Below, piece by piece: positions 1 to 64,000 of a DNA stretch of 64,000 nucleotides. Made by a program: the position numbers and the translations under genes. The DNA is from Nitrospirota bacterium (lineage in GTDB: Bacteria; Nitrospirota; Thermodesulfovibrionia; Thermodesulfovibrionales; Dissulfurispiraceae). Numbering within the stretch: the stretch's first letter is position 1; every line of letters begins with the position of its first letter. The notes beneath the pieces were generated by a model. That model did no database searches. It worked only from the letters and a program-made list of their open reading frames with translations, and had not been told where the DNA came from. The stretch is taken from positions 32,001-96,000 of the forward strand of contig CAVPZX010000004.1 in assembly GCA_963710375.1 (NCBI GenBank), written 5' to 3'.

Positions 1-2302
1 TGGTCTGTGTATGAGGACATGCAAGACCCGTAGGGTAGTCTTTTCCGCCATGACTCACGTCAATAAAGCTGGGAATGAAGAGCGCATCTATGCCCGCATC
101 CACGAGGTATTTTATATGACCATGTGCGACTTTTACAGGAAAACAGGCTTCCGAAAGAACATTCTCAACACCCAGCTGCACTATCTGCTTATTCGTCTTT
201 GGAGAAACTACTACCTCAAAACCGAGTTCCCACAGAAAAGCCGTCCAGAAAGGGAGATAATCATGAAAAAAGAAAATGTAAGGTATTCCTATTTTTATTT
301 TTTCATCTCCCTGTTTCTCCGTTTCCCCGGGTTTCTGAGCCATCCTAGCCAAGTGCGTCTTCCAGAGCATTTCCTCCCTGTATTCAAAGGGGTCAGGGAG
401 CGATAGAGTTTTGGACCGCCTGACGTCATAGCGTTCGCACCTGCCTCCGTAAAAGAGGTGTTCTTCTTCGCCTTGTATCTTTACCCTGTTTATCTCACAT
501 ACATTTGAACATCCTTTGCATTCAAACGAGGCAATCTCATACGGACGCTTTGAAAGGGAAAATCCTTTGAACCTGGTTCTCTGTTCAGCAGCCGGCAGCA
601 GTTTCATGTGCCTCATTGCAATAAGGGCCATGCCGATGGCTCCGGTAACATCGTGATTTGGCGGTACAGTAATACCTGTGCCCAGGTATTTCTCAAAAGC
701 GGCCACAACAGCCTTGTTAAAGGCGACACCGCCCTGGAAGAAAATATTCTTTCCGATAGGTTTTCCTGCAATTACCCTATTTACATAATTCTGCACAATT
801 GAGTAAGCAAGTCCAGCCAGGAGGTCATCTCTTGCAGCCCCCCTTTGAAGGTTCGCCATAAGCGAATTTTCCATAAAAACTGTGCAGCGCTCGCCAAGTC
901 TGCAGGGCCGCTTTGAATGGAATGCGAGAGCCGCGAATTCATCTTTCACCGGGATTCCGAGTTTTTCAGCCTGTTCCTCAAGGAAAGAGCCTGTTCCAGC
1001 CGCGCATGCCTTATTCATTTCAAAGTCAACAATAACCCCTTCTCTTATAGAAATATATTTTGAGTCCTGCCCGCCGATCTCAAATATTGTGTCAACAGCA
1101 GGATTGATAAAAATAGCAGCGGTTGCCTGGGCCGTGATCTCGTTCTTGACAATATCTGCGCCTACGTAATCGGCGATCATGTATCTCCCCGAGCCGGTTG
1201 TTCCCACTCCAAGAATGTCGACTGTGTTTCCCACCTCGGCATAAAGCTCATCGAGACCCTTCATGACGGCGTCAATAGGCCTTCCGGCAGTCATAAGATA
1301 CCGTTTGGCGATAAGCGTGCCATGCTCATCGACCAGAGCAAGGTTAGTGCTTATAGAGCCTATGTCTATCCCCATATAAGCACCTGTATGCTCCTCTGTA
1401 AATACAGGGGTCCCTCCGTTCTTTCTATCCCGGCCGGGCAGGGCTGCTGCTGAGAAAAGAGGCTGGTGTCCCTGATCATCAAGCCTGGCTGACGAGAGGA
1501 AGGCATCGAGGGCATAGGGATCATAATCGTTGATGAAGTGATCATCCATGTCCTTAAGAGCGGCGCCTAGCGCTCCCATAAAGAAGTGATCCTCAGGGAT
1601 GAACAATTCATCAAGTTCAAAAACCTCTTTAAAGGCACGCACCATCCCCTTGTTTGCTGCTACGCCGCCCTGAAAAGCAACAGGAAGCTTCAGGTCTCTC
1701 CCTTTAACAATACTGCTCTTGAAATTCCTTGCAACTGCGAAACATAAACCTGAAACAATGTCCTCCATAGGGGTCGCAATCTGCTGGAGATGTATCATGT
1801 CGGATTTTGCAAAAACACTGCATCGTCCCGCTATCTTTGCGGGCCTTGCCGAGTGCACAGAAATTTCACTGAACTCTTCTATGCTCATTCTCAGTCGCTC
1901 AGCCTGCTGCTCAAGAAAGGACCCGGTACCGGCAGCACAGACCGAGTTCATCGAAAAGTCCGTGATTTGTCCGTCCTCCATCAAAATAAGTTTTGAGTCT
2001 TCGCCGCCGATCTCTATAATGGTATTAATGCTGGGGAATAATTTCTTGACGGAATAGGATTGTGAGATTATCTCGTTGAGGTACTTTATTTCCAGCCTAG
2101 AGGCGAGCATTTTAGCAGCCGAACCCGTAAGAGAGAGTCCGCTTGCGGGATAAAGCTTCTTTGCTTCTTTCAAAAGGGTTGCGGCGGTACCGCCGGGGTG
2201 GCCGAAATGCCTGACATAATCCCTTCTGAGCACGTTCCCGCGCGCATCAAGGACAACAAGCTTAATAGCGACCGATCCGGCATCAAGACCGATAAAATAC
2301 AT
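1..2302 (-). CDS. Acyl-CoA dehydratase activase family protein (BadF/BadG/BcrA/BcrD-type ATPase domains); runs off the window start
   Basis: Manual translation from ATG at 2302 gives MYFIGLDAGSVAIK after GGAGA. Later motifs include IEIGGEDSK, CAAGTGSFL and GIDIGSISTN. The ORF track lists no stop-terminated minus-strand ORF here. Confidence 0.85.
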   Translation of the reverse strand, partial: MYFIGLDAGSVAIKLVVLDARGNVLRRDYVRHFGHPGGTAATLLKEAKKLYPASGLSLTGSAAKMLASRLEIKYLNEIISQSYSVKKLFPSINTIIEIGGEDSKLILMEDGQITDFSMNSVCAAGTGSFLEQQAERLRMSIEEFSEISVHSARPAKIAGRCSVFAKSDMIHLQQIATPMEDIVSGLCFAVARNFKSSIVKGRDLKLPVAFQGGVAANKGMVRAFKEVFELDELFIPEDHFFMGALGAALKDMDDHFINDYDPYALDAFLSSARLDDQGHQPLFSAAALPGRDRKNGGTPVFTEEHTGAYMGIDIGSISTNLALVDEHGTLIAKRYLMTAGRPIDAVMKGLDELYAEVGNTVDILGVGTTGSGRYMIADYVGADIVKNEITAQATAAIFINPAVDTIFEIGGQDSKYISIREGVIVDFEMNKACAAGTGSFLEEQAEKLGIPVKDEFAALAFHSKRPCRLGERCTVFMENSLMANLQRGAARDDLLAGLAYSIVQNYVNRVIAGKPIGKNIFFQGGVAFNKAVVAAFEKYLGTGITVPPNHDVTGAIGMALIAMRHMKLLPAAEQRTRFKGFSLSKRPYEIASFECKGCSNVCEINRVKIQGEEEHLFYGGRCERYDVRRSKTLSLPDPFEYREEMLWKTHLARMAQKPGETEKQGDEKIKIGIPYIFFFHDYLPFWTAFLWELGFEVVVSPKTNKQIVQLGVENVLSEACFPVKVAHGHIKYLVDAGIDALFIPSFIDVSHGGKDYPTGLACPHTQT

Positions 2303-2715
2303 TGTTCTCCCCACATGGAACTGACTCATATACTTCTTCAATTTGCTCTGTAGTGTACAGGCGTGAAGGATATCCTATTCCAAAAATACCATATCCCAAG
2401 TCTTTTGAAAAGGCAGGTGCCCCTTCGAGACGCGAAAACCGGATTCCTGCCGTACTTGTCTCATAGTCGCCCTGTATGCTGAAATTTTGCAACAGGTCAT
2501 GGTAGTATACCGATAATTAATCCAAAAAATCGTTATATCGGAGATGCTGCGGGTCCAAGGGAGTATGAATGCCGAATGGCGGACGTGTTACATTCACTTC
2601 TGAAACTCTAAAATAGAGCTGTAATAGGATTGTAGTTTGACTCTGGTATGATGACCTGATAAACTTCAGCAATGAGGATGAAAAATGTTCTGGAAAATAA
2701 AAAGGCGGAACACTG

Positions 2716-4402
2716 GTGCCGTTTAATACCGTTCCCATAAAAGATTTCGTCAACCGGGAGAACGAGCTTGAATTACTTGAGGCGCTTTTCCGATCTCCGG
2801 GGTCGTACTATGGCAGGTAATATACTGCTGGAAGGGACACGGGGTATAGGCAAGACAGAACTTATCAAGCAGACATTCCGAATAATTTTCTGGGGGGACA
2901 AGAATATTGCTCCCTTTTATTATTTGTTCCAGCGGGGAATACTGAAAGCCTCTTATTTTGCGAAAGATTATTTCACGAGATTTGTGAGGCAATATCTTGC
3001 TTATCTCAAGAAAGACCCCACTTTTATCGACGGAATGGGCACGTCTCTGACGCGGCTCTTTCCGTTAATTGCTTCTCTCAGAGTCGAATGGATGATTGAT
3101 CTCATCGAAGATTTTCAGGACCATGTGAAAAACGACGATCCTTACGGTCAGGTACTGGCGGCAATTTCAGCGCCTGTCAGTGCGGCAGGCAAGAGCGGAA
3201 GGCCTGTATTCATTATGCTCGATGATTTTCATATGGCTGCCCAGCTTTACGAAACTTCTCCAGGTGATTCCCCGGGTCTCATAGGCCTGTTCGAAAGCTC
3301 TATGAGAAACTATCTTTGTCCGCACGTGCTGACAGGTTCTCCGGAGGGCATACTGGAATCTATTTTTACCGATAATTCCTTCAGAGGCATGGCAGAAAGA
3401 ATGTTCCTCGGGCAGCTCCCGGAGGATGCTGCCTATGCCCTTTTCAAGCGGTACTGCGACGATCTGCAGATAACTTGCGATAAGGAAACCATGCTCAAAT
3501 TTGTAAGAATCCTGGGCGGTAATCCGCTTTATATAAGGAATATAGTCCGGGCAATCTGGAAAATGGAGAAAAGAAACATTACGGACCTCGATATTTGGGA
3601 GATTTACAGTTTCGAAATATCCGGGGGAGAGACCGCGTTCTACTGGTCGTCAATATTGGGAGAGTTCATCAGGGATGCAGGACAGCGGAGGATAGCTGCT
3701 CAACTGTTTATGCATTTGATCAAGTCGGATAGCGAGTTCCACGATACAGGACGGCTCGCTAAAATACTTGCAGTGCCGGAAGCCTCGGTCAGGTCAGTCC
3801 TCGAATCTCTTCAGATGGCCGGCATTATCCAGGGAGTGGCCAACATAAGGCATTTGAAGGACAATGTGCTGCAGGATTTTATGCAAAGCCTCTATTTGAG
3901 AGAAGTGGAAGGCGTGAGATTGCGGCAGATACAGGAGTTGATAGAGGCAAGATATTCGTCGATAAGCGCGGCCGCCGCGCCCTCATATGAAATGGTCATC
4001 CCAATGACTTCAAACGCTGAACTGGTCGCTGCAAAAGCGGTTGAACAGATAGGCAAGAATATGAACATCGCTCCTGATGTGATAAAACATATCCAGCTCG
4101 CGCTCATCGAGACTTGCCTCAATGCGATCGAGCACAGTGGCAGTTATGACAAAAAGGTGACGCTTAAATTTACCACATTGGCGGAAAGGCTCGAGATAAT
4201 GATCGAGTGCCCGGGCAAGTTTTTTGATATCGAAAATATCGAAGAGGTTGCTGTCGAGGAAAAATTGCGTTCCGAGCATAAAAGAGGCTGGGGGATGAAG
4301 CTTATTCGCACGATTATGGATGAAGTCAGAATAGAGAGAATAGAAGACAGGACAAGGATAGTCCTTATAAAAAACATAAAACCTAGCGAGGTGCTCAGAT
4401 GA
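2716..4402 (+). CDS. AAA/STAND-like ATPase fused to C-terminal RsbW-type HATPase_c kinase domain; apparent +1 frameshift near 2768
   Basis: Walker A GTRGIGKT, Walker B FIMLDDFH, GGNPLY; C-terminal ETCLNAIEH and RGWGMKLIRTIMDEV. The upstream GTG frame (2716) encodes PFNTVPIKDFVNRENEL, a typical ATPase N-terminus. Confidence 0.75.
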
Positions 4403-4797
4403 GTGTTACAAACGGTTTTAAAGTGACTTCAACACGCATAAGCGACGTGGCGGTTCTTTACCCGCAAGGGTATTTGAACAATATCGCCGGAGAGAACCTC
4501 GTGAAGGAATGCACCGCCTGTCTTGAAAGTGACGTCAGGAAAGTCGTATTGAACTTCAGGGAAACGGATTATATCAACACTATCGGTATTTCAATGCTGC
4601 TTGGCATTATCGAAAAGCTGAGAGAAGCCGGGGGGACACTTTGTTTTACCGAGATGAGCAAGACATATAGCGAAACTTTCGAGATGCTCGGACTTACAAA
4701 ATTCATACTTGTCTTTCCCGACGAGAATGCGGCCATAAAATATTTGAGTGACGGAAATACGCATGGCCGTGGAAATCGGGATGGCGGAGTGTGTTAA
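4399..4797 (+). CDS. STAS-domain anti-sigma factor antagonist (RsbV/SpoIIAA-like)
   Basis: VVLNFRETDYINTIGISMLL motif; ATGA overlap with the upstream kinase gene. Confidence 0.85.
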   Translation: MSVTNGFKVTSTRISDVAVLYPQGYLNNIAGENLVKECTACLESDVRKVVLNFRETDYINTIGISMLLGIIEKLREAGGTLCFTEMSKTYSETFEMLGLTKFILVFPDENAAIKYLSDGNTHGRGNRDGGVC

Positions 4798-4834
4798 TTA
4801 TAAATCACTATACTGACAGGGGGCTGAATTAGCT

Positions 4835-6001
4835 GTGATGAATCAGGAGAATAATTCCGTATTGGAAAAAATCAGAGAGGGCTATGGCCTTCCCGTGCTG
4901 TCCCCGATTGCCCTGCGCCTCAGGGAACTTGCTTCAAGCGAGACTGCTTCAATTGATGATCTGGCTTCTCTGATGGCAAAGGACCCGTCCCTTGCCGCTC
5001 GACTGCTGAGGCTTGCGAACGCAGCATTTTTCGGAAACGAAGGACAAATTACCACCATAGAAAAGGCAATTATGAGGGTTGGCTTTATGCATCTCCGGAA
5101 TATGGCCCTTTCTATTTCCCTTAGGGACGCATTCCCGATGGGTAAGGTTGGCGCGATGGACTATGAAGAATTCTGGAGGTCGTCCCTTTACAGGGCCATC
5201 ATCGCACGAAGTCTCGCAAGGACAAAGAAAACATGCAATCCTGAAGAGGCATTTGTTGCCGGACTGACGCTTGAGATAGGATCGTTAATCTTTTTTGACC
5301 TGTTTATAAAGGGTAAAAGCGATTTCATGCCAGGGCCATATCCCTTTGAGACCCTCATTGAATGGGAACAGGAACAATTCGGAGTCAACCATCGTGATAT
5401 AGGACACCAGGCGCTCAGGTACTGGAATTTTCCTGAAATTATCCTTGAATGCCAGGATGCTTGCCTCAATGAAAAACGGCAGGACAGAGTCCCTCCCCTT
5501 GCTCTACTTTGTGATGCGGCACGCAGGTTTTCTTATCTGATCAGCGAACAAGGGGCTGGATGGCATGTTATGTTCACTGAAGTTGAGACGATTTACGGTA
5601 TAAAAAGCGAGGTGCTTACGCCGCTTCTCGTGTCGGCATTCAATGAGGTTCAGGAAATTTCAGAGACCCTGAAAGTGAATATGAGCAGGGAAGGCGACCT
5701 CATAAAGCTCCTGGAGAAGGCGAATTTTACGCTTCAAAAGCTGATACTGACAATGACAAAGTGGATTTTTTTTGTGTTCAATGGGAAGGGCCTGGACGGA
5801 TCGCAACTAATGGCCCAATACTCGCTGACAGAAAGACTGCAAATGGTCGCATTCGAAATCAAAAAACCGCTCGAAATAATACGAGAATTTATCGACAACC
5901 TTGTTCCCTCAATCAGTCCCGATTCCAGGGAGTGGAGTCATGTCCAGGCTATTACTGAAGAAGTGAAGAAGGTCGAACTGGCAGCCCTGCTGTTGAAATA
6001 G
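4835..6001 (+). CDS. HDOD-domain signalling protein with degenerate HisKA-like C-terminal helix
   Basis: LPVLSP...KDPSLAARLLRLANAAFF, EEAFVAGL, FGVNHRDIG...WNFPE. Confidence 0.85.
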   Translation: MMNQENNSVLEKIREGYGLPVLSPIALRLRELASSETASIDDLASLMAKDPSLAARLLRLANAAFFGNEGQITTIEKAIMRVGFMHLRNMALSISLRDAFPMGKVGAMDYEEFWRSSLYRAIIARSLARTKKTCNPEEAFVAGLTLEIGSLIFFDLFIKGKSDFMPGPYPFETLIEWEQEQFGVNHRDIGHQALRYWNFPEIILECQDACLNEKRQDRVPPLALLCDAARRFSYLISEQGAGWHVMFTEVETIYGIKSEVLTPLLVSAFNEVQEISETLKVNMSREGDLIKLLEKANFTLQKLILTMTKWIFFVFNGKGLDGSQLMAQYSLTERLQMVAFEIKKPLEIIREFIDNLVPSISPDSREWSHVQAITEEVKKVELAALLLK

Positions 6002-6002
6002 G

Positions 6003-7226
6003 TTACCTTCCGCCTCCGGCGTCAGTAAGCAGCTTTACAATATCCTGGAATTTTCTTTTTGCAGCCGAGTTAAGTGCGGTCTCGCCGCTGTCATCCTGTG
6101 CATCAAGAGCACAGCCCCCTTTGCTAAGCAGCATTTTTACGACATCAGTGTATCCATTGTCCGCAGCAACAATAAGGGATGTCCTTCCGCTTTCGTCAAC
6201 AGCATTTATATCGGCGTTTTTATTCAAAAGCAGTTTGACAATATCGGTGTTGTTCCTTTCAACGGCAACATCAAGGGGTGTTCTGTCAAGATCGTCAGCA
6301 CTATCAATTGCGGCCCCTTTTTTTATCAATATTTTTGCAACGTCGGTATTGCCTTTGTTGACAGCCATCAGAAGGGGGGTAACGCCGTCACTGTCAGCGG
6401 TTCGGACATCGACACTCTTGCCGACCAGCGCTTTCACCATGTCATTATTACCCTTCTCGATTGCAAGGAGAAGCGCCGTAGTGCCGTTGTCATCGGCAGC
6501 ATTGATGTCAGCCCCCTTGTCGATCAAAAATTTGGCCAGTTCAGCCTGGTCGCCTAAAAGTGCTGCCATAAGAACTGTGACTCCATCATTATTTGAACTG
6601 CTGACTGCGGCCCCCTTCTTTACCAGCATCTTTGCAAGTTCAGCGTGGCCGTGATAGGCGGCAATAAAAAGTGCTGTCCTCCCGGTATTGTCGTTTTCCT
6701 CAATATCAGCCCCCCTTTCAATCAGAAGCCGGGCAACAGCCAAACGCCCTCTCAATTCCGGACCAGCCCTTACTTTGTCTGCCCGGTGCGCGCGATCAAG
6801 TTTTTTTTCCAGGACATCAAGGGCATGTATCAGAACGGTCCGATCGGCATTATCACGTGCGTTGATATACGCTCCGCTGTCGAGCAGTATATTGACGCTC
6901 TCGACATTGCCTTTATCCGCCGCAATCGTCAGTGCGGTTCTGCCGCTTTTATCGATATCGTTGAGTCCAGCTCCTTGCGCAAGCAATAACTTCATTATTT
7001 CGGCTTGATTAAACGAGGCCGCAAGCATCAGGGGGGTCACGCCATTGAGGCACAGCTTAATATCAGGATCAGCTCCCTTGTCCAAAAGGCTTTGCACCTG
7101 CGGTAAATTCCCGTTTACTACTTCATCGCAGAGCCGGACGTTGACAATTGTGCCTGATAAGGCCGGCAGGCAGGAAACGATAAGCAGCAAGCCTGTTGTC
7201 ACAACGATGTTCATTAAATGGCGCAT
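6003..7226 (-). CDS. Secreted ankyrin-repeat protein
   Basis: N-terminal hydrophobic signal; many G-TPL/TAL...G--D-VK-LL--GAD-N repeats. Confidence 0.9.
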   Translation of the reverse strand: MRHLMNIVVTTGLLLIVSCLPALSGTIVNVRLCDEVVNGNLPQVQSLLDKGADPDIKLCLNGVTPLMLAASFNQAEIMKLLLAQGAGLNDIDKSGRTALTIAADKGNVESVNILLDSGAYINARDNADRTVLIHALDVLEKKLDRAHRADKVRAGPELRGRLAVARLLIERGADIEENDNTGRTALFIAAYHGHAELAKMLVKKGAAVSSSNNDGVTVLMAALLGDQAELAKFLIDKGADINAADDNGTTALLLAIEKGNNDMVKALVGKSVDVRTADSDGVTPLLMAVNKGNTDVAKILIKKGAAIDSADDLDRTPLDVAVERNNTDIVKLLLNKNADINAVDESGRTSLIVAADNGYTDVVKMLLSKGGCALDAQDDSGETALNSAAKRKFQDIVKLLTDAGGGR

Positions 7227-7272
7227 AATGCAGTATGAAAGGTAGAGCTTTGGTGGATTACTTTTTTCCGGT

Positions 7273-7482
7273 TTATACGGTCTGCTGCTTAAACTCTTTC
7301 ATAATTTTTTTTATTTCGTCTGAACTCTTCGAAACGGTGCGGGTCTTTTCGCCACGCAAGTATTCCCCTTCGTACACGTCCCAGTTGCCATGCTGGTTTG
7401 CAACATATTTAACTCCGTCGGCGTCATAGCACGTTACAAATACATTGGAGTAAAATGATTTTACGTAATCCCTCTTGATCAT
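7273..7482 (-). CDS. Small hypothetical protein
   Basis: ORF with AGGAGA ribosome-binding site before ATG 7482; fills the gap between co-oriented genes. Confidence 0.55.
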   Translation of the reverse strand: MIKRDYVKSFYSNVFVTCYDADGVKYVANQHGNWDVYEGEYLRGEKTRTVSKSSDEIKKIMKEFKQQTV

Positions 7483-7587
7483 ACTATTTCTCCTGCCGGA
7501 TATTAAGGAATCCAATGTTGTTATTGTCTCCAAGTCATTATACGTTTTCGGAATGCATTTGTAAATACCTCGGAAGTTCCTGCGTCC

Positions 7588-10500
7588 TTATTTCTCCTCG
7601 CACCACTTGCGGGCATTCTGGAATATCTTCAGCCATGGGGAAACTTTGAGTGTTTTCTTCATGTGCTCGGGCATCCATGCCCACTGCCACGTCAGGAACG
7701 TCCTTTCGGGATGGGGCATTAGAGCAAGATGCCTGCCGTCGGCAGTGCACAGGGCTGCAATTCCCGAAGGAGAGCCGTTTGGATTGAAGGGATAACTTTC
7801 CGTTATTTTACCGCTGTCATCTATGAACCGTATAGGTGCTAGGTTCTTGCTCATCACTTCTCTGTATATATTATCATCCGGGAAGTGAGCTCTCCCTTCG
7901 CCATGGGCCACCCATATACCGAGCGCAGAGCCTTCCATACCTTTCAGCATCAGCGCAGGGCTTTTGAGAATCCTTACTGCAGCAAAACGTGATTCAAATC
8001 TGCCCGACCTGTTCTGGATGAACCTCGGCTGGCGTTTACCAGGAATGCCCTGCCAGGGTACCCACCCGAGCAGCGCAGCGAGCTGGCACCCGTTGCATAC
8101 ACTTAAGCTGAATGTGTCCGCCCTCTTATAAAAATCATCGAACTGCTTAAAAAGAGTCTTGCTGAATCGTATAGTGCCGGCCCATCCCTTTCCAGAATCG
8201 AGCACATCTGCATAACTGAACCCCCCGACAAAAGCTATACCCTTAAACCGTGAGAGCGTTACACTGTCGCAGAGCAGATCGGTCATAGTCACGTCCCAGG
8301 GCTCAAAACCGGCCTGATAAAATGCTGAAGCCATTTCCCTGTCGGAATTGCTGCCTTCCTCCCTGACAACCGCAACAGCGGGTTTCACCTTCTTTTTCAT
8401 AAAAACAGCGGGCGTCTGCTTCGGGGTAAAGGAGAGATGGAATGAGGGCCCGGGCCTGTCATAAATTACAGCTTTCTCTTCAAGAACACACTCGGGATTT
8501 GCCTGAAGCATGTCCAGCTCGGTGGCTTGTCTCTTCCCATACGGATCTGAGTTCCAGCAAGTCCTTATCTAATACCAATTCACCGTTAAGGCGTATCCTG
8601 ATAGTCTTTTCAGTAAGACTGCCGCCGATAATATGGTAAGACACTTTGTTAGCCTTCAGTATAGACACAATTTCTTTCTCGTACTTTTTTTCATACTCCA
8701 CAACCAGTCCCAGTTCTTCCGAAAAGAAGACAGCGACGGGATCATCTGAATTACCGTCCTTGAGATCGACTTCCAGCCCGCAATTCCCTGAAAAGGCCAT
8801 TTCGAGCAGTGTAGTGATGAGACCTCCGTCGCTCCTGTCATGGCCTGCAAGCACCAGACCGCCATCTATCAGGAGTTGCACCGCATTAAAAACGTCCTTA
8901 AGCAGATGGCTGTCTTCCACATCGGGAGACGTGATCCCCACCTGTTTATAGCACTGGGCAAGCGCCGAACCTCCAAGCCTGTTTTTCCCCGACCCCATAT
9001 CGATATAGATAAGCCTGCTCTTGCCCTGGGCTTTAAGGTCAGGCGTAATCACCTTTGTAATATCAGGGCACGGGGCATAAGCAGATATAACCAGCGCTCC
9101 CGGGGACTTCACCATTTCAGTTTCTCCGGAGGGCTGTGTCACAATTGAAGCCATTGAGAGGCTGTCTTTACCACCGTCAACGGCAATGCCGAGTTCCAGC
9201 ATTATGTCCCTCATCGCTAAAGCAGCATCATAAAGCCGCGCGCCTTCGCCCGGAAGTTTTGGCGCCCACATCCAGTTGGCGGAACACCTGATATCCCTGA
9301 GCGCGCTTATTCGGGCCCAAATAATATTGGTTAACGCTTCTCCGACAGACATCCTGGCCATAGCTGAAGGATTGATGATCCCTTTGATCGGCTGCTCACC
9401 TATGGCTATGGCTGAACCGGTCAGGCCAAAATGGCTTTGTGCTATAACGGCCACGTCGGATACAGTGAGGCTGAAGCGGCCCTGCGCACTGCTGCCTGGC
9501 AATCAGACCTGAAACCGACCTGTCCACCTTGTTTGTCAGAAATCTCTTTGACCCCACCGATATAAGCCTGAGCACCCTGCCCAGAGCATCTTCAAACGAA
9601 AAGTCGTCAGGCAGGTCAAGCGGTTGCATATTGTAGTGAATGCGTTCCATTCTGAATACTTTCCTCGGCATGTCCCCAAGTACCCGTTCCAGGCTTAACT
9701 GCTCGGCAACCGTACCGTCATTCCCATCATATACTACAATTTCTCCGTTACCGGTTATTTCCCCGATCACTGCAACAGGGACCTTTTCCCTGCAGCAAAG
9801 CCTCATGAACATCTCTGTTTTCTCGGGGCGGATAAGAAGGGCGTCTTGTTCCTGGTATTCGGCGCCCCATATTTCAAGAACGGACAATGTATAATCGCCT
9901 GTAATTACCTTTCGAATATCGATCTTGGCGCCTGCCGGATGGACAATTTCCTTTACAACGTTGCAATTGCCGCCGGCCCCCTGGTCATGGATGCTGACAA
10001 TAGGATTGTCATCACCGAGTTCGATACATGCCCTTATGACCCTGTTCAGCTTTTGCTCCATTTCCGCATCGCCGCGCTGCACGGCGTTGAAATCGAGTTC
10101 CTCTACGTTTTCTCCCTGTATCATGCTTGAAGCAGACCCGCCTCCCATACCAATACGGTATGCAGGTCCGCCGATCTTGACCACTGACATGCCCGGTTCC
10201 GGCTCTTGTTTCTTTATGTGACGCGCATCGATCTGCCCTACGCCGCCGGTAAACATTATCGGTTTAATCCATTCCCTTCTCTCGCCGTCAGGGAGTCTCA
10301 GCCCGAACGACCTGGTAAAGCCCTGAATGACCGGTTCGCCAAACTTGTTTCCGTAGTCCGATGCCCCGTTGCTTGCCTCAATTTCTATCTGGAGCGGCGA
10401 GGCCATATTGCCGGGATAAATAAAGCAGCCGTGCTCCCAGGGCAGCGGATATCCCGGGATTTGTAAGTTTCCCACGCAGTAAGCCGCTGTTCCGGCAACA

Positions 10501-11528
10501 AAGAGGCTTCCCCTCCCAGTTGCATGCACGTCCCTTATTCTGCCGCCGGTGCCCGTTTCAGCGCCTGGAAACGGCGCAACCCCGGAAGGGAAATTATGTG
10601 TTTCTGCAGTAAAAATAATATGGTAAGCACATTGGGACAGCCTTAGCGGAGAGAAGGCCAGAGGATTTTCCGGCATAATAGTCGAAATTTCATATCCCCT
10701 GATAGCACTCGAATTGTCCCTGAATGCTATAATGCTGTTGCCTGGGTTTCTTATGTAAGGCTCCTTGACGATCTGCATCAGGTTTTCAGGCAGGGCCTTG
10801 CCGTCAATAATAAGCCTGCCGTTGAAAAACCAATGGCGGGAGTGTTCGCTGTTGGACTGGCTCAGGTCGAAGCATTCCACGTCGGTCGGATCTCTTTTCA
10901 GCTCATCTTTAAATAACCGGTAGTAAAAATCGATGTCCCATTCATCGAAGCCGAGACCCAACTCTTTGTTGATCTGCACCAGCGCCTGTTTGCCATATTC
11001 CATGACAGGTATGATTTTGACCGGTTCAGGCCTGATCCCTGTCTCAAAAGTCGTAAGGGGCTCGCGGTACAGGGTTTCTGTCATCCTGTCGTGAATAAGC
11101 CTGTGGAATTCTTCTTTAGGAAAAGCTGCCTGTTTACCGCCCTTTCGCGGCAGCAGCCTGAATCTCCTGGAGCGCTCTATGCGCCAGACTTTCAGCAAAC
11201 CGCAGGCGTGGCAGATCGAAACTGCATTCGCAGACCACGCTGTAGTAAAGTTCAATCGCGGACCTACCTCAAAGTAGTATCCATCTCCAGCCAAGAAACT
11301 CTTGTCGGAAAAGTTGTCAGGCTCGAAGGTCTCGGCAAGGAGCCACCGGAGGACTTTCAGTTCTCTCTCGGTGAGAGGTCCCGATGTCTCTATATTAAAG
11401 CAGAACTCTGTTTCAATATCTGCGATATCAGGAGAGATACTTTCCTTCACCGTGTTCAGGAGCACGTTTCTCTTATACGGAGAGAGGGCAGGGGTGCGAT
11501 AGAGATGGAAAAGTTTTTTATCCGACAT
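7588..11528 (-). CDS. purL: Phosphoribosylformylglycinamidine synthase, large single-chain form; split over three frames by two apparent 1-bp insertions (~9469, ~8521)
   Basis: QSNSEHSRHWFF, AETHNFPSGVAPFPGAETGTGGRIRD, HDQGAGG, GGKDSLSM, GGFSYADVL, VCNGCQL, MPHPER. Removing 2 nt gives a 1312-aa ORF. Confidence 0.93.
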
Positions 11529-11663
11529 TGTCTGCTTCTCGACAATATATTCGCATGGAACATTTTACCATACTGCACAGCAGAGATTGTAAACTATGCC
11601 GGCACTCTCTCCGGATAAAAAAGTCACCGTCCATGTTTTTCCGTAATCGGAATTATATCTGTT

Positions 11664-11863
11664 ATTCAGACAGTGTAATGAAGGATATGTCTCTTACGCT
11701 CAGGCGCTACGTCCTGACAGTTCTAACGGCTTGTTCGCTACAGCCGCAAAACTCGCCCTTCGGGCTCAGACATTGCGCCTGTTAGACGCTCACTTCGCCG
11801 AGAACTGTTACCAGGACTCCGCGATTCGCTTCAGAGACACATCCTTCATTACACTGTCTGAAT
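11664..11863. repeat. Palindromic MITE-like element, family B copy 1
   Basis: Perfect 23-bp terminal inverted repeat ATTCAGACAGTGTAATGAAGGAT; interior homologous to 63572-63755. Confidence 0.85.
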
Positions 11864-11921
11864 TGCAGGGAAGTATATATAATAACTATGGTAAAATATG
11901 TTTTATATTTCAATATAAGAG

Positions 11922-13811
11922 GTGACGATACTGGAACTGCGTTTGACTTCAGATGAAGTCGTGCAAACTCACAAGGGAGAGAGTCTTTACACCGCCCTGA
12001 AAAAAGCCGGCATTTATCTTGTCGCCTCCTGCGGCGGCAAAGGCACATGCGGGAAATGCAGAGTAAAAGTCCTTGACGGAACTGCTGATTCTCTCTCATA
12101 CGGAAAACTGACTGCAAAAGAGCGTGAAACCGGTTTAGTGCTTGCGTGCCAGACCTTTCCTAAAAGCGATCTCGCTGTTGAGATACCGAAAGAGTCAAAA
12201 CTCGCAATAGGAGACAAGATTGCTATTGCCAGAACTAAAAACCTCGTTGAGTACCTTGAGTCCTTCGGTGTTACTATCAACCCTCCGATTAAACGGATCG
12301 CTCTCGAACTCCCGCCTCCAACCATTATAGACAACATCAGCGACCTTGAACGCCTAAAAAGGGCGCTGGATAAAAAAGGTTTGAGGGATATGGTTTTTTC
12401 ACACGGATTTATATCGACAATGGGCAAGACACTTCGTGAGGCGGAGTGGAAGGTCGATCTTACATATGTGCCGGGCAACGACGTTAGAGGCGAGGCCATT
12501 TTCTTATCGTTTCCGGGGCATTGCAGCAGACGGTACGGATTGGCAATCGACATCGGCACCACCACTGTTGTCGTATATGTTGTAAATCTGCTCGACGGGG
12601 CCGTAATGGACATCGGTTCAACTTATAACTCCCAGATGCGTTTCGGCGATGATGTGATAACAAGGATAGTCCATGCAACCGAAAAGGGAGGGCTCGGTGA
12701 ACTTAGAAACGCTGTGGTTGCCGATATCAACACAATAGTCGCCCCCCTTTTGGAACGGCATGGCATTGAAACATGTGAGGTAGATTCGGCCACTATAGCG
12801 GGCAATACAACAATGTCCCATATATTCTGGGGAATGGACCCAGGCTCCATCAGGGAAGCGCCTTACATCCCTGCGCTCAACTTTTTCCCGCTCTGGAAAG
12901 GAGGCAGTGCCAGACTTTCCATTAACCCCCAGTCGCCCGTTTATACTGTTCCATGCGTAGCCAGTTATGTTGGAGGCGATATTGTTGCCGGGGTGCTCGC
13001 CTCGAAAATGTGCCGGAACCCTGAAATAGCACTTTTTATGGACATAGGCACCAATGGTGAAATAGCCATCGGCAATAATGAATGGCTTATGGCTGCTGCC
13101 TGTTCAGCCGGACCATGTTTCGAAGGCAGCGGGATACGATGCGGAATGCGCGCGACAACTGGAGCAATTGAGGCTATCAAAATCAACAAGCAAACTCTCG
13201 AACCCGAAATATCTGTGATAGGCGGCGGCATACCAATGGGGATATGCGGATCGGGGATGATAGACGCAGTATCTGAGATGTTCCTTACAGGAATTCTCGA
13301 CCTCAAGGGTAAGTTTGTTTCCGGCAAGACCGACAGGGTACGGGACGGCGAAGACAAGTTAGAGTATGTTTTCGAGGGGGGTGATGCCCGGCATAAGGAA
13401 ATCGTGCTTACCGAGGTCAACATCGAAAATCTGCTTCGGGCCAAGGCCGCCATCTACGCCGGCGTTACGACACTGCTCGGCGAAGCCGGTTTCACCCTTG
13501 ATGCAATTGAAAAAATATATATAGCAGGCGGATTCGGCAATTATCTGAATATCGAGAGGGCAATAACACTGGGCATGCTACCTGATGCTCCCATAGATCG
13601 GTTTGTCTTTATGGGAAACACGTCTATCACCGGCGCATACCTCTGCCTGCTTTCCGAAGAATTAAGAAACGAAGCCGAAGAAATCGCTTCAAAAATGACC
13701 TACGTGGAACTTTCCGTTTCCCGCAGCTTTATGGACGAATATATGTCCGCACTCTTCCTGCCCCATACCGATATCAACCAGTTCCCTACGGTGGCAGCAT
13801 TGATGAAATGA
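11922..13811 (+). CDS. ASKHA-domain protein with N-terminal 2Fe-2S ferredoxin (RACo/AcsV-type reductive activator of corrinoid proteins)
   Basis: CGGKGTCGKC...LACQ; DIGTTTV, DIGTNGE, SAGPCFEG, GICGSG, AGGFG. Confidence 0.88.
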   Translation: MTILELRLTSDEVVQTHKGESLYTALKKAGIYLVASCGGKGTCGKCRVKVLDGTADSLSYGKLTAKERETGLVLACQTFPKSDLAVEIPKESKLAIGDKIAIARTKNLVEYLESFGVTINPPIKRIALELPPPTIIDNISDLERLKRALDKKGLRDMVFSHGFISTMGKTLREAEWKVDLTYVPGNDVRGEAIFLSFPGHCSRRYGLAIDIGTTTVVVYVVNLLDGAVMDIGSTYNSQMRFGDDVITRIVHATEKGGLGELRNAVVADINTIVAPLLERHGIETCEVDSATIAGNTTMSHIFWGMDPGSIREAPYIPALNFFPLWKGGSARLSINPQSPVYTVPCVASYVGGDIVAGVLASKMCRNPEIALFMDIGTNGEIAIGNNEWLMAAACSAGPCFEGSGIRCGMRATTGAIEAIKINKQTLEPEISVIGGGIPMGICGSGMIDAVSEMFLTGILDLKGKFVSGKTDRVRDGEDKLEYVFEGGDARHKEIVLTEVNIENLLRAKAAIYAGVTTLLGEAGFTLDAIEKIYIAGGFGNYLNIERAITLGMLPDAPIDRFVFMGNTSITGAYLCLLSEELRNEAEEIASKMTYVELSVSRSFMDEYMSALFLPHTDINQFPTVAALMK

Positions 13812-14005
13812 GCCAATACTCGGATTTTGCATCAGATGACAGCACAGAGTATATATGCCCTATATGTGGAGCAGTGCTCACCACTGAGGAGCGTACCGAA
13901 GACGGCTGGAACTGCAAATGTGGAGAATTCATTCCCAAAAACCTGGCGGTCAACCCATTTAAAGGATTGTCAAATAAGCACAGGAAGAATAATAACTGGA
14001 GATAA
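13808..14005 (+). CDS. Small putative zinc-ribbon protein
   Basis: CPICG...CKCGE; ATGA overlap with the upstream gene. Confidence 0.55.
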   Translation: MSQYSDFASDDSTEYICPICGAVLTTEERTEDGWNCKCGEFIPKNLAVNPFKGLSNKHRKNNNWR

Positions 14006-14035
14006 ACGGGGCTAATTCAGACAATACGCGGACAG

Positions 14036-14278
14036 ATGAGTGATGACCTAATTAAGGAGGAAGAGAAAAACATGCGGCGGCTGAGATGGATCGTTGACCT
14101 TACTCAGGCGACCCTGATGCAGTCCGATCTGACGCTGCATGAATCACTGGCGCTGATGAACAATACAAGGAAAACTGTGCTTTATCTTTTCCCTGATAGG
14201 GAGTTTGTTTATGACCTTATATATACACCTCGATTCCGGAGAATACTGGATGAGCGGTTCGGGATTGCGGATAATTAA
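14036..14278 (+). CDS. Hypothetical protein
   Basis: 80-aa ORF co-oriented in the operon; LFPDREFVYDLIYTPRFRR. Confidence 0.65.
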   Translation: MSDDLIKEEEKNMRRLRWIVDLTQATLMQSDLTLHESLALMNNTRKTVLYLFPDREFVYDLIYTPRFRRILDERFGIADN

Positions 14279-14406
14279 ACGATACCCGATAAGAACACTG
14301 ATAAAATTCCTGCCCTGTAAAGAAATGTTTCAAATAGAAAAGCGCGGCCCGTCTTAATGCCTTCCTCTGTGGTGCATCCATCCGCTGAGTACCGACAATA
14401 TATCTA

Positions 14407-14457
14407 TTGACGGCTTATTGCTTTTTATCATACACTATAATACATTGTAAACAATGT
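14407..14457 (+). promoter_or_regulatory. Sigma70-like promoter with palindromic operator for the toxin-antitoxin pair
   Basis: TTGACG-N18-TACACT followed by the perfect inverted repeat ACATTGT-AA-ACAATGT (14442-14457) just before the GGAGG RBS. Confidence 0.6.
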
Positions 14458-14468
14458 CAGGAGGTTAT

Positions 14469-14894
14469 ATGACAACTGCAACAAAAACAGTGACAAAAAG
14501 CATAAGGATGCAGCACAAAGATCTCGCCGAAATAGAGAGATTATCAAGGCAGTCGGGAAAAGATTTCTCAGCTATAACAAATGAACTCCTGAGAGAAGCC
14601 ATAAAAATGAGAAAATGCCCTGGCATTGTCTTCGCCCATGAGATGGAAAGATCGGCAAAAATAGCCGGCTCCGGGATAGAAGTATGGGAAGTCATTGCGC
14701 AATACAAGGCCATGGACAAGGATGAACAGCGATTGAAAAAAGCTTTCCATTGGCTTACTGAATATCAGCTCAGGTCCGCGCTGGGCTACTATAAAGCTTA
14801 TCCTGAGGAGATAGACCGTCAAATAGAACTGAATGAAATGGTGAATGAGGACTATGTGAGAAAAAACTATTCGCACCTGCGGGTAGGCGCGTAA
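14469..14894 (+). CDS. DUF433-family antitoxin with N-terminal DNA-binding region
   Basis: AKIAGSGIEVWEVI...LTEYQLRSALGYYKAYPEEID; GGAGG RBS before ATG 14469. Confidence 0.8.
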   Translation: MTTATKTVTKSIRMQHKDLAEIERLSRQSGKDFSAITNELLREAIKMRKCPGIVFAHEMERSAKIAGSGIEVWEVIAQYKAMDKDEQRLKKAFHWLTEYQLRSALGYYKAYPEEIDRQIELNEMVNEDYVRKNYSHLRVGA

Positions 14895-14895
14895 A

Positions 14896-15252
14896 TTGAC
14901 ATTCTACCTTGATGAAGATATAAGCCCTAAGATTGCCGAAATATTAAGACAGAATGATATCGATGCGGTAAGCGCCCATGAAGTGGGCAGGGGAGGAACC
15001 AGCGTATCCGATGAAGAGCAACTCGCATATGCTGCAACACAGGACAGATGCCTTGTAACATACAATGGACGCCATTTTGTGGTTCTGACAAGCAAATTCT
15101 TCGAGAAAGAATGGAAGCACTTCGGAATTCTCATCATACCAAGCTCCATACCGTCAGATAATTTTGGAATGATTTCTAAAGCATTAGTCAAATACGCCAG
15201 GCAACATCAAGAGGGCATGCTGCCCTATAGCTGTGACTTCTTGAAAAAGTAA
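14896..15252 (+). CDS. DUF5615 PIN-like toxin
   Basis: FYLDEDISP...SDEEQLAYA...RCLVTYN..HF; follows the DUF433 gene. Confidence 0.82.
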   Translation: MTFYLDEDISPKIAEILRQNDIDAVSAHEVGRGGTSVSDEEQLAYAATQDRCLVTYNGRHFVVLTSKFFEKEWKHFGILIIPSSIPSDNFGMISKALVKYARQHQEGMLPYSCDFLKK

Positions 15253-15352
15253 AAAGAGGATTCGCCAGGCGGTGGATAAATCAACATCCGTTTCTGCTAA
15301 TATACGATATGAGAGACAGCGCATCCGACAACACATTGAGGATACTTAACTG

Positions 15353-17485
15353 ATGGGCTTCTGGAAAGACATCAATAGAGATTATCACGCAATCTTCGAG
15401 CGTGATCCAGCTGCAAGAAATGCTGTTGAGGTCCTGTTGACCTATCCGGGGTTTCATGCCATTTTTATGCACCGCATAAGCCATGCGCTCTGGAATCTTC
15501 GCATACCGGTCCTCCCCAGATTCCTGTCCCATGTAGCGCGGTTCCTCACCGGCATCGAGATTCATCCGGCCGCAAAAATAGGGAGCGGTTTCTTTATTGA
15601 TCACGGTATGGGAGTCGTCATAGGAGAGACTACAGAGATAGGGAATGATTGCCTCTTGTACCAGGGGGTGACACTTGGCGGCACGGGAAAAGAAAAAGGG
15701 AAGCGCCACCCGACACTCGGGAATAACGTGGTCGTAGGAACAGGAGCAAAGATACTTGGACCGATGAAGATAGGCGATTATGTTAAAATTGGCGCTAATT
15801 CGGTTGTTTTGAACCCTGTCCCGGATTACGCCATTGTTGTTGGCGTGCCTGGCCGGATCATAAAAAAGAAAGTCGTGCGGATGGAGGCTGGAGGCCCTGT
15901 TGAGGCGCTTGACCATGTGAAACTCCCGGACCCTGTAAATGAAAAAATGATAGAGTTCGCAGAGCAGATAGAAAAAATTGAAGCGAGGATCGATAAAATG
16001 GAAGGTAAAAGAGCGGGCATGAAGATATTCAATACCATGACAGGGAAAAAAGAAGACTTTATCCCCATAGAGAATGGCAAGGTGGGCATCTATGCCTGCG
16101 GAGTTACAGTCTACGACTATTCGCATATCGGCCATGCAAGGAGTGCCGTGGTTTTTGATATCATCAGCCGGTATCTGAGACATAAGGGATTCACAGTCAA
16201 ATATGTCAGGAACTTTACCGATATAGACGACAAAATAATAAAGCGGGCCAACGAGGAAGGGATCACATGGGACAAAGTCGCACAAAAATATATCGCCGGA
16301 TATTATGAGGATATGGACCGGCTCGGTGTAGCGCGGCCCGATTTGGAGCCGAGGGCAACAGACCATATAAAGGAAATGATTGGAGTCATAAAGGCGCTTA
16401 TTGATAATGGTCACGCCTACGTGTCCGATGGGAGCGTATATTTTGCTGTTGATACATTCCCCGACTATGGCAAGCTCTCAGGGAAAGAGCAAAAAGACCT
16501 CCTTGCAGGCGCGCGTGTCAATATTGAGGAAAATAAAAGGAACCCATCCGATTTTGCACTTTGGAAGGCCTCCAAAGAAAACGAACCGTGGTGGGAGAGC
16601 CCCTGGGGCAAAGGACGTCCGGGATGGCACATTGAATGCACGGCGATGGCAATCCGCCATCTCGGCGAATCTATTGACGTTCATGGCGGCGGCGCTGATC
16701 TTATCTTCCCACACCATGACAATGAGATAGCACAGTCAGAGGCATTCACCGGGAAGCCCTTCGCAAAATATTGGGTCCATAACGGCTTTATCACTATCGA
16801 TAAAGAGAAAATGTCAAAATCTCTTGGAAACTTCTTCACTATCCGTGAAATACTTGATAAATTCGATCCAGAGGTCATAAGACTATTCCTGATCTCAAGT
16901 CATTACCGCAGCCCTATTGAATTTTCGAGCGAACAGTTGCGCGATGCAGAATCATCTTTGGGCCGGTATTACAGCACTATTTCCAGGATCAATGAATTTT
17001 TATCCTGCACCCAGGCATCGGCGCCTAAGCCAAATAAGGATATAGACGAAATATCCGACGAACTCACTTCAGTGCTCGATAAATTTAAAGATCGGTTTGA
17101 AGAAGCGATGGACGATGATTTCAACACCGCCCTCGCAATAGGGCACGTCTTTGAGCTTATCAGGGTGATCAACAAATTCCTCGATGCGAAACCTCAAGGT
17201 AAGGATGCCCGGACACTGATAGAGCGGGCACGGGATACGCTGCATTTAGCAAACAGCGTGCTTAATCTATTCAACAGGACCCCGGCAAAATGGAATGTCG
17301 ATCTGCTGGCTATCAAGAAGATCCCTTTCACAGAGGTCGAGATAGAACAGAAGATAGAGGCCCGGCGGAGCGCAAGGGAGGACAAAGATTGGGCGCTGGC
17401 TGATTCAATCAGGAAAGAGCTTGAGGAGAAAGGGATACTGCTTGAAGATAAAAAGGACAGCACCGGCTGGAAAGTAAAGATTTAA
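15353..17485 (+). CDS. cysE-cysS: Serine O-acetyltransferase (CysE) fused in frame to cysteine--tRNA ligase (CysS)
   Basis: [26 protein letters not shown] in the N-terminal part; [28 protein letters not shown] in the C-terminal part; no stop between them. Confidence 0.9.
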
Positions 17486-18081
17486 AGCAACAGCAGCAGG
17501 CTCATCATTGAAATAGACCAGATGATATCGATCGGCACATGAAGCTCGCAGGTTGCATCAAGCAGCAGTTCAACTCGTGCATCAAACTCCTCATCGGCAG
17601 TCCACAGGATAATGGTCACAGGGATTCTCGGAAATGGAAGCAGCACAAACGCGGCATCCCCGTATTGCACCGGAGTGCCGCCAAACTGGGCCCCCTTCAT
17701 CATAAATCCTTTAACATCACCGGCATATTTCCCTGCCACCCTGTCGAGAGGCATAACATGCGAACCCCTGAAAAAATGATGCCCTCCTTTGAGGTTATCA
17801 GGTTTCAACAATCTGGCGTACAACGGTATATCTTTGGCGCTGGTCAGATACCATGGGACCGAAAGTCTGAAAAAATAGCTGAGCTTGCCCAACAGGATAT
17901 CCCCATCGGCAGTGATGCTTTCTATCAGCTTTTCTCCCGGAGATATAGAAAAGTCCATACCGCATGATGCGAGGATGTACCGTCCTGTTGCCGCATCGAA
18001 TCCGACTGCCGCATTCTTACAGATAACAGCCGGATCAGCTTCTTCCAGTCGCTGCCATGCCTTGTCTTCTCCTGATTGCAT
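17482..18081 (-). CDS. DUF3786-family protein
   Basis: [34 protein letters not shown]. Confidence 0.75.
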
Positions 18082-18099
18082 GGTGCATTATAACTCATA

Positions 18100-18214
18100 A
18101 AAATGTGAATAGTGAATGGCGAATAGTGAAGCGTGAACGGCTCAAGGCAAAACAGAAAACAAAACATCTATACTTTTTAACTATTCACCATTCACCTTTC
18201 ACTATTCACATTTT
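18100..18214. repeat. Inverted arrays of 7-nt short tandem repeats (GTGAATA-type / TATTCAC-type)
   Basis: gtgaata-gtgaatg-gcgaata-gtgaagc-gtgaacg, then ctattca-ccattca-cctttca-ctattca. Confidence 0.75.
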
Positions 18215-18280
18215 GGAGTTGCTCCCTTTCCATATGACTGTTGCTTATGAAAAATGCTATATTCCAAGCAATAAGGGCTT

Positions 18281-19027
18281 ATGAAAAGAATACAAGATAA
18301 AGGCGAATGGACATACGGAATTAACCCTGTTCTGGAGGCAATAAAGTCAGGGCGGAGAATCAGCGCCGTGTACGTCTACCAACAGAGCCGGCATACCCTC
18401 AGCACGATAATTGAGGCGGCAAGTGCAAATGGCATTCCCGTGAAGTTCGAAACAAAAGAGTTTTTTGAAAGCAGATTTCATAAAGGCCATCAAGGTATCG
18501 CAGCGAGTGCAGGCAAAAGGAAAACAATAAGTATTGAGGAATTGTTGAACATCCCTGCTCGAACAGGAGAGGTCCCTTTTTTTATTGTCCTCGATAGCAT
18601 TGAGGACCCGAGGAATTTCGGTGCGATCCTGAGAGTCGCCGATGCTGCGCGGGTGCACGGGGTGGTGTTCCAGTCTCATCGGTCGGCTGGGATTACCCCT
18701 GTGACTGCAAAAGCATCGGCAGGCGCACTCGAACATGTATACCTTGCCGAGACAGTCAACATAAAGCACGCGATGGAGAAAATGAGGAAGGCGGACATCG
18801 TCTTGATCGGCGCCGAAGCCGGGACAGGAAAAACACTCTGGAATATAGACATGAGGGTCCCTTTGGCCCTGGTAGTAGGATCTGAAGGAGCAGGCCTGAG
18901 GCGGACCGTACGTGACATGTGCGATATGACCGTGAGCCTGCCCATGAAAGGAAAAGTTAATTCACTTAATGTATCAGTTGCAGCCGGTATCCTCGCCTAC
19001 GAGGTCATGCGCCAAAGGAAATCATAA
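18281..19027 (+). CDS. rlmB: 23S rRNA (Gm2251) 2'-O-methyltransferase
   Basis: YGINPVLEA, HQGI, DPRNFGAILR, GSEG.GL, SLNVSVA SPOUT motifs. Confidence 0.9.
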   Translation: MKRIQDKGEWTYGINPVLEAIKSGRRISAVYVYQQSRHTLSTIIEAASANGIPVKFETKEFFESRFHKGHQGIAASAGKRKTISIEELLNIPARTGEVPFFIVLDSIEDPRNFGAILRVADAARVHGVVFQSHRSAGITPVTAKASAGALEHVYLAETVNIKHAMEKMRKADIVLIGAEAGTGKTLWNIDMRVPLALVVGSEGAGLRRTVRDMCDMTVSLPMKGKVNSLNVSVAAGILAYEVMRQRKS

Positions 19028-19061
19028 GCTGCTTTCTCCGGTACCAATGCGCATTCTGTAG

Positions 19062-19448
19062 TTAAAGGTGTTTCTGGATTGTGTTGAGTATTGCCGATGA
19101 TTTACCCTCATCACCCATAATGCCCACACGGACCGTCACTTTGGAATCGGTGTTCGAGAGTGCGCTTATGTCTATCCAGACGTCCTGTCCGCTTACGACT
19201 TTTGATTTAATTTTTGCGCTGGTATTATCGTGAGTATCTTCAAAGAGCGGCATATTGAGCTCCCTGAGGGCAGCAAGGGTAGCATTGTGTACCTTGTGAA
19301 CGGGCTTATTGAATGTCTCGTCCATTTGCCCTTTAACGTATACGGCAGCTCCGCCGCCTATGGCTCCACCCGCCACAAATGCAACGCAACCTGCACCGTA
19401 TATGGCGAACAGCACTGCCAAAACAAATGTGAAATGACGCAACCTCAT
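19062..19448 (-). CDS. DUF3568-family lipoprotein
   Basis: Lipobox-like AGC; VRVGIMGDE..S motif. Confidence 0.7.
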   Translation of the reverse strand: MRLRHFTFVLAVLFAIYGAGCVAFVAGGAIGGGAAVYVKGQMDETFNKPVHKVHNATLAALRELNMPLFEDTHDNTSAKIKSKVVSGQDVWIDISALSNTDSKVTVRVGIMGDEGKSSAILNTIQKHL

Positions 19449-19591
19449 AACAGCACCTCCTATTAATTAGGGCGTACATATACACCCTTGTCGCTTTACA
19501 ATAGATAGTACCTGAATCCAGGAATTTGTCAATATTGGGGGCACTTGGACGAAGGTCCCCGTTCCTGCCTACTCAGGGAGGCTATTTGAAC

Positions 19592-20303
19592 CTATTTGAC
19601 TTCTATCTTGACAATGATATCTTCTGTCGAGGCCACGGGTTTGCCGTTCTTTATCGCTGGAATAAACCGCCACTTCCCTAGGCTGTCCAGCAGAATCCTG
19701 TTAAGACGTGGATTCGGAGTCGGCTTAGCGAGTCTCCACCGTTGCACTGCCATCTACGGCAATATGGAAGCGCGCCAGCGCAGCGGAATTGAATGCTCCC
19801 TCCCGCAGGTCATCCGGAATTTGAGGCATTGGGCGGACAATTGCCCGGGCTCCGCTGCTCGCGTATATATTACCCCGGGTCGAGCCCTTTACGTTATATG
19901 ACCCGGCCTGGGCGCTGCTGTTCGTTGAGATGTTCCCTGTAGCAGTGGCCTGGGCGCCGGCGGGAGCGGCGGCAGCAGGTAACGCCACAGCCGGGCTAGT
20001 TGTCACGGCAGCCGGCGGGCTAACCTGATGTGTCACAGGAGCCTGCTGTGGCTTTACCGGGGGCAGCGGTTTGGGCTTATGCGCGGCAGGCCGTTCATGT
20101 GTCGCAGCCGGAACAGACTGCTCAATCACCTGGGCATCGATGGGAAGCAGCTCTGCCGGCCGATAGGCGGACTTTTCCATAAAATACGCGAACCCCAATA
20201 ATGCGACTGCCCAAATCAGCAGGGCTGCCGGCAGCGTCCAGGGCAGGCGACGCCAGGGGTTGTCAATCTCAGCAGTCTGAGGCAATGGAAAGCCTTTATT
20301 CAT
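19592..20303 (-). CDS. tonB: Energy transducer TonB; apparent +1 frameshift near 19733
   Basis: TM anchor and Pro-rich linker. The C-terminal domain continues in the next frame as LAKPTPNPRLNRILLDSLGKWRFIPAIKNGKPVASTEDIIVKIEVK*. Confidence 0.8.
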
Positions 20304-20700
20304 TGTACTTCACAGCAATCAGAAAATGTTCTGCACCTGCATTACGTGCCTGGAGCATTGCCTGCACCACCACTCCCTCCGGCGCAGCGCTATCCGCCGC
20401 AACAATGATCTGCCCATTCAGACCCTTCAGCATGGGTTTTAGTGTTCCTGCCAGGTTGTCGAGAGTCACAGGGGTGCTGTCTATCAGGATTGCGCTTCCC
20501 TTCGTGATGGTAAGAGTGATCGGAGTTTTTGCCTGCATTGGCGCCGCTTTGCCCTGAGGCAGGTTGACCGGTAACGAATGGAGGTTCTGTAAAGAAAGCG
20601 AAGCTAGAATGAACGTTGCCAGCAGAAAGAACATCACGTCGATCATAGGGATAATTTCGATCCGCCCCTTCCGGTGCTGCCTGGACCTGCGCAGTTTCAT
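20296..20700 (-). CDS. exbD: Biopolymer transporter ExbD
   Basis: IEIIPMIDVMFFLL, VNLP, AAD motifs. Confidence 0.9.
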   Translation of the reverse strand: MKLRRSRQHRKGRIEIIPMIDVMFFLLATFILASLSLQNLHSLPVNLPQGKAAPMQAKTPITLTITKGSAILIDSTPVTLDNLAGTLKPMLKGLNGQIIVAADSAAPEGVVVQAMLQARNAGAEHFLIAVKYNE

Positions 20701-21341
20701 AGAGCGCTCCCGTTCTTTTCCTGGTCCATGCGGATATGATCGACAAGACGTGTGCCCAAACGCTCCATCTCATCCATGGTCCTGGATTGCAGATGCGCGA
20801 AGAAGTTGAACGAGAATAGGGCGATGATGGCGATGATAAGGCCAAGGGTCGTGGCGATCAGCGCCTGGGCCACGCCGCCTGTGATACCTGTAGGATTAAC
20901 CAGCCCGCTGCCTCCGATCAACTTGAATGACTCCATCATGCCGACAATGGTCCCTACAAGTCCAAGCAGCGGCGCAGCTGTAACAATTGTCTCCAATACC
21001 CACAGACCTCTGTTTAAGGCCTTCTCTATCAGCTGCGCCTCGTCGGCAGCGCGGGATTCAACCCACCATGCGGGATTGCTGCGGTTGTCGTAAATCACCT
21101 GGAAGAAGCGGCCGAAATAGTTGCCGGGGACAAGCGAGGCTGTCTGTTGCTTCAGGTCAGCCCAGGCAAACTCATAGGTCTCCACCAAGGTCAACAGGGA
21201 GGCAGGCAGCGCAACATAACGCCGGTATAAGTATGCCTTATCAAGAATAATTGCCAGGGCTATCACCCCTAAAGCCAACAGCGGGTAGATCATCGCTCCG
21301 CCGAATCTCAACTCTTCCAAAGCTATGTGTATCTCTTGCAT
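20697..21341 (-). CDS. exbB: MotA/TolQ/ExbB proton channel protein
   Basis: APLLGLVGTIVGM, GGVAQALIATTLGL; AGAGAGG RBS before ATG 21341. Confidence 0.9.
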   Translation of the reverse strand: MQEIHIALEELRFGGAMIYPLLALGVIALAIILDKAYLYRRYVALPASLLTLVETYEFAWADLKQQTASLVPGNYFGRFFQVIYDNRSNPAWWVESRAADEAQLIEKALNRGLWVLETIVTAAPLLGLVGTIVGMMESFKLIGGSGLVNPTGITGGVAQALIATTLGLIIAIIALFSFNFFAHLQSRTMDEMERLGTRLVDHIRMDQEKNGSAL

Positions 21342-21407
21342 TCTGAACCTCTCTATCTGATAGATTGTTGTGGAGGGGAACAAGTTCCCCTCCGCCAAAA
21401 TAATTTG

Positions 21408-23753
21408 CTAAAATAATTTGCTGATGCCGCCAAAGAACCCAATCCGCGGCCCGAACTGGGGTGCAAATACACCGATTCCGGTCCCGCTCCTGATTTCATT
21501 GACCTTGTCCAAAACGTTGATGATGCTCAGACGCGCCTCCATAGGGCCCAGGCACCCCAATGTAAACTTACGCATCGCCCCGAGATTGACCTGGAAGTTG
21601 CTTGGCACGTGCTCCGTATTGGCGAATCCGCTCCGCAAGCCGCTTCCGAAAGTGGCATCAGTGCTGAGCAGCGTTCCCAACCAGAGATAGGATATGCCTG
21701 CTGAAGCGGTATAGGTCTGGTCATGATCCGTATGTATCCAGTGGTTGGCTATGTAGTCCAGCTCATCCTGCCCAAAGTTAAACTGTGCCGACGCGACCTC
21801 TTTGGCCAGACTGCGCGTATAGGCAAAATTGGCATATGAGGTAAAATTGCCGAAGCGGTAGTTGCCGGTCAGTTCCACACCATAAATTTTCCCTTTTGTA
21901 TAATTAAAAGGGGTAAAGATCAGGGCCTGACCGAATTGGCCTTCGTCGATCAGATCTTTGATTATCTTGTAGTAGCCATCGACGCCGATGTTCAGCCCGG
22001 AAGTGATCTTCTGGGTCACCCCGGCATCGAAATAATGGGACCGTTCCGGCAAAACGGGTGAATTTAAATTGGTCGGGGACGCATTGGAGGTGTTCGAGAA
22101 CAGGTCCAATGTTTTTTGCGGGACCAACTCGGTTGGAGGCGGTGTGAAGTATCGGGAATAGGCGGCGTGGAGCGTGGTATCCGGTGTCGCCTTGTAAACC
22201 AGGCCCAGACGGGGACTCAGCTGGTCGGCCGTCACAAAAGCGTCCACCCGGTCATACCGGAGCCCATAGTTCACCGTCAATTTATCAAGCGGCTTCCACT
22301 CGTCCTGGAGATATAATGACAAGAGGGTGTTGCCGTTCTTTGGGTTGTCGTCCGTGATTGTGAAAGGCGCACCGAAAACGTCTCCGCTGGCGTCCACAGG
22401 GAAAACCGTGGAGGTGTTGTTGCTTTTGATATCTTCGTAGTTAAAGAAGTAGCCCATTCGGACCGTGTGAGCGTCGTTTAGTCGGTAACTTCCGTCACCC
22501 TGTAATCCGTTGCTGAAACTGCTGCGGAAAACATTTGATGCGACCCCGTTGAAAACAAGGTCGCCGATGGGGTCAGGCGTAAAATGTACGCTCGTGTAAT
22601 GGCTGACAAAGGATAATTGGTAATCGAAGTCAGACCCGATGGAGCTTTGCAAGGCTACGACCCCATATCGATTGTTCTCGTACTGCCGCTCATTCAGTGT
22701 GGCTGAGTCGAAGGAGGTAACACCCGCACCGGCCGGGAAGGTTGGATTGAGGGGCGGTTGACCCGGATTATTGGGGATTTGAAACTTGCCATCGTAGCTG
22801 CCTAACATCAGGCTTAACCGGGTCGTGGGATTAATAAGGTATGAAAAATACCCAAAGCCCTTTTCCTGGTCCGTGTGGTCATGGATCGCATTGGAACTGG
22901 AAGTGGGATTTTCGATACCCAGATTGTCCCCCATATAGGAACCGGTCAGATAGTAGGTAAAATTCCCCTTCGAACTTCCGAACTCGAAGCTCGGCTGCAC
23001 GGTGCTGCGGCTTCCCCCGTAGAGATCTACGCGTCCTCCTGTCTCATAGTTGGCCTTGGTATCTATTTCGATCACTCCTGCTGTACGAAGGCCGTATTGG
23101 GCCGGCAGGGCGCCCTCCAGAAGGTTGACCCTATCGACAAACCGGGTGTCCAGAGATTGGCCGAATCCGCTTATCCCTTCGGGCAGGATAACACCGTTAA
23201 TGCGGTACTGAATGTTAGCGTGGTCACCCCGCACATGCAGCTGGCCGAACGAGTCATTGGCAACGCCGGGCGCCTGGAGCAATACCTGGTTAAAGGACGT
23301 GTTGTCCCCCTGAGGTAAGGCGGCAATTGCATTCTTGTCGAGTGTGTATTCGCTGCCTCCTGTCTTTGGTGACAGGCCGTTTCGGGCCTGGTTCAAGCGC
23401 TCTGCCTGGACTGACACCTCCAACGCTTCCTGGGCGGCCATTGTAAGCGTAGTAGCGGCTATTGTTCCGGCCTCTACCGTCACGATGGCGGTGCTTGCCT
23501 GGAAGCCGGGTTTTTCCGCCAGAACAGCATAGGTGCCCGGCTTTACACTCGAAAACACGAAGTGGCCGTCGGCATCACTCTTGGTCTGACCCATGATGGT
23601 TTCATCGGGAGCTTTCAATATCAGACTTGCCCCGGACAGGGGCCTTCCCAGAGCGTCCCTGAGAGTCCCCTGGAGTTCGTCTGTTTGAGCAAACGCACCT
23701 GCTGAAAAAGATAGTAATATAAATAGCGTGATAAGCGTTGTCATTATTTTCAT
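21408..23753 (-). CDS. TonB-dependent outer-membrane receptor with N-terminal carboxypeptidase-regulatory-like domain
   Basis: Signal peptide, plug region (LHVRGDHANIQYRINGV, PAQYG), C-terminal Phe; heads the exbB-exbD-tonB operon. Confidence 0.9.
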   Translation of the reverse strand: MKIMTTLITLFILLSFSAGAFAQTDELQGTLRDALGRPLSGASLILKAPDETIMGQTKSDADGHFVFSSVKPGTYAVLAEKPGFQASTAIVTVEAGTIAATTLTMAAQEALEVSVQAERLNQARNGLSPKTGGSEYTLDKNAIAALPQGDNTSFNQVLLQAPGVANDSFGQLHVRGDHANIQYRINGVILPEGISGFGQSLDTRFVDRVNLLEGALPAQYGLRTAGVIEIDTKANYETGGRVDLYGGSRSTVQPSFEFGSSKGNFTYYLTGSYMGDNLGIENPTSSSNAIHDHTDQEKGFGYFSYLINPTTRLSLMLGSYDGKFQIPNNPGQPPLNPTFPAGAGVTSFDSATLNERQYENNRYGVVALQSSIGSDFDYQLSFVSHYTSVHFTPDPIGDLVFNGVASNVFRSSFSNGLQGDGSYRLNDAHTVRMGYFFNYEDIKSNNTSTVFPVDASGDVFGAPFTITDDNPKNGNTLLSLYLQDEWKPLDKLTVNYGLRYDRVDAFVTADQLSPRLGLVYKATPDTTLHAAYSRYFTPPPTELVPQKTLDLFSNTSNASPTNLNSPVLPERSHYFDAGVTQKITSGLNIGVDGYYKIIKDLIDEGQFGQALIFTPFNYTKGKIYGVELTGNYRFGNFTSYANFAYTRSLAKEVASAQFNFGQDELDYIANHWIHTDHDQTYTASAGISYLWLGTLLSTDATFGSGLRSGFANTEHVPSNFQVNLGAMRKFTLGCLGPMEARLSIINVLDKVNEIRSGTGIGVFAPQFGPRIGFFGGISKLF

Positions 23754-23785
23754 GCACTTCTCCTGTTGCGAAAATTTTTTCCATT

Positions 23786-23870
23786 AGAATCAGAGAAGGG
23801 GAGAAAGGGCGAATCGGAGCAACAGACTTTTCTCCGTTTCCCAGATTCACCGGTTCACCCTTTCGATTCT
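23786..23870. repeat. Imperfect purine/pyrimidine palindrome related to 43516-43580
   Basis: ggagaaagggcgaatcgg...agacttttctccg...ttcaccc pattern shared with ggagaaaggg...agacttgtctccgattcaccc. Confidence 0.45.
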
Positions 23871-23906
23871 TGCCTTATATCCCTCTGTGGTTAAGCATAT
23901 AGGGGT

Positions 23907-24182
23907 TCAGGCAGGAGGAGCGCGGCTGTCAAGCGCGGATCGGCGTATCGACGCTAATAAGAATTTCTTTTCAGATACGACCACGCCAAAAAAGATATAA
24001 AATACGGCGAAAGGAAAGTAATAGTGAATTACTGAACATACCTGATGTGCGGCTACGCAGATAGGACAATCGTCATGGTCGCAATCATCATCGTGATGAT
24101 GAAAGGCTATTATAAAAATACCGACCACCAGGAGAAACAACGCCAAACAAATAAAACTTTTAGTGCTTCTTTTGTTCAGCAT
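23907..24182 (-). CDS. DUF2946/CruR-like leader peptide (TM segment, His-rich CxxC, C-terminal RAPP)
   Basis: HHHDDDCDHDDCPIC and terminal SRAPPA; lies directly upstream of the TonB-dependent receptor. Confidence 0.75.
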   Translation of the reverse strand: MLNKRSTKSFICLALFLLVVGIFIIAFHHHDDDCDHDDCPICVAAHQVCSVIHYYFPFAVFYIFFGVVVSEKKFLLASIRRSALDSRAPPA

Positions 24183-24248
24183 CTATTTTCCTTAGAGACT
24201 ATTTTCATCATAAATTATTTAAGATTTACAAAATAAACGGAATAATGC

Positions 24249-24294
24249 AAATAGAAATCACTTCTATTTTAAATTATGCTTCTGCATTTGTAAA
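24249..24294 (-). promoter_or_regulatory. Sigma70 promoter overlapped by a 10-1-10 Fur-family-like operator
   Basis: Minus strand TTTACA-N17-TAAAAT (24294-24266); palindrome AAATAGAAAT-C-ACTTCTATTT (24249-24269, 1 mismatch). Confidence 0.6.
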
Positions 24295-24325
24295 GAGACC
24301 CCTGCCGATCCAATATAAATTAATA

Positions 24326-24501
24326 GCAGTAGAAGGGGAGTACTTGTTTTTCGACGCGATGCACGGGTCTACTGTAACGGGGGCGAGTAACGCCGAGCCC
24401 TACCTGAGAATGGATTCGGGTATCGCTGCTATAGGAAGATTGGGAATTGCTGACTGAGGTAGTTTCAGCGCGTCGAAAAACAAGTACTCCCCTTCTACTG
24501 C
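24326..24501. repeat. Palindromic element with perfect 33-bp terminal inverted repeats and internal REP-like motif
   Basis: GCAGTAGAAGGGGAGTACTTGTTTTTCGACGCG (24326-24358) is the reverse complement of 24469-24501; internal 20-mer is identical to one in the 41023-41193 element. Confidence 0.85.
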
Positions 24502-24520
24502 CTTCCTTATTTTTTCCCCC

Positions 24521-24550
24521 TTGACAGTGAACGATTGTTCACTCTATAAT
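24521..24550 (+). promoter_or_regulatory. Consensus sigma70 promoter with SOS-box-like palindrome in the spacer
   Basis: TTGACA-N18-TATAAT with AGTGAAC-GATT-GTTCACT (GAAC-N4-GTTC) between the boxes. Confidence 0.8.
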
Positions 24551-24556
24551 TTCCTC

Positions 24557-25150
24557 ATGCCATCTATCTCTCAGAATGAAACCTTGAAGGCGAGAATCGC
24601 GGAAATTGCCCGTTTTCACCATGACAAGGGACGGATGCCCAGTTTTTCGGAATTGGGGAAACTGACAGGACTCAGATCGAAGAATGCCGTACATAAGCTT
24701 GTTACCAAGCTGGAGACAATAAAGGTCCTTTCCAGGGATGACAAGGGCCGTCTAATTCCCCGATCCCTTGCCTCTCCGGTGAAGGTCCTGGGCACGGTCG
24801 AGGCCGGGTTCCCAAGCCCTGCGGAAGAGGAGTTGCTGGATACCCTCTCTCTGGACCAGTACCTCATTGATAACCCCAATGCGACCTTTCTGCTGAAAAT
24901 ATCGGGTGATTCCATGTCGGAAGCCGGAATCCTGCCTGGAGACATGGTGCTGGTGGACCGGAGCCGTACGGCCCAAAGCGGGGATATCATCATAGCCGAA
25001 GTGGACGGCGCCTGGACTATGAAATACTTAAAGAAAAGGGGCCAGACCATTGCCCTGGTTCCCGCCAATTCCCGTTATAAGCCCATTGTTCCTAAGAACG
25101 AACTCAAGATAGCCGGAGTGGTGGTCGCCGTCGTCAGAAAATACCGGTAG
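24557..25150 (+). CDS. LexA/UmuD-like S24 peptidase with N-terminal HTH
   Basis: RMPSFSELGKLTGLRSKNAV HTH; Ala-Gly cleavage site VEAGFP; catalytic GDSM and TMKY. Confidence 0.85.
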   Translation: MPSISQNETLKARIAEIARFHHDKGRMPSFSELGKLTGLRSKNAVHKLVTKLETIKVLSRDDKGRLIPRSLASPVKVLGTVEAGFPSPAEEELLDTLSLDQYLIDNPNATFLLKISGDSMSEAGILPGDMVLVDRSRTAQSGDIIIAEVDGAWTMKYLKKRGQTIALVPANSRYKPIVPKNELKIAGVVVAVVRKYR

Positions 25151-25152
25151 CC

Positions 25153-26466
25153 ATGGACTCTCAGCCCATTACCATCAGCTCCTGGCCCCGTGCCATCTTG
25201 CATATCGATGCTGATGCCTTTTTCGCATCATGCGAGCAGGCGGTCCACCCGGAACTGAGGGGGAAGCCCGTAATCACCGGCAAGGAGCGGGGGATTGTTG
25301 CTGCGGCGAGTTACGAGGCGAAGGCCCGTGGGGTGCAGAGGGGAATGAGGCTTTTTGAGGTAAAGAAGGTCTGCCCTGATGCGGTCATCCTTCCTTCAGA
25401 TTATGAGACGTACAGCCTGTTTTCCGTCCGGATGTTCGGCATCCTCCGCAGATTCTCACCTGACGTGGAGGAGTATTCAATCGATGAGGCCTTTGTGGAC
25501 CTTACCGGACTGCGCAGATCCTTCCACGGCCCCTACGGGATGATTGCTCAACAGATACAGGAGACCATGGGGAAGGAACTGGGATTTACCGTATCCATAG
25601 GAGTGAGTCTTTCAAAGGTTTTGGCGAAGATTGCATCCAAGTGGAAGAAACCGCACGGACTCACCCTGATCCCTGGCAGGGACATCCACCTTTATCTGCA
25701 GAAACTTCCCATCGAGAAAGTCTGGGGTATTGGCCCCAATACTTCGGCCTACCTGAGGAAGTTCGGGATTAATACTGCGCTGGATTACGCCTGTAAAGGC
25801 GAGGAGTTTATAAAAGAAAGGCTCTCCAAACCTTATCGGGAAATATGGCAGGAGTTGAACGGCCACAGTGTTTACCCTGTTGTAACCGAAACCAAGAGCA
25901 GCTATCAGTCAATCAGCAAGGCAAAAACTTTCACCCCTCCTTCACAGGACGAGGCGTTTGTCTTTGCACAGCTTTCGAAGAACCTTGAGGCTGCATGTAT
26001 CAAGGCTAGACGTTATAAGCTTGCGGCCGGTCGGTTAATCCTATTTCTCCGCACACAGGACTTCAGGAGTGAAGGTGTAGAGTTGAGTCTGGATCGTCCA
26101 AGTGCCTTCCCTTCGGACTTGTTTGGTCCCCTCAAGGAAGGATTCAAAACAATATTCCACAATAGGACTCTTTATCGTCAAACAGGGGTGGTGCTTGCGG
26201 GACTAAAGCCGGAAGGGGATGTCCAGTTTACTCTTTTTGATGATACCGCCCGGATAGAGAAAATGGCACGGATTTATTCGGCAGTTGACGACCTCTCAGC
26301 CAAGTACGGTAAATATGCTATACACCACGGGGCCAGCTTGCCTACGAAACTGCAGGCGAGGCATGAGGGGGAAAGGGGAGATACGCCGGAGAGGACGAAG
26401 GAGTTATTTAAAGGGGAAAACGGAAGGCAGAGGCTGGGATTGCCGGTATTAAGGATGAAGGTGTAA
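25153..26466 (+). CDS. Y-family DNA polymerase (DinB/UmuC-like)
   Basis: HIDADAFFASCE, AASYEAK, YSIDEAFVD, LAKIAS, VWGIG. Confidence 0.92.
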   Translation: MDSQPITISSWPRAILHIDADAFFASCEQAVHPELRGKPVITGKERGIVAAASYEAKARGVQRGMRLFEVKKVCPDAVILPSDYETYSLFSVRMFGILRRFSPDVEEYSIDEAFVDLTGLRRSFHGPYGMIAQQIQETMGKELGFTVSIGVSLSKVLAKIASKWKKPHGLTLIPGRDIHLYLQKLPIEKVWGIGPNTSAYLRKFGINTALDYACKGEEFIKERLSKPYREIWQELNGHSVYPVVTETKSSYQSISKAKTFTPPSQDEAFVFAQLSKNLEAACIKARRYKLAAGRLILFLRTQDFRSEGVELSLDRPSAFPSDLFGPLKEGFKTIFHNRTLYRQTGVVLAGLKPEGDVQFTLFDDTARIEKMARIYSAVDDLSAKYGKYAIHHGASLPTKLQARHEGERGDTPERTKELFKGENGRQRLGLPVLRMKV

Positions 26467-26480
26467 GGGGTCGAATATCC

Positions 26481-26924
26481 TTACCTTTCAAAAAAGCCCA
26501 GTATTTTAGACTTTTCAGTCTTTGTCAGGTCGGCCTTGATATTTTTATCGAGTTTGGCCTTAATGGAAGGTTCCAGAGTTTCGACGATCTGGTTGTTTAT
26601 CCTCTCCCCTGCGGCCAAATTCCATTTGGAGCAGCCTTCATTCAAGACCAGTGTGTTGATGTCATTAGCAATTCGTTTTATCACCTTCTTTTCGATCTCG
26701 AGCTCCAGGTGGTGGGGTTCTCCTGAGCCGGTCGCTATCCCAGCCTTTCCTTCACCCCTGTCAAAGCATCCTTCGGCATCGGTAAATTTGTCGGTGAATT
26801 TGCCGTGGGTATCAAGAATGTCGTAACACTCCAACAAATCCAGCCTGGCACTCTCATTCGGATTTTTTGAGACCTTGTATGCCTTGAAATGGCCTAAATC
26901 AACTACTACTATTAGCTTGTCCAT
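26481..26924 (-). CDS. Host-attachment/baeRF-like family protein
   Basis: LIVVVDLGHFKAY N-terminus and ADLTK C-terminus; GAGGAGG RBS. Confidence 0.55.
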   Translation of the reverse strand: MDKLIVVVDLGHFKAYKVSKNPNESARLDLLECYDILDTHGKFTDKFTDAEGCFDRGEGKAGIATGSGEPHHLELEIEKKVIKRIANDINTLVLNEGCSKWNLAAGERINNQIVETLEPSIKAKLDKNIKADLTKTEKSKILGFFER

Positions 26925-27123
26925 AAAATCCCTCCTCAATAATATTTCTGGCAGGTCTCTCCTTGGGGCTCCCCATAAAATTATACCATTAAATTACCCA
27001 CTATCCACTACTGGTCGCATTTGCGGATGGACCGCAATAATGGTATAGTGGTAATATTGCTCGTCATTGGCGAATAACACTATTGCTGATAGCGGTCTCA
27101 CGCTGAAAATAGGGGGGATTATT

Positions 27124-27465
27124 ATGGTCAAGACAGTATTGCTGGCAGCGACTATTCTGGCTTTTGCGGTAACTGCCGCGCTTGCAGCGGGAAGTGAGTC
27201 ACAAGGGAAGGCTTTGTTTAATGACCCAAAGTTTGCAGGCGCAACATCCGGCGACAGCTGCGATTCATGCCATCCGGGAGGAGCAGGTTTGGGGCAGGCC
27301 GGCGACAAGAAAGAGTTTCATATTGCGGGCAAGGTTCAGAAAAGCCTTGAGGAGGCGGTAAATGCCTGCATCGTATATGCTCTTAACGGTAAAGCTATCG
27401 ACCCTGAATCAGAGGCCATGCAGGATATCGTAGCCTATATAAAATCGCTCAAGAGCAAAACTTAA
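27124..27465 (+). CDS. Periplasmic monoheme cytochrome c
   Basis: Signal peptide, GKALFND, heme motif CDSCH. Confidence 0.85.
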   Translation: MVKTVLLAATILAFAVTAALAAGSESQGKALFNDPKFAGATSGDSCDSCHPGGAGLGQAGDKKEFHIAGKVQKSLEEAVNACIVYALNGKAIDPESEAMQDIVAYIKSLKSKT

Positions 27466-27471
27466 CTGCAA

Positions 27472-27555
27472 AGGTAAAGGTATAGGCACAGGTATAGAAA
27501 ATGCTCGATTAAGCCTTTCTTAGTTTTTGCCGTTGCTTTATCTTTACCTTTACCT
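27472..27555. repeat. Inverted arrays of 6-nt repeats (AGGTAA-type / TTACCT-type) between convergent genes
   Basis: aggtaa-aggtat-aggcac-aggtat ... ttgccg-ttgctt-ttatct-ttacct-ttacct. Confidence 0.55.
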
Positions 27556-28686
27556 GCTGTTACTTGCCGCTAACGACTTTTCGAGCCAGCGTACAGGGAA
27601 TACTACCTTGAATGTAGTGCCTTTTTCAGCACTGCTCTGCACTGTTATCTCTCCAAGGTGTTCCGAGATTATCTGTCTTACCAGGGCGAGCCCCATGCCG
27701 AACCTCCGTTCCCTGGTGCTGAAAAAAGGACTAAAGATTTTATCAAGGTATTCAGATGGAATCCCATGTCCCGTATCAGTGACAGTTAGTGTCACATGAT
27801 CGATGTCCCCTTTAGTAGTGACCTCGACGCTGCCGCCTTCAGCAGTTGCCTCAATAGCGTTTCTTATTAATTGGGAAATCGCTATGCCCAGCAGGTTTCT
27901 CTGTGCATTTATCTTCAAGGGCTGTTCACAAAGGGATGAAACCAGCACCACACCTTTGCCTTCAGCCTCCCTTTGGGCAACTGAAATGCCGGCTTTTACA
28001 ATAACATTAAGGTCCTCATAAGTGAAATGGGATTGCCTGCTTTTGAAAATATTCTGGAATTCACTAACTATTTTCTCAAGCTTTTCCGTTTCCTCAAAAA
28101 TATTGTCAATACACGAGTGGACGGATGATGACAGCGTTTCTTTTTCAAGCATTCTCCTGCACATCTGTCCTATAGTCGTTGCCGGGTTCCTCACCCTGTC
28201 TGCAACGGTCAACGCCATCAGACTCATGGTCCTTTCGGATACCATAGTCTCCAGTTCGCGGTTAAATTCCTCCAGCAGGTTTTTGTAGTCCTTTTCCAGA
28301 TGCAACAGTCTGTTGTACTTCATCGCCTTCTCAATCGAGTAAAGGAGCTGATCTACCTGGTAAGGCTTGATAATGAAATCAAAGGCCCTTTTCTTGATGG
28401 CATCAATTGTTGTGGCTATGTCCGCAAATGCTGTCATCAGGATCACCGGCGTATCAGGGCTCAGAGATATGATATTATCGAGCAGATCAATTCCGGACAC
28501 CACAGGCATCTTAATATCGGTAAGCACCACATCAACATTGTTCTCCTTGAATTTCTCTATAGCTTCCGTAGCACTACTACAGGCGACAATGCGGTAGCCG
28601 TATTGCGCCAGCAGCAGTGATACAGAATCCAGCACCAAAGGTTCATCATCGGCTATAAGTATTGTGCCATGGCCATGCGCATCCAT
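27550..28686 (-). CDS. Receiver domain plus histidine-kinase-like protein with atypical H-box
   Basis: ILIADDE, LTDIKMP, KPY; HATPase NAIEA, DTGHGI, GMGL; H-box reads VADRVRNP. Confidence 0.85.
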   Translation of the reverse strand: MDAHGHGTILIADDEPLVLDSVSLLLAQYGYRIVACSSATEAIEKFKENNVDVVLTDIKMPVVSGIDLLDNIISLSPDTPVILMTAFADIATTIDAIKKRAFDFIIKPYQVDQLLYSIEKAMKYNRLLHLEKDYKNLLEEFNRELETMVSERTMSLMALTVADRVRNPATTIGQMCRRMLEKETLSSSVHSCIDNIFEETEKLEKIVSEFQNIFKSRQSHFTYEDLNVIVKAGISVAQREAEGKGVVLVSSLCEQPLKINAQRNLLGIAISQLIRNAIEATAEGGSVEVTTKGDIDHVTLTVTDTGHGIPSEYLDKIFSPFFSTRERRFGMGLALVRQIISEHLGEITVQSSAEKGTTFKVVFPVRWLEKSLAASNSR

Positions 28687-28710
28687 TATTGTAAAGCCTC
28701 CGTAAAAATT

Positions 28711-29757
28711 CTAACAGAAGTGCCGTATAAGTTCGTAATAGGTATCCCGCTGTGCAGCTTTGAATCCGGCACTCTGTATCCCCTGGATAATGTCTTCTTT
28801 CGATACTCTGTAGCTCACGCCGGCCGCCCTGACCACATTTTCTTCGATCATGGTTGAGCCAAAGTCATTGGCGCCGAATCTGAGCGCCACCTGCGCAAGT
28901 TTTAATCCCTGGGTAACCCATGATGCCTGGATATTATTAAAATTGTCGAGGTACATCCGTGAAAGGGCGAGAACCCTCAGATAATCGACAGCAGTCGCGG
29001 GTCCGATTGTCTTATTATTGCGGAGCAATTCTGTATTAGCGGGCTGGAAGGACCAGGGGATAAAAGCGGTGAATCCGCCTGTCTTGTCCTGGAGGTTTCT
29101 TATTACATCAAGATGTTCGATTATGTCTTCAGGCCCCTCGATGCTGCCGAACATCATCGTAGCCGTTGTCCTCATGCCTATTCTATGGGCCTCTTCCATG
29201 ACTTTCAGCCATTGGGAAGATTTGATCTTTTTAGGGCTCAATACTTCCCTTACCCTGTCGGAAAGCAGCTCTGCGCCGCCGCCGGGTATAGAATCGAGAC
29301 CAGCGAGCTTCAAGGTCATCAGGGTTTCTTTGATAGTGAGGTGGTGTTTTTCAGCGAGATAACTTATCTCCGGAGGCGAAAAACCGTGGACATTGATAGA
29401 GTATCGATCCTTTATAGACTTAAGAAGTTCTGTATAGTATTCCATATCCAGATCCGGATGCAGACCGCCCTGAAGCAGTATCTGTGTGCCGCCGAGGGCA
29501 ATCGTTTCATCTATCTTGCCGAATAACTCCTCTCGTGATAAAACATATGCTTCGGGACTGTCAACTTCACGGTAAAAAGCACAGAAGGTGCACTTATTGA
29601 TGCAGACGTTAGTGTAATTGATGTTTCTGTCTACAACGAACGTAACGGTGCCCTCAGGATGCAGTTCTTTCCTTATAGCATCCGCCATTTTCCCAAGTTC
29701 AAGCAGGTCTGAGGTCTTTAAAAGCTCCAGCGCGGCCGCTTTGTCGATCCTGTTCAT
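28711..29757 (-). CDS. mqnC: Cyclic dehypoxanthinyl futalosine synthase (radical SAM)
   Basis: DRNINYTNVCINKCTFCAF, QASWVTQG, GANDFGSTMIEENVV. Confidence 0.88.
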   Translation of the reverse strand: MNRIDKAAALELLKTSDLLELGKMADAIRKELHPEGTVTFVVDRNINYTNVCINKCTFCAFYREVDSPEAYVLSREELFGKIDETIALGGTQILLQGGLHPDLDMEYYTELLKSIKDRYSINVHGFSPPEISYLAEKHHLTIKETLMTLKLAGLDSIPGGGAELLSDRVREVLSPKKIKSSQWLKVMEEAHRIGMRTTATMMFGSIEGPEDIIEHLDVIRNLQDKTGGFTAFIPWSFQPANTELLRNNKTIGPATAVDYLRVLALSRMYLDNFNNIQASWVTQGLKLAQVALRFGANDFGSTMIEENVVRAAGVSYRVSKEDIIQGIQSAGFKAAQRDTYYELIRHFC

Positions 29758-30842
29758 TTATATACCTTCAGGTGATTATAGAATGCATCTCGCTCGACCG
29801 GAGTCTTTCCTGCTTTCCTGATGAGATAGACCATTTCATCCCGTGTCATACACTCGCCGGTTCTCCCTCCTGCCATGTGGGTTATTTTTTCTTCGATGAT
29901 GGTGCCGTCGAGATCGTCAGCTCCGAAAAGCAGGGCGACCTGGGAAATTTTCTCGCCTAACATTATCCAGTAAGCCTTGATGTGCTGAAAATTATCGAGC
30001 ACAAGCCTGCTTATGGCAATAGTCTTCAGGTCATCGATTCCGGATGAATGGAAACCGCCGATTTCGGTATTTCCGGGATGGTAGGCCAGAGGTATAAATG
30101 CCTGGAATCCTCCGGTGCTGTCCTGCAGCGCCCTCAGCTTAAGCAGGTGATCGACCCTGTCCCCAAGGGTTTCCAGATGGCTGTACAGCATGGTAGCGTT
30201 CGTTTTGATTCCGGCATTATGCGCAGTTTCCATAATCTCGAGCCAACGGTCACCGGATATCTTTTCAGGGCAGAGCTTATTCCTTGTCTCTTCCGCAAAT
30301 ATTTCAGCGCCACCCCCGGGCATTAGATCAAGGCCGCTCTGCTTCAGGGCTTTGAATATTGCATCAAGCGATAACCCGCTTATACGCGACATGTGATCGA
30401 TCTCAACGGCGGTAAATGCCTTAATAGCAAGGGAAGGGAATTTCCCTTTGATTGCTGAAAGAAGCCCCAAGTAGTGGTCAAAAGGCCACTCAGGATGAAG
30501 GCCGCCAACAATATGGACCTCAGTGATAGCCCCTGTCGTGGTATTAGCAGCGCTGAAAGATGCTTGAAGCCTAGATATTATATCATCGGTTGTTAATTCA
30601 AAAGCGCCTTCCTCGCCTTTTGAGCGGCTGAACGCACAAAACCTGCATCTGTTGACGCATATATTCGTCGGGTTGATGTGGCGGTTAATGATGAAATATG
30701 CGTTACTGCCGTTCTTTGCCCCCGCGCTTACAGAGGCCAGACTGCCTATAGTGAAAAGGTCATCGCTCTCAAACAGCGCGAGTGCATCGGCCCTGTTCAG
30801 CCGAGCACCTGAAAGGACTTTGTTTTTGATCGATTCGAGCAT
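29754..30842 (-). CDS. mqnE: Aminofutalosine synthase (radical SAM)
   Basis: NRHINPTNICVNRCRFCAF, HIKAYWIM, GADDLDGTIIEEKITHMAG. Confidence 0.88.
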   Translation of the reverse strand: MLESIKNKVLSGARLNRADALALFESDDLFTIGSLASVSAGAKNGSNAYFIINRHINPTNICVNRCRFCAFSRSKGEEGAFELTTDDIISRLQASFSAANTTTGAITEVHIVGGLHPEWPFDHYLGLLSAIKGKFPSLAIKAFTAVEIDHMSRISGLSLDAIFKALKQSGLDLMPGGGAEIFAEETRNKLCPEKISGDRWLEIMETAHNAGIKTNATMLYSHLETLGDRVDHLLKLRALQDSTGGFQAFIPLAYHPGNTEIGGFHSSGIDDLKTIAISRLVLDNFQHIKAYWIMLGEKISQVALLFGADDLDGTIIEEKITHMAGGRTGECMTRDEMVYLIRKAGKTPVERDAFYNHLKVYK

Positions 30843-30851
30843 ATGAATAAA

Positions 30852-31598
30852 TTATTTTGTTTTTCCTTCGAGCATCTTTGTTCTTTTTACTGCTGCTGTA
30901 AGGTAATCCTTGAATCTTTCCGGGAAAAGCCACCTTATCCCAAGCTTCTCAGCCCATTTAATCAACCCCTGATCGGCGGTAATCAGCAGGGCGTCAAGCT
31001 CCATTGCAAGGAGCATAAGATCAACATCCTCCTTGCTGTCAATAATCCCTTCCCTTAGAGCCTCCCGATACTTCTTCCTCAAATCCTGTACAATTTCATC
31101 CGGCTTCTTAAGCTCGGCGCTTCGGACCGCTTTTTCAGCAAGCCTCAGCCCTTTGTTGACCCGTTCCCTTATGTCTTCAATAAGCTCATATAAGAGGAAC
31201 GCCGGGCATTTCAGTTCGTGTTTTTTGGGAGGCTTCTGATGGAGAATGACCAGGAGATCGCCCGGAATCTTGTCTCTTTCGACAAAGTGAAGCAGCTCAT
31301 CGAAAATCGATGGCGGCATATAAAACTCAAGGTTGCCTATCTGCGCGGCCAGATAAAGAAAAGTCTCAAGGGCTTCTATAGGAGTGGCGCCGAGGCTTGC
31401 TCTGACGTCGGGATTTACAAACAGGCTCGTATCAAGAACGACTTTCTTCAGCCTGCGCCGGTTTTTTTTGAGATACTGCTCATTAAGATTTTCGTGCTTA
31501 GCGGCAGACGCTGAAAGTGGTTCAGAATCGTTACCGGCATCAGCGGTATTGGATTCTTCCGAAGCGATGTCAATATTTTTAGGCCTTGCAGGTGCCAT
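30852..31598 (-). CDS. RNA-free ribonuclease P (HARP, Aq_880-like PIN domain); start uncertain
   Basis: VLDTSLFVNP, YMPPSI, RERVNKGLRLAE, YREALREGIIDSKEDVD, ADQGL..WAEKLG. Confidence 0.88.
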   Translation of the reverse strand: MAPARPKNIDIASEESNTADAGNDSEPLSASAAKHENLNEQYLKKNRRRLKKVVLDTSLFVNPDVRASLGATPIEALETFLYLAAQIGNLEFYMPPSIFDELLHFVERDKIPGDLLVILHQKPPKKHELKCPAFLLYELIEDIRERVNKGLRLAEKAVRSAELKKPDEIVQDLRKKYREALREGIIDSKEDVDLMLLAMELDALLITADQGLIKWAEKLGIRWLFPERFKDYLTAAVKRTKMLEGKTK

Positions 31599-32892
31599 AG
31601 AGATCAAGTTTATAGGTATTCCACTCATTGCAGCAGAGGCATCTGCCTGACCAGTCTGCGGATTTAAACCCACACTGGGAACAGCAGTACGGGACATTTA
31701 CAACGCTCCGTATGCCGCATGCACGTCTAAATTCATCTAATGCCTTGGATATCTGTTGTCTCTTCATATACAACTCACCCCGCAAACCGAACAGTTCAGT
31801 GGGGGCAAACGCGCTCGTGTCTATTGAATTCAGAATCTCAATGGCGTCATCTACCATCTCCAGCCTGTAGTAGAGCTTGCCGAGCAGAAATTTTAAACTG
31901 TTGTCCTGGGGGCTTCGCGTCAGGGCATTTTTATAAAACCGAATGAGTCTGCCAGGCTCTCCTACACTGATAAGCAGGTCTTCAAGGCGAGCGAGAAGAA
32001 TGACCGAGTTCAACTGCTCAAAACCTTTTTCGAGGAGATTTATCGCTTCCTCAATATCGCCCTTCGTCATAATAACCTCGGCAGTTCCAAGATAAGCGGG
32101 GAGAAAGCCGCTGTCCATTCTCATAAGGGTCCTGAACGCTTTCTCTGCTTTTTCCAGCTCTCCATTTTCAAGGCTTGCGCGCGCGTATTCGTATTTATAT
32201 CCCAGCAGCCTGTGGTCCTCTCTCTCTTTATCCTTCTCGTTTTGTTCGAGTTTGATAATCGATTTTTGCAGCAGAAGAAGGTCATCCCATTTCTCCTGCA
32301 TCTCGAGTATCGCCCGCTTCCGGCAAAGAGCGGTAAGGTTCCCGGCATCAATATCCAGAATCTCGTCAATATATTTCATTGAATCGTCAAACCGCTTCAT
32401 TTTTTCCATGACCGTTTCAATTGATAAGAGCACCTGAAGGTCTGAGTGGTTGATGTCCCTGGCTTTTTTATAGTATTCAAAGGCCGCCGTGAAGTCCTCA
32501 TTGCTCAGCGCAATGTCGCCTAGCCTTAAAAGTGCATCAACGTGTTCGGGATCCTCCTTCAATATCTCGTCCAGCGCCTCTTTGGCCTCCTCTTCTTTGT
32601 CTCCCAATATGGCATTCAATGCTTTGGAATAGTTCGTGTGTATCCGCGCTTCTTTTTTCTGCCGTTTCTGATACTGCATATTATCGATAATGCGCTTTGT
32701 ATCGCGTATAAAGAAGACAACCCATATGCCGAGCGCCCCGATAAATGTTGAAAACCCTATCAGAGCTATTTTCGGCATCTCATAAAGGCTTCCGAATGGC
32801 ACTTGGATAAAAACCATATCCTTATTAAAAATGGCGAAAAAGCAAAGCGCTGCTAGGAAAGCCAGAAACACAAGTATCGCTAGCTTACTCAT
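31579..32892 (-). CDS. LapA/LapB-like TPR membrane protein with C-terminal rubredoxin-like motif
   Basis: Two N-terminal TM segments, TPR repeats, CSQCG...WSGRCLCCNEW. Confidence 0.75.
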   Translation of the reverse strand: MSKLAILVFLAFLAALCFFAIFNKDMVFIQVPFGSLYEMPKIALIGFSTFIGALGIWVVFFIRDTKRIIDNMQYQKRQKKEARIHTNYSKALNAILGDKEEEAKEALDEILKEDPEHVDALLRLGDIALSNEDFTAAFEYYKKARDINHSDLQVLLSIETVMEKMKRFDDSMKYIDEILDIDAGNLTALCRKRAILEMQEKWDDLLLLQKSIIKLEQNEKDKEREDHRLLGYKYEYARASLENGELEKAEKAFRTLMRMDSGFLPAYLGTAEVIMTKGDIEEAINLLEKGFEQLNSVILLARLEDLLISVGEPGRLIRFYKNALTRSPQDNSLKFLLGKLYYRLEMVDDAIEILNSIDTSAFAPTELFGLRGELYMKRQQISKALDEFRRACGIRSVVNVPYCCSQCGFKSADWSGRCLCCNEWNTYKLDLYGTCKA

Positions 32893-33329
32893 TAATGGTG
32901 ATACTCCTTGTTATGAATAATCGTCATAGCCCTGAAGAGCTGCTCAAAGAAAAATACCCTCACCATCTCGTGAGTAAAGGTCATCCTCGACAGCGCAATG
33001 GTCTCTTTTGCTTTGTCCTTTATCTCATCGGAAACGCCGTAGGGACCGCCGATGAGAAAGTCTCCGCCGCCTCTTTCCTGCAATAAACGGGCGAACCCGG
33101 GCGAGGTGAACTCTCTCCCAGTCTGGTCAAGCAGGGTGTATGATTGTGTCTGCCTCAATATCTTTTCTCCTTCTTCCGAAAGGGAATCTGCTGCGTTTTT
33201 GCCTTTATGCTCTTTTATTTCAACAATGGCAACCTGGGCCATAGGGCTTAACAGTTTAAGATACCGCTCTATCCCTTCGTTCAGATAGGGCTCTTTCGTC
33301 CTCCCTACCCATATTATCCTTATTTTCAT
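32892..33329 (-). CDS. rlmH: 23S rRNA (pseudouridine1915-N3)-methyltransferase
   Basis: MKIRIIWVG, FLIGGPYG, LSRMTFTHEMVR, EQLFRA, YHH. Confidence 0.92.
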   Translation of the reverse strand: MKIRIIWVGRTKEPYLNEGIERYLKLLSPMAQVAIVEIKEHKGKNAADSLSEEGEKILRQTQSYTLLDQTGREFTSPGFARLLQERGGGDFLIGGPYGVSDEIKDKAKETIALSRMTFTHEMVRVFFFEQLFRAMTIIHNKEYHH

Positions 33330-33669
33330 CGGCAAGCGGTATCCTCGGGGCATCGAGCCATAGCTTTTCGAGTTCGTAATACTCCCTTGTCTCTTCCTCA
33401 AAAACATGGATTATCACATCCCCGTAATCTAATAATATCCATCTGGCATATTGGAAACCCTCGATGCGAGAGGGCGCTATTGCAACCTTAATCAGATTTT
33501 CTCTAATATGTTCAGCGATCGTCTTGACCTGGGTGGTGCTTTCACCGGAACAGATGACAAAATAGTCTGCAATAACCGTAAGGTCCTTCAATTCGAGGAC
33601 CATGACATCCTTTGCCTTTTTATCTAAAGATGTCTGCGCAGCTTTTATAGCTTTTGTTTTGCTGTCTAT
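33256..33669 (-). CDS. rsfS: Ribosomal silencing factor; probable non-canonical ATA start
   Basis: DKKAKDV, ADYFVICSG, WILLDYGDVIIHVF, REYYELEKLW. Confidence 0.9.
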   Translation of the reverse strand: MDSKTKAIKAAQTSLDKKAKDVMVLELKDLTVIADYFVICSGESTTQVKTIAEHIRENLIKVAIAPSRIEGFQYARWILLDYGDVIIHVFEEETREYYELEKLWLDAPRIPLADENKDNMGREDERALSERRDRAVS

Positions 33670-33782
33670 GTGGCAATCCTTTCACTTCTTTATTGTGTAT
33701 TATAGCAGAATTATGAAATCGCATCAGCTTTTTTAAACAAATCCATCTTGACTAAAGCCTCGGAGAAAACTATAATGCTGTT

Positions 33783-35189
33783 ATGACGCGCATTACGAGT
33801 CCGAGTTACAGCATTACCATAAGGGTGGAACTTGAAAATCGCATCGGCATGTTCGCCCAACTTGCTACGGCTATAAGTAACGCTGGTGGTGATCTGGGCT
33901 CTATTGATATCGTCCGCACCGAAAAGGGAAAAGTCATTAGAGACATAACTGCAAATGCCAGGGACGAGGAGCATGAAAAAAGAATCGTCAAGTCAATAAG
34001 AAACATCAGCGGTTTAAAAGTCCTGAGAGTAATGGACCGCACCTTTACCGCTCACGAAGGGGGAAAGATCGAGATACGCCCCAAAATCTCTGTTAAAAAC
34101 AGAGATGATCTTTCCAAGGTTTATACGCCGGGAGTTGCAAGGGTATGCGGTGACATTCATGAATGTACTGAACATGCTTATCGCTACACTATAAAAGGGA
34201 ATTGTGTTGCCGTAATCACTGACGGAACAGCTGTCCTCGGCCTTGGAAATATAGGCCCTGAAGCGTCCATGCCTGTTATGGAAGGCAAGGCTATGATTTT
34301 CAAGGAGTTTGCCGGGATTGATGCATTCCCCATTCCCCTGAAGACCACTGATCCCGAAGAAATTATCAATACCGTTAGAATAATCTCCACACCTTTTGGG
34401 GGTATTAATCTCGAGGATATATCCGCGCCAAGGTGCTTCGAGATAGAGAGGCGGCTCAGGGAGATTTGCGACATACCTGTTATCCATGACGACCAGCATG
34501 GGACAGCGGTTGTTGTCCTTGCAGCTCTTATGAACATCGGGCGATTGCTGAAGAAAGACATAAAGAAATTAAGAATGGTAATTTCTGGCGCAGGCGCAGC
34601 AGGAATGGCCAATGCATGGATGCTCTCGGCATATGGTGTACGGGACATCATCGTGTGCGACAGGGCAGGTGCAATTTACGAAGGCAGAAAGAATGATATG
34701 AACCCCTATAAGAAGGCTCTTGCCAAAAAAACGAACCCGAGAAAGATCAGGGGCAGCATTTCAGATGCCATTAAGGGAGCCAATGTCTTCCTGGGACTTT
34801 CCGTTCCCAAGGTCATATCGGTCGATGACATACGCCATATGGCAAAAGAGCCGGTAGTTTTTGCCCTGGCAAATCCCGAACCGGAAATAGCGCCAGAAGA
34901 TGCTTTCCCGCTGGTAAGAATACTAGCCACCGGACGCTCCGATTATCCCAACCAGATAAATAATATGCTATGCTTTCCGGGAATTTTCAGAGGTCTGCTG
35001 GACGTAAGAGCTAGCGGAGTTAATGAGGAAATAAAATTTGCCGCTGCAAAGGCCATCGCTTATACGGTAACAGATGATGAATTGCATGAGGATTACATAA
35101 TACCAAGTATTTTCGACAGAAAAGTCGTACATGCGGTAGCTCATGCCGTGGCTGAGGCAGCCAAGAAAACAGGGCTGTCACGACATTAA
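33783..35189 (+). CDS. Malic enzyme with N-terminal ACT domain
   Basis: YTPGVA, TDGTAVLGLG, NLEDISAP, DDQHGTA, GAGAAG, TGRSDYPNQINN. Confidence 0.92.
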   Translation: MTRITSPSYSITIRVELENRIGMFAQLATAISNAGGDLGSIDIVRTEKGKVIRDITANARDEEHEKRIVKSIRNISGLKVLRVMDRTFTAHEGGKIEIRPKISVKNRDDLSKVYTPGVARVCGDIHECTEHAYRYTIKGNCVAVITDGTAVLGLGNIGPEASMPVMEGKAMIFKEFAGIDAFPIPLKTTDPEEIINTVRIISTPFGGINLEDISAPRCFEIERRLREICDIPVIHDDQHGTAVVVLAALMNIGRLLKKDIKKLRMVISGAGAAGMANAWMLSAYGVRDIIVCDRAGAIYEGRKNDMNPYKKALAKKTNPRKIRGSISDAIKGANVFLGLSVPKVISVDDIRHMAKEPVVFALANPEPEIAPEDAFPLVRILATGRSDYPNQINNMLCFPGIFRGLLDVRASGVNEEIKFAAAKAIAYTVTDDELHEDYIIPSIFDRKVVHAVAHAVAEAAKKTGLSRH

Positions 35190-35212
35190 CCTAAATAGTG
35201 CAATTAACCTGC

Positions 35213-36223
35213 TTACGGCATCCCTACGCCGTCGATCCTCGCCCCGCATTTTTCACATTTCGAGTCTTTCATGCTGATATGAGTCAGCGAAAAACCGATA
35301 CGCTCTATTAGCAGAGCTCCGCAGGATGGACAGAGGGTGTTTTCGCCGCCAGTGCCGGGGACGTTGCCTTCATAGACATATTTCAGGCCGGCTTTCAACC
35401 CGATTTCGCGTGCCTTCCTCAATGTGATCAGAGGTGTCCTGGGCTTGTCGAACAGTTTATAGGTTGGATAGAATTGGCTCACGTGCCATGGGATAGATGC
35501 ATCTACAGACTTTATGAATTGAGCGGCAAAGGTGAGAAAATCATCTGAATCATTATAATCAGGGATGATAAGAGTGGTAACTTCAACCCAGATTCCCAAC
35601 TCCTTCATTAGCTTAATAGTGTCGAGCACCGGTTGCAGTTTAGCACCCACAACCTTCTTATAAAAGTCATCATCTCCTTTTAAATCAATATTGTTGGCAT
35701 CAAGGTAGGGTGCAATGAGCCGTATCGCGTCAGGGCTTGTATAGCCATTGCTGACAAACACATTCCGGATTCCCTTCTTATGGGCAAGGCGCGCACAGTC
35801 ATAGGCAAACTCAAAAAATATTGTGGGCTCTGTATAGGTATAGGCTATGCTTTCGCATCCCGCACGCACGGCCTCTTCGACGACCTCTTCAGGTGACATC
35901 TCTTCGCCTGGAATGTCCTTGTTCTGTTTCGGGTATTGCGATATCTCGTAATTCTGGCAGTGCAGGCATCTGAAATTGCATCCTACTGCGGCTATCGAAA
36001 ACGAATGCGAACCGGGATAAAAATGAAAAAAAGGTTTTTTCTCTATAGGATCTACATGTTTTGCAGCAACTTTGCCATATACAAGAGAATAGAGCGTGCC
36101 CCCGCTATTTTCCCTAACCCCGCAAATGCCGCGCTTCCCCGGTGAAATGGAACAGTACTGAGGGCAGAGGAAGCATTTTACCTTACCTTCATCAAGCTTT
36201 TCGTAAAGCCTGGCCTCATGCAT
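35213..36223 (-). CDS. amrS: AmmeMemoRadiSam system radical SAM enzyme
   Basis: DPIEKKP, GCNFRCLHCQN, AYTYTEP, YVYEGN. Confidence 0.88.
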   Translation of the reverse strand: MHEARLYEKLDEGKVKCFLCPQYCSISPGKRGICGVRENSGGTLYSLVYGKVAAKHVDPIEKKPFFHFYPGSHSFSIAAVGCNFRCLHCQNYEISQYPKQNKDIPGEEMSPEEVVEEAVRAGCESIAYTYTEPTIFFEFAYDCARLAHKKGIRNVFVSNGYTSPDAIRLIAPYLDANNIDLKGDDDFYKKVVGAKLQPVLDTIKLMKELGIWVEVTTLIIPDYNDSDDFLTFAAQFIKSVDASIPWHVSQFYPTYKLFDKPRTPLITLRKAREIGLKAGLKYVYEGNVPGTGGENTLCPSCGALLIERIGFSLTHISMKDSKCEKCGARIDGVGMP

Positions 36224-36226
36224 GCA

Positions 36227-36508
36227 TTAATTAGTTTTCTTCACTTTGGCAATCCTCTTTGCTGGAGCCTTTTTAGGTTCTGCAGCCTTCTTAGGTCCGG
36301 CAGCCTTTTTTTGTTCTGCAGGGGCCGCCTTCTTAATCGGCTCTTCAACGCTCTCTTCAGACTGCTTCTTGTTGATTGGTCCTCCGTTGAGGCGACGCCT
36401 TACGATTTTTTCAGCCTCGATCCAGTTCTCCAGATCGCGACCCGGTATCCATCCACTTTTCTCGTAAAGTTCATGGGCCGTTTTGGCAATTTCTTCATGA
36501 AGATTCAT
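36227..36508 (-). CDS. DUF2934-family protein with Lys/Ala-rich tail
   Basis: IAKTAHELYEKSG...GRDLENWIEAE. Confidence 0.8.
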   Translation of the reverse strand: MNLHEEIAKTAHELYEKSGWIPGRDLENWIEAEKIVRRRLNGGPINKKQSEESVEEPIKKAAPAEQKKAAGPKKAAEPKKAPAKRIAKVKKTN

Positions 36509-36630
36509 GATAATCCCCTCCATAAATAATATTTATAGTTAAATCTTACCACCGTTTTATAGTTAAAGCAACAATGGGTCAGTTTGTGTTTGCCCTGGAT
36601 CATCCGGGTTCCAGGCGATGAAATGAAGCA

Positions 36631-37356
36631 CTAGGTTTTAAAGGTTTTACTTTCAGATTTGTCGCCGGAACCGATACTGTTAAGCGCGAAATTTCTCTGC
36701 ATCTCATACCCGGCAGCAATGTTCCTCAAGTCGGCAACCCTGTTTATCCATCCCTTCAGGTACTTGCTGTATTGTGCTGGCCTGAGTTCAGCAAGGCGCT
36801 TATAACGGTATGCTCTCATTGACAGATATGTATCAATGTTGCCGGCCGACTTCTTCAGCAGTTTTGTGGCTGCGGCAGGGCTGTTCACATAGGTATCAAA
36901 ATGCACGAGATTTAGCGGATAGGGCAATGATGCAGCCCCTGATTTGTCCCAAATTTTCTTATAGATGGCTTCGGCATCTGCCCTGGTGATATTCTTGATG
37001 TTGCCTTTATACCCGTATTCTTTTGCTGTTGACTGAAGTATGCCGAACTTTGAAGACTCGGCGCCGCCATCGCTATGCACATAGGCGGTACCCTCATGTT
37101 TAAGAACAGTGGCAAGTATCTCTTTGAACCTGCTGTCGTCCCCTTCCTTGACTAACACAGGACTGGACAACGGAATGGCCGGGAGGGATTGAACTGCCGG
37201 CCCCTTGTCTAAGGTTGTCAGCTCATTCTCAATCTGGCCCAGCGATGCCTCAAACAGGGCCTCAAAAGAAGTACTTACTGTACCAGGTGTGCCTTTGGAG
37301 AGGAGCTTGCTGAGCAGGAGAATCTGTTGCTGGGGATTTAGGGATAGATCCTTCAT
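36631..37356 (-). CDS. Glycoside hydrolase family 108-like (lysozyme-type) protein
   Basis: LKHEG...DGG.ESSKFGI, A.AIYKK.W, FDTYVN, KYLKGWINRV. Confidence 0.65.
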   Translation of the reverse strand: MKDLSLNPQQQILLLSKLLSKGTPGTVSTSFEALFEASLGQIENELTTLDKGPAVQSLPAIPLSSPVLVKEGDDSRFKEILATVLKHEGTAYVHSDGGAESSKFGILQSTAKEYGYKGNIKNITRADAEAIYKKIWDKSGAASLPYPLNLVHFDTYVNSPAAATKLLKKSAGNIDTYLSMRAYRYKRLAELRPAQYSKYLKGWINRVADLRNIAAGYEMQRNFALNSIGSGDKSESKTFKT

Positions 37357-37543
37357 GTCATTAGCATTGTCATTTCTGACCCTCTGACGAGTGTTTTTTA
37401 TGTTCGTTTCTTATATCCGTAATTGTAGCATAATCACAGGTATGCTTTCATGTGTCTCTTTGGTGACTGTTGATTGGGAAGTTGTCAAAGCCTACTAAAT
37501 ATGCAATAATAAAACTTCCTGAAAAATTCTTAAGGAGGTTTGC

Positions 37544-38134
37544 ATGAAATCAATGAAAGTCCTTTTCATACTGTTGTTGGTGTTGGCCGTTGCTGTTTCT
37601 GCCTTCGCCGAAATAAGAAATAAGAAATTTACGAAAGAGGAGATTAAAAAAATGGCCGATACCAAAGCAATTATCGAAACAAAATTCGGGAACATTGAGC
37701 TCAAGTTTTTTCCCGATGTTGCACCTAATCATGTCGACAACTTCATCGAGCTAGCCAAGAAAGGCTTTTATGACGGTACCACCTTTCACCGCGTCATACC
37801 GGGTTTTATGATCCAGGGCGGTGATCCCAATTCAAAAAACCACGACAAGTCAACGCACGGCATGGGCGGGCCGGGATACACGCTTAAAGCGGAATTCAAC
37901 GACAAACCTCATAAGAGAGGGACTCTTTCAATGGCAAGGGCTGCCAGCCCTGACAGCGCTGGTTCTCAGTTCTTTATCTGTGTCGCTGATTCTCATTTTC
38001 TTGACAGGCAGTACACGGTCTTCGGAGAGGTCGTGTCAGGGATGGATGTGGTAGATAAGATCGTGAGCCAGCCCAGGGACGGGAATGACAACCCTGATAA
38101 GCGCATTGAGATGAAAGTAAAGGTCATCGAATAA
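37544..38134 (+). CDS. Cyclophilin-type peptidyl-prolyl isomerase with signal peptide
   Basis: FHRVIPGFMIQGGDP, LSMAR, SAGSQFFI, YTVFG. Confidence 0.93.
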   Translation: MKSMKVLFILLLVLAVAVSAFAEIRNKKFTKEEIKKMADTKAIIETKFGNIELKFFPDVAPNHVDNFIELAKKGFYDGTTFHRVIPGFMIQGGDPNSKNHDKSTHGMGGPGYTLKAEFNDKPHKRGTLSMARAASPDSAGSQFFICVADSHFLDRQYTVFGEVVSGMDVVDKIVSQPRDGNDNPDKRIEMKVKVIE

Positions 38135-38166
38135 TCCTGAGTCTGTGTCCTAATTTATAGGAATTA

Positions 38167-38223
38167 AGGGCTCGCGGATAAATAACTTGTGCATTCAGGC
38201 AAAAGTTATTTATTCGCGAGCTC
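38167..38223. repeat. Internally deleted copy of palindromic family C; overlaps the uvrA stop codon
   Basis: agggctcgcggataaataactt...aagttatttattcgcgagct matches the ends of 49126-49309. Confidence 0.75.
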
Positions 38224-40971
38224 CAAATACTTCCCCGTATATGAGCCTTCCACGTTTTTCAACTCTTCCGGAGTCCCTTCGAAGAGAATGGCGCCGCCTT
38301 TGTCACCGCCCTCGGGTCCGAGGTCTATTACCCAGTCGGCCTGTGATATAACGTCCAGATTATGTTCTATTATGACCACTGTGTTACCGTTGTTGACCAG
38401 TTTCCTGATTATTTTCATCAGCATTATCACGTCATTGTAATGCAGCCCCACAGTCGGTTCATCAAGGATATAGAGCACTCCCCTTGAATGTGGTCTTGAG
38501 TTCAACGACAGTTCAGCGCAAATTTTCAGACGCTGTGCCTCTCCACCCGAAAGTGTTGTGGCCGATTGGCCCAGCCTGAGGTAGCCGAGCCCGATATCTT
38601 TCATCAGCACGAGTTTGGATTTGATTTCCTGGACGTCGGAAAAGAACTCTATGGCGTCGTCTACCGTAATCTTCAAAATATCATTGATATTCTTCCCCCT
38701 GTAATACACGCGTAGCGCCTCGCTCTTATACCTCCTTCCCTTGCACTCCTCGCAGGTCACGAAAATATCCTCGAAGAAGTACATTTCCATCTTCTGGCAG
38801 CCTTCCCCCTTGCAGGATTCACATCTTCCTCCAGGCACATTGAAGGAGAAGTACCCGGGTGAATAGCCGTGTGCCCGGGCTTCCAGCTGCTGAGAAAATA
38901 TCTTACGCACCTGGTCGAACATCTTGAGATACGTTAAAGGATTCGAACGCGGTGTTTTCCCAATGGGGCTTTGATCAATAAGCCGTACTCCCTTGATGTC
39001 CTCAAGCCCTTTAATTTTTTTATGTGGAAGCGGCTGTTCAGGTTCGCCTCTGAAATGGCGCGCCAAAGCATGGTGCAGCGTCTCAACTATGAGGCTGCTC
39101 TTGCCTGATCCTGAAACCCCGGAAACAACAGTCAGGGATTCCAGCGGAATCCTGAGCGTGACATTCTTGAGGTTGTTGCCGGTAGCTCCGTAAAGCGTGA
39201 GAGAATAATCCCTGGTGTGCAACTGGTAGTCTTTTTCTTTCTTGCGCGGTACTGCAATGTAAGGCTTATCCATACCTCTTATATACCGTGAAGTCATAGT
39301 GTCAGACTTTAAAAATTCATTCATAGGGCCTGAAAACACTACCTCGCCGCCCATATGGCCCCCGTAAGGACCGAGTTCCACCACCCAGTCACTTGACGAA
39401 ATTATATCTTTGTCATGCTCGACAACGATGATGGTATTGCCCAGTGAGGCGAGTTCTCTCATTATTTCAGCAATCCTCCTGGTGTCCCTCGGATGCAGGC
39501 CTATAGTCGGCTCATCCAGGACATACAGAGTACCCGTAAGAGCCGATGCTAATTGATTGGACAGGTTCACCCGTTGGTACTCCCCGCCTGAAAGTGTTTT
39601 TGCCTGCCTGTTCAATGTCAGATAGTCAAGCCCTACCCGTGCGAGGAACCTTAGTTTCATGAGAATCTGCCGCACCGCTTCTTTCGCAATGTCCTTTTGC
39701 ATCGGAGAAAGCTGGAGGGATTCAAACCAGCGCAGCGCTTCTGATATCGGCATATCGGACAGACCGGCAATGTCCATACCCTCTATCTTGTAGGCCAGGG
39801 CAAGATCGCAAAGCCGCCGGCCGCCGCATTTCGGACAGGTGACCGGGCTTCTGTACCTGCTTAACAGCACTCTTACATGGAGTTTGTAGCGCTTGCCTTC
39901 CATCTCCTCAAAGAAACTGTTTAAACCGTAAAAATGCTCATTTCCTTTGAAGATAATGCTTTTTTCCTGCTTTGACAGGTTATTGAAAGACTTGGCTGTG
40001 GGTATACCGGTCTTTTTTGCGCCCTTTATCATCTGGTCCCTCCACCATTTGTATCCGGGCTTCTCCCACAGAGCTATTGCTCCACCGGCGAGTGAAAGCG
40101 TATTGTCCGGTATGATCAGGTCTTCGTCGTAAATCAGGATGTTGCCGAATCCTTTGCACTCGGGACATGCGCAGACCGGGTGATTGAATGAAAACAGCAT
40201 CGGTGTCGGTTCGGGAAGGGAAACAGCACAATCGTCGCAGGTATTGTTCGAAGAGAACCGCAACGTTATTTCGCTTGCTGTGTCGTGTGCCCTTAATACT
40301 ATCACCTTGACCTTTTCTCTGCCTTCTTTCCATGCCATTTCTATCGAATCAGACAGCCTGGGCTCGTCTCTTAGCGCAAGCCGGTCAAGAACAACTTCGA
40401 TTGTCCCGGAGGCTTCTTTCGGTAGGTCTGTTATGTCGATAGCTTCTCCATTGGACCAGACTCTGTGGAACCCCCTTTGCCGCAGGGTCTCAGGCGGCTC
40501 AGACGTTTCAAAAATAATAAGCGCCCTCCCATTCTGATATTTCTCGAGCAGTTCGGAAGTGATTTGGGATGTGTCCCACCTCCGTATCTCTTTGCCGCAT
40601 TGCGGGCAATACGGAATGGCAATCCTGGAATACAAGATCCTGAACAAATCGTACAGTTCTGTAAGCGTACCCACTGTAGAACGGGAGCCTCTGACAGGGT
40701 TTTTCTGTTCAAGCGCTACAGCAGGCCTTATATTGTGGATTGCATCGACATCAGGCCTGTCGAGTTTCTCAAGGAACAGCCGCGCATAGGTTGAGAGCGA
40801 CTCGATAAATCTCCATTGACCCTCTGCAAAAATGGTATCGAATGCCAGGGAGGACTTCCCGGAGCCTGAAACGCCTGTGACGGCAATAATCTGGTTGTGG
40901 GGAAGCCTGAGGTTTATATCCTTAAGGTTATTCTGTCTGGCGCCTTCAATTATCAAATCAAGATTTGACAT
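38206..40971 (-). CDS. uvrA: Excinuclease ABC subunit A
   Basis: Two ABC modules (GVSGSGKSS x2, LSGGE x2, LDEPT x2) and zinc fingers. Confidence 0.93.
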   Translation of the reverse strand: MSNLDLIIEGARQNNLKDINLRLPHNQIIAVTGVSGSGKSSLAFDTIFAEGQWRFIESLSTYARLFLEKLDRPDVDAIHNIRPAVALEQKNPVRGSRSTVGTLTELYDLFRILYSRIAIPYCPQCGKEIRRWDTSQITSELLEKYQNGRALIIFETSEPPETLRQRGFHRVWSNGEAIDITDLPKEASGTIEVVLDRLALRDEPRLSDSIEMAWKEGREKVKVIVLRAHDTASEITLRFSSNNTCDDCAVSLPEPTPMLFSFNHPVCACPECKGFGNILIYDEDLIIPDNTLSLAGGAIALWEKPGYKWWRDQMIKGAKKTGIPTAKSFNNLSKQEKSIIFKGNEHFYGLNSFFEEMEGKRYKLHVRVLLSRYRSPVTCPKCGGRRLCDLALAYKIEGMDIAGLSDMPISEALRWFESLQLSPMQKDIAKEAVRQILMKLRFLARVGLDYLTLNRQAKTLSGGEYQRVNLSNQLASALTGTLYVLDEPTIGLHPRDTRRIAEIMRELASLGNTIIVVEHDKDIISSSDWVVELGPYGGHMGGEVVFSGPMNEFLKSDTMTSRYIRGMDKPYIAVPRKKEKDYQLHTRDYSLTLYGATGNNLKNVTLRIPLESLTVVSGVSGSGKSSLIVETLHHALARHFRGEPEQPLPHKKIKGLEDIKGVRLIDQSPIGKTPRSNPLTYLKMFDQVRKIFSQQLEARAHGYSPGYFSFNVPGGRCESCKGEGCQKMEMYFFEDIFVTCEECKGRRYKSEALRVYYRGKNINDILKITVDDAIEFFSDVQEIKSKLVLMKDIGLGYLRLGQSATTLSGGEAQRLKICAELSLNSRPHSRGVLYILDEPTVGLHYNDVIMLMKIIRKLVNNGNTVVIIEHNLDVISQADWVIDLGPEGGDKGGAILFEGTPEELKNVEGSYTGKYLELANK

Positions 40972-41022
40972 CTTTATATATTAACATTTTACCTGCAAAT
41001 GGAAGAAGGCTCAGGCATGGTT

Positions 41023-41193
41023 GGTAGCGGGTCAGTTTGTTTTTTCTCCGTATCAATTAGCCGTTCAATTCAATCACTGGCCTGTATTTGAGCATTATCT
41101 GTTGTCGCCATTTCTGGACATGTGGGCTCGGCGTTACTCGCCCACTGCTGAGAACCCAAGTGATACAGAGTAAAAACAAACTGACCCACTACC
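41023..41193. repeat. Palindromic MITE-like element, family A copy 1
   Basis: Terminal inverted repeats ggtagcgggtcagtttgttttt...aaaaacaaactgacccactacc; near-identical to 44201-44380. Confidence 0.88.
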
Positions 41194-41266
41194 GCATAGT
41201 TTGTTATTTAAATCTCGATAAGCAGGGTATTGGCAGGGGCAGCATCCTCTTTGAGGGTGTATCTAT

Positions 41267-43480
41267 TTATTCATGAGCCCTTACATGCAATAAAAACTGT
41301 TCTAGTTCTCTTACCGAGTCCGGATTATTGTATAAAACACCATTTCTTTCAAGTATCTTATCACTTATCTGTTTTTTCCATTCCTCATCATTGGCAAGTC
41401 GCACCGCCCGTTGAATATATTGCTCGCTGTCTTTACAGACCAGGTCCATGACACCCATTTTCTTGTAGTAGGCGTAAGTAAAACGGCTTGCCATCCTGCT
41501 GCCGGGCCATGTTACTATCGGACAACCAAATGAAAACACTTCCAGGCTGGTTGTGCCGCCGCAAAAATGAGGGGTATCCAATACCGCATCTGCACTGCTT
41601 ATAAAACTGAGAAAGTCATTAAAATAAAGATGCGGCAAGAAAATTATCCGCTCCGTCACATCCGGAATTGATTGACGGAATCTATCCATAAGCAACTTGC
41701 GCAGGGCCTTCTGTGTGGCTTCGAATAAAATCAGCAAGCCATTTCTGTCACGTCGTAAAATCTCACCTAAGACAGCATCAAAATCCGGATGGAATTTAAA
41801 TAAGGCTTGAGGCACAACATAAAGTCTTCTCTTGTCCGGCAAGCCTACTATTCTTCTAACCTCTCGAGTGCCGGTTAATTCAACGGCATCTGGACGATAA
41901 AAATAGTTCGGTATATTTTTCATTCTAACCAGAGGTTCTGAATATTCAGTTTCAGAGTCCTCTGTTTCAAAATCTTCACAGGATATGAAGTAATCTAAAT
42001 TGGGTATCCCTGTCGTATCGGGGTGCCCCCATGTAACACACTGCACCGGCGCCAATCTCGAGAAAGCAAGAAAATAAGTCAGCGGGTCCATTCCGATGTC
42101 CGTATAAAAAAGTATATCCAGCTCGCACTCAGCGATCTGCTTTCGGGCCATTTCCAGTGCAGGCACAAGCTTCACCGATATGTCAGCATTTTCTTCTATG
42201 AATTGTGCAATGGCGTCAGTTTTCTGTTTACCAAAAAAAACATAAACTTCAAATAATTCACGGGACATGTTTGCGATAACACCCCTGAAATGTTTGCCGA
42301 TTGCAATATTATAAAAATCGCTCGAAATAAAGCCGAGCTTGATTTTTCCAGGCCTCGCAACTTCTTTGCTGTTTTTGCAGTGGGGCGAGACATAAAGCAA
42401 AGAGGGGCAAGCAGTCATATAAAGTTTAGCTATTTTAACCTGCAAGTCCCGGTTGTTGATTCCATGATAGGCCAGGTAAAAATTAGTTTGACCAACATCC
42501 TTAAGAGGATCATTCAAAATATTTCCGGATCGGAGGAAATCCTCTAAGGAATTGTCTAACTGTCTGCGATAGAGTGAGATATTATCTTTGGCAGGCATAA
42601 TTGCAGGCAGCAATGTAGCTAATTTTATTCTGATGCCGTAGTTGTCCTTTAACTCAAGCGCCTTCTGATAGCAAGCTTTAGCTTCCTCAAATTTTCCCAC
42701 CTTGTTGAGAACGTTGCCCAGATTGTTATATGCCTCATGATAATCAGGTTTCAAGGCTATGGCGCGGTTGAAATGGGCAATTGCTTCATCCAGCTTCCCC
42801 TGCTCTTTAAGCGCATTGCCCAAATTGTTGTACGCTTTATAAAAATCAGATTTCAAGGCTATGGCGTTGTTGAAATGGGCGATTGCTTCATCCAATTCCC
42901 CCTGCTCCAGCAATGTTACGCCAAGGTTGTTATGAGCAGCATGATAATCAGGTTTCAGGGCTATGGCGCGGTTAAAATGGACAATTGCTTCATCCAGCTT
43001 TCCCTGCTCTTTAAGCGCATTGCCCAAATTGTTGTGCGCTTGGTAAAAATCAGGGTTCAAGGCTATGGCGTTGTTGAAATGGGCGATTGCTTCATCCGAT
43101 TTCCCCTGCTCCAGCAATGTCACGCCAAGGTTGTTATGAGCCTCATGATAATCAGGTTTCAGGGCTATGGCACGGTTGTAACATGATGTTGCGACATCAG
43201 GCTTATTGAGAGCATGATATATATTTCCGGCAGTATTATGGTACGAAAAAACTGTATTATTTATGCCTATCGCTTTTTCAATTAAATAGACTGCCGCTTC
43301 GTTTTTCCCCATTTGATGCGCAACAAGACCGAGTAAATGTAAAGCATCCGTATTGCCGGGATCTATGCGCAATATCTGCTCGCAAATCGGCACAGACTGT
43401 TTAAGCTCTCCCGCCTGATAGAATTTGAATGCCTTTTGTATGGCGGCAAAAATATTTAAGGACTCATTAGCATTATTCAT
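41267..43480 (-). CDS. TPR-repeat O-GlcNAc transferase/SPINDLY-like (GT41) protein
   Basis: Multiple TPRs; KIKLGFISSDF, RLAPVQCVTWGHPDTTG, FKFHP, LDTPHFCGGTTSLE. Confidence 0.85.
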   Translation of the reverse strand: MNNANESLNIFAAIQKAFKFYQAGELKQSVPICEQILRIDPGNTDALHLLGLVAHQMGKNEAAVYLIEKAIGINNTVFSYHNTAGNIYHALNKPDVATSCYNRAIALKPDYHEAHNNLGVTLLEQGKSDEAIAHFNNAIALNPDFYQAHNNLGNALKEQGKLDEAIVHFNRAIALKPDYHAAHNNLGVTLLEQGELDEAIAHFNNAIALKSDFYKAYNNLGNALKEQGKLDEAIAHFNRAIALKPDYHEAYNNLGNVLNKVGKFEEAKACYQKALELKDNYGIRIKLATLLPAIMPAKDNISLYRRQLDNSLEDFLRSGNILNDPLKDVGQTNFYLAYHGINNRDLQVKIAKLYMTACPSLLYVSPHCKNSKEVARPGKIKLGFISSDFYNIAIGKHFRGVIANMSRELFEVYVFFGKQKTDAIAQFIEENADISVKLVPALEMARKQIAECELDILFYTDIGMDPLTYFLAFSRLAPVQCVTWGHPDTTGIPNLDYFISCEDFETEDSETEYSEPLVRMKNIPNYFYRPDAVELTGTREVRRIVGLPDKRRLYVVPQALFKFHPDFDAVLGEILRRDRNGLLILFEATQKALRKLLMDRFRQSIPDVTERIIFLPHLYFNDFLSFISSADAVLDTPHFCGGTTSLEVFSFGCPIVTWPGSRMASRFTYAYYKKMGVMDLVCKDSEQYIQRAVRLANDEEWKKQISDKILERNGVLYNNPDSVRELEQFLLHVRAHE
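42732..43178. repeat. Intragenic 204-bp tandem duplication (two-TPR unit, about 2.2 copies)
   Basis: Units start at 42732, 42936 and 43140 with high nucleotide identity. Confidence 0.85.
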
Positions 43481-43605
43481 TTATCAATTGATAATACAGA
43501 GAGAACATATAAATAGGAGAAAGGGTCTAAGGGTGAGTCGATGCAAAAGACTTGTCTCCGATTCACCCTATCCCCGATGCATCAGTATGCCGGCCATCAT
43601 TCTGT

Positions 43606-44094
43606 TTATTCAGCTTTTACAGGGATCTTCTTTGTTTCCGCCACGGCCTTAGCTGTTTTTGGAAGTGTTATGTTGAGCACGCCTTTCTTGAATTTGGCCT
43701 CGACTTTATCTGTTTCTACTTCAACGGGAACCGGAATGGTCCTGCTGAAAGAGCCATAGGAGCGTTCCATGCGGTAATATCCCTTGCCTTTGTCCTCTTT
43801 CTCCTCTTTTTTCTCGCCCCTGATAGACAGGCTGTCCTTGTTCAAAGACACTTCTATGTCCTTTTCTTCCATACCTGGCAATTCAGCTGAAATCCTGATT
43901 TCCTTGTCATTTTCAACAACATCAATATTCGGGCTAAAAACGCCGAGCCGCGATTCAAAGGGCTGAAGATCGAATCCATGCAAGAAATCCTCAAATATGT
44001 CGTCCATACGTCTTTTAATAAGAGCAAAAGGATCGGCCTCGTCACGTTTCACCGGCAAACTCTTGCTTCCAGGGACAATGTCTTTCAATGCCAT
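43606..44094 (-). CDS. Hsp20/alpha-crystallin small heat-shock protein
   Basis: AELPG, ERSYGSFSRTI, GVLNITLPK. Confidence 0.93.
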   Translation of the reverse strand: MALKDIVPGSKSLPVKRDEADPFALIKRRMDDIFEDFLHGFDLQPFESRLGVFSPNIDVVENDKEIRISAELPGMEEKDIEVSLNKDSLSIRGEKKEEKEDKGKGYYRMERSYGSFSRTIPVPVEVETDKVEAKFKKGVLNITLPKTAKAVAETKKIPVKAE

Positions 44095-44127
44095 GGTAAT
44101 TGCCTCCTTTTTGGGATTGTTGATTCA

Positions 44128-44154
44128 TTAGCACTAACTGAAGGAGAGTACTAA
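44128..44154. promoter_or_regulatory. CIRCE element (HrcA operator) upstream of hsp20
   Basis: TTAGCACTA-N9-GAGTACTAA versus consensus TTAGCACTC-N9-GAGTGCTAA; minus-strand TTGACA at 44190-44185. Confidence 0.8.
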
Positions 44155-44200
44155 TAGATAACTTTTATCACAACCTCGCGGACTTGTCAACCGTTTCATC

Positions 44201-44380
44201 ATGATGGTAGTGGGTCAGTTTGTTTTTACTCTGTATCAATTAGCCGTTAAATTCAATCACTGGCCTGTATTGAGCATTATCTGTGGTCGCCATTTCTAGA
44301 CATGTGGGCTGGACGTTACCAGCCCACTACTGAGAACCCAGGTGATACAGAGTAAAAACAAACTGACCCACTACCATCAT
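44201..44380. repeat. Palindromic MITE-like element, family A copy 2
   Basis: Perfect 38-bp inverted repeat 44201-44238 / 44343-44380. Confidence 0.9.
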
Positions 44381-44384
44381 TCTT

Positions 44385-45902
44385 TCAGGATTTCAGTATC
44401 ATCTGGTTTGTCGATGAACGCGTTTCTCCTATGGAAGTAACGCGTACTGCGGGATAATCATGGATAGGACACTTATTTTCGCAGATTCCGCAGCCTATGC
44501 AAAGATTGGGATCTATGCGGGGCAGCTTCAATATTTTCTTTGCTCCATCTCTGAGTTGCATTTCAACGCTTTGAAACCAAATCGCCTTTGGAGATGTGGG
44601 ACAGACCTCTTCGCAAACGATGCAGTCTATATTCATTGCCCAGGGAAGGCACCTGCCCCTGTCGTAGAATGCTGTGCCTATCTTGAGCGGTTTCTGTCCC
44701 GCAGCCTTTCCTAATTTTTTTTCCACCGTAAGCGGGGTGATAGCACCCGTCGGACATACGTGACTGCAGAGCACACAGTTATATTCACAATACCCTATAT
44801 TGTTAATGAGTACCGGAGTCCAGATACCTTCAAACCCTGCCTCCAGCAGCGCCGGTTGGATCGCATTGGTGGGACAGACCTTCATACACTCGCCGCACTT
44901 AATGCATCTCCGCAGAAAATCCACTTCCTTGATAGAACCGGGAGGTCTTATCACACGGTATTGGGGCGAAGTTTTTGAAGTTATGGTACTACTCATTACA
45001 GGGAAAACAAGCGCTCCTGCAACGGCACTTTCGATTAGTCTGCGCCTGCTCACGTCAAGGGGCATGTGCACGGAACTTGAGATGCTGGAAAGGCCGTAAT
45101 GAATTGCGTCTTCAGGACAGTCCTCAATACAGTTCATGCATAGATGGCATTCGGTAGTCCGTACGGCTGTATGAGGATCACACCCGCCGTGGCAGTGTGC
45201 AAGGCATTTCTTGCAGTCGGTGCAGCGGTCTACATCGCGCCATATACTGAATAGCGGTCTGAAGGAGAGCAGCCCTAAAAGCGCGCCCAGGGGGCATACC
45301 GCGCGGCACCAAAAACGGGGCAGGAACCTGTTTGCAAAAAGGACCGCGAGAAAGATCATTCCAAGAAATGTTCCTCCATGGAAAAGTGGCTGTTTGAGGT
45401 AGAGCCAGCCGCTGTTGTGATTGAGTCCGGGGAATACCGATACAGCAAAAGACCTTGTGATGAGAGGGATGGGATCAAACAGCCCTATCTGGAGGGAACC
45501 GAAAGCCGCAAGGACTCCCAGGACAGCGAGAATATAATATTTGAGACGGTAAAGTGGGCGATAGGAATTGAGCGCCACGGTATCAACCGCCCTTAATTTA
45601 TTGAAAACACTTCCGGCAACCTGATTGATAACCCCCAAAGGGCATATCCAGGAACAGAAGAAACGGCCGAAGAAGAGAGTGCCGATGATAATAAAGAGCG
45701 AAAGGGCAAGTCCCTTGTAGATGGTCCAACTCGTCAAAAAAGATGCTAATGCAACAAGAGGGTCCAGTTCAAGAAACAGCGGCGTCTCATAACCTTTCAA
45801 GCGCCTGAAGCCTGTAACCCAGAGCAGGAGTACAAAGAGCAGAATGAAAAAAACCGCGTAGATTCTTCTGATATTCCTGAGAGTAAGGAGCCCTGCTTTC
45901 AT
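44385..45902 (-). CDS. Membrane polyferredoxin (NapH/MauN-like fused to NapG/MauM-like domain)
   Basis: GRFFCSWICPLG, RFWCRAVCPLG, RPPG and multiple CxxCxxCxxxCP motifs. Confidence 0.85.
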   Translation of the reverse strand: MKAGLLTLRNIRRIYAVFFILLFVLLLWVTGFRRLKGYETPLFLELDPLVALASFLTSWTIYKGLALSLFIIIGTLFFGRFFCSWICPLGVINQVAGSVFNKLRAVDTVALNSYRPLYRLKYYILAVLGVLAAFGSLQIGLFDPIPLITRSFAVSVFPGLNHNSGWLYLKQPLFHGGTFLGMIFLAVLFANRFLPRFWCRAVCPLGALLGLLSFRPLFSIWRDVDRCTDCKKCLAHCHGGCDPHTAVRTTECHLCMNCIEDCPEDAIHYGLSSISSSVHMPLDVSRRRLIESAVAGALVFPVMSSTITSKTSPQYRVIRPPGSIKEVDFLRRCIKCGECMKVCPTNAIQPALLEAGFEGIWTPVLINNIGYCEYNCVLCSHVCPTGAITPLTVEKKLGKAAGQKPLKIGTAFYDRGRCLPWAMNIDCIVCEEVCPTSPKAIWFQSVEMQLRDGAKKILKLPRIDPNLCIGCGICENKCPIHDYPAVRVTSIGETRSSTNQMILKS

Positions 45903-46891
45903 ACGTTTATTTCAGCAACGTTGAGGGATTTCCATTCAGAAATCCCAATGCCTCTTTTCTCCGCCATCCAGATAAAAGGTATGTCCTCGACCCGCAGGTC
46001 GAGAAATCTGAGACCGTATGCTTCCACTGCCACAATATCAATTCCCGCGATAACCGTATTCTGGATGGATACGTCTGACAGATTCCCGCCGGTAGGACCG
46101 TTTCTCATGAGCACTCGCGTGGCATCCATGACCGTCAGCGTTGGCCTGATAGCGGAGGCAAGATCAGCGATTGCTGTGTTTATGTCCTGGTGCAGGCGGT
46201 TCCTCTGGCCTCCGAGAGAACCGTAAAGGTTTTTCATCGCCATCGTACATTTGCTCAAAGAGTGCTGTTTCACTATCGGCAGGTTAATAACCTTGTCTGC
46301 CTCGTGATAGAAGCGGCTCACAGGCCATACTTTGAGGGCTTCGCCTTTCAGATCAGTCGGCACAAAGTCATTCTCGGCAGCCAATCTGATCTTTCCGCCG
46401 GCTCTTTTTACACCATCCTCTATACCGGAGCGGGCAAAACACCGGTCAGGATTGTTCACAGAAACATCAGTTACCCAGACCTCGGCAGCCCGTGCCTCAA
46501 GGCAGAGCTTTACTACAGCAGCCACAACAGCCGGATTGGTGTTTGCGGCCTGTTCCGGCTGTCTGTCCCAGGCAGCGTTCGGCTTCAGCAAAACCTTTTC
46601 GCCAGGGCTTACAAAGCGGCCTATGCCGCCGATTCTATCTATGGCAGCCCGAACCATCTTGTCAGCATCTTTGCCCCTTGCCACCGCCAGCTGAGGATAA
46701 ATCTTTTTCTCTTCGACGCGGTAGTCCCTGAAGGTATATATCTTTGAATCGCTCCTTCGCACCGGCTCTTTACTATAAAAAACATACCCCCATGCTCCGG
46801 CAACTGCCGATAGTCCACAGGCGGCAGCAGTCCTCAACAGAAACTGTCTTCTGCTGTACCCCGCTTCTTTTTTGTTAAACTTCGACGTCAT
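45899..46891 (-). CDS. DUF362-family protein with twin-arginine signal
   Basis: SRRQFL; VLLKPN, NTNP, INLP.VKQH, MKNLYG. Confidence 0.82.
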   Translation of the reverse strand: MTSKFNKKEAGYSRRQFLLRTAAACGLSAVAGAWGYVFYSKEPVRRSDSKIYTFRDYRVEEKKIYPQLAVARGKDADKMVRAAIDRIGGIGRFVSPGEKVLLKPNAAWDRQPEQAANTNPAVVAAVVKLCLEARAAEVWVTDVSVNNPDRCFARSGIEDGVKRAGGKIRLAAENDFVPTDLKGEALKVWPVSRFYHEADKVINLPIVKQHSLSKCTMAMKNLYGSLGGQRNRLHQDINTAIADLASAIRPTLTVMDATRVLMRNGPTGGNLSDVSIQNTVIAGIDIVAVEAYGLRFLDLRVEDIPFIWMAEKRGIGISEWKSLNVAEINV

Positions 46892-46912
46892 AGTATGACC
46901 TCAACGGTTTCT

Positions 46913-47914
46913 TTATTGTTTCACTTTTGCAAAGAATTTCAATGTCCCCTCATCATCGGTCCCAAACAGACCGAAAATCGCACTTTTACCAGGAATCAGA
47001 AACCAGTTGCCCTCATATTTATCTATTACCCTATACGCTTCAATTCCATCTTGTTCGGTCCTCTCATACCTTATGCCGGAATTCTTGAAGTAGTCCATAA
47101 AAGACGCCAAAAGCGACTTCATTTCTTTATCGCTGCCTGTCATGAGCGCCACAGTGATCTTTTTCCCTCCTGTAGAGTACACGCGCTCAATCACGTTATG
47201 GAGGAAATCGAGACCCCGGTAGCTTTCCTTTACAAACCTCGTCTTTTCAACTTTCCCAAGGTCCGGGAATCTGGAGAAGACTTTGTTAAAGGTATCCTGT
47301 CCCGGCGAGAGCGTGTTGCTGAATTCCTTCGCAAATTTAAGCGCAGGGGCCTTTGGATTGTAGGCGTTGACCTTCACGTAATAGCGGCCCTTAATGAAGT
47401 TCACACCTCCAGAGGTCTTGAATCCCATTGTACCCACAGAAACTGCCTGCGAATTATCTCCGGACTCATCTACGAGAACGCCAAAAGCCTGTATGCCTTT
47501 ACCCATGTCATATGTCTCAACCTGTATATCAGGCTGTGAAGTCTTAGATCCTGCCGTGTCATACTCGGTTACTGTAAGCCCCATAAATCCCGCTCCGATA
47601 AAATACTCAGCATGGCCGTCAACGTGCTCGTAGAGATTCTCCTTAGTGTAATGGTTCTCCTCACCCAACAGACGGAAACCCGTAATCTCCGGACTCCCGG
47701 TTTTTGGGTTGGGAATCTCTTTCACAACTTCAGCAGAGATGGTCTTGTCCGCTGGCTGAGGTGGTGAGTTTGCTGCCTGTGGCAGCGTACCCTCGGTCGT
47801 CTTAAAGTCAATCAGGGCGTGGTCATAACTTTGACCCCTGACGTAGAGGATTGCTGCTATGCACGGAAGCAGCCCAAGCAGGACAAGACGGTATATAAGC
47901 GGAACGGAACGCAT
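46913..47914 (-). CDS. Membrane-anchored periplasmic protein (DUF6599-like)
   Basis: N-terminal TM; ENLYEHVDGHAEYF, DMG...QAFG, FIKGRYYV. Confidence 0.6.
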   Translation of the reverse strand: MRSVPLIYRLVLLGLLPCIAAILYVRGQSYDHALIDFKTTEGTLPQAANSPPQPADKTISAEVVKEIPNPKTGSPEITGFRLLGEENHYTKENLYEHVDGHAEYFIGAGFMGLTVTEYDTAGSKTSQPDIQVETYDMGKGIQAFGVLVDESGDNSQAVSVGTMGFKTSGGVNFIKGRYYVKVNAYNPKAPALKFAKEFSNTLSPGQDTFNKVFSRFPDLGKVEKTRFVKESYRGLDFLHNVIERVYSTGGKKITVALMTGSDKEMKSLLASFMDYFKNSGIRYERTEQDGIEAYRVIDKYEGNWFLIPGKSAIFGLFGTDDEGTLKFFAKVKQ

Positions 47915-49104
47915 TATGACATAAGCGACATGGACTCATGCGCATCGCACAGCATCTCTTTTACAGAAAGTCCGTAAGGGCATTTCCCGATGCAGGCCGG
48001 TTCATTACATTCTGCACACGCTGCTGCGTTTCTTGTCAGGGACGCATAAGACTGTATCGCCCTTTTCTCCATTCCATAGTCCTTGAAATACATCTGATAT
48101 CTCAAGACCGAGGCAATCTCCACGCCTGCAGGGCACGATACTTCGCACTCGCCGCAGCCTGTTCTGCAGTATAGTTTGCCATATAGTCCGGCATAACGAT
48201 CAAGGACCCTTTGGTCCGCAGAGGTGAATTCTGCACCAGACGCCTTCAGATAAACTTCGAGATCAGAAACCGTTTTCATAGTTATAATGAGGCCGCTCAC
48301 CTCCTGGTGCTTCAGAACCCACTTGAAGGCCGCTTGGGGAAACTCCTCTTCCCTGGCTTCAACCTTCATGTCTTTTGCTCCTGCCAGGGTCTTCATGGCA
48401 ATTACGCCGACCCCCCGCTTGTGGGCCTCTTTCATCACCTCGGGCAACTGCGGAAATTTCATGAAGTTGAAGGATGGCTGGACCACATCGAAATGGCCGG
48501 ACTTGACAGCGGTCATCAGCAGTTCTTCCATGTTATTGGGACCATGGGATGACGTGCCCAGAAAACGGATTTTCCCAGCCTGCTTAAGCGCGGCAACGGC
48601 GGCGAACATCTCTTCGCCGAGAAGCCTTTTTTTCTCTAATTCTATGTCCCTGTTCATCTCGCCGATGGCATGTACAAAGACGAAATCGAGGTAATCTGTA
48701 TTCATCCTCGACAGGCTCCCCTCAACAGCGGCTATGTAATCCTCTTTCTTTGAGCCAAAAGGGAGATGTCCCGGGTAAGGCAAGGGCTTGCAGAATTTAG
48801 ACGTAAGAATGATCTTGTCCCTCTGGATTTTCCCCATTGCTTCGCCGATGGTTTTCTCTGACAGACCGTAATCTGGAGAGGTGTCAAAATAATTGATACC
48901 GCAGTCTACAGCCCTGAGTACCATCGATGCAGCAGAGAGTTTACCGGCGCCGAAGGAGATGTCACTCATTTTCAGGCCGGTTTTACCAATTTTACGATAG
49001 CTTTTGACTGACGGGGTATTCTGAACTGTTTCCGCGCCGAGAGGCCGTGCTGCTGCAGTGGCAGTTGCAATAGCCGCCACCTTGAGAAAATCCCTTCTGT
49101 TCAT
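47914..49104 (-). CDS. Aldo/keto reductase with twin-arginine signal and C-terminal 4Fe-4S domain
   Basis: MNRRDFLK; GINYFDTSPDYG, IAMKTL; CRTGCGECEVSCP. Confidence 0.85.
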   Translation of the reverse strand: MNRRDFLKVAAIATATAAARPLGAETVQNTPSVKSYRKIGKTGLKMSDISFGAGKLSAASMVLRAVDCGINYFDTSPDYGLSEKTIGEAMGKIQRDKIILTSKFCKPLPYPGHLPFGSKKEDYIAAVEGSLSRMNTDYLDFVFVHAIGEMNRDIELEKKRLLGEEMFAAVAALKQAGKIRFLGTSSHGPNNMEELLMTAVKSGHFDVVQPSFNFMKFPQLPEVMKEAHKRGVGVIAMKTLAGAKDMKVEAREEEFPQAAFKWVLKHQEVSGLIITMKTVSDLEVYLKASGAEFTSADQRVLDRYAGLYGKLYCRTGCGECEVSCPAGVEIASVLRYQMYFKDYGMEKRAIQSYASLTRNAAACAECNEPACIGKCPYGLSVKEMLCDAHESMSLMS

Positions 49105-49125
49105 AATGAAACCTCCTCTGCTTTT

Positions 49126-49309
49126 TAGGGCTCGCGAATAAATAACTTGCACATTGATGCATCTCAGATTCAGGCTATCTTTGCCCGATCCTCAGTCGCA
49201 AAATCCTCAACGTAGTTGTGCTACGCCTGCGGTTTTGCTCAGTAGGATCAGCCAAATCTGACCCAAATCTGAACGCCTGAATGTACAAGTTATTTATTCG
49301 CGAACCCTA
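49126..49309. repeat. Palindromic MITE-like element, family C full copy
   Basis: 30-bp terminal inverted repeat tagggctcgcgaataaataacttgcacatt with 2 mismatches; internal hairpin cgtag-ttgtg-ctacg. Confidence 0.82.
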
Positions 49310-49367
49310 CCATATTTTTATTTTAGCACAACATAAGAAGGCAAACTATTGGGTCCCATCAAAAGAG

Positions 49368-50717
49368 TCAGCATTTATTTTTCCTGATCTTGTCCAGCCC
49401 GTTTACTATCCATCCAGTAATGCTTTTCCGCCTCAGTTTCACATCGACGCCTTCTATGTCACACATCTCCTGTCCTTTCTTCACAGCGAAAGAAGATGAT
49501 TTTGTCATCGACAGTACCTGGCTAGGGTATACACTCCTGTGTCCGGTCATCATGAAACTGATGACGCATGCAACAGCAGCATAAGGAGCTACTATGGGTC
49601 CGAAGATCTCTACGGCCATAATGCTCGCCGCGATGGGAGTATTAGCAGCTCCGGCCAAAACACTGACCATGCCGATTGCGGCAAAAACCGCGGGGTCCAG
49701 TCCTAATGCCCGACCAAAAATATTGCCTGCCGTCGCCCCGATAAAAAAGATGGGGGTCACGATACCCCCGCTGCCGCCGAAGTTCAAAGTGATCGAGGTA
49801 AAAATCATCTTCATGACCGAGGCAGACCAGGGAATCTTTCCGCCTTCAAGAGCGGTCTGGATGGTGTCCAAACCGAGCCCTAAATAACGTGTAGAAACCA
49901 GGAAGGCCAACCCCACGAGGACAATACCGCCGAGAATGCCCTTATAAGGCATAGGCATCTTAATGTTGTGGCTTATTTTTTTAAGGTAATTCAACAACTC
50001 GATAAACAAAAAAGAGCAGAGGCCGAAGAACAATCCGCCGAGACATACCTTGATGAAGAAGAAGCTGCTGAAGACAGGCACAAAGTTCAGTGAGTGGTGA
50101 AAATATGTAATACCCAAAGAAGATGAGACGTGGTAGCCGACTATTCCGGCAACAAATGAAGGAAGAAGCACATCATAAAGAAGTCCGCCGACAAATAAAA
50201 CCTCCACCCCGAAGATCGCGCCGGCTATGGGTGTGCCGAAAACGGTGGCAAACCCGGCGCTGATGCCGCATATGACTAATCGTCTGCGGTCCCTGTCATC
50301 AAATCTGAGGATATCCGACATAAGAGACGCAAGCCCGGCCCCTATCTGGGCACAGGGGCCTTCTTTCCCTGCAGACCCTCCGGAAGCAATCGTTATGATC
50401 GTCGCAAGCAGCTTCACAGGAACCACGAGAGGATTTATCTTTCCTGAACGTTTGTGTACAGCTTCTATCACCTTCTCCGTCCCATGGCCTTCGGCTTCCG
50501 GCGCAAGATATTTCACTATAATAACGCTTAAGAACATCGCTGCAGGAAGCAGGATAAAATAATATTGGTATCCCTTCGCAAAGTCCATGCTCAGGCCTAG
50601 TAACTTAAGAAATAACGCTGTTGAAAAGCCGACAATAATACCGGTGGCGGAAGCAAGGGAAATCCATTTGCTGATACTGATAAAAAGAATCGAACTTTCG
50701 AGAATCTTTTTCTTCAT
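49368..50717 (-). CDS. CLC-family chloride channel/antiporter
   Basis: GSAGKEGPCAQIG, FGTPIAGAIFGVE, GGIVTPIFFIG. Confidence 0.9.
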   Translation of the reverse strand: MKKKILESSILFISISKWISLASATGIIVGFSTALFLKLLGLSMDFAKGYQYYFILLPAAMFLSVIIVKYLAPEAEGHGTEKVIEAVHKRSGKINPLVVPVKLLATIITIASGGSAGKEGPCAQIGAGLASLMSDILRFDDRDRRRLVICGISAGFATVFGTPIAGAIFGVEVLFVGGLLYDVLLPSFVAGIVGYHVSSSLGITYFHHSLNFVPVFSSFFFIKVCLGGLFFGLCSFLFIELLNYLKKISHNIKMPMPYKGILGGIVLVGLAFLVSTRYLGLGLDTIQTALEGGKIPWSASVMKMIFTSITLNFGGSGGIVTPIFFIGATAGNIFGRALGLDPAVFAAIGMVSVLAGAANTPIAASIMAVEIFGPIVAPYAAVACVISFMMTGHRSVYPSQVLSMTKSSSFAVKKGQEMCDIEGVDVKLRRKSITGWIVNGLDKIRKNKC

Positions 50718-50766
50718 TGATATAAGTTTGGACCAACTATCCCGTTATAACCCTCCAGAAAACTGT

Positions 50767-50797
50767 AAGGCTATCGCAGCTTTCGCTGGATAGCCTT
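50767..50797 (-). terminator. Hairpin downstream of tRNA-Met, possible terminator or processing stem
   Basis: AAGGCTATC...GATAGCCTT inverted repeat with inner CAGC/GCTG. Confidence 0.45.
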
Positions 50798-50817
50798 GAT
50801 ATTCAATCCTTTCTATT

Positions 50818-50894
<77 letters not shown>

Positions 50895-50994
50895 GTCTCT
50901 AAGAATAGCTGAATGAGGAGAAGTATGTCAACGCTGCCCTCTATAACAGCAATCACTTTTGTGGTATGATTGCTGTTGAAAGAAGGAGCGGGTT

Positions 50995-51783
50995 GTGGAT
51001 ATAGATAGCCTGAGAAAGATCGGTAAAGAGCTATTTTTTGAGATCGGGGGAATACGGTTAAAACCGTTTGCTTCGGCAGCCATAGGCAAAGGCGCCGGCG
51101 GTGACAAAACCTATCCCATTGACAAGCAGGCAGAGGATATTATTATCGCGGCTCTCGAAAATCTCCATGAACCACTGGATATTATTTCCGAAGAGGCCGG
51201 GGCAAGGCAAATTATGACCGGCGGCAAAAGGGTTTTGATCGATCCGATCGACGGCAGCAAGAATGCGATAAACGGTGTCCCGTTTTATTGCTCATCAATT
51301 GCTGTTGCTGATGGAGATACCATAGGGAGCATCTCGGCAGCTTACATAATAAACCTTCTTTCAGGAGATGAGTTCTGGGCGGAGAGGGGGCGCGGGGCTT
51401 TTTTCAACGCTGAAAAGATTTCCACTCAGCAGGAAGACCTTCTCTATCTTGTTGCATATGAGGCTCAGAGTCCAGGGCGTCATATTCCGCAGATAATGAA
51501 TCTGCTGGGCGAGGCCAGGAGGACACGCTGTCTTGGCTCCACTGCCCTGGACCTGGCATATCTCGCTTATGGCGCCATAAGTGTTTTTGTCTGCCCTTCG
51601 CCCTCGAGGAGCTTTGATTTTGGCGCAGGATGGCTCATGGTGACAGAGGCCGGCGGCACCTTCACTGATATCGATGGAAACTCAATTGCAGACCTGGTCG
51701 CCGGGCTTGAAAAAAGCGCTCCTCTTCTGGCTTCGGGCAGCAAGGCGCTGCACGAAAGGGCCCTGAAACTTTTACATGGCTGA
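50995..51783 (+). CDS. Inositol monophosphatase/FBPase family protein
   Basis: ISEE, IDPIDGSKN, GSTALDLAY, FDFGAG. Confidence 0.88.
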   Translation: MDIDSLRKIGKELFFEIGGIRLKPFASAAIGKGAGGDKTYPIDKQAEDIIIAALENLHEPLDIISEEAGARQIMTGGKRVLIDPIDGSKNAINGVPFYCSSIAVADGDTIGSISAAYIINLLSGDEFWAERGRGAFFNAEKISTQQEDLLYLVAYEAQSPGRHIPQIMNLLGEARRTRCLGSTALDLAYLAYGAISVFVCPSPSRSFDFGAGWLMVTEAGGTFTDIDGNSIADLVAGLEKSAPLLASGSKALHERALKLLHG

Positions 51784-54451
51784 AACCATCCCGTTCCTTT
51801 TCATCTCTGCTGCAACAAAATACCGGGACAGGCGCTTGTTTCGCTTTTTTGACGGCTCATGGAAAACCATGAGCTATGGTGATTTTTTTTCGCTCACCGA
51901 GGGTGTCTCGGCCTTGCTGGCTGAATATGATGTCCTCAAGGGTGACAGGATCGCTATTGTCTCGGAGAACAGGCCGGAGTGGTGCGCATCATATATTGCT
52001 TCAGTGGGGCGCGGCTGTATCGTTGTTCCTATTGATATTCAGTTGGGCAGTGATGAGATTAGAAATCTTCTAATGGATTCCGGAACAAAGATAGCATTCT
52101 GCAGTAATAAAACCGAGAGCAATCTCATAAGTGCGATAGAAGGGACCGGGATAAGGGAAATTAATTTTGACGCGAAAGCAATTTTGCCGCTCGATCCATC
52201 CGTCACGCCATCATTCCAGAACCATGTCGCTCCCGGTGATATTGCGTCAATCATCTATACATCTGGGACGACAGGAAAACCAAAAGGAGTCATGCTCACT
52301 CACAGCAATTTCTGTTCTGACGCCGAAGCGTTGATCAAGGTGGATTTAGTGCGGCAGAACGACAATATATTAGCCGTCCTTCCTCTGCACCACACTTATC
52401 CTTTTATGTGCACCTTTCTGCTCCCCCTCTTTGTGGGAGCGACTATTACTTTCGGACCCGGTCTGAAGGCATCCGATCTGCTGTCAGCGATAAAGGAAAA
52501 CGGCGTTACGGTGGTTGCCGGCGTGCCTAGACTATTCGATATGGTCAGCAAAGGCATACTGTCCAGGATCAGGGAGAGGGGAGCTGCGTTATCGGGTGTG
52601 TTATTCGGTATGCTGAGGATGTCCGGCGTGCTCAGAAGAAGATTCGGTCTCAATATAGGGCGTATTGTTTTCGCCTCTGTTCACAAAAGTTTTAGGGGGA
52701 TAAGATTTTTTGCAAGCGGCGGTGCACGGCTTGATCCACAGGTAATGAGCGACCTAGAGGCCCTGGGTTTTACACTCCTCGAAGGATATGGGTTGACCGA
52801 AACAGCACCGGTGATCACTTTTAACCCGCTTGAGAAAAGGAAGCCGGGTTCGGCAGGGAAACCGCTGCCCGGCGTCGGGATAAAGATAATGGACGACGGC
52901 GAGATTCTTGCTAAAGGCCCAATGGTTATGAAGGGATACTATGAAAATGAAGATGCGACACGTGAGGTCATAAAGGATGGCTGGCTTTTTACCGGAGATC
53001 TCGGCCATGTTGATGAAGACGGCTATCTTTTTATTACAGGTAGAAAGAAGGAAGTTATTGTGCTTAGTTCCGGGAAAAACATATACCCTGAAGACGTTGA
53101 GAGTGCGTATATCGCAATATCCCTGATAAAAGAAATATGTGTTGCAGGCAGTGAGCATAACGGGATAGTTGATGGAATCCTGGCAGTAATCGTGCCTGAT
53201 TTTGAGTATGCTAGACAGCACTCGATAGGGAATATAAATGATGAACTAAGCTGGAAGATAAGCGAGGTGTCTGCGCGATTGCCTGAGTTTATGAGGATCA
53301 GGGGATATACCCTTTCCTCTGAAACGCTGCCCCGCACGCCACTCGGAAAGTTGAGGCGATTTATGGTGCAGGACTTTATTGGTGAAAGGGGGCATCCGTC
53401 GCAGACCATGCTGAAAGAGGACAGTCAGCTTATGGAAGACCCGGTGGGCATGAAGGTCGCAGAGTGCATTATTCCGCTGGTCGCTGATGGCGTAATCATC
53501 CATGCTCTCGATAATCTTGAACTGGACCTCGGTTTCGACTCGTTAAGAAAAATAGAACTTATGGCATCTCTGGAGAGATCATTTGTTGTTGATCTTCCTG
53601 AAACCTTTATTTCAGAAGCGCATACGGTGGGAGATATAGTTGCAGCACTTAAACCGCATCACGGCGCAGAAATATCAGGCAGTGGGGTGGCCCAAGTGTC
53701 GTACCCCCCAAAGTCTCACGACTTTTCGGGGACCCCTGTGCCGTGGAAGGCTATTCTCGACAAAGAGCCGTCTCCCGCAGATGCGAACAAAATCGGATAT
53801 ACGCAGAGTCCTGCGGAGCTTGCCCTTCTTTATGTGTTTATTATGGGATTGAAGCTTTTCTGCAAACTTCTGTTCCGGCTAAAAGTAGAGGGCCGGGAGC
53901 ACATACCCGATGAAGGCCCCTATGTCATAACTCCCAATCATGCCAGTTATCTGGATGGCTTTATTATTGCGGCAGCGGTGCCTTTCAGCGTATTCAGGAA
54001 ACTTCATTATCTGGGTGTGCAGGAATTTTTTACCGGAGGGATCAAGTCATGGGTTGGGCGCATGGGGCATGTCATCCCTGTCAATGCTGAGATATATCTG
54101 CACAAGGCGCTGCAGTTGTCTTCATATGTCCTGAAAAGGAGGAGATCCCTTTGCATATTCCCGGAGGGCGGCCGCTCATTTGACGGCAGTGTTATGCCGT
54201 TTAAAAAGGGAATCGGGGTGCTGGCGCTCGAAATGAACGTGCCGGTAGTGCCCGCTTGCATTGACGGGACCTTCAAGGCACTCCAGAGGGGGGCTTTTTT
54301 TATTCGTCCGGTGCCGGTAAGAGTTGTTTTTGGAGAGAAAATACTGCCCTCGCGCGCTATGGGGAAAGGGGCATCGCCTGACCTTGACGAGCATCAACTT
54401 TTTGCTGATGACCTGAGAAAGCGTGTTATTATGCTCTCGCATAAGTTTTGA
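51776..54451 (+). CDS. AMP-dependent acyl ligase + carrier domain + PlsC-type acyltransferase fusion
   Basis: YTSGTTGKPKG, EGYGLTE, TGDLG; LGFDSL phosphopantetheine site; NHASYLD and FPEGGRS. Confidence 0.88.
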   Translation: MAETIPFLFISAATKYRDRRLFRFFDGSWKTMSYGDFFSLTEGVSALLAEYDVLKGDRIAIVSENRPEWCASYIASVGRGCIVVPIDIQLGSDEIRNLLMDSGTKIAFCSNKTESNLISAIEGTGIREINFDAKAILPLDPSVTPSFQNHVAPGDIASIIYTSGTTGKPKGVMLTHSNFCSDAEALIKVDLVRQNDNILAVLPLHHTYPFMCTFLLPLFVGATITFGPGLKASDLLSAIKENGVTVVAGVPRLFDMVSKGILSRIRERGAALSGVLFGMLRMSGVLRRRFGLNIGRIVFASVHKSFRGIRFFASGGARLDPQVMSDLEALGFTLLEGYGLTETAPVITFNPLEKRKPGSAGKPLPGVGIKIMDDGEILAKGPMVMKGYYENEDATREVIKDGWLFTGDLGHVDEDGYLFITGRKKEVIVLSSGKNIYPEDVESAYIAISLIKEICVAGSEHNGIVDGILAVIVPDFEYARQHSIGNINDELSWKISEVSARLPEFMRIRGYTLSSETLPRTPLGKLRRFMVQDFIGERGHPSQTMLKEDSQLMEDPVGMKVAECIIPLVADGVIIHALDNLELDLGFDSLRKIELMASLERSFVVDLPETFISEAHTVGDIVAALKPHHGAEISGSGVAQVSYPPKSHDFSGTPVPWKAILDKEPSPADANKIGYTQSPAELALLYVFIMGLKLFCKLLFRLKVEGREHIPDEGPYVITPNHASYLDGFIIAAAVPFSVFRKLHYLGVQEFFTGGIKSWVGRMGHVIPVNAEIYLHKALQLSSYVLKRRRSLCIFPEGGRSFDGSVMPFKKGIGVLALEMNVPVVPACIDGTFKALQRGAFFIRPVPVRVVFGEKILPSRAMGKGASPDLDEHQLFADDLRKRVIMLSHKF

Positions 54452-54734
54452 ACGTCGGTGATCACAATATAATACTGGCTGATATATGTTAGACGATGAA
54501 AACATACCAATAATCAGCAAGGACGTAGAGGGGAACCACGGCCGAATTTTTCCATAAAGATTGGAATTAATCCATCTCCATACTGTATAACATTCCTAAG
54601 AAATCCCAATAAATCAAAAAGATAGTACATTGAGTCGTCTGGCATATCTTTTGCTCTCTTCTGCAGAGTTATTGATTATGGCCGTTATAACAGGATACAA
54701 TACACGATCAATAGCCAATATTGAAGGGCACTAT

Positions 54735-55688
54735 ATGACACGTATTACAACCAGAGCACACTTGAGTATCTCGTTCGGCAGAGCCTTGAAATCCGAAATT
54801 AGGATGGGTCTGATTTTGGCGTTGCTGCTTCTTTGCTGCCTTTCTCCATCGGCTGCCGTCGGCGGGGCAACTGAGGATTTGCCGCGCGCTGCGGTCGGCA
54901 TTTCGGAGCAGATGTATCATGATATTGACGCCAGAGATGCCGCTGCTGCTTTTAAAATTTGGATGGCCGAGCTTGCTGATAAGACCGGCTTTAGATGCGA
55001 AACCGTCATGTATCCCGACATTCACAGTCTTGTCGAGGATTTCCAGAAGGGTCGGATTGATATGGCCTCGCTCTCTCCTTTGGCATTTTTTAAATATGAA
55101 ACAGTACTGCAGTCGGACCCTGCAGTTATCGGGGTCAGACATGGAACGGCATCGTGGCGCTACGTTGTTTTGGTTTCAGCCGATCATCCATATGGGAGCA
55201 TCAACTCCCTGAAAGGCCTCAGGCTTGCTATCACCCAAAACGACGATTTGGCGCTCCTCTATCTGAACACCCTTCTGCTCCGTGAGGGTCATCAGGAAAT
55301 GGACCGTTTTTTTTCAACAGTGCTGAACAAGCCAAAACCTTCGCAGACTATCAATGCAGTCTATTTTGGAGCAGCAGATGTCTGCGTGACGACCGAGCAG
55401 GCATTTCAAATCATGACCGAGATGAATCCGCAGGTTGGCAGAAAGCTCAAGATAGTAAGCATATCTCCAGGACTGCTGCAAGGAGTTGGTATATATCGTC
55501 ATTCTTATCCAAAAGACCTCCGGAAAAGGATAGAGGCGGTTTTCCGCAACTTTAAAACATATCCTCGCGGCAAACAGGTGCTGACACTGTTTCAGATTGA
55601 TGATCTTGAAATCCCAAGCAGCCATGATTTTGATGAGACTCGGAAGCTCTACCGCGAATACTTGCGTCTGAAAGGAAAGAAGCAGTGA
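54735..55688 (+). CDS. PhnD/SsuA-like periplasmic binding protein upstream of sensor kinase; start uncertain
   Basis: Signal peptide; VLVSAD...SINSLKG.RLA, AVYFGAADVC, EMNPQVGRKL. Confidence 0.75.
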   Translation: MTRITTRAHLSISFGRALKSEIRMGLILALLLLCCLSPSAAVGGATEDLPRAAVGISEQMYHDIDARDAAAAFKIWMAELADKTGFRCETVMYPDIHSLVEDFQKGRIDMASLSPLAFFKYETVLQSDPAVIGVRHGTASWRYVVLVSADHPYGSINSLKGLRLAITQNDDLALLYLNTLLLREGHQEMDRFFSTVLNKPKPSQTINAVYFGAADVCVTTEQAFQIMTEMNPQVGRKLKIVSISPGLLQGVGIYRHSYPKDLRKRIEAVFRNFKTYPRGKQVLTLFQIDDLEIPSSHDFDETRKLYREYLRLKGKKQ

Positions 55689-55956
55689 GCGCATTAATAA
55701 CAGGAGCGGAACTGTTTCCCAAGCGGGAACGGCTGCTCTGGTGTTTTGCAGTGTTTCTTGTGGCATGCTGTCTTGCGCATTTGCATGTCCTGTCTTAAGC
55801 AGCCGAGTAATCGATGCGTTTCTGCTATATCTCAGGATATTGTTGACACTGCTCAGGTCGGATGGTCTAGCTCCTGTCACCGATTACGACCTGCGATTCA
55901 CGGTGGCTCTCATAGAAGAATACCGAAGGTTGAAGTTGAAAGGGAATAAACTATGA
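55685..55956 (+). pseudogene. Probable internally deleted remnant of a second PhnD-like paralog
   Basis: C-terminus LLTLLRSDGL...DYDL...EEYRRLKLKG aligns by eye with the upstream protein's VLTLFQIDDL...HDF...REYLRLKG. Confidence 0.5.
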
Positions 55957-58682
55957 AAAGCGGTATATTCATTCGGACCTTTATTCTCGTTTTGCTCGTT
56001 CCGAGCCTGGTTATCGTCTTTTTTACACTTCTCTCAATTCCTCGTGAACGGCATGCCCTGTTGGAATCTATGGCGGCACAGTCGAGGGGAATGATATCTA
56101 CAGCAGCCGAAATCAACGCCAACACGTTCGCCTCGAATGACTACGGAGCGATTGTCAACATGGCCGGCCAGATAGTCAGAATCAACCCGGCAGTCCGCTA
56201 TCTGCTGATCGCCCGTTCCGATGGTCCGTGCATTGTGACTTTTCAAGAGAAATGGGAAGAGCATCAATCTGGAGATGGACTCTGCACCGCTGCATTAGCA
56301 TCAGGGAACGGGATTGCGGAAAGCAATCCTGTGACACGGGAACGTGCCTATATATTTACCTATCACCTGAATTACTCCGGGATTGAATGGGGATTTGCCC
56401 AACTCGGAATGTCGGCAGATGCATACGATGCCGGGATGAGAAGCATCTATGTAAACATCGTGCTCATAGCTACGACAAGCATTGCCGTTGCAGCTCTGTT
56501 AGCCTTCCTGTTCGCCAAGCAGCTGACAAATCCACTGCTGCATCTGCGTGCGACAACAGACCGTATCATGCAGGGGGACCTCACTGCCCGCGCTGATGTT
56601 AGGAACTTTGATGAGATAGGCATGCTCGCAATATCCTTCAACGCAATGACTGAGTCTATGATTGCTTCGCAGATCGCGCTCAAGAAGGCGAAGACTGCAG
56701 CGGAAGCGGCAAATGTGGCAAAGGGCGAGTTTCTGGCTAACATGAGTCATGAAATCCGCACCCCGATGAACGGCATAATGGGGATGACCGGTTTGCTTCT
56801 AGACACAGGGCTTTCTGAGGAGCAGAGGAACTATGCCGAGATGTTGCGCTCAAGCGGCGAGTTGTTGCTGGGCCTGATCAACGATATCCTTGACTTCTCC
56901 AAGATAGAGGCAGGCAAACTGGAGATAGAGACAATAGAGTTTGATCTGAGAAACACGCTTGAAGAGACTGCTGAGTTTATGGCCTTGAGGGCCTATGAAA
57001 AGGGTCTTGAGTTAATATGCCGGATAGACCCCGGCGTCCACACATTCCTTATAGGCGACCCTGGCCGGCTTCGCCAGGTATTAGTGAACCTGATAGGGAA
57101 TGCCATCAAGTTCACCTCAGTGGGCGAGGTGGTTATCGAAGCAGTGACGGAATATGAGAGAGACGGTCAGATAGCGGTGCGTTTCAATATAAGGGATACC
57201 GGCATTGGTATAGCGGAAGACAAACTGCCTTTATTGTTTGACAGTTTTCAGCAGGTTGATGCCTCGACATCGAGGAAGTTTGGCGGCAGCGGCCTTGGGT
57301 TGGCAATATCGAAACGTCTGGTTGAACTAATGAACGGCAGGATTGGGGTTGAAAGCATAGAAGGGAAGGGTTCCAACTTCTGGTTTACAGCAGTGTTCGA
57401 TAAGTGGAGCGTGCCGGACAGTAGTAAAGTGCCTCCATTTGCCGATATCAGCGGGGTGAGGATACTGTCGGTAGACGACAATGCGGTGAACCGCATCGTA
57501 ATTGCAGAGCAGATGAAGTCGTGGGGAGTGCGCCATGCCGAGGCCGGGGGAGCTTTAACGGCAATGGAGATGCTCCATGCTGCTCAAGCTGAAGGGGACC
57601 CTTTTAGGGTTGTAGTTACTGATATGCAAATGCCTGGCATGGATGGCGAAGCCCTTGCCAGGGCCATCAAGGCAGACCCTGTTTTGAGGGACACTTTGCT
57701 GATTATGCTGACATCCAGTGGAGTGAGGGGAGATTCAAAGAGGTTTGCGAGCCTTGGATTTTCCGCATATCTTACCAAACCTGTAAGGATGTTCCAACTG
57801 CACAACTGCATAGCCGCAGTCCTTGGTGGGAGCTGTCTGCATGAAAAGGAGGAAGCCGCTATTGTTACGACGCATTGGCTTCGTGAGGCATCCAGGCAGA
57901 ATGCGCGCATTCTACTGGTGGAGGATAACAAAGTGAATAAACTGGTGGCAGAGGGCATTCTGGGCAAATTGGGGTTTATTGCTGACACTGCTGACAATGG
58001 CCAGCAGGCGATCAATATGCTGGAAGCCGCTTCTTACGACATAGTCTTCATGGATGTGCAGATGCCTGTTATGGATGGGTATCAGGCGACCATGGCTATC
58101 CGGGGCGGCAAGACAAAGGCAGCGAATCCCAATGTACCAATTATTGCAATGACAGCCCATGCCATGACGGGTGACAGAGAGAAATGCCTGCAATGTGGGA
58201 TGGACGATTATATCTCAAAGCCGATCTCTCCGAGGAAATTGTCCAAGGTGCTCGAAAAATGGCTGCCACAGGCGCGGGTCAAGTTGCCGGCTGCAACTGA
58301 TACGACCCATGATAAGACAGCAGCGGCAGTAGAAGCATTGCCGGTCTTTGACTATGAGGGGCTAATGGAGCGCATAATGGATGACAAGGGTTTGGCCGGA
58401 ACAATCGTTACGGCATTCATGAAAGAAATACCCTGGATGGTTGATGACCTCAGGGTGCAGATAGCGCGGGGCGATGCGGGACTTGCGGGCAGACAAGCCC
58501 ACAAGATCAAGGGGGCAGCGTCCAACACAGGATGTATGGCAATGAGCGCCATAGCAGCTGATATGCAGAAGGCCGGAGAACAAGGGGAAATGGAGACACT
58601 GATTGCACTTATGCCTGAGCTCGATAGCCAGCTTGAGTTACTGAAGGCTAAAGTCAAAGACTCGGGACTATTAACATCTTAA
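55953..58682 (+). CDS. Hybrid sensor histidine kinase (periplasmic sensor-HAMP-HisKA-HATPase-REC-REC-HPt)
   Basis: [29 protein letters not shown], two receiver domains (DMQMP, DVQMP), AHKIKGAA. Confidence 0.93.
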
Positions 58683-58700
58683 TGATATGATAGATAATAG

Positions 58701-58729
58701 TTGACTTATGCGCTCAAGTTTTATATAAT
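58701..58729 (+). promoter_or_regulatory. Near-consensus sigma70 promoter
   Basis: TTGACT-N17-TATAAT. Confidence 0.8.
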
Positions 58730-58735
58730 TGAATT

Positions 58736-58961
58736 GGAGAGAGGGGGACTCTCTCTCTGACCTTTCTCCATGTAAGGTGCTCGGTACGGGAGAAAGGAAC
58801 CTCGAAAGAGGCGAAGGGACTGCAGAAGACAGCCCCGGGTTAGCTGCCGGAAATGAAGCAATGCGGTATCGGCGGCTAACCAAAGAGGTTACCAGGCGTG
58901 TTCTGGCAACCTTTAAAAAGTGAGGTAGGCGGCTTAGGTGCCATCTACCTCTTGTTTTTTT
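58736..58961 (+). ncRNA. Candidate structured non-coding RNA of unknown family
   Basis: Lies between the promoter and an intrinsic terminator; six tandem hairpins plus the terminator stem; no convincing ORF. Confidence 0.65.
58922..58961 (+). terminator. Rho-independent terminator
   Basis: GAGGTAGGCGGC-TTAGGT-GCCATCTACCTC followed by TTGTTTTTTT. Confidence 0.8.
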
Positions 58962-59203
58962 GTAGTGGGCCAATTTGTCGCACCCGATGAAAAAGGTATG
59001 CGCATACCAGTCGACGGGCCAAAAAGTGTCCTTTTAAAATTCATCCTTAATCAATCGAAGAAAACAAAGACAAGGCATACTTCAAAATGTATCCCATTAA
59101 CAGCCGGGTTGAGGCCTGGCTCAAAGGAGAGTTGGGGATATAGTTAACGCAAAGATAACATTGCTGTAATATAGCGGTAACGTTCGTTTGTTATAAATAA
59201 TGC

Positions 59204-61648
59204 ATGGCTAAATTTTACAAGGCCGACCTGCATGTGCATTCAAGCCATTCCAACAAGCCCTCAGTGTGGGCGCTGAGAAAGTTTAATTGTCCCGAAAGCT
59301 ACACATCTCCGATGTACATTTATAATACCGCCAAAAAGAAGGGGATGGATTATGTGACCATAACAGACCATAACTCCATTGGCGGCGCTCTCGAGATAGC
59401 CCATCTCCCCGGCGCATTCATAAGCGCTGAAATGACAACCTACCTCCCCGATGACGGGAGCAAGCTGCATGTGGTTGCCCTGAACATTAATGAAGATATT
59501 TTTAATGATCTGATGCATTTGAGGACAAATATATATGATCTGACCGGATACCTGCGGCAGCACAATATCGTGCACTATATAGCCCACCCTCTTTATGACA
59601 TGAACGAGCGGCTCTCTGTTGTCACGATAGAGAAGCTCCTCCTCCTCTTTGAAGTATTTGAGACGAAAAACGGTTCGAGGGCCAAACGCTACAGCAGGCT
59701 GATTGCGAACATGCTCTCCTCGCTTACGAGGGAAAAGATGGAACAACTTGCCAATAAGCACGGCATTGTACCATACGGTGAACTTCCCTGGATAAAATCG
59801 GTCGTTGCAGGCTCTGACGACCATAGCGGTTTCTTCGTCGGAAGGGCATACACGGCGTCAAAAAGCGGAGAGACCCTTGAGGATTTTATCAAATCGATCA
59901 CGGAACAAAAGACATGGGCTGCAGGCGACGACGGCGATGCGTTGACCCTCGCTCACAGCATTTACGGCATCGGCTACCGTTTTTTCAAGGAGCGTTTTGA
60001 TACTAAGAAAGGCAGTTCTTTTCCTTTCATCAATGCACTGCTTAACAGGGTGTTCAACTCGCACCAGGAGAAGTCTTCTCTCATCGATAAAATTAATCTT
60101 CTTATCAGGAAAAACATCCCCGAGATGTACAGCGGTTATGACGGAAAAACGTTCGAAGAAATCCTTGACCGGGAAGCCAGGCTATTGTTGAACGATGCTA
60201 AATTCCTCGAGACCATCAACACCGCCAGTATAAACAGGAAGGTGTTTACTGTTACGAGCTATCTTGCAAACAGGCTTATATACATCTATACTGAGCGGTT
60301 GACCCGTATGCAGCTATCCACGGGTATTCTGAATATTGCAAATTCATTGAGCACCATAGGCTTCGTTCATCTCCTGGCATCTCCTTATTATATTTCTTTC
60401 CATCACCAGCACAGAAGCAAACAGTTGATCAAGTCCCTTGAAGAGGAGTTCCTGCCGGACAGCAAAGCGGGAGACAGACAGAAGATTGCACTCTTTACCG
60501 ATACGCTCCATGAAATCAACGGTGTTGCAATGACCATAAAAAGACTAATCGAGACAGCAAGAAAACAGGGTATAGAGTTAGTGGTTATCACTTCAACCAA
60601 TGAAGAAACGGGCTTCAAAGATGGTGTAATGAACTTCAAATCCATCGGCGACTTCGCTCTTCCGGAGTACCCGGACCTTAAGCTCCACTTCCCGCCAATT
60701 CTCGATATCATAGATTATTTCGAAAAGGAAGAATTCAGCAGGATACATGTGAGCACGCCTGGAACACTCGGTCTCTTAGCCCTTTTCATTGCCAAACTTA
60801 TGTATATGCCTATATCAGGCACTTATCACACCGATATCCCTCAGTATGTAAAGAGTCTCACCAATGATACCTTTCTGGAAAATGTTGCCTGGAACTATAT
60901 GATATGGTTTTACAACCTGATGGAAGAGGTGATGGTCCCTTCATCAAGCACCAGAGAGCAACTCATTCAAAGAGGGCTCGCAGCCGGAAAAGCAAAACCG
61001 CTGCCCAGATGGGTAGATACGGATATATTCTCTCCTGCAAAGAAGGACCCTTACCTCTGGCGCAGATACGGGTTGGATGACTCCGTCAAATTCCTTTATG
61101 TCGGAAGGGTTTCAAAAGAGAAGAATCTTGAGATACTTGCCACATCTTTTATGGCCATTATAGATGCCGGGAATACATGCGATTTAATTATCGCGGGTGA
61201 CGGACCTTACAGGAAAGAGCTTGAGCAGATGCTGCAAGGGTATCCGGTGCTGTTTACCGGCTTCCTTTCGGGTGCAGAATTGCATACCACCTATGCGTCA
61301 TCGGATGTTTTTGTTTTTCCGAGCACTACCGATACATTCGGTAATGTAGTGCTTGAGGCACAGGCATCCGGTCTGCCGGTTATCGTCTCTGACGAAGGGG
61401 GACCGAAAGAGTTGATCCTGGATGGCAGAACAGGCATAGTAGTAAAGGCCCACAGCAGCCGGGCACTGATTGACGCCATGAGCTTCTTCTTAAGAGACAG
61501 GCTCGTCATATCCCGGATGGGGATGGAAGCGCGTTATTTTACCGAAAACAGCGGAATTCGTGCCAACGAAGCATACTGTACCATACTCCGTAGCAATTCT
61601 ATAAGTGGAGAACTATGTCCCGCGCAGGGAAACCCGGTACAGGCATAA
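59204..61648 (+). CDS. PHP-domain plus GT4 glycosyltransferase fusion
   Basis: DLHVHS, ITDHN, AHP, GSDDH; C-terminal NGVA, YVGRVSKEKN, FPSTTDTFGNVVLEAQASG. Confidence 0.88.
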   Translation: MAKFYKADLHVHSSHSNKPSVWALRKFNCPESYTSPMYIYNTAKKKGMDYVTITDHNSIGGALEIAHLPGAFISAEMTTYLPDDGSKLHVVALNINEDIFNDLMHLRTNIYDLTGYLRQHNIVHYIAHPLYDMNERLSVVTIEKLLLLFEVFETKNGSRAKRYSRLIANMLSSLTREKMEQLANKHGIVPYGELPWIKSVVAGSDDHSGFFVGRAYTASKSGETLEDFIKSITEQKTWAAGDDGDALTLAHSIYGIGYRFFKERFDTKKGSSFPFINALLNRVFNSHQEKSSLIDKINLLIRKNIPEMYSGYDGKTFEEILDREARLLLNDAKFLETINTASINRKVFTVTSYLANRLIYIYTERLTRMQLSTGILNIANSLSTIGFVHLLASPYYISFHHQHRSKQLIKSLEEEFLPDSKAGDRQKIALFTDTLHEINGVAMTIKRLIETARKQGIELVVITSTNEETGFKDGVMNFKSIGDFALPEYPDLKLHFPPILDIIDYFEKEEFSRIHVSTPGTLGLLALFIAKLMYMPISGTYHTDIPQYVKSLTNDTFLENVAWNYMIWFYNLMEEVMVPSSSTREQLIQRGLAAGKAKPLPRWVDTDIFSPAKKDPYLWRRYGLDDSVKFLYVGRVSKEKNLEILATSFMAIIDAGNTCDLIIAGDGPYRKELEQMLQGYPVLFTGFLSGAELHTTYASSDVFVFPSTTDTFGNVVLEAQASGLPVIVSDEGGPKELILDGRTGIVVKAHSSRALIDAMSFFLRDRLVISRMGMEARYFTENSGIRANEAYCTILRSNSISGELCPAQGNPVQA

Positions 61649-62886
61649 GGCATATTCTTTTTCCTCTTCTCAGGAACAGGGTACCCGGGCAACTTATCAT
61701 ACAGTATACCGACAAATGCAATGCGCGGTGCCCCCAGTGCGGGATGAGAGTCACTGAACCGTTCAGACGCTCAACACTCCAACTCGACTCGGTCAAGAGA
61801 ATGATCGACCACGCTGCAGAAAATGGCGTGAATGCTATTTCCTTCACAGGAGGAGAGCCGTTTCTTTTCTTTGATGATGTTATGGAGCTTGTCATGTATG
61901 CCGGTGAAGCCGGAATCAAATATACAAGGACCGGCACTAACGGGTTTATATTCATGCATTCAGATAAACCTGACTTTGCCTCCCGGATCAGGAGGATTGC
62001 CGAGGGTATCGCAGCCTCCGGTCTCTATACGTTCTGGATAAGCATAGATTCTGCCGTCCCCTTTTTGCATGAAAGCATGCGGGGACTGCCGGGAGTTGTT
62101 GAAGGCATAGAAAAGGCCCTGCCCATATTCAGTGAATACGGAATCTATCCTTCTGCGAACCTTGGTATAAACAGGAATACAGGAGGATTGCCTCACGGTC
62201 CGGCCGAAACTGGTTACCCGCAGCTCTATGAATCGTTTAAAGCGGCGTTCGAAAAATTTTACAGTAAGGTAATCGATCTTGGGTTTACCATTGTCAATGC
62301 CTGTTACCCAATGAGCGTTGATACAGATGATGCCGGGGGACTGGATGCAGTATATGGCGCCACATCCGGGGCTTCACTCATTCAATTCAACAGGCAGGAG
62401 CGTGCCCTGGTGTTCAAGGCGCTTTTTGATACTATCCCCGCATACCGGTCAAAGATACGGATATTCTCTCCGAGGACATCTCTTTACTCTCTCATCAGGC
62501 AGCATACTCTCGATGAAAGCTACTGCTTTTCCTGCAGGGGCGGCATTGAATACTTTTTTGTCAATGCAGGTGACGGCAATACTTATCCGTGCGGTTATCG
62601 CGGGACAGACAATCTCGGTAAATTCTGGGAGCTTGATTTCAAAAAACTCGACAAAAAAGCCGAGTGCAGAAGATGTGATTGGGAATGTTTCAGGGACCCG
62701 TCGGAACTGTCCGGGCCGCTCCTGGCTCTTTTCTGCAATCCGGCGTTCTTCGTCAAGCGTGTTATTAAAGATACTGCATATATGAAACTATGGCTTGAGG
62801 ATCTCAGATACTTTGCCGCATGTGATTTCTTCAATGGAGGAACTGCACCGGATTATAAAAAAATGTCGGCATTCGCGCTTCAATGA
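61615..62886 (+). CDS. Radical SAM protein with SPASM/twitch-like C-terminus
   Basis: CNARCPQC, FTGGEP, CRGG...YPCG...CRRCDWEC. Confidence 0.85.
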   Translation: MSRAGKPGTGIRHILFPLLRNRVPGQLIIQYTDKCNARCPQCGMRVTEPFRRSTLQLDSVKRMIDHAAENGVNAISFTGGEPFLFFDDVMELVMYAGEAGIKYTRTGTNGFIFMHSDKPDFASRIRRIAEGIAASGLYTFWISIDSAVPFLHESMRGLPGVVEGIEKALPIFSEYGIYPSANLGINRNTGGLPHGPAETGYPQLYESFKAAFEKFYSKVIDLGFTIVNACYPMSVDTDDAGGLDAVYGATSGASLIQFNRQERALVFKALFDTIPAYRSKIRIFSPRTSLYSLIRQHTLDESYCFSCRGGIEYFFVNAGDGNTYPCGYRGTDNLGKFWELDFKKLDKKAECRRCDWECFRDPSELSGPLLALFCNPAFFVKRVIKDTAYMKLWLEDLRYFAACDFFNGGTAPDYKKMSAFALQ

Positions 62887-63557
62887 TTAAGTGGTTATAT
62901 CCACTCATAATAGTTTTCGCGCTTACCGGATATGTAAAGGCATCTGACGCCCCTACACTTGAAGTTGGTTTTAAGGGTGCGCTCGAAAAGAACGGCTTGC
63001 CTGCGTCATGGAGCCTCACCGTGCGAACAGGAACGGCGGATGCCGGCATCGTCCCTGAGGGGGACCGGCAAATTCTTCACGTCAAGTGCGTAGAAGCTTC
63101 CTTTTCTTTAGAGCGAAGTATGCAGGTTGATCCGGCTGACTATCCGTATATCAGTTGGACGTGGAAGGCTGTGCGGCTGCCTCTGCTGGGGGATGTGCGC
63201 AAGAAAGAATTTAATGATCAGGCATTACAACTGCTTGTCGCCTTTGAAAACAGAAGAGTGCTGAGCTATATCTGGGATTCAAATGCTCCTGAAGGGGCGG
63301 TTATCGATGAATCCATTGGGTGGCCCGTAAATCTTGCAATTAGGGTAATAGTAGTAAAGTCGGGCCCGGCTGATGCAGGAAAATGGATCACTCATACGAG
63401 AAATATTTACGAGGATTACAAAAGATTTTTTAATGAGCCGCCTCCACGCGTAAAGGGAGTGAGGATACAATCGAATACGCAGTATACGGAAGACACTGCC
63501 GAAGGCTTTGTGCGTAATATTGTTTTCAGCAGATATTTGCAGGCATTGGCAAAATAG
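62883..63557 (+). CDS. DUF3047-family secreted protein
   Basis: Signal peptide; YPYISWTWK, LSYIWDS, W.THTRNIYEDYKRFF. Confidence 0.75.
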   Translation: MIKWLYPLIIVFALTGYVKASDAPTLEVGFKGALEKNGLPASWSLTVRTGTADAGIVPEGDRQILHVKCVEASFSLERSMQVDPADYPYISWTWKAVRLPLLGDVRKKEFNDQALQLLVAFENRRVLSYIWDSNAPEGAVIDESIGWPVNLAIRVIVVKSGPADAGKWITHTRNIYEDYKRFFNEPPPRVKGVRIQSNTQYTEDTAEGFVRNIVFSRYLQALAK

Positions 63558-63571
63558 GAAGTTCTTCGGTG

Positions 63572-63755
63572 ATTCAGACAGTGGACAAGTCTCCTACGCT
63601 CAGACGCTGCGTCCTGACAGTTCCAGAGGCTTGTTCGCTACAGTCACTAAACTCGCCCTGCGGGCTCAAACATAGCGACTGTTTAACGCTCTCTTCGCCA
63701 AGAACTGTTGCCAGGACTCCGCGATTCGCTCCTGGGACTTGTCCACTGTCTGAAT
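63572..63755. repeat. Palindromic MITE-like element, family B copy 2
   Basis: Perfect 20-bp inverted repeat ATTCAGACAGTGGACAAGTC; interior homologous to 11664-11863. Confidence 0.85.
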
Positions 63756-63870
63756 TGCGGAAGATGTTCTTATCCCGCGTTGACATTTTTATTCCTTTTG
63801 GCGACAATTAATTAATGAAACCCTGCATTCTTGTCACGTCATTCCTCCCTCTCATTTCTGTCTGCGGGAA

Positions 63871-64000
63871 ATGAAAAAAAGTTTACAGTTCGTTGTCATT
63901 CTTGCCTTGACAGCGCTGACCGTTTCAGTGCTCTACGCTTTCCGCACTCTCGATGACGACCGGTTAACCAGCTGGGTGTGGGTGTTTGGCACGGTCAGCT
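63871..64000 (+). CDS. Membrane protein, N-terminal fragment; runs off the window end
   Basis: MKKSLQFVVILALTALTVSVLYAFRTLDDDRLTSWVWVF, open to the end. Confidence 0.55.
   Translation, partial: MKKSLQFVVILALTALTVSVLYAFRTLDDDRLTSWVWVFGTVS

Follow-up and report, generated by a model that had tools for sequence, protein, structure and literature searches.

The window analysed in this work, 64,000 nucleotides corresponding to contig positions 32001-96000 of a 3.19-Mb Nitrospirota genome (completeness 98.8%), harbors on its minus strand an operon whose first gene is a short leader ORF, placed 153 nt before the gene of a TonB-dependent receptor (Table 1). A preliminary description of this DNA had proposed that the operon is controlled by metals at two layers, that is, by a Fur-like operator and by a CruR-like leader peptide. 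The gene order receptor-exbB-exbD-tonB given there was borne out by ORF reading and domain search. In the window an extra base at position 19733 puts tonB into two frames; since the contigs from all four sequencing runs (one of which may be the source of the window) lack this base, the split is an assembly error and the operon is intact, and the existence of a tonB pseudogene is ruled out. No copper genes flank the operon. The genome encodes subunit I of an aa3-type cytochrome c oxidase, and therefore needs copper, and a search for dsrA in it gave no hit; hence, neither the idea that the organism is an anaerobe nor that it is a sulfate reducer is supported. Neither NikR nor PCuAC was found in this 98.8%-complete genome, which speaks against control of the operon by NikR; a gene for Rho is present.

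Table 1. Features of the leader-receptor operon and of its control region (window positions).
Feature	Positions	Strand	Basis or remark
TonB-dependent receptor, 781 aa	21408..23753	minus	CarboxypepD_reg, plug and barrel domains; invariant His/Asp residues; no close solved relative
exbB	20697..21398	minus	
exbD	20296..20700	minus	
tonB	19592..20303	minus	in two frames here owing to an assembly error of one base (19733)
-35 hexamer TTTACA	24289..24294	minus	invariant in seven aligned kin
-10 hexamer TAAAAT	24266..24271	minus	conserved less than the -35 in kin
21-bp palindromic operator, Zur-type box (predicted)	24249..24269	none	covers the last four bases of the -10
Leader SD-like AAGGA	24189..24193	minus	sequence
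91-aa CruR/DUF2946-like leader ORF	23907..24182	minus	ORF reading, homologs, profile search
N-terminal hydrophobic segment (residues 10-28), signal peptide or membrane anchor	24099..24155	minus	hydropathy
His/Asp tract and CxxC (H28, H30, H36, D38, C39, C42 invariant)	24057..24101	minus	alignment
RAPP codons, putative site of arrest and putative anti-Shine-Dalgarno arm	23913..23924	minus	alignment, folding
Long self-contained spacer hairpin, predicted to bring RAPP codons and receptor SD together	23787..23864	minus	folding
Receptor Shine-Dalgarno region (AGGAG 23764-23760), predicted to pair with the RAPP codons	23754..23765	minus	folding

Three further features of the surrounding DNA can be mentioned. 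Just upstream of the promoter (24321-24510) lies a MITE-like element of about 186 nt with 36-nt terminal inverted repeats (97% complementary), which has six other near-full copies and partial ones in the genome and a high depth in metagenomes. At 24521-26466, a perfect TTGACA-N18-TATAAT promoter precedes lexA/umuD-like and dinB/umuC-like genes and holds a GTGAAC-N5-GTTCAC palindrome, likely an operator of the SOS type. Lastly, a single 710-aa ORF (15353-17485) resembles, by inspection, a serine acetyltransferase fused to a cysteinyl-tRNA synthetase, and is a candidate either for a gene fusion or for an assembly error.

The promoter TTTACA-N17-TAAAAT (24294-24266, minus strand) agrees with the consensus at 10 of 12 positions and is overlapped, as had been described, by a 10-1-10 palindrome, the arms of which are complementary at nine of ten positions. 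Bare palindromes of this form number 143 in the genome (23 of them AT-rich) and so are no rarity; the operator derives its weight from conservation. The box, AAATAGAAAT-N-ATTTCTATTT, recurs within five mismatches upstream of all 15 zur-like genes found in relatives (background windows showing 5-12 mismatches); these regulator homologs come from 15 of the 41 genomes searched, and 14 of the 15 genes are followed by an ORF resembling a substrate-binding protein. When a matrix built from 11 sites, all of them in other genomes, was used to scan the 3.19 Mb, the window site ranked first (28.3) and the promoter of the genome's own zur-znuACB second (21.2), the next three matches overlapping coding sequence; the own zur site, however, exceeds an intragenic one (20.1) by merely 1.1 bits, a point against control at two layers. 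The regions upstream of the genome's fur-like and perR-like genes scored -3.0 and -7.4, respectively, and with scores below zero Fur and PerR are ruled out as cognate regulators. A Zur box between leader and receptor is likewise ruled out, since the highest spacer score is -1.8 in the window and does not exceed 5.2 at any of 29 loci.

The cognate regulator would be a Fur-family protein encoded on another contig of the same genome (C2, 585874-586287), whose gene carries the second-best box at its start and is followed by ZnuA/C/B-like genes. Its invariant C82 aligns with C79 of the Streptomyces coelicolor Zur, a residue described as essential for zinc sensing (PMC6103462), whereas Fur and PerR chains have no cysteine there; autoregulation is reported to be typical of zur genes lying within znu operons (PMC6103462). 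On the other hand, in overall similarity this regulator is closer to the models of Fur and PerR than to those of Zur, without passing the cut-off of any: it falls below that of the curated Zur model (PRK11639, 40 bits versus 167), and no Fur, PerR or Zur equivalog model was passed. Another point against two layers is that no more than 8 of the 29 leader loci, two ZnuA-type operons among them, are preceded by a box scoring at least 15, so that the box is rarer than the leader. In spite of this, a palindrome lying over the promoter and shared with the zur/znu promoters, together with a Fur-family protein that has the sensory-site cysteine and is encoded in an operon with a ZnuABC-type system, is what a Zur regulon presents. 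Hence the operator described as Fur-like can be narrowed to a Zur-type one; we hold with high confidence that a Zur operator covers the promoter, the palindrome being in all likelihood its box. The earlier suggestion of Zn, Ni or Co rather than Cu is thereby narrowed to zinc, for the transcriptional layer only.

As regards the leader, the 91-aa ORF is present at 24182-23907 with the HHHDDDCDHDDCPIC segment and the terminal RAPPA that had been pointed out. The transmembrane segment, also foreseen, corresponds to an N-terminal hydrophobic stretch (residues 10-28, KD19 maximum 2.9) following a basic N-terminus; a second, weaker hydrophobic segment (KD19 about 1.7) is present as well. Two such segments occur in the leader subfamily, and a hydrophobic N-terminus occurs in all the full-length homologs. 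The tetrapeptide RAPP is absent from the 1331 genome ORFs of at least 300 aa (AAPP occurs seven times in them), and of the ten frames of the genome ending in R[AG]PP the leader alone has a CxxC upstream. A homolog search with the leader retrieved 37 proteins, the nearest named relatives being Nitrospirota assemblies; the alignment comprised the query and 33 of them (34 sequences), four having been omitted as close relatives of the query. Ten residues are invariant among the 34, namely H28, H30, H36, D38, C39, C42 and R87-A88-P89-P90, the last four ending one residue from the stop; the linker drifts. The gap between CxxC and RAPP is 44 residues in the leader and 45 in CruR, within a test range of 45 ± 2. 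A profile search gave 1297 cluster representatives at E<=0.001; among the best 150, 143 show an R-x-PP end, a CxxC 42-47 residues upstream and an HxH earlier, a figure which is partly circular because the profile selects for these features.

The resemblance to CruR proposed beforehand stood as far as CxxC, RAPP, their spacing and the first-gene position are concerned, but not on the HMM check against DUF2946: the leader gave no match to PF11162 (gathering cut-off 23.7 bits), nor did Pfam and NCBIfam hold any family for it. Of the aligned members, 17 of 34 match PF11162 at E<=10 and two (P0033, 28.3; P0030, 25.7) pass the cut-off; the leader's top Atlas match (0.94) is a cluster automatically named 'putative DUF2946 family protein'. 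As judged from the alignment, the leader is a real, conserved CruR/DUF2946-like gene; it appears to be a divergent relative of CruR with CruR-like anatomy, although not a member by the Pfam test. The two hydrophobic segments might be taken to suggest a small metal-binding protein of the membrane or periplasm acting in trans, RAPP and RNA pairing being incidental, but we consider this very improbable, since the terminal RAPP is invariant, the CxxC-RAPP spacing is fixed despite a variable linker, the gene sits directly upstream of transporter genes and its codons are biased towards the anti-Shine-Dalgarno sequence. We regard the leader, with good confidence, as a putative arrest peptide acting in cis.

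A homolog of the receptor occurs in 51 of 251 genomes of the phylum and, besides the window, 29 loci were retrieved; a leader lies upstream of five of seven close receptor homologs (two of these leaders ending RPPP) and of 21 of 22 distant ones, so that the ORF is conserved upstream of homologous receptors. The distant receptors form one family present in all 39 genomes searched. All 21 of their leaders have HH...HEHSDxD[LI]C, followed 46 residues on by RAPP or RGPP, and no CxxC, and they align with the family of the window leader (hhalign 91%, E 9e-7). The part that stays constant is thus the His/Asp cluster with one cysteine. At loci L089-L109 the motif reads HHELAAADHDGHEHSDxDLC and the gap is constant at 46 residues; these leaders are a natural variant, rich in His and with a single Cys.

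An R-x-PP leader stands ahead of transporter-type genes at 27 of 29 loci taken from a genome collection. By inspection, these leaders are followed in 11 cases by receptors of the window type and in four by other TonB receptors (two confirmed by Pfam); a further 11 head a gene for a porin-like protein and one for a substrate-binding protein, which was confirmed as ZnuA in five of five cases tested, one of these operons also embedding nikR. The remaining leader heads a CusA/CzcA efflux system, for which the opposite polarity of control would be needed, in conflict with the two-layer scheme; this locus (L023, 5890-12057) encodes an outer-membrane factor, a CusB-like protein and the pump, and presents no predicted RAPP:SD pairing. 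The porin-like protein (L006, L008, L011, L014, L015, L017, L018, L020-L022, L024, L054-L056), unannotated, 360-490 aa long and encoded between the leader and the ZnuA-type operon, usually has an N-terminal coiled coil and almost no Pfam match; it is a candidate for an outer-membrane metal channel. Other variants were observed in relatives. A second copy of the receptor operon, behind a gene with a HupE/UreJ domain (L116, 5548-9765), has a shortened leader in which the HDDCPIC motif is lost and RAPP is kept. One relative has two related small CxxC ORFs ending KAPPA (L058, 1498-1779; L061, 1483-1761), the former lying, by inspection, between fur-like and feoA-like genes, possibly an iron-side variant.

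The context of receptor orthologs is in accord with a Zur-type operator. The Paraburkholderia one (55%) lies within a zigA/zinc-ABC/fur cluster, that of Methylocystis (50%) precedes a metal substrate-binding protein and a repressor, that of Bradyrhizobium (51.5%) stands behind an annotated DUF2946 gene and that of Polymorphobacter (47%) between nikR and a repressor; the Sphingomonas ortholog has no annotated metal-uptake context. In the receptor itself the invariant potential ligands are His and Asp, with no invariant Met or Cys. An alignment-based model (pLDDT 77) matched generic TonB receptors only, at 16% identity or less, and is uninformative on the substrate; a fold from the single sequence reached pLDDT 33.

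On these data we lean, if modestly, towards zinc as the ligand of the leader too. A different metal might nonetheless be read by the two layers, Zur controlling the promoter and the leader sensing copper (or Ni/Co) and shutting the importer against a competing metal during zinc starvation. For copper speak the CxxC, which is the copper motif of CruR and stands at CruR's spacing, the response to copper of both DUF2946 members reported as tested (PMC9426467; 10.1101/2025.02.05.636593) and the aa3-type oxidase of this genome; for Ni/Co, the nikR and hupE/ureJ genes that adjoin some relatives' loci, which indeed argue against two zinc gates, and the linking of His-only CutF-like proteins to Ni/Co in PMC9973294. 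Nevertheless, the first cysteine is gone from the leaders of distant receptors in this family, whereas their His/Asp cluster is retained, the receptor's invariant potential ligands are His and Asp, the operon is unflanked by copper genes, and neither NikR nor PCuAC was found in the 98.8%-complete genome; we judge this alternative unlikely.

The spacer, foreseen as about 150 nt of structured RNA, measures 153 nt and is indeed structured: the region 23730-23960 folds at -72.6 kcal/mol (z = -3.9, equalled by none of 200 shuffles). In the best fold a self-contained hairpin is enclosed by a helix between the RAPP codons (23912-23923) and the receptor SD (23754-23765). The natural encoding of RAPP gives the strongest SD duplex among 384 synonymous ones (-17.5 versus a mean of -9.3); when the same comparison was made at 28 loci, 27 natural encodings exceeded the median, 18 of them reaching the top quartile and 12 the top decile. 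In a second set of 24 loci, where several starts were chosen automatically and are doubtful, just 13 were in the top quartile, which weakens the case for occlusion. The folding set omitted L012, L013 and L030 (start uncertain), L026 and L027 (no R-x-PP), L047-L053 and L057 (apparent duplicates or the window itself) and L058-L061 (motif pattern unmatched). The first proline codon is CCT in 23 of 28 leaders, the corresponding values being 112 of 774 (14.5%) in the downstream genes and 334 of 978 (34%) in the PP pairs of the own genome; among the distant leaders it is CCT in 14 of 21 (background 63/646). Duplexes between RAPP codons and the SD of the same locus are stronger than swapped ones (-13.9 versus -12.5, p = 0.003; p = 0.009 with 23 dereplicated loci, kin not being independent). 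Against these figures it must be said that proline codons are inherently anti-SD-like, that masking a stalled ribosome lowers the opening cost of the window's RBS by merely 1.7 kcal/mol, leaving two AGGAG bases mostly paired, and that the gain exceeds 1 kcal/mol at only 18 of 28 loci.

Spacers range from 40 to 330 nt across loci and differ widely in length and sequence. A repeat similar to the hairpin at 23787-23864 occurs at four further sites of the genome, and in kin different self-pairing inserts, often closed by ACCACAG...CTGTGG, occupy the position of this hairpin; this suggests that the interval separating the SD from the RAPP arm can accept inserts. Rfam gave no match at E<=1 in 23300-24700, and no intrinsic terminator was found on the minus strand of leader or spacer. 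It is worth considering that both layers exist and that the stalled ribosome shields a C-rich loading site for Rho, the output being transcription termination in the spacer. Rho is present, C outnumbers G by 24 to 12 in the 60 nt surrounding the RAPP codons, the spacer is close to the 162 nt of CruR, CCT codons also enrich C/U, and the computed gain in RBS opening is small. However, a rut site needs no arm matching the SD of each locus, and the spacer, the C-rich stretch included, is predicted mostly paired; in addition, Rho termination and SD occlusion could coexist. As a replacement for occlusion, termination by Rho seems to us improbable, although it is a live rival. In silico, a structure hiding the SD and disrupted by a stalled ribosome, as in CutF and SecM, is predicted at this locus, with a modest gain. 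The modelled anatomy of the mRNA would thus favor SD occlusion in the CutF/SecM style at least as much as Rho termination in the CruR style, and SD occlusion probably contributes.

Taking together operator, leader and spacer, we propose, with a probability of roughly 0.5, that the operon is governed by two metal gates in series, Zur and a stalling leader with SD occlusion, the metal being most likely zinc. With ample cytoplasmic zinc, Zur would sit on the palindrome over the -10 and block transcription. At the second gate, the leader would stall the ribosome on the RAPP codons, which otherwise would pair with the receptor SD and hide it; with scarce metal, the stalled ribosome would keep the helix open, and the receptor and ExbBD-TonB would be made. 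Binding of a divalent metal, most likely zinc, to the exported His/Asp/Cys cluster, which is some 47-61 residues away from the stall site, would free the ribosome, whereupon the helix would form again and less receptor would be made. We infer the direction of this control (stall when metal is scarce, release when it is bound) from the logic of an importer and from CruR. The ribosome tunnel holds about 30-40 residues. Since 53-61 residues separate it from the stall and it directly follows the hydrophobic segment, the His tract might by analogy with CutF face the periplasm, although CruR is reported to work without its signal peptide (PMC9426467).

The conserved hydrophobic N-terminus would also suit a SecM-like monitor of export or of disulfide formation, in which the pull of the translocon or the oxidation of the cysteines frees the stall and metals play no role here; RAPP peptides are described as secretion monitors (PMC10987492) and a disulfide role was proposed for CutF (10.1101/2025.02.05.636593). 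This seems to us decidedly improbable, as the His residues are invariant, the downstream genes code for metal transporters and not for sec proteins, and a CxxC disulfide is impossible in the single-Cys variants.

The component parts of the proposed two-gate control are already known, and a Zur-linked DUF2946 gene has already been tabulated for Caulobacter (PMC4176598). What is added here is the predicted pairing of the RAPP codons with the receptor SD, and the 21 distant leaders keeping a His cluster without CxxC. We regard the locus as a well-supported two-layer regulatory anatomy, likely the zinc-side version of a switch tested for copper alone: the metal-responsive arrest leaders reported as tested (CruR, CutF) respond to copper, the non-copper members being only predicted in PMC9973294, where His-only ones near HupE/UreJ are proposed and the main text does not use the word 'zinc'. 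In the literature we found no tested zinc-sensing RAPP leader, although supplementary protein lists (e.g., that of PMC9973294) may name the family. The locus offers a compact zinc test case, with a defined operator and cognate regulator, a two-site regulon and a natural CxxC-less variant, and the predicted helix could be broken by silent codon changes leaving the peptide untouched; if the scheme is true, one stretch of 12 nt would be at once arrest code and RNA switch. More tentatively, one may speculate that the RAPP leaders of the His-rich branch sense zinc by way of the ribosome, on the outer side of the inner membrane, with Zur reading the cytoplasm, so that the two would form an AND gate on zinc import, with the arrest codons acting as anti-Shine-Dalgarno across a spacer variable from 40 to 330 nt and the CxxC being dispensable.

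Among known systems, the closest is CruR (Bp2923, DUF2946/PF11162), encoded upstream of BfrG in Bordetella pertussis (PMC9426467), with which the window leader shares the position upstream, a putative export signal, the CxxC, a gap of about 45 residues, the terminal RAPP, a spacer of 150-160 nt, a TonB receptor downstream and the logic of an importer. In CruR the gap of 45 is described as conserved within one or two residues, and five added residues impair control (PMC9426467); arrest at RAPP was toeprinted in vitro (PMC12992588). In contrast with CruR, the window leader has an extra invariant His/Asp tract, is 91 rather than 145 aa long and misses the Pfam model; its operon has a Zur-type operator and a receptor of zinc-type context, and occlusion of the SD by the RAPP codons is predicted where Rho termination was shown for CruR. 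PMC12992588, the main text of which does not mention Shine-Dalgarno sequences or codon usage, describes RAPP leaders preceding TonB receptors as widespread among Gram-negative bacteria. DUF2946 has been tied to copper uptake by fitness data (10.1101/072470), and according to PMC9426467 no riboswitch is known for Cu or Zn.

On the side of Zur, the palindrome over the promoter resembles that of Zur-repressed TonB receptors, and the regulator's own ZnuA/C/B-type operon, sharing the box, resembles autoregulated zur-znuABC operons (PMC4176598; PMC6103462). The window box, AAATAGAAAT-N-ATTTCTATTT, is nonetheless unlike the Caulobacter sites listed in PMC4176598, the receptor has at most 16% identity to solved ones, and a leader ORF stands between operator and receptor. 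In Caulobacter crescentus, CC2720 combines a Zur box and a DUF2946 gene before the zinc-transport genes czrCBA-zntA, but there the operon is for efflux, Zur is an activator and the gene is tabulated as hypothetical, not as an arrest peptide (PMC4176598). PA0433-PA0434 are listed as up-regulated beside Zur-regulon genes (PMC9431628).

With CutF, encoded upstream of cutO in Rhodobacter capsulatus (PMC9973294; 10.1101/2025.02.05.636593), the leader would share the features of an exported nascent metal sensor and of a stalled ribosome melting a structure that shields the SD; CutF differs in its CxxxC and PPP, and in that copper promotes the stall and drives a detoxifying enzyme via an intergenic stem-loop, whereas for the window the prediction is that the arrest codons, 153 nt upstream, double as the anti-SD and that metal would end the stall. 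Sequestration of the SD by arrest peptides is established (PMC10987492), and SecM, MifM and ApdA/ApdP likewise join RAPP-type arrest to SD sequestration of the next gene; they differ from the window leader in that they monitor protein export, precede sec/yidC genes and have no metal cluster (PMC10987492).

Follow-up and report, generated by a model that had tools for sequence, protein, structure and literature searches.

The RNA gene and its locus

The window (the whole 64,000-nt stretch of DNA analysed here, from a contig of a Nitrospirota bacterium of the Dissulfurispiraceae) carries on its forward strand, between a hybrid histidine kinase gene and a glycosyltransferase operon, a promoter followed by a chain of seven hairpins, P1 to P7, the last of which belongs to a predicted terminator (Table 1). 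An earlier note on this DNA had proposed the promoter TTGACT-N17-TATAAT, the consecutive hairpins and the terminator with its U-tract, and we found all of them in place. The promoter has 11 of 12 consensus matches and ranks first among the six promoter-like sites in positions 57500-60000, the hairpin arms start at 58736/58749, 58761/58789, 58800, 58816/58830, 58838/58870, 58886/58903 and 58922/58944, and seven T at 58955-58961 make up the U-tract. The minimum free energy (MFE) of the folded locus is -101.5 kcal/mol, compared to -74.7 +/- 4.4 kcal/mol for 200 shuffled sequences (z = -6.06), none of which was as stable (0/200). A simple terminator scan did not list the plus-strand terminator that the fold and the alignment do show, the internal loop in the terminator stem being the probable cause. 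The gap to the next gene is 241 nt, in line with the ~240 nt given before.

Table 1. Positions of the RNA gene, its parts and its context in the window.
Feature	Position	Strand	Remarks
Seven-hairpin ncRNA, ~226 nt	58736..58961	+	Start read from the promoter (58732-58736); fold, alignment, covariation
31-bp palindrome (11-bp arms, 9-bp spacer)	58694..58724	.	Overlaps the promoter; candidate operator; left edge of conservation
Sigma-70-type promoter	58701..58729	+	-35 TTGACT, -10 TATAAT, 17-bp spacer
P1, purine/pyrimidine stem; loop usually purine-rich (GGAA/GGGA type)	58736..58756	+
P2, 9-bp stem, variable apical part	58761..58797	+	6/9 pairs changed on both sides
P3, 4-bp stem with GNRA tetraloop	58800..58811	+	GNRA class kept in 40/41 copies while the letters vary (five variants)
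P4, 6-bp stem, 6-7-nt loop	58816..58835	+
P5, 12-13-bp stem, variable apical extension	58838..58881	+	7/13 pairs changed on both sides
P6, 10-bp stem with internal mismatch; strongest covarying pair	58886..58912	+
A-tract, P7 stem (58922-58951) and U-tract: predicted intrinsic, probably bidirectional terminator	58913..58961	+
PhnD-like binding protein and hybrid histidine kinase (context)	54630..58682	+	With the RNA, replace two small genes of relatives
Left-over 3' end of the small gene preceding the glycosyltransferase operon in relatives	59052..59140	+	Right edge of the replacement

A search of the whole window against Rfam 15 at gathering score returned a tRNA only, and just miRNA/Vault noise appeared over the RNA locus at E < 10, which bears out the earlier failure to match this RNA to a known family; tmRNA, 6S and an SRP match are present at other places in the genome. 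Likewise, 60 related loci gave nothing at gathering score. The window copy is almost certainly a real, stand-alone ncRNA gene with its own promoter and terminator.

Since the genome has no match to bacterial class A RNase P RNA or rnpA and does have a PIN_5 (HARP) gene (window ~30894-31445, minus strand; G000:C4:62894-63445), one might take this RNA for the degenerate remains of an RNase P RNA after a switch to protein-only RNase P. The finding of rnpB in 0/24 family relatives, compared to 7/16 other genomes of the order, fits such an origin and suggests a protein-only RNase P across the family. A review states that, outside Aquificae, rnpA/rnpB are retained as well by most bacteria with HARP (PMC10941002). 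The RNA gave no Rfam RNase P match at E < 10, nhmmer detected no match to rnpB from the same order (7 genes) even at E = 100, no long-range covariation was found and the distribution is patchy and multicopy. With neither model, nhmmer nor covariation support, this origin is largely refuted and is the least probable of all those that we considered.

Distribution of the RNA family

Homolog searches yielded 57 copies of the RNA; once fragments and copies at least 97% identical had been removed, 41 non-redundant ones were left, which are 63-97% identical. Using blastn, the element was found in 4/9 same-genus genomes and in 0/31 other relatives, while a covariance-model search detected it in 10 of 68 family genomes, restricted to two genera: 5/10 genomes of the window's own genus (g1, window genome counted) and 5/8 genomes of a second genus (g12) that holds most of the genome copies. 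These copies amount to 16 full and 2 partial ones, and a single genome (G064) has four full and two partial copies. The covariance model R2 gave no full-length match in 150 other genomes of the order, where it returned five weak matches of 21-26 bits (terminator-like where inspected), and 150 other genomes of the phylum contained no full-length match either. An exact degenerate pattern searched in all species genomes gave 9 matches, all titled Nitrospirota and one of them Dissulfurispiraceae, and the same pattern in metagenomes gave 41 loci, every one of which was confirmed by the covariance model. A weak match upstream of a sigma-factor-like ORF (L034) was dropped when it scored 15 bits with the better model. 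A 215-nt weak match of 29.8 bits (L038; G007:C4:718091-718305, minus strand) has a terminator like that of the RNA and a stem loop rich in purines, and is possibly a distant relative or an unrelated RNA.

In the literature that we searched, the supplements of large motif surveys being outside it, we found no published description of the seven-hairpin RNA and no RNA study of the host lineage. The RNA is an uncatalogued ncRNA family of narrow distribution, hosted by uncultured Nitrospirota.

Structure and coding potential

In an alignment of 55 distinct rows that was fitted to the covariance model, 95.8% of the cells pair and 30 of the 60 base pairs changed on both sides; neither value was reached by any of 500 shuffles, and slid controls gave 41-57% paired cells and 9-15 two-sided pairs. 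An unfitted alignment of 16 sequences still showed 13/60 two-sided pairs, again with 0/500 shuffles reaching this. Cells with G-U (237) outnumber those with A-C (48) on the plus strand, an excess that indicates selection on the plus-strand RNA. The top MI-APC pair lies in P6 (GC in 27 and AU in 13 of 41 sequences), and the 25 best-scoring pairs gave no clear sign of long-range or pseudoknot covariation; with 41 sequences, the power is low. Conservation is 89% in paired columns compared to 73% in unpaired ones, about two thirds of the classified columns are paired, and the longest conserved accessible run is 4 nt. The structure is under selection at the RNA level.

Two ORFs, of 64 aa on the plus strand and 100 aa on the minus strand, overlap the window copy. 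Among the 41 copies, the longest ORFs vary in frame, start and length on both strands, indicating that the 64-aa ORF is incidental, and none of them is conserved on either strand. Conservation following the codons of the 64-aa ORF, which the earlier note had set against conservation of base pairing, is thus not what we observed. The view taken there, a stand-alone ncRNA of an undescribed class, gained support from the homologs, the covariation, the conserved promoters and the negative Rfam and ORF searches.

Promoter and expression

A promoter pattern was detected ahead of 41 of the 53 copies that have enough upstream sequence, and it comes in two types, which differ in the inverted repeat that surrounds a 9-bp spacer. 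The window type has a palindrome whose 11-bp arms flank a variable core: in 14 of its 17 distinct promoters, 8-11 of the 11 arm positions are symmetric, in one more it is 9, and in two only 4. The second type is seen at L039, L040, L061 and other loci. Within the window's genome, the palindrome is unique (35 bits, compared to 18 for the next-best site), so that a regulon sharing it in this genome was rejected. The palindrome of the first type might serve as an operator or as the core site of a recombinase; as an operator, it would let a dedicated regulator repress the RNA.

In 4/4 metatranscriptome runs, contigs of relatives cover the body of the RNA, lying within 58743-58960, and those of two studies start at 58743-58749, excluding the conserved promoter. 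In another set, contigs of both this RNA and the 6S-like RNA described below were assembled in 3/4 runs; run X10 gave no contig. Such assembled contigs of relatives, which cannot give strand, ends or level, are a weak hint that the transcript may be discrete and abundant, and their absent flank coverage is uninformative because the flanks differ between relatives.

The dedicated-looking palindrome, the intrinsic terminator with its 3' U-tail and the existence of sibling copies would all suit a family of Hfq-type base-pairing sRNAs with a short or refolded seed. Among sRNAs, sibling copies are frequent (PMC4211561). Hfq was found in 9/10 RNA-bearing genomes, the exception being 74% complete; however, its presence in the hosts is uninformative because 55/68 genomes of the family have it. 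No seed of at least ~7 nt is visible, since conserved accessible runs never exceed 4 nt and hence offer none for base pairing, and most of the molecule is paired. We consider an Hfq-type sRNA unlikely. Hfq was not found in the genus g34 (0/8 genomes).

Genomic context

Flanking genes differ among the genomes that carry the RNA. The neighbours of homologs were tabulated over 47 loci, from which twelve near-duplicates had been left out beforehand. Of the 39 loci that extend far enough, 18 have a convergent gene nearest downstream, 14 have one on the same strand and 7 have none. The 14 same-strand cases and the ORFs overlapping the window copy are what one would cite for a cis-acting leader or attenuator, or for a small-peptide mRNA such as that of a type I toxin. 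Yet the downstream genes are unrelated and mostly convergent, relatives with an empty site exist and the ORFs are inconsistent among the 41 copies; on the same lines, we found no conserved small toxin ORF on either strand, and recurring nearby ORF families are limited to at most 8/47 loci. A leader or peptide function is therefore highly improbable. As for the downstream glycosyltransferase operon, for which an attenuator had been suggested, it is present in 9/9 same-genus genomes, and in 8/8 relatives evaluated (8 of 9 loci, L180 being left out) another gene and not the RNA precedes it, which speaks against this suggestion.

The small gene found ahead of the operon in these 8 relatives survives in the window as its last 90 bases, and 5/8 of them have an acyl-CoA ligase within 1.5 kb. 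This remnant and the arrangement in the relatives indicate that the binding protein, the kinase and the RNA came in a replacement of ~4.6 kb.

Considering the adjacent BarA/GacS-like kinase and the six GGA motifs within the first 120 nt of the RNA, which we counted as well, the earlier note had entertained a CsrA/Rsm sponge, which would be under the control of that kinase. A GGA is usually present around the P1 loop and csrA exists in this genome, where it sits between what we take to be a flagellar hook gene and a fliW-like gene. The other observations disagree with a sponge. The copies have 2-7 GGA each with a median of 1 fully unpaired (41 copies), as in the window copy, where one of 6 is fully unpaired in the MFE fold. 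A csrA gene was found in 0/8 g12 genomes, including ones that are 97-100% complete and hold 1-3 full copies of the RNA, and csrA is present in 4/10 RNA-bearing genomes. The kinase scores 514.8 bits with the BarA model, below the cut-off of 890. It has about ten further paralogs in this genome, and it does not lie upstream of the other genome copies of the RNA, one of which has an unrelated PAS kinase in that place. We thus regard a CsrA sponge as very improbable.

Across whole genera of the family f1, csrA was not found (g12 with 0/8 genomes, g33, g39 and others). The C-terminal 0.7-2.0 kb of the kinase recurs about ten times in the genome with 87-96% nucleotide identity (blastn with window positions 55953-58682 and 11 other matches in the window genome, G000), and the sensor N-terminus is unshared. 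This pattern points to a kinase family that expanded recently, with shuffling of domains or gene conversion.

The regions that contain the RNA are variable and often rich in IS, a genome may have as many as four full copies, and several copies are placed among housekeeping genes. Neighbouring genes include IS21, IS66, IS110, IS200/605, IS3 and HTH-bearing transposases, integrases, PIN, ParDE, RelE and a methylase, and genes for transposases, integrases and toxin-antitoxin systems abound in the wider neighbourhoods of copies in two genomes (G063 and G064). The labels ISNCY/IS481, fliW and rny are presumptive, as we assigned them by reading the sequences. The most recurrent neighbour protein family, a transposase, occurs in 8 of the 47 loci, and no partner protein accompanying the RNA was found in these loci. 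Three pattern scans of viral contigs gave 0 matches, phages gave none, and the two plasmid matches are at chance level. By eye, the aligned ends show no terminal inverted repeats or target-site duplication, and no exact RNA-only empty site was seen. The idea of an orphan RNA from a mobile element, which had also been raised, is partly borne out by the often IS-rich sites and the 4.6-kb replacement, and weakened in that no element-encoded partner protein was found.

Association with a second, 6S-like RNA gene

In 11 of the 47 loci, a 6S-like gene lies upstream of the RNA on the same strand, within ~600 nt, and such a gene was never found downstream or on the opposite strand; related genomes are non-independent samples for this linkage. 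Another 36 loci, including the window copy and all five g1 genome copies, have no 6S-like neighbour (6 of these 36 have less than 400 nt of upstream sequence), and remnants of the middle part of the cassette were detected upstream in 4 further loci. The canonical 6S was rejected as the neighbour: the gene in that place is a second, divergent one that is 6S-like and has a promoter of its own. It matches the distal arm of the Rfam 6S model with 22-31 bits and, since the gathering score is 46.4, is detectable in E-value mode only. Its predicted fold consists of a closing stem, a central bubble and a distal stem, followed by a long 3' hairpin that is conserved with a variable interior. In the window's genome, the canonical 6S (54.6 bits) is on another contig and the 6S-like gene is on another contig than the RNA.

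The 6S-like family occurs in 30/68 family genomes and 37/151 order genomes. Because 21 of these 30 genomes are without the seven-hairpin RNA, the 6S-like gene does not need it. Where checked, with matches in other families excluded, the 6S-like family is distinct from canonical 6S. The 30 family genomes have 1-5 model matches each (for example G000:C1:117388-117555; L151, L127). Two weak matches of 39-43 bits (L175, L177) lie just upstream of an apparent 16S rRNA start and are probably due to chance.

The 11 linked 6S-like genes group in one clade, together with one unlinked member in a 46-tip tree (support 0.97) and with one cassette remnant in a 56-tip tree (support 0.91), and this clade is nearly always followed by the RNA or a remnant of it; the linked RNA copies are found in both main clades of the RNA tree. 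This grouping suggests an ancestral two-RNA cassette, and in the simplest history such a cassette would erode and leave solo copies like that of the window. Hitch-hiking may have preserved a linkage that arose in a single ancestral event. Through deletions, P1, P2, P3 or P6 came to be joined directly to an intact 6S-like core, and one metatranscriptome contig has a joint resembling these fusions. At L035, L042, L071, L083 and L043, deletion derivatives join helix base to helix base, and P3 is also joined to P7.

Pairing between the two RNAs was no better than between shuffles (3 pairs tested). A CRISPR-like reading of the spacer between them was rejected, since a simple scan showed no array in the genome and the spacer is cassette-only. 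Upstream of five cassette copies (L028, L041, L061, L088, L093), we noticed a divergent family of small ORFs of ~90 aa with paired cysteines, a hydrophobic C-terminus and no Pfam match.

Possible function

We tentatively propose, as a reading that falls somewhat short of an even chance, that the RNA is a decoy that binds a protein in trans; the predicted partner is RNA polymerase or a factor associated with it. The RNA would be a stable, mostly double-stranded molecule recognised by its shape. In an ancestral cassette it likely stood second, after the divergent 6S-like RNA gene, and solo copies such as that of the window would have lost the 6S-like gene. The points that we count in its favour are the pair changes on both sides, the stronger conservation of stems than of loops, the GNRA class kept in P3, the linkage with the 6S-like gene and the metatranscriptome contigs. 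Taken separately, a mode in which the RNA would bind a protein instead of base pairing is slightly more likely than not. The choice of RNA polymerase, which is favoured because of the ancestral link to the 6S-like gene and so comes from guilt by association, is rather doubtful. Against the decoy acting on polymerase, 36/47 loci are solo and the RNA is without the central bubble of 6S. Stronger conservation of stems than of loops is equally expected from slow compensatory evolution, and the fusions that delete 5' helices suggest that these helices are dispensable in some copies.

The main rival to the decoy is a selfish or addiction-type RNA module, in which one RNA would neutralise the other or a host function, or else a strongly transcribed passenger spread by IS-driven rearrangement, with no host benefit. 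The patchy, multicopy presence in both genera (5/10 and 5/8 genomes) with its decayed copies, the IS, integrase, toxin-antitoxin-type and methylase neighbours and the arrival of the window copy in a 4.6-kb replacement are all compatible with it. So is the linked 6S-like clade, which the RNA or a remnant nearly always trails while solo RNAs are common; solo (orphan) antitoxins are common too. Conversely, no protein family occurs in more than 8/47 loci and the one that reaches this is a transposase, a conserved ORF is absent from both strands, the RNA does not pair with the 6S-like RNA, matches to viral contigs or phages are missing with two chance-level ones to plasmids, and several copies lie amid housekeeping genes. 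We find such a module fairly unlikely.

A more specific possibility, to which we give a low probability, is a protein-free two-RNA module that moves horizontally, in which the 6S-like RNA would capture sigma70 RNA polymerase and the seven-hairpin partner would either bind polymerase or counteract the 6S-like RNA. If true, RNAs that modulate polymerase would gain a new class, and wetland Nitrospirota would have a regulatory or addiction cassette made of RNA alone, in as many as several amplified copies per genome.

Coming back to the trans-acting decoy, a family that travels with a divergent 6S paralog is a concrete candidate for a further class of polymerase-binding RNAs, and even without polymerase binding it would be an uncatalogued ncRNA family beside a second uncatalogued, 6S-like one. 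Its reach is limited by the narrow distribution, the uncultured hosts and a function that is predicted.

Comparison with known RNAs

To our knowledge, the RNAs that bind bacterial RNA polymerase are few: 6S, Ms1 and CoRP. Like 6S RNA (SsrS, RF00013), the RNA described here is a stand-alone structured gene of similar size, found beside a 6S-like paralog. However, 6S is one rod (~180 nt) with a central bubble, whereas this RNA is a chain of seven short covarying hairpins with a patchy and multicopy distribution. The 6S covariance model gave no match at E < 10 in positions 58600-59250, and the RNA has no sequence similarity to canonical 6S or to the 6S-like gene. Tandem and sibling 6S genes have been described, including in Bacillus and Legionella (PMC7726162, PMC4211561).

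With Ms1/CoRP of Actinobacteria, it shares being lineage-restricted, intergenic, structured and unlike 6S, and their binding of polymerase is a precedent for what is predicted here. According to PMC11077062, CoRP and Ms1 are RNA-polymerase-binding RNAs unlike 6S, and CoRP is a processed RNA of 516 nt. Unlike them, the present RNA occurs in variable regions and in several copies; it gave no Rfam match, CoRP being compared by description.

The resemblance to CsrB/RsmY/RsmZ lies in the multiple hairpins, the own promoter and terminator, the sibling copies and the decoy logic, whereas the few unpaired GGA and the hosts without csrA set it apart, as would, judging by the adjacent kinase, the lack of a BarA/GacS link. 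By the features tested, the RNA is outside the 6S, Csr/Rsm, RNase P, riboswitch and type I toxin families.

Comparative genomics has also brought to light orphan classes of stand-alone ncRNAs such as the raiA motif, OLE and similar ones. The present family is far narrower than these, with no multi-branch or pseudoknot covariation detected and without an Rfam match, and resembles them in being stand-alone and covarying, with a conserved promoter and an orphan function.
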